From positions 1 through 14,132 of the forward strand of contig CBDAFS010000016.1 in the NCBI GenBank assembly GCA_965195285.1: a stretch of 14,132 bases of DNA, given 5' to 3'. Positions within the stretch are counted from its first letter, which is position 1; each line of letters begins with the position of its first letter. This stretch comes from an uncultured Aminicenantes bacterium. Its GTDB lineage: Bacteria > Acidobacteriota > Aminicenantia > UBA2199. Under the pieces are notes generated by a model that saw nothing but the letters and a program-made list of their open reading frames with translations, was not told the DNA's origin and made no database searches. Made by a program: the position numbers and the translations under genes. This document shows, one piece after another, positions 1-14,132 of this stretch.

Positions 1-351
1 CTGTTCAAACGGCCCGCCTCTACCGAACTCAGTTCTCAGATCAGCACCACCGGTATGATCACCACCAAGCTGACCGAGAAACTGGAAAAGCGGGTTAAAA
101 AAATATTCGGGATCGATATGCTGAAATTCGATCCCATGATCACCGGGACCTCGGTGGAGGCCGAATCCCGACTCAGCGTGGGCAAGGCCATTGCCAAAAA
201 CTTCATCATTGTGTATTCTACCAATGTTTCCACCTTAAGACAGGAGATACTCTATCTTCTCTACCAGATATCTCCCTCCATATCCATCATCGGCATGAGA
301 AATGAAGAAGGACGGTACAGCATTGACATTCGATTCCGGAAAAGGCGCTAA
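1..351 (+). CDS. tamB: 3' end of a TamB/DUF490-like translocation and assembly module protein (5'-truncated by the window)
   Basis: Frame 1 is open from base 1 to the stop at 349-351. The C-terminus (FGIDMLKFDP...RLSVGKAIAKNFIIVYSTNV...LYQISPSISIIGMRNEEGRYSIDIRFRKRR) has the alternating beta-strand pattern typical of TamB C-termini. It lies directly upstream of an Omp85 gene. Confidence 0.75.
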   Translation: MFKRPASTELSSQISTTGMITTKLTEKLEKRVKKIFGIDMLKFDPMITGTSVEAESRLSVGKAIAKNFIIVYSTNVSTLRQEILYLLYQISPSISIIGMRNEEGRYSIDIRFRKRR

Positions 352-3019
352 GACCCTGGTCCTGGTCCTGCTGCTGGTTTCCCTGATCCGCAGCCAGCCA
401 GCCCCTGGATTCCATGTCAACCAGATTATTTTTCAATTCAACAACAGCTTCGAACAACGGAACATCAACAAGTACAAATCCCTGATCAATATCAAGGAGG
501 GACAGCCATTCAGCCGCAAAAAAATCCGGGAGAGCCTGGAAAACCTCTTTAAAACCGGATCCTTTTCCCATATCGAGGCCCGCATCCAGAAACTTTCGGA
601 CCGGAAAATGGATATCTATTTCGTCACCCGCAACAAGTACATCATCAAATCCATCTCCATCATCCAGAGCATCACCCAGAAAAAGAAGGGGATCAAGAAG
701 GCCATCTATTCCCTGAACGAAAACCAATACCTGGAAGAATCCCGAATCCCCCTGGCCATCCAGGAACTGAAAGATTTTCTGAGATCAAGGGGATACAACC
801 ATCCGGAAATCCAGTACCGGGTGAAAAAAAACCCACGCAACCTTACCGTTGCCCTGAAATTCATCATCCTGAGCAATAAACTGACCGGGATCAACCGGTT
901 GACCCTGACCGTGGACAATCCGGACCAATGCCCGGAATTCATCGGGCAGTTCAACACCAATCACTATATTCCTTACAAATTTCAGAAAAGCCTGGAAAAG
1001 GTCCGCAGCAAACTGAAAAAGCTACGCTATTATTTCCCGGAGATCCGGGTCCAGGAAACCTACCTGAATGAACAGCGTTCTCAGGTTGATCTGGACATCA
1101 TCCTCGACCTGGGATACAAGCATATTTTCATTTTCCAGGGTATGAAACAGAAGATGAACCTGATCTCCTCCATCTGGGAAGAAAAGGTCTATGAAAAGTG
1201 GGCCCTTAATGCCAGTGAGACCCGGATTCTGAACTATCTGAAAAACAAGGGTTATCTGAATGCCCGGGTAAGTTCCGGCATCCGGATCAATAATTCCACC
1301 AAGTTCATTACCTTTATCGTGGAGAAGAACAAAAAATACAGCCTGGGCAAGATTGATTTCCAAGGCAACACCGCTTTTTCCAAGGACAGGCTGAAACAGG
1401 TCATGAAAACCGATGACCTCATCTATGATCGGATCTTCGAATTGAGATCCGACTCCATTGCCCTGGACCTGGAAATCCTGAAACTGCTCTACTATTTCAA
1501 TGGCTACCCCCTGAGCAAGATTACCATGGAACCGGAATTTCGCCACCGCAAAGCCGATCTTAATTTTATCATCCAGGAGGGTCAGAAATTCAGGGTGGAT
1601 TCCATCCTGTTTGAAGGCAACCAGACATTCCCGGCCAGGAGACTCCTGGAGGTTATTTCCAGCCGGGAAAACCAGGCCTTTGTTCAGCAGAACTTCAACC
1701 GGGATATAGAGAAGCTGAGGAATTTTTACCTGGAGAACGGGTTTGATGATATCCGGATCGACCTGGATATTTCGGCTGGCCACAACAAATCCATTATGGT
1801 CAAGATTAACGAGGGCAAACCCTACCGGATGTGGAACCTGATGATCATTGGCGCCTCCAAATCCCAGTCCCAATTGCTGCGCAAATTGTTTCCGCTGAAG
1901 AAAAATGCCAATTACAACCAGAATCAGATCACTCAGTTCAAAACCCGGGTGGAAAACACCTCGATATTCAACGAGGTCAACATCATCAAATTAAAAAAGG
2001 ATCCGAACCTGATGGATGTATTGATCATGGTCATCCCGGACAACAGCCGCTACTACGGTTTCGGGATTGGCTGGGAGGACCGTAAATATTTCAGGGGCTC
2101 CCTGGAATACCAGGCACGTAACATATTCAAATCCTATTCCACCCTGTCCGCCATCCTGCAGATCGGTTTCAGCGAAAAGCGGGCCGTGCTCAGCTATGAT
2201 ACCCCCTATTTTTTGCGCACCAGCCTGAGCTCCTCCTTCAAGATCTGGGATGAGGATGAAATTTACCCCAGCTATAAATTTAACCGCTACGGCCTGGGTG
2301 AATCCATCATCAAGAAAATCAGCCCGAATTCCTTTATCATGGCTTCCCTGAACTGGTACCGGACCAAGCTGACCGAGCTGTTGGTCAGCGAACAGGGCAT
2401 CGATCAACTCGATGTTCCCTTTGATACCACCGTGATTTCACTTTTCTATGTGATAGAAAAAAGGGATGATCCCTTCAATCCCCTTACCGGTGACTTTTTT
2501 TCCTCCAACCTAAAAATCGGACTACCCCTGTTTGAAAAAGACTACAGCTTTTTCAAGTTTTTCTGGAGCTACCAGAAAAACATCCGGCTCTTCAAACGCT
2601 CCAGCCTTTCATTTTCGGTGCGCAACGGGTTTTCAGCCGGGGACATGTCCATTACCGAGCGCTTTTTCGCCGGCGGTGTACACAGTTTTCGCGGGACCCG
2701 AAACGACCGCCTGGGCCCTCTGGATCCCGAGACCGGTAAGCCCCGGGGGGGAAATGCCCTGCTGCTGTTCAATCTGGAAGCCACCTTTCCCGTCATCGCC
2801 ATTCCCATCGAAGACCTGTACTATTCGGTCTTTGCCGATTTCGGCAATGTGTTTGACAGTACCAGTGACCTGAGTTTAAACAATCTGGAAAAAGCGATTG
2901 GTTTCGGCCTCAAATACAAGACCCCCTTTGGACCTTTGCGGGTGGACCTGGCCTGGAACCTGAATCCGGATGTCGGGGATCGCTTCCTGGTCCAGATAGG
3001 AATAGGCAATGTCTTTTAA
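302..3019 (+). CDS. Omp85 family outer-membrane assembly factor (BamA/TamA type) with multiple POTRA domains
   Basis: 905 aa with a hydrophobic N-terminal stretch. POTRA-like repeats include IKEGQPFS...LFKTGSF, IDFQGNTAF...GY and ILFEGNQTF...YLENGF. Barrel motifs include ERFFAGGVHSFRG, FADFGNVF and GFGLKYKTPFGPLRVDLA, and the protein ends in Phe. The exact start is uncertain because it overlaps tamB. Confidence 0.93.
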   Translation: MKKDGTALTFDSGKGAKTLVLVLLLVSLIRSQPAPGFHVNQIIFQFNNSFEQRNINKYKSLINIKEGQPFSRKKIRESLENLFKTGSFSHIEARIQKLSDRKMDIYFVTRNKYIIKSISIIQSITQKKKGIKKAIYSLNENQYLEESRIPLAIQELKDFLRSRGYNHPEIQYRVKKNPRNLTVALKFIILSNKLTGINRLTLTVDNPDQCPEFIGQFNTNHYIPYKFQKSLEKVRSKLKKLRYYFPEIRVQETYLNEQRSQVDLDIILDLGYKHIFIFQGMKQKMNLISSIWEEKVYEKWALNASETRILNYLKNKGYLNARVSSGIRINNSTKFITFIVEKNKKYSLGKIDFQGNTAFSKDRLKQVMKTDDLIYDRIFELRSDSIALDLEILKLLYYFNGYPLSKITMEPEFRHRKADLNFIIQEGQKFRVDSILFEGNQTFPARRLLEVISSRENQAFVQQNFNRDIEKLRNFYLENGFDDIRIDLDISAGHNKSIMVKINEGKPYRMWNLMIIGASKSQSQLLRKLFPLKKNANYNQNQITQFKTRVENTSIFNEVNIIKLKKDPNLMDVLIMVIPDNSRYYGFGIGWEDRKYFRGSLEYQARNIFKSYSTLSAILQIGFSEKRAVLSYDTPYFLRTSLSSSFKIWDEDEIYPSYKFNRYGLGESIIKKISPNSFIMASLNWYRTKLTELLVSEQGIDQLDVPFDTTVISLFYVIEKRDDPFNPLTGDFFSSNLKIGLPLFEKDYSFFKFFWSYQKNIRLFKRSSLSFSVRNGFSAGDMSITERFFAGGVHSFRGTRNDRLGPLDPETGKPRGGNALLLFNLEATFPVIAIPIEDLYYSVFADFGNVFDSTSDLSLNNLEKAIGFGLKYKTPFGPLRVDLAWNLNPDVGDRFLVQIGIGNVF

Positions 3020-3671
3020 AATAACCGTCTTGATTTTATTATATTTGTGTCTCCCGGTCCGGGCCGAACCCGTGTTGATCGATCAGATCGCTGCCGTGGT
3101 TAACGATGAGATCATCACCCTCAGTGACATCCAGAAGGCCATCATGCTCTACCCGCTCTTCCGGGACAAGAATGAAAACGAGAAAGACTTTCAAAAGCGG
3201 GTCCTGCTCAGTTTAATCAACCACAAGGTTATCTATCATGAATACCGGGATGAATTCCGGCTGAGCGAGGAGGACTATGAGGAGGTCCAGATCCTGGTGA
3301 TCAAAAAAATCGGATCACTCGGTGAACTGATGATCCTGCTCCGCCATTATGATATGGACTGGCCGGATTTCAAGCAATTTATCATTGAAAAAGTGGTGTA
3401 TGAAAAAGTGCTCAACGATCAATTTTCCACCAAAATCACCATCCCCTATGCGGAAATTCAGAAATTTTACAACCAGGAATACCTCCCGGTGCAGCAGAGA
3501 CTGGGATTGCAGGCCAGATCCCTGATCGAAATGACCCCCCTGATCGAAAAACACCTGAGTAAGAAGCTCACCGATACCCGGCTGAAAGCCTGGTTGAAGG
3601 ATATCAAGACCATCTACCGCATCGAAAACCTTCTCTTTCAGGAAAAGGGCGGTCCGGAGGAATCCAGATGA
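3009..3671 (+). CDS. SurA N-terminal-domain-like periplasmic chaperone, no obvious PPIase domain
   Basis: Signal peptide followed by the IDQIAAVVNDEIITLSDI motif typical of SurA N-domains, and a C-terminal WLKDIK...IE. Overlaps the Omp85 stop. Confidence 0.75.
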   Translation: MSFKITVLILLYLCLPVRAEPVLIDQIAAVVNDEIITLSDIQKAIMLYPLFRDKNENEKDFQKRVLLSLINHKVIYHEYRDEFRLSEEDYEEVQILVIKKIGSLGELMILLRHYDMDWPDFKQFIIEKVVYEKVLNDQFSTKITIPYAEIQKFYNQEYLPVQQRLGLQARSLIEMTPLIEKHLSKKLTDTRLKAWLKDIKTIYRIENLLFQEKGGPEESR

Positions 3672-4639
3672 ATCTTTTTAACGAATATCAGCAAAAGCTT
3701 ATTGAATCCCTGAAGCCCGGCGACCGGGTCAGGAATGTCTTTAAGGTTCTGGAAATCCAGAAACGAACCAAGAAAAACGGGGAACCTTTTTTATCCCTTG
3801 AATTGAGGGACCCCACCGGAAAGATCGGGGCCAAGATCTGGAGCCAGGTGGACACCCACCTGTCTATGATCCGGGCCGGGGAGTTCTACCGGTTCAGCGG
3901 TACCGTAAACGAGTACCAGAACCAGCCTCAGCTCAAGATCGAATCCCTGAACCCGGTGGCTGCGGATGACCCGGAGGTGAACCGCTCTGATTTCGAAGAA
4001 CAGGCCCCCTTTGACGTGGAAAAGGATTTTCAGGATATGCTGGATACCCTGAAGGCTGCCATCCTCAATCCCTTTTTGATCGGCCTGCTCGATATTTTTG
4101 AGGAAAAATACCGGCAGGTCTTTCAGCAACACTACGGGGCCCAGAAAATCCACCATGCCTATGCCGGCGGCCTGCTGGAACACACCCATTCGGTGATCCG
4201 GCTGGCCATCCTGATCGCCGATTTTTACCGGCTGGACCGGGAATTGTTAGCCATAGGAGCCCTGTTTCACGATATTGGCAAGCTGATGGAATTTACCCGC
4301 TCACCAGCCGTAGAGACCACTCCCGAGGGCGGCCTGATCGGCCACATCGTTCTGAGCAACCAGATCTTCCTGGAGCTCCAGGGCCAGGTAGAAAACTTTC
4401 CCTCCGATCTTTCCCTGCAGATCCGGCACCTGATCGTATCCCACCACGGCGAAAAGGAATTCGGTTCCCCGGAAGTTCCCAAAACCCCGGAAGCCTTTGT
4501 CCTGCATATGATCGACCTGCTGGATTCCAAGCTGAAAATATTCCGGGAAGCCATCGATGCGGCCGATGCCAACAGCCGGTTTTCGGAGTACCACCGTATC
4601 CTGGGCCGGCGCCTGTTCGTTCCGGAAGAGAAAGATTAA
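3668..4639 (+). CDS. yhaM: YhaM/Cbf1-family 3'-5' exoribonuclease (OB fold plus HD domain)
   Basis: OB fold segment TKKNGEPFLSLELRDPTGKIGAKIW, then HHAYAGGLLEH, LFHDIGK, LIGHI, SHHGEKEFGSP and DLLDS motifs. ATGA overlap with the upstream gene. Confidence 0.88.
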   Translation: MNLFNEYQQKLIESLKPGDRVRNVFKVLEIQKRTKKNGEPFLSLELRDPTGKIGAKIWSQVDTHLSMIRAGEFYRFSGTVNEYQNQPQLKIESLNPVAADDPEVNRSDFEEQAPFDVEKDFQDMLDTLKAAILNPFLIGLLDIFEEKYRQVFQQHYGAQKIHHAYAGGLLEHTHSVIRLAILIADFYRLDRELLAIGALFHDIGKLMEFTRSPAVETTPEGGLIGHIVLSNQIFLELQGQVENFPSDLSLQIRHLIVSHHGEKEFGSPEVPKTPEAFVLHMIDLLDSKLKIFREAIDAADANSRFSEYHRILGRRLFVPEEKD

Positions 4640-4650
4640 GTTCAAAATTC

Positions 4651-4677
4651 GAGGTTGAGGTTAAGGCTGAGGTTAAG
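4651..4677. repeat. Degenerate hexamer tandem patch (GAGGTT/AAGGCT)
   Basis: gaggttgaggttaaggctgaggttaag. The same family occurs inverted at 5120-5145 and direct at 8352-8377. Confidence 0.8.
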
Positions 4678-4687
4678 TAAAACGTAA

Positions 4688-5005
4688 ATGGACACTCTGA
4701 AACCTCGCTGCCCTTACTGCAGGTCCGAGCGGATTCTTCCCTTTGAGGAGGACAGCGGACCGGACCGGAACGATACCTTTCTGATCATCTTCCTGTCGGC
4801 CTTCCTGCTGGTGGGATTCTATATTTTGTTTGTGCTGCTTTCCTATATGTCCTACCCTATCATGGTCATCATACTGGTGGCCCTCTCCTCCTGGCTGCTG
4901 AACCGCAAGGAACGAAGAAAGCAGAAACCGGGAATCATCCGGGAAAAGGACTTCCTCTGTAGCGATTGCGGACAGGAATTCAGAGCCCAGGTTGAGGAGA
5001 AGTAA
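4688..5005 (+). CDS. Small membrane protein with a split zinc knuckle (CPYC ... CSDC) around two hydrophobic helices
   Basis: Two CxxC pairs flank about 40 hydrophobic residues followed by a basic stretch. The ORF fills an otherwise intergenic space. Confidence 0.75.
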   Translation: MDTLKPRCPYCRSERILPFEEDSGPDRNDTFLIIFLSAFLLVGFYILFVLLSYMSYPIMVIILVALSSWLLNRKERRKQKPGIIREKDFLCSDCGQEFRAQVEEK

Positions 5006-5081
5006 GCTCAGGAGACAGAAGATAGGAGACAGAAGACAGAATATAGAAGTTATGAAGATGGGAAGTTAAGAAAAAACTTTA

Positions 5082-5145
5082 CACTTTACGCCTTCACGCC
5101 TTACGTCTAACGTCTTTATCTTAACCTTAGCCTCAACCTTAACCT
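5082..5145 (-). repeat. Composite intergenic repeat, inverted copy of 8352-8407
   Basis: The reverse complement matches 8352-8407 with 2 substitutions and one extra 8-bp unit (GAAGGCGT). Confidence 0.9.
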
Positions 5146-5160
5146 GAAAATCGGGTGTAC

Positions 5161-5189
5161 TTGTATTTCCTTCTGAACTTCTATAAAAT
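5161..5189 (+). promoter_or_regulatory. Putative sigma70 promoter, near-leaderless transcript
   Basis: TTGTAT-17 bp-TAAAAT ending 8 nt before the ATG at 5198. No clear Shine-Dalgarno. Confidence 0.5.
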
Positions 5190-5197
5190 GTTGGATA

Positions 5198-7228
5198 ATG
5201 AAAATTCCGGCAGCGGTGTCACTTCTCCTGCTCTCCCTCTCCCTGTTCTGCCAAAACAGCGGCAAAACCCTCAAGGCAACCCGGGTCGATGAAAAAACCA
5301 TCCAAGTAGATGGAAAACTGGATGAAGCGGAATGGAAACTAGCCCCGGTGGCCGGACAGTTCATCCAGTTTGAGCCCCGGCTGGGAGAACCGGCTGAATT
5401 CGATACCCGGTTCCGGGTACTCTATGATGATCATTACCTGTACGTGGGCGTTTCCTGTTTCGATCAGGAGCCGGATAAAATCGTCTCCCGGGTGACCAAG
5501 CGCGAAGGTCCCCTGGATACCGATGACTCCATCGGCTTCGGCCTGGACACCTTTGGCGACCGTCGTACCGCCTATGCTTTTTTCACCAATATCCTGGGCA
5601 CCCAGCTGGATGGCCGTCTGAGTGATAACGGCCGCACCTGGGATACCACCTGGGACGGGGAATGGAAGTCGGCGGGCAGCCGTACCGATTCCGGCTGGAC
5701 CGCTGAATTTGCCATTCCTTTCGCCAGCCTGAAATTCAATCCCGGCATAAACCGAACCTGGGGCTTCGGCCTGGTCCGGTTTATCCCCCGCAGCCTGGGG
5801 GCCGATACCTGGACCGGTCCGGTGGAAGATTTCAAACGGGTGAGCCAGTTCGGAACCCTGACCGGTCTCAACCTGAAAACCTCTAAGAAAAAATACCAGA
5901 TCATCCCCCATGTGATCGCCAAATTCGAAGAGGACCAAAAGGCCCAGGTAGACTTCGGCCTGGATCTCCGCTATGCCTTTTCCCAGACCGTATCGGCCAA
6001 CCTGACCGTAAACCCGGATTTTGCCATTATCGAGGCCGATGAAGAGGTCATCAACCTCACCCGCTTCGAGACTTATTTACCGGAAAAACGCAATTTTTTT
6101 TTAGAAGGCTCGGAAATCTACAGTCAGCGAATCCGGCTCTTCTACTCGCGTCGCATCGAAGACATCTACGGGGGCCTGAAGGTCTATGGAAAATTAGGCA
6201 AATACGAGATCTCTTTCCTGACCGCCCAGAGCAAGCCCGGAAGCGATCCCGATGATCTGTCAGCCAATTTCACCGTATTCCGCCTGCGCCGGGATATCTT
6301 CAAATCCTCCAATATCGGCTTCTTAGTGGCCAACAAGCATGTCGATGGCCTGAGCCAGGGCAGTATGGGGCTGGATGTGTTGCATTTCTTCTCGGAAAAG
6401 GTCCATTTTACCGGACAATTCTGCCTGAGCTACGGAGAGGAAAATCATCAGAACCTGGCTTTTTTTCTGCGGCCCAGCTACGACACCTCCACTTTTCACA
6501 TCCACCTCCGCTACTCCCAGATCGGTGAAAATTTTGCCGACAATGCCAACTCGATGGGCTACATCACGGATGATGACCGGCGTGAACTGGACTCCTACGT
6601 GACCAAGATCTGGTGGATCAAGAAGCACGGTATCGAGCGGTTTGAATACAGCTCCAACTACAACATTTACTGGAGCATTCAGGGCGAGCTGCGCAGCTGG
6701 GAAATCTTTCAGGAAATCGAACTGGACCTCAGCAATAAATTCTCCCTGGAAGTCAATTATATCAACGATTATAAACTCTATGAAAAGGAATTTCACAACC
6801 ACCGCACCATTTTCGAACTCGGCTACAACACCCGGGAGTGGCAGTCGGCCTTTGTAAGCTATTCCTTTGGCCGCAATTTCGATTCCGACCTGCAGTTATT
6901 CGGCGGGGGAGTTCATCTCAAACTGCTCAAATCCCTGTCCCTGGAGTACAGCCTGAACCGGCTGATCCTGGACCCGGACCCGGACCTGGAGACCAAGTGG
7001 GTCCACATCCTCCGGCTCACCAACTATTTTACCCCGAACCTGTACCTGAAATTCTTCTACCAGAGCAATTCGGCCATCAGCAAACAGAACATCCAGCTGG
7101 TATTTGTCTACCGCTACCAGCCCCCCTTCGGCACCGTCCAGTTAGCCTACCAGAAGGGCACGGGTGACATCGGAGAAGAATCCGACCAGGGCCATACCTT
7201 ATTTGTAAAGGTATCTTATGTGTTTTAA
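5198..7228 (+). CDS. CBM9-like domain plus DUF5916-type outer-membrane beta-barrel protein
   Basis: Signal peptide. N-domain motifs VDGKLDEAEW, LYDDHYLYVG and GWTAEFAIPFASLKF resemble CBM9/DOMON-like domains. NPDFAIIEAD and NLTRFETYLPEKRNFFLEG are typical of this family. The protein ends in the aromatic VKVSYVF. Confidence 0.82.
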   Translation: MKIPAAVSLLLLSLSLFCQNSGKTLKATRVDEKTIQVDGKLDEAEWKLAPVAGQFIQFEPRLGEPAEFDTRFRVLYDDHYLYVGVSCFDQEPDKIVSRVTKREGPLDTDDSIGFGLDTFGDRRTAYAFFTNILGTQLDGRLSDNGRTWDTTWDGEWKSAGSRTDSGWTAEFAIPFASLKFNPGINRTWGFGLVRFIPRSLGADTWTGPVEDFKRVSQFGTLTGLNLKTSKKKYQIIPHVIAKFEEDQKAQVDFGLDLRYAFSQTVSANLTVNPDFAIIEADEEVINLTRFETYLPEKRNFFLEGSEIYSQRIRLFYSRRIEDIYGGLKVYGKLGKYEISFLTAQSKPGSDPDDLSANFTVFRLRRDIFKSSNIGFLVANKHVDGLSQGSMGLDVLHFFSEKVHFTGQFCLSYGEENHQNLAFFLRPSYDTSTFHIHLRYSQIGENFADNANSMGYITDDDRRELDSYVTKIWWIKKHGIERFEYSSNYNIYWSIQGELRSWEIFQEIELDLSNKFSLEVNYINDYKLYEKEFHNHRTIFELGYNTREWQSAFVSYSFGRNFDSDLQLFGGGVHLKLLKSLSLEYSLNRLILDPDPDLETKWVHILRLTNYFTPNLYLKFFYQSNSAISKQNIQLVFVYRYQPPFGTVQLAYQKGTGDIGEESDQGHTLFVKVSYVF

Positions 7229-7327
7229 GGTTCCGGGGGTCGGAGATCGGAGATTCTAACCCTCTCACTCTTTCACCTCAATCTTAATCTGAGATAAAGG
7301 TAGAGGTAAAGGTAAAGTCAAAAAATG

Positions 7328-7458
7328 GGCAGGCGTAGCAAACCATCTCCGGAACGGCTTGTGAAACCATTTTCTCGAATATCGAAAAATGGTGGAACGC
7401 TCCCAAAAATGAGAGCATTTTTGGGTAAAGTGAAGGAGATTGTTTGTGAAAGCCTGCC
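7328..7458 (+). ncRNA. Candidate structured RNA, copy 1 (four stems, three-way junction), family not recognised
   Basis: P1 GGCAGGC 7328-34 with GCCTGCC 7452-58; P2 7338-50 with 7435-47; P3 7366-7393; P4 CCCAAAAATG-AGAG-CATTTTTGGG 7402-7425. Compensatory changes relative to copy 2. Confidence 0.7.
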
Positions 7459-7520
7459 GGTGGATGGGATTTGCCCAAATATGAATCCGAATATTAAATA
7501 AAATATCAATTCAATTACTC

Positions 7521-7544
7521 GGGCGAATTGCCATTCGCCCCTAC
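7521..7544 (-). repeat. GTAG-type REP-like palindrome
   Basis: The minus strand reads GTAG-GGGCGAAT-GGCA-ATTCGCCC, a GTAG tetranucleotide abutting a perfect 8-bp stem. Confidence 0.65.
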
Positions 7545-7650
7545 AGTTTACCAATTACTATTCAATAATTACGACGTACGCCTTACGTCTTTATCTCCAG
7601 CTAAACCTCTACTATCGGTTTATAGATGACTGATTTAAATTATTGGCGGC

Positions 7651-7851
7651 TTACAACTTGGTGACGTTGGCTGCCTGGTCGCCTTTGGGGCCGCTTTTGA
7701 CCTCAAATTCAACCTCATCACCTTCATCCAGGGCTTTGTATCCCTCGCCCTTAATTTCAGAATAGTGAACAAACAAGTCGTTCCCTTCATCTGTCTCAAT
7801 AAAACCAAAACCTTTTCGGCGGTCAAACCATTTTACTTTCCCTTTGGGCAT
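7651..7851 (-). CDS. csp: Cold-shock domain protein (CspA family)
   Basis: GKVKWF, RNP1 KGFGFI, RNP2 LFVHYS and KGDQAANV motifs. AAGGAGG ribosome-binding site. Confidence 0.97.
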
Positions 7852-7933
7852 AATCTACTGCCTCCTTGTTAAAAATAACTAGGAAATAAAAGAAGAATGG
7901 AAAACAATTTCTACCCTTATTTACTAAAAACAA

Positions 7934-7962
7934 CCTATAGCATACTTATTTTTCGAAGTCAA
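7934..7962 (-). promoter_or_regulatory. Putative sigma70 promoter for csp at 7851
   Basis: TTGACT-17 bp-TATAGG with an extended -10 TG. The -10 is imperfect. Confidence 0.45.
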
Positions 7963-7981
7963 GAAATATAAAAAACGGGGG

Positions 7982-8182
7982 TTAGGTCTTTACGACGTTG
8001 GTGGCCTGGTCGCCCTTGGGGCCTTTCTTGATCTGAAATTCGACTTCCTGATCTTCATCCAGCGAGCGGTATTCATCGCCCTGAATCTCGGAATAATGAA
8101 CAAAAACATCATTTCCGTCTTCATCCTGGATGAAACCAAAACCCTTGCGGTTGTCAAACCATTTAACTTTTCCTTTTGGCAT
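7982..8182 (-). CDS. csp: Cold-shock domain protein (CspA family)
   Basis: Same RNP1/RNP2 motifs. ATG at 8182 is preferred over TTG at 8188 from AAGGAGG spacing and the MPKGKV start shared with the paralogues. Confidence 0.97.
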
Positions 8183-8291
8183 AATCAAGTTCCTCCTTGT
8201 AAAAATTGATCATTAATTCGGGTGAATCGATTATACCGGGGGTAATAGATTACCAAAGGATAACAAATTCTCTCCCAATTGATGAATAAAA

Positions 8292-8320
8292 ATCATAGCA
8301 TGTTTCAGCAATGCTGTCAA
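8292..8320 (-). promoter_or_regulatory. Sigma70 promoter for csp at 8182
   Basis: TTGACA-17 bp-TATGAT with an extended TG. Implies a 5' UTR of about 100 nt, as is usual for csp mRNAs. Confidence 0.75.
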
Positions 8321-8351
8321 GCAGATGTGCTGGCTTCTGAGGTAAAAGATT

Positions 8352-8407
8352 AGGTTGAGGTTGAGGCTAAGGTTAAGATAAAGACGTGAGACGTAAGGCG
8401 TAAAGTG
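8352..8407 (+). repeat. Composite intergenic repeat, inverted copy of 5082-5145
   Basis: aggttgaggttgaggctaaggttaagataaagacgtgagacgtaaggcgtaaagtg. Confidence 0.9.
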
Positions 8408-8415
8408 AAAAAATG

Positions 8416-8544
8416 GGCGGGCGTAGCAAACCATCTCCGGAACGGCTTGTGAAACCAATTTCTCGAATATCGAAAATTGGTGGAACGCTCCCAAAAATGA
8501 GAACATTTTTGGGTAAAGTGAAGGAGATGTTGCGAAAGCCCGTT
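8416..8544 (+). ncRNA. Candidate structured RNA, copy 2
   Basis: Near-identical to 7328-7458. The differences preserve pairing (A-U to G-C, U-A to A-U, G-C to G-U, G-U to G-C) or fall in a loop or bulge. Confidence 0.7.
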
Positions 8545-8591
8545 ATAGCATAAGAAATATTAACTGAAGGAACCGGGCGAATCGCTTAATC

Positions 8592-8789
8592 TTATCCTGA
8601 GATTAAGTTTTTGCTTTCTTGTTCTTGATCTCCGGATTCACTCTCCGGTTCGGTTTCGGTGTTCTGTATTTCCGATCCCTCGGTTTGAGACTTCTCTAAT
8701 TTCCTGAGTCTCTTTTTTTCCTGTTTTTTTTGACGATTGAGCTCTTTTCTTCTTTTTTCCGCTTTGAAAGAACGGTTACCTTTTCCCAA
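8592..8789 (-). CDS. Small Lys/Arg-rich then acidic hypothetical protein
   Basis: TTG start with AAGGAGG upstream. Basic helical N-half (KRRKELNRQKKQEKKRLRK) and acidic tail. Co-oriented just downstream of the RRM gene. Confidence 0.75.
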   Translation of the reverse strand: MGKGNRSFKAEKRRKELNRQKKQEKKRLRKLEKSQTEGSEIQNTETEPESESGDQEQESKNLISG

Positions 8790-8836
8790 TTTTAATTTGC
8801 CTCCTTATTGCCGCATCAACCGGGTCGACCGGTCCC

Positions 8837-9100
8837 TCAGCGGCGAAAATTTCGTCCCCGGCGGGGAGCCGGGGGTTTGGCCTCATTGACCTTTAACTGG
8901 CGGTCCTTGAAATCAAAACCATCCAGTTTTTCCTTGGCGTTTTCGGCTTCGGCCTGGGTGGACATTTCCACAAAACCGAACCCCTTGCCTTCTATTAACT
9001 TAACACTTTCGATGCTGCCGTATTCTGAAAACAACGTTTCAATATCTTTGTTAGTGGTTGTATAATGCAGATTGCCAACATAGAGCTTACTGCCGTGCAT
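8837..9100 (-). CDS. RRM (RNP-1) RNA-binding protein
   Basis: RNP2 KLYVGNL, RNP1 KGFGFVEM, LKVNEAKP and an Arg-rich tail. GAGGAGG ribosome-binding site. Confidence 0.95.
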   Translation of the reverse strand: MHGSKLYVGNLHYTTTNKDIETLFSEYGSIESVKLIEGKGFGFVEMSTQAEAENAKEKLDGFDFKDRQLKVNEAKPPAPRRGRNFRR

Positions 9101-9147
9101 TCGGACCTCCTCGACCCATTCTTCATCAGCTTCCGGGATGAAAAGTT

Positions 9148-9176
9148 ATTATAACATAGAGATTCTCTGAGGTAAA
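9148..9176 (-). promoter_or_regulatory. Extended -10 promoter for the RRM gene
   Basis: TGtTATAAT, with the hexamer at 9153-9148. A weak -35 TTTACC lies 17 bp upstream. Confidence 0.65.
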
Positions 9177-9268
9177 GAGTTAGGTAAAGGTAAAGTCAAA
9201 GGTAAATGAAAGACGTAATTGGTAATTCGTGAATAGTAATTGGTAATTAGTGATTGGTAATTCGGTTG

Positions 9269-9346
9269 TTACTTTCTCACTGTCTCACCTTTTCACTTTC
9301 TCACCTAAATCTGAGGTAAAGAAAAGACGAAAGTCGTAATTGGTGA
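9269..9346 (+). repeat. 78-bp direct repeat, copy 1
   Basis: Matches 10674-10751 at 75 of 78 positions. Confidence 0.92.
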
Positions 9347-9371
9347 CTGGTGGCTGCCATCCCAAATCCCC

Positions 9372-10539
9372 CTACTCCTTCTTCCGGGTATAAACCATAT
9401 CCCCGGAATGCAGATAAATCCGGTCGCCGCCCATAAGCATTCTTATATTTGAAAAGACAACCGGAAGGCTCCTGGAGCGGATCAGATCCGGTCCGTTGTT
9501 TACGGAAAAATGGAGATGGGGCTCGGTGCTGTTGCCCGAATGGCCCACCGAGGCGATCACCTGTCCCTGTTCCACCCGTTCTCCCTTTTGTACCCGGATG
9601 CTACCCTGTTTCAGATGTCCATAAAACGAATATTCCCGGTCGCTGTGCCGGATGACAATGGTATTGCCGGAGATGCCTGCCGGATTTTCTTTCAGAAATT
9701 TCATCTGGGTCACGGCCACCCGGGCGTCGTAGGCCTCATCGGATTCACCCGCTCTCTTCAACGAACGATTGTCGTCGGCCAAACCGGCCAGAGCCCGCAC
9801 CACTTCTCCGCCGGCAACCGCCACCACCTCCCGGTTGAAACAGTAATAGTCCTCAACCCGTTCACCGGTTCCTTGAAAGGTTTTGCCAGCGGTGCCCGCT
9901 CAGAGCATCGCCCGACGATGCTACATACCAGGTTCCCCGAACCGGAAATATATAGGTATTGGCCTGCTCATATTTGCTCACTTCCAACCGGATCTCGGCC
10001 TTCACCGGCTTTCCGTCCGGCCGTTTACCCGAAAATCGAATGATCACTCCGTCGGGCATTCCCCGGAAGGTCAGATAGTGCCACATGGACAGGATTCCAG
10101 TGTTGGGCTGCAGTTCAGTGGACGGAGACAGCCGGTCGCCCTCCTTCATCATCCGGCTGATGCCCAGAAAGGGATCGTATAATTTCAATAATCCCTTGCT
10201 CTCAAAAGCCTGCATCCGCCCGGCCGACTGCTCGAGATCCCGGCGGCTGGTATAAACCGACTGAAGAACCTGTTGGTCATCGACCGGTTCGATCACCAGC
10301 TTTTCCAGGGTGACGGACGCGCCGGACCGGTTGAGGCAGATGATATTCTGAATCAACAGATTGTAATAACCCCGCCGGCTGTTGGTTTCAAACAGGTAAA
10401 CCCGCTTTTCCGGACTGGTCCGGATCTCCAGGGCCGGTTCCCCCCCAGCCAAAAAGGGGCTGAACAATAGAAGAACCATCAACAACCAAATTCCCTGATC
10501 TTTGACACGTATTGGAAAAAATCGTTTTAGTTTTATCAT
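9372..10539 (-). pseudogene. M23-family metallopeptidase, frameshifted near 9886
   Basis: The 5' ORF has a signal peptide and FPVRGTWYV...GHRW. It continues in another frame as GKTFQGTGERVEDYYCFNREVVAVAGG...GNTIVIRH...YGHLKQGS...GHSGNSTEPHLHF, which carries the M23 HxH motif. CAGGAG ribosome-binding site upstream of 10539. Confidence 0.85.
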
Positions 10540-10673
10540 TTCGACTCCTGTTAATACCTACGTTCTCTGAAGTAATAAAGTTGATGAATTATCCAATTTG
10601 AGGTAAAGATAAAGGTAAAGAAAAAGTTGAATTTAGGGTCTAGTGGCTTGTGAATGGTGACTCTCTCACCGTC

Positions 10674-10751
10674 TTACTTTATCACTGTCTCACCTTTTCA
10701 CTTTCTCACCTAAATCTGAGGTAAAGGAAAGACGAAAATCGTAATTGGTGA
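10674..10751 (+). repeat. 78-bp direct repeat, copy 2
   Basis: Matches 9269-9346 at 75 of 78 positions. Confidence 0.92.
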
Positions 10752-10829
10752 TTAGTAAAGTGTGAAGTTCGGAAATCGGATTTCGGGATTGGGGCCCGGG
10801 GGCCAGAAGCTGAGGTAAAGGTCCTCCCC

Positions 10830-10858
10830 TTGAAATCCAATAAAAAATATGATATACT
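10830..10858 (+). promoter_or_regulatory. Sigma70 promoter for csp at 10969
   Basis: TTGAAA-17 bp-TATACT with an extended TG. AT-rich 5' UTR of about 105 nt. Confidence 0.7.
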
Positions 10859-10968
10859 TATTTTTAAGAAAATAAGGGAGAGAATTTTTTATTCACAGTA
10901 ACTCAGTTTACCTTGCTTAATCAATTCATCCATTATTTATTTGAAATCTAAAAAGGAGGAACTTGATT

Positions 10969-11172
10969 ATGCCAAAAGGTAAAGTTAAATGGTTTGACAA
11001 CAGCAAAGGCTACGGCTTTATCCAGAGTGAAGACGGTAATGATGTGTTTGTTCATTATTCTGAAGTTCAGGGCGATGATTATCGCAAATCTTTGGATGAA
11101 GATCAAGAAGTTGGATTCTCGATCAAGCAGGGTCCCAAGGGCGACCAGGCTGCCAACGTCGTTAAATTGTAA
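10969..11172 (+). CDS. csp: Cold-shock domain protein (CspA family)
   Basis: GKVKWF, KGYGFI and VFVHYS motifs. The leader AAGGAGGAACTTGATT-ATG is identical to that of the csp at 8182. Confidence 0.96.
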
Positions 11173-11195
11173 AATCTAACCGACAACAATAAAGG

Positions 11196-11240
11196 GGCCC
11201 GGGAATATCCGTCAAACGATATCCCGGGCCTTTTTTTTTT
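11196..11240 (+). terminator. Rho-independent terminator
   Basis: GGCCCGGGA...TCCCGGGCC stem followed by ten T, directly downstream of the csp gene. Confidence 0.9.
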
Positions 11241-11283
11241 GCCTGCGCCAAATCCTCACGGGCGTAACAAACCATCTCCGGAT

Positions 11284-11889
11284 TTAAGAATTTTCCAGAA
11301 TGATATCGCCGGCTATACAGACCGCCTTTTTAATAACTTCCATACATTTGTTGTTTTTTTGCGATGCTTCCATGAATAACTTTTTTTCTTCCGGATTGAG
11401 GAAATCATAAGAGCGCCCATATTGATGCTTCAATACTCCCTTGCATCTGGTTGAGCCAAATGCGTTAGTAAATCTATCAAAAAACAATCCTGCATATTTA
11501 AGTGAGGAACCGGCCTTTGCCATTTCCTGTTGATTGTTTGGTTCGAACACAAATCCCATGGCGAGTAAAGATCCGGATACAGCCCCGCAGGTCTCTCCTC
11601 TCATGGCAACCCCGCCGGTGAAGGGCATCAGGGCCCGGAGTGCTTGATCGCCTTTCAGTTTGAATTGTTCATTCAGCGCGGCAAAACTGCCGACAGCACA
11701 GCTTCTGTACATGGGCATGTATTTAACTGCCTTTTCCTCAAGTTCCTTTAATATTTCTTCTTTTGGTTTATCCCCTTTTTCAGCCATCACCCCGGATATG
11801 ATTCCCGGAAATGCCAGTAAGGCCAAACCGGCCGTACACCCGGCACTCTTGCAGAAAAATGTCCGCCGGTCCATTGTTTTCTGATCCAT
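11284..11889 (-). CDS. C-GCAxxG-C-C family putative redox protein with a twin-arginine signal
   Basis: SCA, GETCGAVSG, STRC and KC cysteines. Start set at 11889 from GGAGGAGG. DRRTFF followed by a hydrophobic stretch resembles a Tat signal. Confidence 0.85.
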   Translation of the reverse strand: MDQKTMDRRTFFCKSAGCTAGLALLAFPGIISGVMAEKGDKPKEEILKELEEKAVKYMPMYRSCAVGSFAALNEQFKLKGDQALRALMPFTGGVAMRGETCGAVSGSLLAMGFVFEPNNQQEMAKAGSSLKYAGLFFDRFTNAFGSTRCKGVLKHQYGRSYDFLNPEEKKLFMEASQKNNKCMEVIKKAVCIAGDIILENS

Positions 11890-12068
11890 GCGTTCCTCCT
11901 CCAAGTATTTTACTGTTTCGTATACGAAATGGGAAGGGGCAGAGTTCAAAACGCTTAAATATATGGCACCCAACCATAGTTCAAAGCTCAGTTTCCGGAG
12001 GTCGGGGATCGGAGGTCGGAGATAGATATTAATGCCGGGAGATGCTGTTCATTCAGCATTTAATAATG

Positions 12069-12261
12069 ATACCAGCCGTTCATGATACGCTCGCCCGTCC
12101 GGTAATTGACCGGAATACGAACTCGTCTCACTCAAAATGTCCAACTCGGCCTTCGGCCTCAGACAGAGACATTTTGCCCCCTGAAGACGGGAAGGTTCGA
12201 CTCGTTCTCGCCGGCACCCAATTCCCTCCCTGAGGCTCGCGTTACCATGAACGGCTGCTAT
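12069..12261. repeat. Long nested-palindrome element (MITE/REPIN-like or structured RNA)
   Basis: Perfect 12-bp inverted repeat CAGCCGTTCATG 12073-84 with 12246-57. Inner stems TCCGGT/ACCGGA, CAAAATGTC/GACATTTTG and GGCC-TTC-GGCC. Confidence 0.6.
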
Positions 12262-12375
12262 TTTATCTAATTGAATGCCGGGTGACTGGGTGAGGGAACG
12301 TAAACGGAGGGGATGGGCACCATCGCATATGGGGCTGCGTCAAAACCTCCGATCCCCGAACTCCGACCTCCGAAA

Positions 12376-13644
12376 CTATTGTATGGTCAACACATGGGGG
12401 ACTTCCCAGTTCTCGGAGTGGAAGCGAGTGTCGTACTCCAGCTTTTTCAGATCGGCCCGGGAGGTCCAGATGGAGAGGGTGGTTCCGAATCTCGCCTGGA
12501 TCGAGCAGACTACCTCCCAGAATTCCTCCATGTTGGTTACTCCCAGGGCGCACAGATCCGTGGCCCGGCGGAAGCGGGTGCAATTTTGATACAGGTAGTC
12601 CGGCCCCTCCAGAAAGGCGGTGTTGGTCATCACCTGGTAGCATTCCGTGGTAGGAAACACGTGGAGTTTCTTATCCCGGTCAAACTCGATCACCACCGAT
12701 CGCCCGGAAGCATCGGCGATGAGGAAGTGCTGCAGCTCGTCCGGAAACCAGATCCTGACCTTCCGGATCAGGGCCAGGGCCTCTTCCACGGTAGCGCAGC
12801 AGTCCAGGATCACCCGGATCAGGCGGGGCGAGCAGATGGCCGCCACCTGGGGATAGGGCTCCTCGTCGTAACTGGTGTACTCCGGGGGTAAAATATTGCT
12901 GGCAATGGCCATGAACAGGCCCCTCTCGTTGATGCCGTCCATGATCTTGTTCTGCAGCTGGTAGCAGGTCATGCCCACCGAGCGGTAAACCCCGCTCAGG
13001 TTGGAGACCACCTGGAAGTGGGGCCGGTCGTCGTAGATGTCGAAGTTTCTTCCCGTCAGCATGCGCTGCTCTTCTTCTATATAATAGGAGATCACGCTGC
13101 AATTTTCCGTTGAGGTCGAGGAGGTGAAGCGGGTCAGTCTCAGGAAGTCGTCGTAGCGGAAAAGCTCCCACCAGAGCCGGCCGGCGAACCAGTCCTCGAT
13201 GTTGCGCAGGTCCAGATTCTCCAGATTCTGGGAATAAGCCCAGGCAATGCCCCGGGCCCGTTCCAGGAAGGGGGGAAAGAATTTCCCATACATCGCCTCA
13301 ATTTTTTCGTTGATCTCCCGGCTTTCCTCGGTGCGCAGGGTGGGATAAATGCCCTGCTTACGGGCCATCAGCCCCAGCCACTTGCCCACATCCCGGTAAC
13401 TGCCCTGAAAAGTGATCTTCTTGGGAAAAAGCCCCGGCGAGATCTCCTCGTAAATAGCCACGTTTTTCCCCAGCTCGGCATTGGTATTGGCCAGAAATAC
13501 TTTAAACAGGTCATCATAGGTTTCATACAGTTCCCGGATTTCCTGCTCCCGGGCCTCCCTCTCATCCTGATTCCGGCTCCAGGAGGTTTCGCAAAAGCAC
13601 AGGGTTAGGGTCAGTAAAATAATTAATATATATTTTTTTGTCAT
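12376..13644 (-). CDS. Secreted Ntn-fold cysteine hydrolase (C45 acyltransferase / linear amide C-N hydrolase-like)
   Basis: Signal peptide. Internal nucleophile-type ENCSVI followed by LTGRNFD, DGINERGL, HFLIADASG and MTN. Confidence 0.85.
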   Translation of the reverse strand: MTKKYILIILLTLTLCFCETSWSRNQDEREAREQEIRELYETYDDLFKVFLANTNAELGKNVAIYEEISPGLFPKKITFQGSYRDVGKWLGLMARKQGIYPTLRTEESREINEKIEAMYGKFFPPFLERARGIAWAYSQNLENLDLRNIEDWFAGRLWWELFRYDDFLRLTRFTSSTSTENCSVISYYIEEEQRMLTGRNFDIYDDRPHFQVVSNLSGVYRSVGMTCYQLQNKIMDGINERGLFMAIASNILPPEYTSYDEEPYPQVAAICSPRLIRVILDCCATVEEALALIRKVRIWFPDELQHFLIADASGRSVVIEFDRDKKLHVFPTTECYQVMTNTAFLEGPDYLYQNCTRFRRATDLCALGVTNMEEFWEVVCSIQARFGTTLSIWTSRADLKKLEYDTRFHSENWEVPHVLTIQ

Positions 13645-13682
13645 TTTATATATAATACGGATTTCAGAGCTTTAATTGGAGA

Positions 13683-13944
13683 TTGTCAGGGAGAGCTCTC
13701 TTTAGTTTGTCATTAAGAACTATCAGAGCTTGTCATTAAGAACTTTACTGAGTTGGTCATTACATCTCTCTGAAACTTGTCAGGAAGGGATGAATTGAGC
13801 TTGTCATAATAGATCTTTTTGTCTTGTCATTACGACTCTTATGAATTTGTCATTGAAGCTCTATGTAAATTGTCATTGAAATTCAAAAAAGCTTGTCATT
13901 ACAGATCAAAAAAATTTGTCATAACAACTCTCTTTATATTGTCA
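13683..13944. repeat. Phased array of 12 TTGTCA(T/G) boxes with 23-24 bp period and variable spacers
   Basis: Boxes start at 13683, 13707, 13730, 13754 (TGGTCA), 13777, 13801, 13824, 13847, 13870, 13893, 13916 and 13939. Confidence 0.92.
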
Positions 13945-14004
13945 GAAAAAGAATTATTTACAAGCTCGGTTAGCTCTTTATGGCAATCTCCAGTAATCAC
14001 TTAA

Positions 14005-14100
14005 TGACAAGAACTGTTGAGCTCTTCCTGACGTTCACATAGTGAACTTATGACGCAACCTTCGGTTGCTAATGACGCTCACGAAGTGAGCAAATGACAA
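14005..14100. repeat. Inverted-orientation TGAC boxes separated by triloop hairpins
   Basis: TGAC at 14005, 14029, 14051, 14073 and 14095. The last three intervals each hold a perfect 6-bp stem with a 3-nt loop. Confidence 0.88.
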
Positions 14101-14132
14101 GTTCGATTAGATATTAAATAGGCTGGTCATTA

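Follow-up and report, generated by a model that had tools for sequence, protein, structure and literature searches.

Several described systems bear on the repeated element analyzed here. REP sequences (with the related REPIN-RAYT systems), ERIC, BOX and Correia repeats are dispersed intergenic sequences that fold into simple palindromes or hairpins, are often transcribed along with their neighbors, and persist within a lineage. Multicopy small RNA families, such as the QUAD/Sib RNAs of E. coli and the Qrr RNAs, likewise place paralogous copies of about 100-140 nt in unrelated spacers; these RNAs stay at the same loci from one relative to the next, and promoters and terminators accompany them. 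HEARO (the IscB omega RNA), the TnpB omega RNA and the IS110 bridge RNA are structured RNAs tied to mobile DNA, with many copies that lack an adjacent protein gene, and Rfam includes a HEARO model. Among elements that act as DNA, those moved by HUH/Y1-type enzymes usually leave no target-site duplication, and the attC sites of integrons carry boxes of the consensus RYYYAAC/GTTRRRY.

The window analyzed here is a 14,132-nt stretch (contig CBDAFS010000016.1) from the 3.28-Mb genome of an uncultured Aminicenantes bacterium, referred to below as G000. The initial annotation of this window described a structured RNA of roughly 130 nt in two copies bracketing two csp genes. Both placements, at 7328-7458 (copy A) and 8416-8544 (copy B), were borne out by the sequence and by a repeat search, as was the onset of similarity upstream of each, at 7313 and 8401. 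Both are full elements on the + strand with the same architecture; copy A is identified by its score against the covariance model R1 (162.2 bits), its minimum-free-energy fold and its covariation, and copy B by its R1 score of 154.7 bits. The two are 92.6% identical in a model-based alignment, while a direct-repeat search aligned 129 nt at 96% ungapped identity. A third copy, recognized by sequence as a member of repeat family D12, lies on the + strand at 11259-11282 and consists of only 24 nt, corresponding to the 5' strands of P1, P2 and P2a (see below), with blastn E-values of 0.005-0.008. This fragment sits about 87 nt past csp3, just 3' of the csp3 terminator, and breaks off at the very stop codon of a gene in convergent orientation (11284-11973). 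An AU-rich hairpin followed by a T-run can also be seen by eye about 30 nt 3' of copy B, at approximately 8576-8605.

The core of the element spans about 110-135 nt, or about 230 nt when terminal extensions are included, and consists of a closing helix, a long stack broken up by internal loops rich in purines, and a three-way junction bearing two hairpins. In copy A, the closing helix P1 pairs 7328-7334 with 7452-7458. The stack is made up of P2 (7338-7343 with 7442-7447), P2a (7345-7350 with 7435-7440), an internal loop in which GGA (7351-7353) faces GAA (7432-7434), and P2b (7354-7355 with 7430-7431). The first arm of the junction begins with a base helix (7356-7358 with 7399-7401, and 7361-7362 with 7397-7398) and continues into P3 (7366-7378 with 7382-7393); the second, P4, pairs 7402-7411 with 7416-7425 around an AGAG loop, and the strand UAAA (7426-7429) completes the junction. 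The initially predicted arrangement of P1, P2 and a junction with P3 and P4 is reproduced by the minimum-free-energy folds of both copies. The helix at the base of P3 is an addition to that prediction, and its variants among copies, judged by eye, are GU/AC, CU/AG, CA/UG and CG/CG. The + strand folds have energies of -58.1 kcal/mol (copy A) and -53.2 kcal/mol (copy B), with z-scores of -6.3 and -5.9, and none of 200 shuffled sequences equaled them. An alternative partner swap between P3 and P4, drawn by eye for copy A, is absent from the other subfamilies.

The sequence differences between the two copies, which the initial annotation had read as compensatory, hold up when more copies are aligned. 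The A7331-U7455 pair of P1 becomes G-C, and the corresponding columns (10/187) are GC in seven copies and AU in three; the U7370-A7389 pair of P3 becomes A-U, and its columns (98/117) are UA in five copies and AU in five. The change of a G-U to a G-C pair in P2 (columns 17/179) was likewise recovered, the change of the two outer G-C pairs of P1 to G-U in copy B is present in both the sequence and the table of pairs, and the P4 loop does change from AGAG to AGAA. The AAGGAG motif said to be sequestered in P2 lies within the P2a helix. Among the ten full copies in G000, double changes occur at 10 of the 38 predicted pairs.

Covariation across at least 12 genomes gives strong support to a conserved three-armed fold. 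In a model-fitted alignment of 38 sequences with a 48-pair structure, an alignment biased toward the model for 38 of those pairs, 88.7% of the cells are paired, as against 34-45% when the partners are slid by one to three columns; both sides change in 42 of the 48 pairs, and the covariation score is 0.477 compared to 0.07-0.10, a value reached by none of 500 shuffles. A blind alignment of 39 cores made with MAFFT, in which the structure played no part, gave 79.5% paired cells (35-50% when slid), double changes in 34 of 41 pairs and a score of 0.387 compared to 0.07-0.18. The aligned sequences are partly kin and hence not independent. Several unpaired and junction bases are nearly invariant across the family. 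A further model, R2, built on an RNAalifold structure of only seven pairs, was set aside.

The evidence that the conserved strand is a + strand RNA is modest. The - strand also folds, less stably (-50.6 kcal/mol for copy A and -45.4 kcal/mol for copy B), which leaves the + strand an advantage of about 7.5 kcal/mol. One G-U pair is retained in 27 of the 38 sequences; when it is set aside, there are 54 G-U or U-G cells compared to 42 A-C or C-A cells, and the strand evidence becomes thin. The element is non-coding: every reading frame is closed in at least one copy, and no small open reading frame is conserved across copies on either strand. In many copies every frame of the - strand is open, simply as a consequence of base composition.

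The initial annotation could not match the element to a known riboswitch or other RNA family, and the searches agree with it. Rfam 15 produced no match at gathering score anywhere in the window and, at E<=10, nothing on the element itself, and diverged family members from other genera gave only chance-level matches, far below gathering. Apart from two weak matches to the cspA thermoregulator (RF01766), which score 41.7 and 33.4 bits where gathering requires 78, the region is free of Rfam signals; those two cover the csp genes and their leaders on the - strand, off the element. Collections of phages and plasmids contained no match to the element. A loose DNA pattern run against larger collections proved too weak, since nearly all of its matches were due to chance: among at least 118 matching stretches in genome contigs, R1 confirmed 1 of 100 and 0 of 18, and among viral contigs 0 of 35. 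Nothing on the element was found in the accessible parts of the Aminicenantes literature on noncoding RNA and RNA motifs, nor in those of general motif-discovery papers, whose supplements may contain an unnamed motif from this lineage.

The two copies in the window are members of a larger family. Searches of G000 with blastn and with R1, which was built from the copies in this genome, located 10 full copies and 3 fragments, one of the fragments being that in the window. Two subfamilies, 80-90% alike, can be distinguished among the full copies. Two similar copies do flank the csp genes, as initially described, but they are not a pair, belonging instead to a multicopy family spread over the genome. 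Copy A is 92.6% identical to copy B, 93.4% identical to a copy on contig C30 and 94.1% identical to a copy from another species; since it is no closer to copy B than to these others, the two window copies are not products of a local duplication. Truncated members that keep the 5' end of the element include the fragment in the window and another at C55:31393-31432.

Purine-rich hexamer arrays lie directly 5' of both full copies in the window on the + strand, one, (AAGGTA)n-like, at 7288-7318 (repeat families D3 and D5, and a tandem repeat finder) and the other at 8336-8405 (repeat search). The second array occupies the interval between copy B and the divergent csp2 promoter (8320-8292, - strand) and is 94% complementary to 5092-5145 (inverted repeat I5). 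By eye, all six subfamily-1 copies in the alignment have such an array at their 5' side; strict arrays number only 24 in the whole genome, three of them directly 5' of subfamily-1 copies. Whether the arrays at 7288-7318 and 8336-8405 are part of the element is uncertain.

Among relatives, the element is confined to one family of Candidatus Aminicenantes and is patchy within its genera. R1 found it in 22 of the 71 other family genomes examined, and 8 of the 18 genera were positive, including that of G000; outside the family it was found in none of 24 genomes sampled from the class and none of 146 sampled from the phylum. With a broadened model, R3, 30 of the 65 other family genomes searched were positive, and all 85 genomes representing 11 other families of the class were negative. 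All of these counts refer to samples of genomes, searched with speed filters that may lose weak matches and with models whose E-values are rough. Carrier relatives have from 1 to more than 40 copies, with R3 finding at least 25 in G009, at least 25 in G002, 21 in G001, 16 in G024 and 14 in G087; most of these genomes are fragmented metagenome assemblies, where repeats are under-assembled. Copy number also varies among well-assembled genomes of a single genus, where R3 detected 14 copies in G087, 1 in G086 and none in G035 or G017 (93% and 97% complete).

Copy locations differ as well, and one relative shows a burst of amplification. In G002, a congener of G000 whose assembly is 70% complete, copies are nearly identical, many lie at contig ends, and the repeat unit runs past the core to terminal inverted repeats of about 21 bp. 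The left-end motif of this unit occurs 42 times at up to two mismatches, as against a control level in G000, G001 and G003; where compared with the cores, the motifs are found immediately 5' of one, and none was noted on its own. Inverted terminal extensions are also present in G005 and in part of the G092 copies, with sequences unlike those of G002, and inverted repeats beyond the 7-8 bp of P1 are absent from the window copies and from 10 aligned G087 copies. Since these terminal repeats vary or are absent by lineage, they may be merely longer P1 stems. Contig depth, summed in a DNA-like run, was about 4-7 times as high over the element as over its flanks, which fits a repeat and is not a copy number.

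Comparisons between genomes revealed filled and empty sites. None of three G002 copies (L068, L080 and L051) is present at the orthologous spacer in G000, and the sites of the four G001 copies examined are all distinct from those of G000 copies. One G087 copy occupies a 225-nt spacer that is missing from G085, where the flanking genes abut; another G087 copy is common to both genomes. The G000 copy on contig C10 and the G001 copy on contig C181 are 96.9% identical at non-orthologous loci, with flanks at 74.6%. The flanking DNA in the filled/empty comparisons is 13-35% diverged, so that the empty sites may instead reflect deletion, and these genomes are too diverged for exact ends to be read; no target-site duplication was readable at copy ends or in the filled/empty pairs. 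The initial annotation had held that dozens of dispersed copies with target-site duplications would mark a MITE. The first part of this description fits G002, with its approximately 42 copies and terminal inverted repeats, but the duplications were not found.

The simplest way to accommodate these results is that the element is probably a new, lineage-restricted and non-autonomous structured element of the MITE or interspersed-repeat type, which depends on its fold for spreading, or for a function linked to spreading, with the fold acting either as RNA or as single-stranded DNA. It would relocate and amplify, leaving copy numbers and locations that differ between close relatives, bursts of near-identical copies, and truncated remnants; mobility would thus be the cause of its dispersal. 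Because the fold and several unpaired junction bases have been kept through compensatory change across genera, we infer that the folded form is what is recognized, presumably by a factor supplied in trans that would promote propagation. The recognized form would most likely be the + strand RNA, or else single-stranded DNA. Weighing against this reading, the searches turned up no partner enzyme and no readable target-site duplication, and the RNA libraries gave no transcript of the window copies.

A host-serving function is a tentative second choice, one that we consider unlikely without dismissing it. Here the copies would be genes for trans-acting small RNAs or protein scaffolds, subject to ordinary gene turnover, with the fold kept for a cellular function. 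The strong covariation and the conservation of unpaired junction bases across genera are what such a model predicts, and the boundaries of the element coincide with P1 in the 10 aligned G087 copies and in G000. (The conserved unpaired bases suit a host RNA and a mobile element equally well.) The last 17 nt before P1 are AT-rich in a set of 48 copies, and contigs from two RNA libraries, both of one study, contain a diverged family member. These libraries touch the element itself only through a 36-nt match from that diverged member, for which DNA carry-over is possible. Their contigs cover the interval from csp2 to csp1 (7473-8184) and the RRM gene; they break at repeats, and the lack of cover over the window copies proves nothing. 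Against a host RNA, the element is found in only 30 of the 65 family genomes and is patchy within genera, its sites differ between congeners, and it undergoes bursts such as that in G002. Furthermore, no -10-like box (TANNNT) occurs at a fixed distance from the 48 copies, no consensus promoter lies upstream of either window copy on the + strand, and no terminator is common to the copies. Nor is a likely protein partner apparent: CsrA (PF02599) was found in none of five genomes, which removes a sponge of the CsrB/RsmZ type from consideration, and Hfq was matched only weakly and in one genus.

More doubtful is the proposal that the fold acts entirely as single-stranded DNA, serving as a recombination or transposition site for an HUH/Y1-like enzyme with no need for RNA, in the manner of REP/RAYT, the ends of IS200/IS605 or integron attC sites. 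Candidate enzymes are plentiful, with Y1 transposase genes in 68 of 72 genomes of the family and 17-20 of them in G000. The absence of a promoter or terminator signal attached to the element, the weak strand bias apart from one conserved G-U (which could be a G-T) and the absence of visible target-site duplications would all be expected from such a site. However, no Y1 gene is flanked by the element. The flanks of 15 G000 Y1 genes have no significant similarity to it and carry unrelated inverted repeats of their own, the nearest copy to any Y1 gene in G000 is 3.4 kb away, and Y1 genes are present also in genomes that lack the element. In addition, the hairpins familiar from such systems are simpler than this fold, with its three-way junction and conserved purine-rich internal loops, and the attC R-box consensus, judged by eye, does not fit.

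An improbable variant of the mobile-element reading, a little more doubtful again, is that the three-way-junction RNA is itself an orphan mobile RNA gene, which would guide, scaffold or catalyze its own insertion together with a protein encoded elsewhere. Bridge RNAs, omega RNAs and ribozyme-bearing retrozymes are similar in spirit, with the fold being new here. Two known candidates were addressed by searches for a protein partner. TnpB (PF07282) was found in none of five carrier genomes by a search that was positive in 8 of 14 control genomes, and a TnpB omega RNA was accordingly rejected. Reverse transcriptase (RVT_1) was found in one of the five carriers, G005, where it adjoins no copy, and a retron msr-msd was rejected as well. 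No transposase or recombinase adjoins any copy examined, whether in G000 or in the relatives.

The initial annotation stands in that the element is real, conserved, structured and non-coding and lacks an Rfam match, but its supposed tie to csp genes, RRM genes and temperature is unsupported. The window holds three of the five csp genes of G000 and one of its three RRM genes, and contains the only copies or fragments near such genes in the genome. The other eight full copies adjoin unrelated housekeeping genes in every orientation, among them genes for SpoIIE, DUF4340, OsmC, a GAF-HD protein, a radical-SAM enzyme, a metallo-beta-lactamase, BcrAD/HGD-D and UPF0102. No class of downstream gene on the same strand recurs among the 10 copies in G000 and 19 copies from relatives, and an orientation tally for 20 copies (7 convergent, 4 divergent and 7 co-directional), which is crude and unreliable in GC-rich DNA, has no clear pattern. 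No genome-wide link to csp or RRM genes was found in G000, and the csp loci of the congeners G001 and G002 contain no copy. The concentration of 3 of the 13 copies and fragments within about 4 kb is far above an even spread, and is best explained by the long spacers of the window, which are rich in other repeats; the adjacency to csp genes is incidental. It is accordingly very improbable that the element serves csp as a leader or thermosensor, or acts as a decoy or ligand for the neighboring Csp and RRM proteins: despite that concentration beside three csp genes and an RRM gene, orientation to csp varies among the three window copies, none of them is placed between the promoter and the start codon of a csp gene, unrelated genes surround the other eight full copies and all of the examined copies from relatives, and, with the csp loci of two congeners free of copies, the csp/thermosensor reading is unsupported.

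The element constitutes a well-supported new family of structured non-coding sequences from an uncultivated sediment lineage. If its fold turns out to be the substrate or the agent of mobility, the underlying transposition or RNA-protein system would be one not described before. The repeats also have practical consequences, as they break assemblies and, in metagenome-assembled genomes, may cause unrelated flanks to be joined, and they can pass for regulators of specific genes, as they did for csp genes here.

The element can be compared with several known systems. The cspA thermoregulator (RF01766) is brought to mind by the nearby csp genes; however, the element is outside the csp 5' UTR and the association is not conserved, and this candidate was rejected. 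Integron attC sites also differ, in that copies of the element are solitary. Compared to the QUAD/Sib and Qrr families, the element changes sites among relatives, and neither promoter and terminator signals nor a conserved small open reading frame were found. It resembles HEARO, the TnpB omega RNAs and the IS110 bridge RNAs in being structured, apparently tied to mobile DNA and present in many copies with no protein gene, but Rfam gave no match on the element, TnpB was absent from the five carrier genomes, and no recombinase lies beside the copies examined. With REP/REPIN-RAYT, ERIC, BOX and Correia sequences it shares dispersal, folding and an intergenic location, whereas its three-way junction with conserved unpaired bases is unlike their palindromes and hairpins, and the REPIN-RAYT arrangement is further distinguished by the Y1 (RAYT-like) gene that the element does not flank. 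The element is also like MITEs in being short, non-coding, multicopy and intergenic, with assembly-breaking bursts, filled and empty sites and truncated remnants. Terminal inverted repeats occur in some lineages (G002, G005 and part of the G092 copies). It departs from MITEs in having no parent transposon with the same ends among the sequences searched and no transposase beside the copies examined, and the covariation across genera would be unexpected for a passive MITE. Whereas the inverted repeats vary or are absent, the internal fold endures, and it is this conservation of an elaborate fold and its junction bases, rather than of the ends, that makes the element unusual among the interspersed repeats of bacteria.

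A second MITE of roughly 190-210 bp, clearly bounded by terminal inverted repeats (CAGCCGTTCATG ... CATGAACGGCTG), lies at 12071-12262 of the window and is unrelated to the structured element, the dispersed non-coding repeat with copies at 7328-7458 and 8416-8544. All four subfamily-2 copies of the structured element in the source genome are preceded by this MITE, 10-130 nt on the 5' side, and the MITE likewise lies 5' of subfamily-2 copies in the congener G001. It is also found with no copy of the structured element beside it, both at this place in the window and at about 53845-54091 of contig C30 of the source genome. The window copy is bracketed by inverted 14-nt arrays (11996-12023 and 12347-12374).

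Copies of the structured element vary in form and arrangement. Some, in the source genome (contig C31), G001 and the congener G002, carry an extra 50-60-nt hairpin inserted in P3. A diverged type-B variant stands head-to-head beside standard copies at two loci of G001, L033 (C146:225-664) and L050 (C22), and in that genome type-B and standard copies form rows of up to three. The single copy in the genome G003 (L034, on its contig C48) has flanks that map to two separate contigs of the source genome, C55:29888-31434 and C30:33463-34932, where a remnant of just the first 40 nt survives at C55:31393-31432. Either a rearrangement passed through the repeat, or one of the assemblies contains a chimeric join.

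A hairpin at 7521-7564 (GGGCGAATTGCCATTCGCCC) probably represents another small repeat family. Together with its 3' flank it matches RNA-library contigs with a high summed depth (160 in dataset X16), and the sequence to either side of the matching stretch is unlike. A related motif follows the second copy of the structured element, at 8555-8585. Of the five csp genes in the genome, three (7651-7851 (-), 7982-8188 (-) and 10963-11172 (+)) are clustered in the window with one RRM gene (8837-9100 (-)) and a Lys/Glu-rich 65-aa ORF (8592-8789 (-)) that had no match in Pfam. One 712-nt RNA-library contig (7473-8184) covers both csp2 and csp1, and the near-consensus promoter of csp2, TTGACA-17-TATGAT, lies at 8320-8292 (-).

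The source genome has 17-20 paralogous Y1 (IS200/RAYT-like) transposase genes, with products of about 300-326 aa, on contigs C8, C9, C12, C14, C15, C21, C26, C27, C30, C31, C46, C47, C49, C50 and C61. Many are flanked by inverted repeats of their own, about 30 nt long (GGGTGACGGTGCTTGACA...), and the family was found in 68 of 72 related genomes.

The spacers of the window are filled with short purine-rich tandem arrays and their pyrimidine-rich complements, with periods of 6, 7, 12 or 14, as in (AAGGTA)n. They lie at 4651-4677, 5092-5145 (-), 7288-7318, 8336-8405, 9166-9208, 9215-9262, 9269-9351, 10599-10627 and 10660-10756, frequently as inverted pairs that flank some feature; those at 5092-5145 and 8352-8405 are 94% complementary. 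Strict arrays number only 24 in the whole source genome. Arrays of similar type, (AGTGAC)n, lie upstream of element copies in G087, a genome from another genus. Near the end of the window, at 13694-13944, a 23-nt unit built around the core TTGTCAT(T) is repeated in tandem about nine times and resembles iterons or an array of binding sites.

Follow-up and report, generated by a model that had tools for sequence, protein, structure and literature searches.

A phased twelve-box array in an Aminicenantes genome and its probable place in a lineage-specific, REP/MITE-like intergenic repeat family

The window, which is the whole stretch of 14,132 nucleotides analysed here, is the entire contig C16 of an uncultured Aminicenantes genome (3.28 Mb, 62 contigs), and the end of this contig falls inside repeats. 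The array of twelve short boxes near that end is probably the L arm of a mosaic cluster that belongs to a lineage-specific, AT-rich, REP/MITE-like intergenic repeat family, most likely an orphan one. Such an array would be selfish or neutral DNA and no device of the genes that flank it. For this genome, the finding explains the contig break and removes the tempting iteron- or CRISPR-like reading of the array; for the Aminicenantes lineage, it points to a REP-like family that is probably its own.

The array, its inverted arm and the contig end

Twelve T[TG]GTCA boxes start at positions 13683, 13707, 13730, 13754, 13777, 13801, 13824, 13847, 13870, 13893, 13916, and 13939, which gives start-to-start distances of 24, 23, 24, 23, 24, 23, 23, 23, 23, 23, and 23. 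The box reads TTGTCA in 11 of the 12 cases and TGGTCA in one (13754). These positions and the 23/24-bp spacing are exactly those given by an earlier sequence-only reading of the same DNA, and the spacers that it quoted are present. Its description of a near-invariant core also holds: the short head and the period are conserved whereas the rest drifts, and the array is not a plain tandem duplication. TKGTCA, counted on both strands of the window, occurs 28 times against 13.47 ± 3.34 expected, a number reached in 0 of 200 dinucleotide-preserving shuffles, and 16 of the 28 occurrences lie within 13638–14129, approximately the final 500 bases. The AT-richness relative to the neighbouring gene is likewise confirmed (GC of 0.354 for 13501–14000 against 0.55–0.60). 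The consensus of the linear (L) units, derived from 69 members of the family, is TtGTCATTAaaactCTntg..cTT, and these units form no hairpin. The geometry is not that of a CRISPR, as had been noted before, because the constant part is 7–9 nt long and the supposed spacers share a consensus across loci. An isolated thirteenth box, TTGTCAT (13638–13644), stands 45 bp before the array. The Ntn-hydrolase gene has its start codon within this box, whose coding-strand sequence is ATGACAA; the overlap is probably a coincidence.

Beyond 13944 the motif changes strand, with inverted TGAC heads at 14005, 14029, 14051, 14073, and 14095 (Table 1). The units of the turn region are complementary to the first L units (inverted repeats I1, I3, I4, and I5), and the head at the first turn position, which is degenerate here, is intact in the paralogous copy on contig C31. 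The hairpin (H) units that follow form perfect mini-hairpins with a 6-bp stem and a 3-nt loop at 14033–14047, 14055–14069, and 14077–14091; two of the three bear a CGTC tag and one a TGTC tag.

Table 1. Features of the array locus at the end of the window
Feature	Positions	Strand	Remarks
Flanking gene, choloylglycine-hydrolase/AAT (Ntn hydrolase) family, 422 aa	12376..13644	-	ORF list; Pfam CBAH 2.6e-15, AAT 5.8e-9
Twelve L (linear) units, head-to-tail	13683..13961	+	Head T[TG]GTCA(T)(TA) and a non-palindromic body of ~14-16 nt; period 23-24 bp
Turn region, two inverted L-type units	13962..14028	-	Degenerate head ATGGCAA 13980-13986; intact head TGACAA 14005-14010
Three 22-bp H (hairpin) units	14029..14094	-	Head-first on the minus strand: (C/T)GTCAT, 2 nt, 6-bp stem with 3-nt loop
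Further inverted L-type unit	14095..14120	-	Head TGACAA 14095-14100; pairs with L-arm unit 2-3 (inverted repeats I2, I8)
Start of the next block, terminal-type head CTGGTCATTA	14121..14132	+	At the contig end; a further head stands at 14124

The end of C16 (14072–14132) is identical over 61 bases, in opposite orientation, to the end of C31 (G000:C31:189201–189261). This overlap places the array between the hydrolase gene and the gene of a type I restriction R-subunit (HsdR, 917 aa), and past 14132 the repeats run for about 300 bases more, up to the HsdR gene. A Logan short-read contig passes from 14132 into a diverged copy of 13879–13942, that is, it goes back 254 bases. Taken together, the 61-base overlap and this jump show that the locus is a higher-order repeat whose block measures about 254 bp. 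At this locus, the cluster may have grown in place through duplication of single units and of the ~254-bp block, and such unit and block duplication would be the reason why the assembly breaks here; short-read unitigs also break up within the array. The sequence-only reading was right that the array is real and is not a CRISPR, and it missed the contig end inside repeats, the inverted continuation, the head at 14124, and the recurrence of the pattern in the genome.

A two-armed repeat family and its hairpins

The same L-then-H architecture was found in 13 stretches of the genome, which correspond to about 12 loci if C16 and C31 are joined. L units consist of T[TG]GTCATTA and approximately 14 nt, with a period of 23, whereas H units consist of (C/T)GTCAT, 2 nt, and a 15-nt hairpin, with a period of 22. 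The H units run opposite to the L units, which sets the two arms facing each other, heads outward. Facing arms of this kind occur in 9 of the 13 stretches, alongside one L-only stretch, two H-only stretches, and one mosaic (C31). Terminal heads read TGGTCAT and internal heads TTGTCAT, and compact copies are bounded by 12-bp inverted termini, ACTGGTCATTA ... TAAATGACCAGT. Different loci repeat distinct L-unit types in one order; this shared order, together with the inverted termini of the compact copies, indicates that the composite was copied as one piece, of which the window holds an expanded and more diverged version. The composite may have spread in the past to about a dozen intergenic sites. 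The architecture is also present inside the long contigs C15, C30, C42, C45, and C62.

All loci are intergenic, five of them between divergent, three between convergent, and four between tandem genes. The genes beside the 12 loci are unrelated and include HsdR, ParB, PFOR, SpoIIE, peptidases, and others; the sequence-only reading had itself named the lack of a consistent associated gene as an argument against its own proposal. The element has no coding capacity, and there is no cargo between its arms. Of the features of a MITE, inverted termini and about 12 short non-coding copies are seen, while no target-site duplication is seen at the copies, and a search for an autonomous copy between matching termini returned chance pairs only.

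The family is patchy among relatives. The strict three-box pattern has 22 matches in this genome and 7 in G024 and is present in 2 of the 41 related genomes searched, whereas the reversed pattern, used as a control, has 0 matches in every one of the 41. When one 251-nt copy was used as a BLAST query, the family was detected in 11 of 72 genomes of the order and in 5 of 18 genera. The copies are merely 72–81% alike, which suggests that they are old. A compact copy with inverted termini is found in the same-genus genome G002, and it has no counterpart beside the orthologous genes of the present genome (G000). The nearest orthologue of the flanking gene, in G002 (43% identity), has no array upstream, and both comparisons point to turnover of the element. 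A 31-nt string spanning flank and array had 0 matches in metagenome scans, a 20-nt terminal-unit pattern had five matches in these scans, each without an array on inspection, and a literature search by sequence words of the array returned primer matches only.

The hairpins of the H units appear to be maintained. For 38 units picked solely by their 22-bp period, the 6-bp helix is paired in 82.5% of cells against 57.0 ± 1.9% after shuffling (0 of 500 shuffles reach the observed value), figures that relatedness among the units can inflate; slid-partner controls, which retain this relatedness, give 16.7–43.7% pairing. Changes on both sides are found at all six helix pairs (59 cells), and 17 of the 38 units form perfect hairpins. 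GTCA is invariant in all 38, and the H units carry the full CGTCAT. The helix mismatches comprise five G-T, eight A-C, and 32 others and are mostly pyrimidine-pyrimidine; since G-T and A-C mismatches are rare, there is no RNA-type wobble signature on either strand. Compensatory change without an excess of G-T wobble on either strand suggests that the element, should it act at all, most likely does so in single-stranded DNA form. Heads and hairpins exposed as single strands during replication or repair could then meet a strand-specific nuclease.

Another class of repeats surrounds the family. Intergenic tandem repeats of purine-rich hexamers to octamers (AGGTAA, GTAATTG, and the like) are followed by pyrimidine-rich inverted counterparts (TCTCACCT, CTTAAC) and form long imperfect palindromes. 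In the window they lie at 9170–9310, 10601–10711, 4651–4677, 5120–5145, 7291–7317, and 8352–8403, and they also flank the arrays in C15, C30, and C42. The GTCAT elements stand midway in such pairs of purine-rich and pyrimidine-rich repeats.

Likeness to tagged REPs, partner enzymes and half-unit arrays

The sequence-only reading did not recognise the array as a described one, but its head and overall design match those of the CGTC-tagged REPs and the NTS/SRM motifs as far as these are set out in the sections of the two papers covered here. Its proposal that the head is a recognition motif of a mobile-DNA-type system remains the best reading of the head. According to the covered sections of Di Nocera, De Gregorio and Rocco (2013, BMC Genomics 14:522, PMC3733652), REPs of the CGTC super-family have a CGTC tag (variants TGTC and CCTC), a stem of 8–9 bp starting with A,T, a loop of 4–5 nt, and a 3-nt tail near CCA; they occur predominantly as HH dimers with the tags outward and have no transposase attached. 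Members include dRS3 of Neisseria, which forms mosaic intergenic clusters, RPE-4/6 of Rickettsia, and the CGTC-4 clusters of Wolbachia, and these sections also propose an action at the RNA level. They hold no mention of Aminicenantes.

The window units share with these REPs the unpaired CGTC or TGTC tag followed by A,T (TGTC in 11 of the 12 L boxes), the short hairpins, the intergenic and multi-copy location, the facing of units with tags outside, the lack of an adjacent transposase gene, the interleaving of clusters with other repeats, and the patchy occurrence among relatives. They differ from the published description in that the H stems have 6 bp instead of 8–9 and the loops 3 nt instead of 4–5, the A,T that follows the tag stays outside the stem, which begins 2 nt later, and there is no C-initial tail, as the H hairpin abuts the next head. 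Furthermore, the element is AT-rich, one of its two unit types (L) is free of hairpins, and it contains long head-to-tail arrays, which are called negligible for CGTC repeats in the covered part of PMC3733652.

NTS/SRM motifs are bound as single-stranded DNA by the small GIY-YIG nuclease SsnA, which cuts a few bases upstream and does not touch RNA (Chenal et al. 2025, Nat Commun 16:2388, PMC11893778, main text). In this account, the three bases before the palindrome, equivalent to GTC of the head, matter most for Ssn cutting, and the C after the palindrome matters for binding. In vitro, a concatemer of "first halves" was cut by SsnA once paired with the second half. Resemblance to the part of this work covered here lies in the oriented head upstream of a hairpin, in the agreement of the window head with HGTCWY, the opening of the SRM search sequence, in the motif-gene-motif design that was likewise found in other phyla in this analysis, and in the concatemer of first halves, which mirrors the natural half-unit arrays of those phyla. 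Neither the window nor any of the 13 array stretches contains a match to the complete published search sequence, and the 13 matches genome-wide, compared with 3, 12, 5, 12, and 13 in five shuffles, show no enrichment.

Two other types of repeat are similar in part. GTAG REPs, BIMEs, and REPINs with RAYT, as well as TIRYT/TIRtrons, are also clustered hairpin repeats of alternating orientation, and GTAG REP/RAYT and TIRYT-type repeats are thought to be moved as single-stranded DNA by an HUH enzyme (PMC3733652; Quentin et al. 2018, PMC6006769; sections covered). The tag of the present element, however, is not GTAG, and the Y1 genes of this genome have their own GGGG-type inverted repeats and not GTCAT units. 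Pneumococcal BOX elements, which are modular and MITE-like, vary in how many internal modules they contain. The present family shares with such MITEs short inverted termini, variable module number, strong folding, and the absence of coding capacity; it differs in that its 22–23 bp modules all repeat the terminal head and that its two module types stand on opposite arms. The element may therefore be a variant that acts like, and is perhaps descended from, the tagged REPs, and it is not filed as a member of the SRM family. The shared head is just 6–7 nt long and was imposed by the cross-phylum search, so that the likeness may reflect convergence instead of descent from the tagged REPs.

For a long time the CGTC-tagged REPs had no partner enzyme, and the link to Ssn nucleases dates only from 2025. 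A search of this genome (94.9% complete) with one Ssn-like query protein found no Ssn homologue. Pfam GIY-YIG has two matches in the genome, a frame of UvrC size and an 84-aa ORF. The latter is the only small GIY-YIG ORF of the genome (G000:C15:102029–102283, minus strand). BLASTP gave no alignment between it and an Ssn-like protein that is flanked by REPs, and no arrays adjoin it; none of seven small GIY-YIG genes in related array-bearing genomes is flanked by arrays. As neither an Ssn homologue nor a canonical SRM was found, the array is most likely an orphan or relic, or else it is served by another single-strand enzyme.

Y1 transposases were considered as the partner and rejected. The genome has 17 Y1_Tnp matches, one of which adjoins an array at 137 bp; however, Y1 transposases are found in 68 of 72 genomes, their gene counts do not follow the element, and they have their own inverted repeats. 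These genes lie on contigs C8, C14, C61, C47, C31, C46, C50, C15, C30, C26, C9, C27, C49, C12, and others (e.g., L165:2108–3076(-)). Most of the ORFs encode about 300 aa, and the single one scanned also has a DnaA-C-type HTH. They are flanked by GGGG(A/T)(C/G)A(C/G)-type inverted repeats, sometimes reiterated every ~20–23 nt, and fit the described TIRYT/TIRtron class, subclass 2.1.

The interest of the finding lies mostly in half-unit arrays of other phyla. When named genomes were scanned for trios of TTGTCAT-type boxes at 22–24 bp, at least 120 stretches from many phyla were returned, some of them plain tandem or coding repeats, and 115 loci were usable. Among the matches listed, the last array unit is a complete hairpin, with a stem starting at the A,T right after GTC, in 63 of the 115 loci (62 of 114 without locus L131, which comes from an unpublished genome), and 7 of 328 internal units contain such a hairpin. 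In the same listed matches, the internal units share on average their first 13 nt with the complete unit, followed by 64% pyrimidine filler, and a C stands directly after the complete hairpin in 59 of 63 cases.

These loci have the form of 22–25 bp phased arrays of TGTC tag, 5' stem arm, and pyrimidine filler before one complete tagged REP (loci L021–L140, e.g., L042, L094, L120, L122, L029, and L073). Where no gene is enclosed, the locus forms a long palindrome flanked by arrays on either side. The ends often bracket a small Ssn-like GIY-YIG gene (GIY-YIG loci L198, L199, L204, L215, and L220). Among 101 ORFs adjoining the 63 listed loci, small GIY-YIG was the sole family found three times. 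In 30 array-bearing genomes, tagged hairpins bracket 23 of 40 small GIY-YIG genes, three of the 40 being the cases that prompted the test, against 1 of 7 UvrC-type controls; in one genome, five of nine REPs lie at a small GIY-YIG gene. This association agrees with the 71% given in the main text of PMC11893778 and is already known. What the two main texts do not describe is the phased array of half motifs before a complete motif, often around Ssn-like genes. Such arrays are absent from the main text of PMC3733652, where "half" and "truncated" occur 0 times, and from that of PMC11893778, supplements aside, where "tandem" occurs 0 times and "half" refers to in-vitro split substrates.

A tentative extension of these data is that the phased 22–25-bp arrays are natural concatemers of Ssn-type first halves, comprising head, cut site, 5' stem arm, and pyrimidine-rich filler. 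On this view, the Aminicenantes-type element would represent an AT-rich offshoot in which head, period, and facing arms persisted although the canonical motif and, as it seems, the nuclease were lost, or one that uses an unrecognised nuclease. Each half could pair with the single 3' arm in alternative registers or with the inverted units of the opposite arm, and the result might be a graded or multi-site platform for cleavage or binding of single-stranded DNA, or the footprint of element growth. If natural arrays work like the first-half concatemers in vitro, they would bear on repeat multiplication and on the targeting of single-stranded DNA nucleases.

Competing explanations and neighbouring features

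The strongest rival to an orphan REP-like family is a lineage-specific minisatellite or MITE family that has no tie of descent to CGTC REPs or SRMs. Its GTCAT head would be convergent or accidental, and the arrays would be products of repeat-rich intergenic regions. The failed stem, loop, tail, and SRM tests favour it, as do the negative Ssn search in this genome with one query and the position of the arrays between purine-rich and pyrimidine-rich hexamer repeats, which are common in the genome. Nevertheless, it is an unlikely explanation. The H units carry the full CGTCAT and not GTCA alone, covarying hairpins follow directly after the H head, and the heads-outward arms match the HH arrangement that predominates among CGTC REPs in the covered part of PMC3733652. 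In addition, the type-c hairpin core GAGCGAAGCGAG is also found in the REPs of other phyla, with an ambiguous orientation to the head.

The sequence-only reading had favoured a cooperative protein-loading platform on double-stranded DNA, in the form of iterons, a centromere-like site, or end sites of the Tn7/Mu type, to which an array of a global regulator can be added. The short invariant head, the fixed 23-bp period, and the drifting body are in line with this, and, as is frequent at transposon ends, the outermost heads (TGGTCAT) are not the same as the internal ones (TTGTCAT). The geometry may also resemble that of arrays of 22-bp end-binding sites, and the array might bear a likeness to a PhoB box or to Tn7 end sites. 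A platform of this kind is nonetheless improbable, as duplex binding sites are not expected to show covariation of hairpins. An iteron or centromere of an integrated element agrees poorly with 12 dispersed loci, at which no Rep, Par, integrase, or TnsB-like gene was found except for a single ParB neighbour. The cognate gene that had been predicted beyond 14132 did not appear there: the next gene after the C31 overlap is HsdR, and the neighbours at this locus are therefore an Ntn hydrolase and HsdR. A link to rve or Tn7-like systems was rejected because the one rve ORF of the genome has no boxes beside it, genome G021 has six element matches and no rve ORF, and the elements carry no cargo. BLAST against phage and plasmid records, a kind of search that the sequence-only reading had proposed for the spacers, returned no match. 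A link to the replication origin was also discarded, with dnaA located on another contig (C7) and a local GC-skew change that is uninterpretable; the orientation of the arrays relative to GC skew, concordant in 9 of 13, is uninformative.

A transcribed structured RNA could either act as a sponge that binds protein at many UAAUGAC/UUGUCAU sites or be processed from the array into RNAs of ~23 nt. Both strands of 13670–14132 fold strongly compared with shuffles (z = -5.8 and -7.6), and the short hairpins are regular, with a constant 7-nt linker. The RNA-level action proposed for CGTC REPs in the covered sections of PMC3733652 also speaks for it. This explanation is very improbable for several reasons. 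Rfam contains no family matching the array in the window at E<=1, and 10 related loci gave only a tRNA at gathering score. Promoter-like sites are not in excess (1 against 2.3 ± 1.5 expected), and terminator-like sites number 0. G-U wobble is not in excess on either strand, and 3-nt loops are poor RNA loops. Since the copies are found between divergent, convergent, or tandem genes, they share no transcript orientation. A resemblance to box C/D motifs had been suggested for the minus strand, but the genome gave no match to Fibrillarin or Nop, whereas archaeal controls matched. Finally, the nuclease of the studied relative leaves RNA alone (PMC11893778, main text).

An assembly artefact of the metagenome bin, suggested by the position of the array at a contig end and by short-read unitigs that fragment inside it, can be dismissed, because 13727–13889 has 0 differences in contigs from a second study (runs X3 and X5), which establishes the array as real DNA, and the same architecture occurs within long contigs and in other genomes. 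The orphan REP/MITE-like family remains the preferred explanation.

Two further features of the window lie outside the array. A GC-rich segment of about 320 bp between two genes (11990–12380) has heptamer arrays in inverted orientation at its two ends, (CGGAGGT)n at 11996–12023 and its complement at 12347–12374; its minus strand folds with z = -4.8, and it has no Rfam match. The cspA thermoregulator model has three full-length matches below its gathering score of 78, at 10843–11236 (+, 59.6 bits), 7598–7918 (-, 41.7 bits), and 7962–8318 (-, 33.4 bits), which suggests three cold-shock-type genes with long structured leaders.

Follow-up and report, generated by a model that had tools for sequence, protein, structure and literature searches.

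The window (the whole stretch of DNA analysed, 14,132 nt) is the entire contig C16 of a genome of 3.28 Mb in 62 contigs, and it ends in an array of short boxes that lies beyond the flanking gene and consists of a forward arm, an inverted arm that contains hairpins, and the beginning of a second forward arm (Table 1). The TGAC boxes of the inverted arm start at positions 14005, 14029, 14051, 14073 and 14095, and direct reading gave a sequence identical to that quoted earlier. The first-pass annotation had described three consecutive perfect hairpins with 6-bp stems and 3-nt loops in this arm, an imperfect stem in the preceding unit, and boxes of the opposite orientation upstream, and each of these features was confirmed. 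All three hairpins (units 14029-14094) are followed by NNA before the next TGAC box. A mini-ORF reading of TAATGAC, as an overlapping stop and start, was discarded on inspection by eye, since TGAC is preceded by a variable NNA (TTA, TAA, AAA, CTA, TCA).

Table 1. Features of the array and its flanking gene in the window (F, flat unit; H, hairpin unit)
Feature	Position	Strand	Remarks
Flanking gene (context only): choloylglycine-hydrolase/AAT-like protein, lipoprotein-like N-terminus	12376..13644	-	Transcription away from the array
Forward arm: 12 flat (F) units	13683..13944	+	T[TG]GTCA(TTA) box and 14-15 nt spacer, period 23-24 bp, without hairpin
Junction of forward and inverted arms, about 60 bp	13945..14004	+	Duplicated in the C31 continuation at 94% identity
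Junction unit	14005..14028	+	TGAC and imperfect stem AAGAAC...GCTCTT; other copies keep '...GAGCTCTTAATGAC'
Hairpin (H) unit 1: TGAC GTTCAC ATA GTGAAC TTA	14029..14050	+	C31 paralogue is GTTCGC ACA GCGAAC
H unit 2: TGAC GCAACC TTC GGTTGC TAA	14051..14072	+	Stem type also in C31 (twice), C45, C42 and G002
H unit 3: TGAC GCTCAC GAA GTGAGC AAA	14073..14094	+	Direct reading, hairpin scan and folding
Last TGAC box of the inverted arm and 25-nt linker	14095..14123	+	Direct reading
Second forward arm, first box TGGTCATTA	14124..14132	+	Goes on in C31 (reverse complement): 3 further forward, then 12 inverted boxes

The last 61 bases of the window reappear, as reverse complement, at the end of contig C31, and this 61-mer is unique genome-wide to these two ends. 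Joining the two contigs gives 33 boxes in approximately 0.8 kb (12 forward, 5 inverted, 4 forward and 12 inverted). No other array in the genome is as large, and the joined sequence shows that the forward boxes, whose return at 14124 had been noted before, do resume as an arm on the second contig. Contigs from two other public runs connect 14070-14132 to a near-copy of 13879-13942, which is what the C31 continuation predicts. Contigs of other runs also omit 250 or 281 bp of the forward arm, possibly as strain variants or through assembly collapse. The second half of the joined array is a duplicate of 13872-14076 with 94% identity. In the first hairpin of the duplicate one pair is altered on both sides relative to the window (GTTCGC-ACA-GCGAAC vs GTTCAC-ATA-GTGAAC), a compensatory change that bears out the covariation of stems claimed from the window. 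The joined array is located between divergent genes, the choloylglycine-hydrolase-like gene on one side and a type I restriction R-subunit gene on the other, with a promoter-like site immediately past the final box. A single RNA run, available as contigs only, has one contig at 12214-12388 and none over the array, which has no bearing on transcription.

Chains of at least three GTCAT/ATGAC boxes at 22-25 bp spacing were found 20 times in the genome and not at all in three block-shuffled genomes, and perfect 6-3/4-6 hairpins immediately 3' of TGAC were found 48 times compared to 10-19 times in five shuffles; because the copies are related by descent, such shuffle statistics overstate independence. 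The full pattern of an abutting perfect hairpin followed by NNN-TGAC accounted for 21 of the 48 and was absent from all five shuffles, placing its frequency above that of shuffled sequence, the comparison named in the first-pass annotation. When folded as single-stranded DNA, 14005-14100 forms the three hairpins with z-scores of -2.7 (+ strand) and -3.9 (- strand) relative to shuffles, and when folded as RNA the values are -2.2 and -2.7. The forward-box array folded no better than shuffles (as DNA, z -0.26 and +0.23), and neither did an array rich in the G.A-containing units described below, as judged by nearest-neighbour energies (z -0.6 and -1.0).

Hairpin units covary and flat units do not

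The box common to all modules is (C/T/G)GTCAT, which reads ATGAC on the opposite strand, and the modules are 22-24 bp long and arranged in two opposed arms. In total, 287 units were collected from the source genome and 69 loci of relatives, and 259 remained after overlap removal. Units of two kinds make up this set. The flat units, which start with TGACAA, are 22-24 nt long and have a conserved sequence with few Gs on the TGAC strand, and no pair covariation was detected among those collected. The IHF-site consensus fits a single flat-unit type only, and an IHF reading was dropped. The hairpin units are 22 nt long and carry a 15-nt hairpin (6-bp stem, 3-nt loop) directly 3' of TGAC, in which pairing is kept and the stem sequence is free. 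The pairing was measured in 77 distinct 22-nt units that were selected on the sole criterion of not starting with TGACAA, irrespective of pairing. The Watson-Crick fraction of these units in the 6-3-6 register was 0.68, compared to 0.15-0.25 when the partner was slid by 1-3 positions and 0.39 in column shuffles, none of which (0/1000) reached 0.68. Stems were perfect in 22 of the 77 units, with 14 different stem sequences, and the covariation seen within the window is thereby extended beyond it.

Tandem G.A/A.G is present at stem positions 3 and 4 in 30 of the 77 units, always as pyrimidine-GA-purine, always on the TGAC strand, and at this constant position over several genera. The pairs that flank it covary (ACGAAC/GTGAGT, ATGAGC/GCGAAT, GTGAGT/ACGAAC), in the manner expected of a hairpin rather than of a direct repeat, and 17 of the 30 units have Watson-Crick pairs at all four flanking positions. 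The loops of the 30 units comprise GAA (8), GTA (6), GCA (4), AAA (5) and others (7), and many of the units contain GCGAAGC. An example of the type of hairpin unit covered by this reading of the TGAC strand is ACGAGCGAAGCGAGT. The complementary strand would show C.T and T.C at the same positions, and the G.A class is the only strand signal in the 77-unit set, since G.T and C.A mismatches number 3 each and favour neither strand. Loops of the GNA type with a C-G closing pair are likewise common, as are GCGAAGC cores, and both occur on one strand only. Tandem G.A pairs in a Y-GA-R context are stable. Extraordinary stability as DNA mini-hairpins is reported both for d(GCGAAGC) and for C-G-closed d(GNA) loops, which contain a sheared G.A pair (PMC13037366; PMC3201870).

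A dispersed element with gain and loss at orthologous sites

The array is one of approximately 12 such loci in the source genome (G000), located on C15 (three), C16/C31, C30 (two), C36, C42 (three), C45 and C62. All true loci are intergenic, and the genes on either side are divergent at 5, convergent at 3 and in tandem at 4 of the 12. These neighbours are unrelated and include a response regulator, LOG, a nitroreductase, PFOR, HsdR, a SpoIIE phosphatase, an ABC transporter, ParB and peptidases. On the strand that carries the TGAC hairpins, a typical copy begins with a conserved end, AAAAAWCMC-TGGTCATTA, continues with 4-6 flat units (GTCATTA, 14-15 nt and TT), a junction and 3-5 inverted hairpin units, and finishes with a conserved AAATGACCAGT, after which come heptamer repeats. 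Copies keep the same order of unit types, also between genomes with proteins of only 43-85% identity. The two arms are frequently similar in length (++++----, +++++-----), and the elements frequently lie just upstream of promoter-like sites. Expansion is seen in G084, which has an arm of 14 units and a higher-order period of 66 bp. The intergenic DNA nearby is rich in tandem repeats of 6-8 bp; a TRF census at low score was too noisy to count them.

Of the 72 genomes examined from the same family, 21 have the box pattern, against 3 control matches in total, although in some of the 21 (e.g. G001, G022, G047) there is a single match unlike the element, several of the single matches being other repeats. 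Matches that do resemble the element concentrate in about six genera. Across a phylum sample of 401 genomes the pattern was present in 19, again with 3 control matches. In 7 of these 19 (G150, G379, G431, G201, G328, G293 and G461; 10 loci inspected), tandem (C/T)GTCATT units of 24-25 bp abut a longer hairpin, such as CGTC-ATTCCGG-CTTGT-CCGGAAT, others having a mini-hairpin core of the G.A type. Beyond the phylum sample, none of 80 loci among the matches listed for a four-box pattern in a genome contig collection held hairpin units of the array kind, matches listed for a three-box pattern in viral contigs were mostly unrelated tandem repeats, and a BLAST search of a plasmid collection returned nothing similar to the array. 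A different inverted array, of 23 bp/12 bp, was observed in viral contig L382.

Comparison of orthologous sites showed the element to be present in some genomes and absent from others. PFOR and LOG are direct neighbours in G051 and G084, but in G000 a flat-unit element, a nitroreductase gene and a full element stand between them, the two elements being mutually inverted. In the closest genome, the contig stops 81 bp past PFOR. An element of G084 is located between a stop codon and the promoter-like site of the next gene, and the orthologous spacer lacks it in all four of the other genomes of the genus that hold the gene; other short tandem modules are present in one of these four spacers. A polysaccharide locus of G084 has a gene for a 23S-IVS-protein exactly at the junction of a nine-unit and a fourteen-unit arm. 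The elements were also compared with MITEs, for which terminal inverted repeats, sharp ends and a target-site duplication are expected. The outer boxes of the elements read CTGGTCAT...ATGACCAG. When 11 near-identical copies were aligned (10 from G011 and 1 from G023), their ends faded into other modules, and neither this alignment nor the comparison of the filled site with element-free sites showed a target duplication.

The first-pass annotation had placed the hairpins at the centre of a larger box array as an origin- or att-like element, and a unique site of that kind is not supported, given some 12 loci here and the pattern in 21 of 72 family genomes, with unrelated neighbours. The evidence tips instead, if not by a wide measure, towards the array being a large member of a family of dispersed, mosaic, REP/BIME-like intergenic repeats that occurs in part of a single bacterial family.

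What may maintain and spread the arrays

The hairpin units are probably maintained because the TGAC strand folds when it is single-stranded. Given such folding, the strand would be somewhat more likely DNA than RNA, a preference based on the 30 of 77 units with tandem G.A in Y-GA-R and on the GNA loops and GCGAAGC cores of that strand only. A structure read in single-stranded form had been proposed from the window, and the family-wide pair statistics point the same way, the part of that proposal left unsupported being the origin, priming or attachment site as a unique locus. Against single-stranded DNA in one particular setting stands the observation that the TGAC strand is usually the C-rich strand, with negative skew at 7 of 10 loci, clearly positive skew at 1 and skew near zero at 2 in a sample that is small and not independent; this is the opposite of what is predicted for hairpins on the lagging-strand template. 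Array length likely changes by slippage or by unequal exchange of the phased modules.

A partner enzyme was sought among the Y1 HUH proteins. The source genome encodes approximately 17 divergent proteins that combine a Y1 HUH domain with a DnaA-C-like HTH, and the NCBIfam model that fits them best is 'REP-associated tyrosine transposase' (80.0 and 61.8 bits, cut-off 80). Inverted repeats starting with GGGGTCAR frame all five of the Y1 genes inspected, and MITE-like pairs of one repeat of this type are scattered through the genome. A RAYT/TIRYT-like gene adjoins an array on C30 (C30:32107-33075), a promising adjacency for a RAYT partner. It is the only one among 36 loci: no array was found beside such genes at the 35 further loci in the source and related genomes, and in 72 genomes the distribution of close homologues of the C30 protein does not follow that of the arrays. 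G011, G024 and G082 have arrays and no match to the C30 protein at E<=1e-30, G011 having 13 pattern matches and one weak Y1 match only, and many array-free genomes do match. A RAYT as partner is supported neither by the 35 loci nor by this phyletic pattern, and no cognate enzyme was found among the candidates searched. By analogy with the Y1 HUH (RAYT-type) enzymes, it is conceivable, if doubtful, that an HUH-type enzyme reading tag and hairpin spreads or rebuilds the elements; as the arrays neither flank nor co-occur with Y1 genes, the link to these enzymes is one of resemblance in mechanism and no more.

Another reading puts the box, rather than the hairpin, at the centre. A nucleoid-associated protein, a regulator or the DnaA-C-like HTH of a RAYT/TIRYT could bind duplex DNA at the 9-bp box TTGTCATTA every two helical turns, with the hairpin spacers secondary, and by occupying two arms of opposite polarity could bridge or wrap the DNA. 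The box is the sole invariant part, the period is strict at 22-24 bp in both kinds of unit, the flat units hold extra conserved positions without pairing, the arms are often alike in length, and the elements often stand just upstream of promoter-like sites, in a genome that encodes the Y1 proteins with a DnaA-C-like HTH mentioned above. However, phased duplex binding leaves unexplained both the complementarity of spacers whose sequence is free and the asymmetric tandem G.A in symmetric stems, no protein was found to co-occur with the arrays, and a period of 23 bp would turn successive sites by approximately 70 degrees and so take them off a single helix face. We consider this reading unlikely.

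An RNA element is a further step less probable. If the TGAC strand were transcribed, the tandem hairpins and the single-stranded NNAUGAC between them could act as a REP-like stabiliser of mRNA ends or as a multi-site protein sponge. CsrB/RsmZ is a multi-site sponge of this kind for an RNA-binding protein, and tandem G.A pairs are stable in RNA too. The constant linker motif, variable stems and regular period would suit such a role, the hairpins fold as RNA (see the z-scores above), and read-through is possible at the 7 of 12 loci that are convergent or tandem. The remaining 5 of 12 are between divergent genes, half of each element is oppositely oriented, and neighbouring genes tend, as seen from the skew, to the strand opposite the TGAC strand. 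Promoter-like and terminator-like sites are not in excess within the arrays (1 promoter-like site vs 2.3 expected), and an Rfam 15 scan of four loci at E<=1 gave no match to the arrays, only two chance-level matches outside them (E 0.045 and 0.94). Loops of 3 nt of the GNA type are moreover presented as a stability motif of DNA rather than RNA (PMC13037366).

The arrays could also be neutral or selfish minisatellites, in which tandem duplication adds units, and intrastrand template switching at replication, not selection, keeps the palindromes perfect. The expansions in unit number with their higher-order repeats (the 66-bp period of G084), the 250 or 281 bp missing from the forward arm in contigs of other runs, and the 6-8 bp tandem repeats that fill neighbouring intergenic DNA are what such a process would leave. 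Template switching would nevertheless erase tandem G.A mismatches, yet these are fixed in 30 of 77 units while their flanks covary, and the order of unit types is conserved between genomes with 43-85% protein identity. We consider this reading improbable.

At a similarly low level of probability, and as a speculation that goes beyond the repeat family itself, the phased arrays may be loading platforms for a protein that reads TGAC and mini-hairpin in single-stranded DNA, extruded or replicative, and the 9-bp box in duplex, with the opposed arms forming a synapse and the junction serving as a site of gene capture or exchange. This would explain the nitroreductase gene of G000 and the 23S-IVS-protein gene of G084 that lie exactly between arms, and the restriction-modification gene that borders the largest array, and if true it would make the arrays a REP-derived counterpart of an integron or composite transposon.

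The remaining reading, a unique replication origin, priming site or attachment site centred on the hairpins, has in its favour a mini-hairpin geometry like that of single-stranded priming signals and hairpin promoters (PMC13037366), the position of the largest array of the genome between divergent genes and adjoining a restriction gene, and the two loci at which elements flank or enclose inserted genes. It is scarcely credible in view of approximately 12 loci per genome rather than the one locus per replicon with a linked initiator gene of an iteron array or origin, dnaA on another contig (C7), a GC skew that tracks gene orientation without an origin-type switch (likewise for the sign change at the contig join, a larger switch in C31 being 30 kb away), the lack of a tRNA or integrase at the C16/C31 locus (no integrase families among the proteins of the window or its neighbours, and a tRNA-Lys near 1 of 8 loci scanned) and the lack of a plasmid match.

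Relation to tagged REPs, BIMEs and mini-hairpins

Few non-coding features of bacterial genomes are as abundant as REP-type repeats, and the CGTC-tagged half of them has no known mobilising enzyme or function. The arrays offer a natural experiment on such repeats, in that dozens of hairpins share geometry and position and differ in sequence, in a 22-nt phase and with G.A marking one strand. Gains and losses are clear between close genomes, so that it becomes testable whether structure or sequence is read, and from which of the strands. There is also a practical aspect, as the arrays break short-read assemblies (C16 stops inside one) and might be taken for CRISPR-like or iteron arrays by repeat finders.

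Among described repeats, the tagged REP/BIME class comes closest (PMC3733652), and the label 'undescribed' given by the first-pass annotation is only partly right. The CGTC-tagged REPs are reported from Proteobacteria, Chlorobi, Bacteroidetes, Spirochaetes and Thermotogae (PMC3733652, Di Nocera, De Gregorio and Rocco 2013). As described there, the tag is often TGTC, the stems begin with AT and are 8-9 bp long, the loops are 4-5 nt, inverted dimers predominate, clusters are rare, head-to-tail dimers are 'negligible', and no transposase is associated. The arrays resemble these repeats, to the extent that PMC3733652 describes them, in an intergenic and multi-copy habit that is sometimes clustered or mosaic, in that no dedicated transposase was found, and perhaps in the tag, to which a (C/T)GTC-AT box may correspond; like REPs they contain short intergenic stem-loop units. 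Lineages of the same phylum in addition join hairpins of the CGTC form, CGTC-ATTCCGG-loop-CCGGAAT, to tandem GTCATT-box units.

The families were compared by description, and on that basis the arrays differ in several respects. Their stems are 6 bp and their loops 3 nt, and each unit has its own stem, so that 14 different perfect stems are found among 22 and the three in the window differ from one another, in place of the stem and loop sequence shared within a REP family. The units are arranged head-to-tail within arms at a period of 22-24 bp (a fixed 22 bp for the hairpin units) rather than mainly as inverted dimers, and a class of non-palindromic units fills one arm. Finally, the box (C/T/G)GTCAT does contain CGTC or TGTC followed by AT, but it is 3 nt from the stem on that strand, and the stem abuts TGAC on the other. 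The best reading is that the arrays are a lineage-specific, head-to-tail, phased variant of tagged REP/BIME-like repeats that belongs to no described family, since both are intergenic and multi-copy, neither has a dedicated enzyme associated with it and the box may correspond to the tag with AT, and the phasing, stems, loops and flat arm differ.

Known NIMEs have dRS3 repeats that flank units of 50-150 bp, unlike the 22-24 bp period of the arrays. Clusters of dRS3 in Neisseria are mentioned in PMC3733652. With NIMEs, and with the BIMEs of enterobacteria (PMC2817692, PMC3333891), the arrays have in common a mosaic structure in which a short conserved repeat is interleaved with other modules, varies in number and lies between unrelated genes. 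The REPs of a BIME alternate in orientation with fixed linkers, whereas orientation is uniform within each arm of the arrays, only the two arms are opposed, and the conserved part is 5-9 bp in a period of 22-24 bp. In the REP-RAYT and TIRtron/TIRYT systems, a Y1 HUH enzyme reads a tetranucleotide beside a hairpin in single-stranded DNA (PMC3733652, PMC3333891, PMC8266576, PMC6006769). The Y1 genes of the source genome with their GGGGTCAR repeats match the TIRtron/TIRYT class, for which the TIR motif is given as GGGGWSAS (PMC3733652), and these repeats and the array box have GTCA in common. Unlike a RAYT gene flanked by its repeats, such genes adjoin the arrays at the single C30 locus and do not co-occur with them across genomes.

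With respect to the hairpins themselves, the nearest counterparts are the phage G4 origin, ssiA and the N4 early promoters, which as summarised in PMC13037366 share with the arrays GCGAAGC or C-GNA-G cores, sheared G.A pairs, stems of 5-7 bp and loops of 3 nt. Those priming-site and promoter mini-hairpins are single sites in phage or plasmid origins, whereas the hairpins of the arrays are in tandem, multi-copy and chromosomal.

Short modules in intergenic DNA and possible variants of the window array

Tandem repeats of 6-8 bp occur in almost all intergenic spacers of the window, with modules including AGGTAA, CAGAAGA, GTAATTG, TCTCACCT, CGGAGGT and others. Modules of these types also border the box arrays of the source genome (G000) and of related genomes, so the intergenic DNA looks as though it were put together from a stock of short modules. 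In contigs of two other public sequencing runs, window position 13721 was joined to 13972 (run X1), and 13738 was joined to 14020 with 11 other letters in between (run X3); these joins are either strain variants with approximately 11 fewer units, or assembly collapse.

Genes enclosed by or beside elements

In G000, a nitroreductase gene framed by two inverted elements separates PFOR from LOG, two genes that lie side by side in genomes G051 and G084. A 23S-rRNA-IVS-protein gene (PF05635) is located in the junction of a 9-unit arm and a 14-unit arm (runs of same-orientation units) in G084, within a polysaccharide biosynthesis locus carrying four arrays in 15 kb. In the 14-unit arm, there is a higher-order period of 66 bp. 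A DUF4041/T5orf172 gene and tRNA-Lys also adjoin a G000 element, in a region that looks like an island edge.

Related repeats in the source genome, other lineages and a virus

The MITE-like GGGGTCAGGTCTAAAGAATAAAGA repeat of G000 forms inverted pairs with ~200 bp between members, and short AAGGGGTCA arrays (12-22 bp spacing) precede some of its ends. In other lineages of the phylum, a complete CGTC-type REP hairpin stands next to a stack of tandem 24-25 bp units that repeat one of its halves, an arrangement for which no published description was found in the portions of the literature available. A 205 kb viral contig (L382) has a 100-bp centre between two opposed arrays, made up of seven 23-bp units ending in TATAATGAC and of numerous 12-bp units TCGTCATTACAG; it is an element different from the G000 box arrays.

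Location of repeats, elements and genes
Feature	Source	Coordinates or loci
6-8 bp tandem repeats	window	4651-4677, 5009-5049, 5084-5145, 7240-7317, 8352-8403, 9170-9306, 10601-10711, 11996-12023, 12347-12374
Nitroreductase gene with two elements	G000 (L214)	C15:131487-132627
PF05635 gene in arm junction	G084 C5	L281:16409-17291
DUF4041/T5orf172 gene, tRNA-Lys	G000	C15:127711-129619
Adjoining element	G000	C15:129730-129974
GGGGTCAGGTCTAAAGAATAAAGA repeat	G000	C53:37423/37626, C53:42600/42803, C55:71741, C55:110723, C55:112263, C15:141-190, C15:112890-112925
Half-hairpin units	G150, G379	L298, L299
Half-hairpin units	G431, G201, G328	L301, L303, L304
Half-hairpin units	G293	L292-L296
Half-hairpin units	G461	L286
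Opposed arrays	viral contig	L382:250-950
Y1 HUH genes	G000	C30:32107-33075, C47:23160-24080, C61:47174-48022, C31:40855-41742, C46:20682-21575, C14:33230-34120, ~11 more

Y1 HUH genes of the source genome

Approximately 17 divergent genes of G000 (identity 25-49%) code for a Y1 HUH domain together with a DnaA-C-like HTH, and those inspected are framed by inverted repeats of 20-25 bp that start with GGGGTCAR. The TIRtron/TIRYT class has the motif GGGGWSAS (PMC3733652), and the G000 genes and their inverted repeats fit both class and motif.
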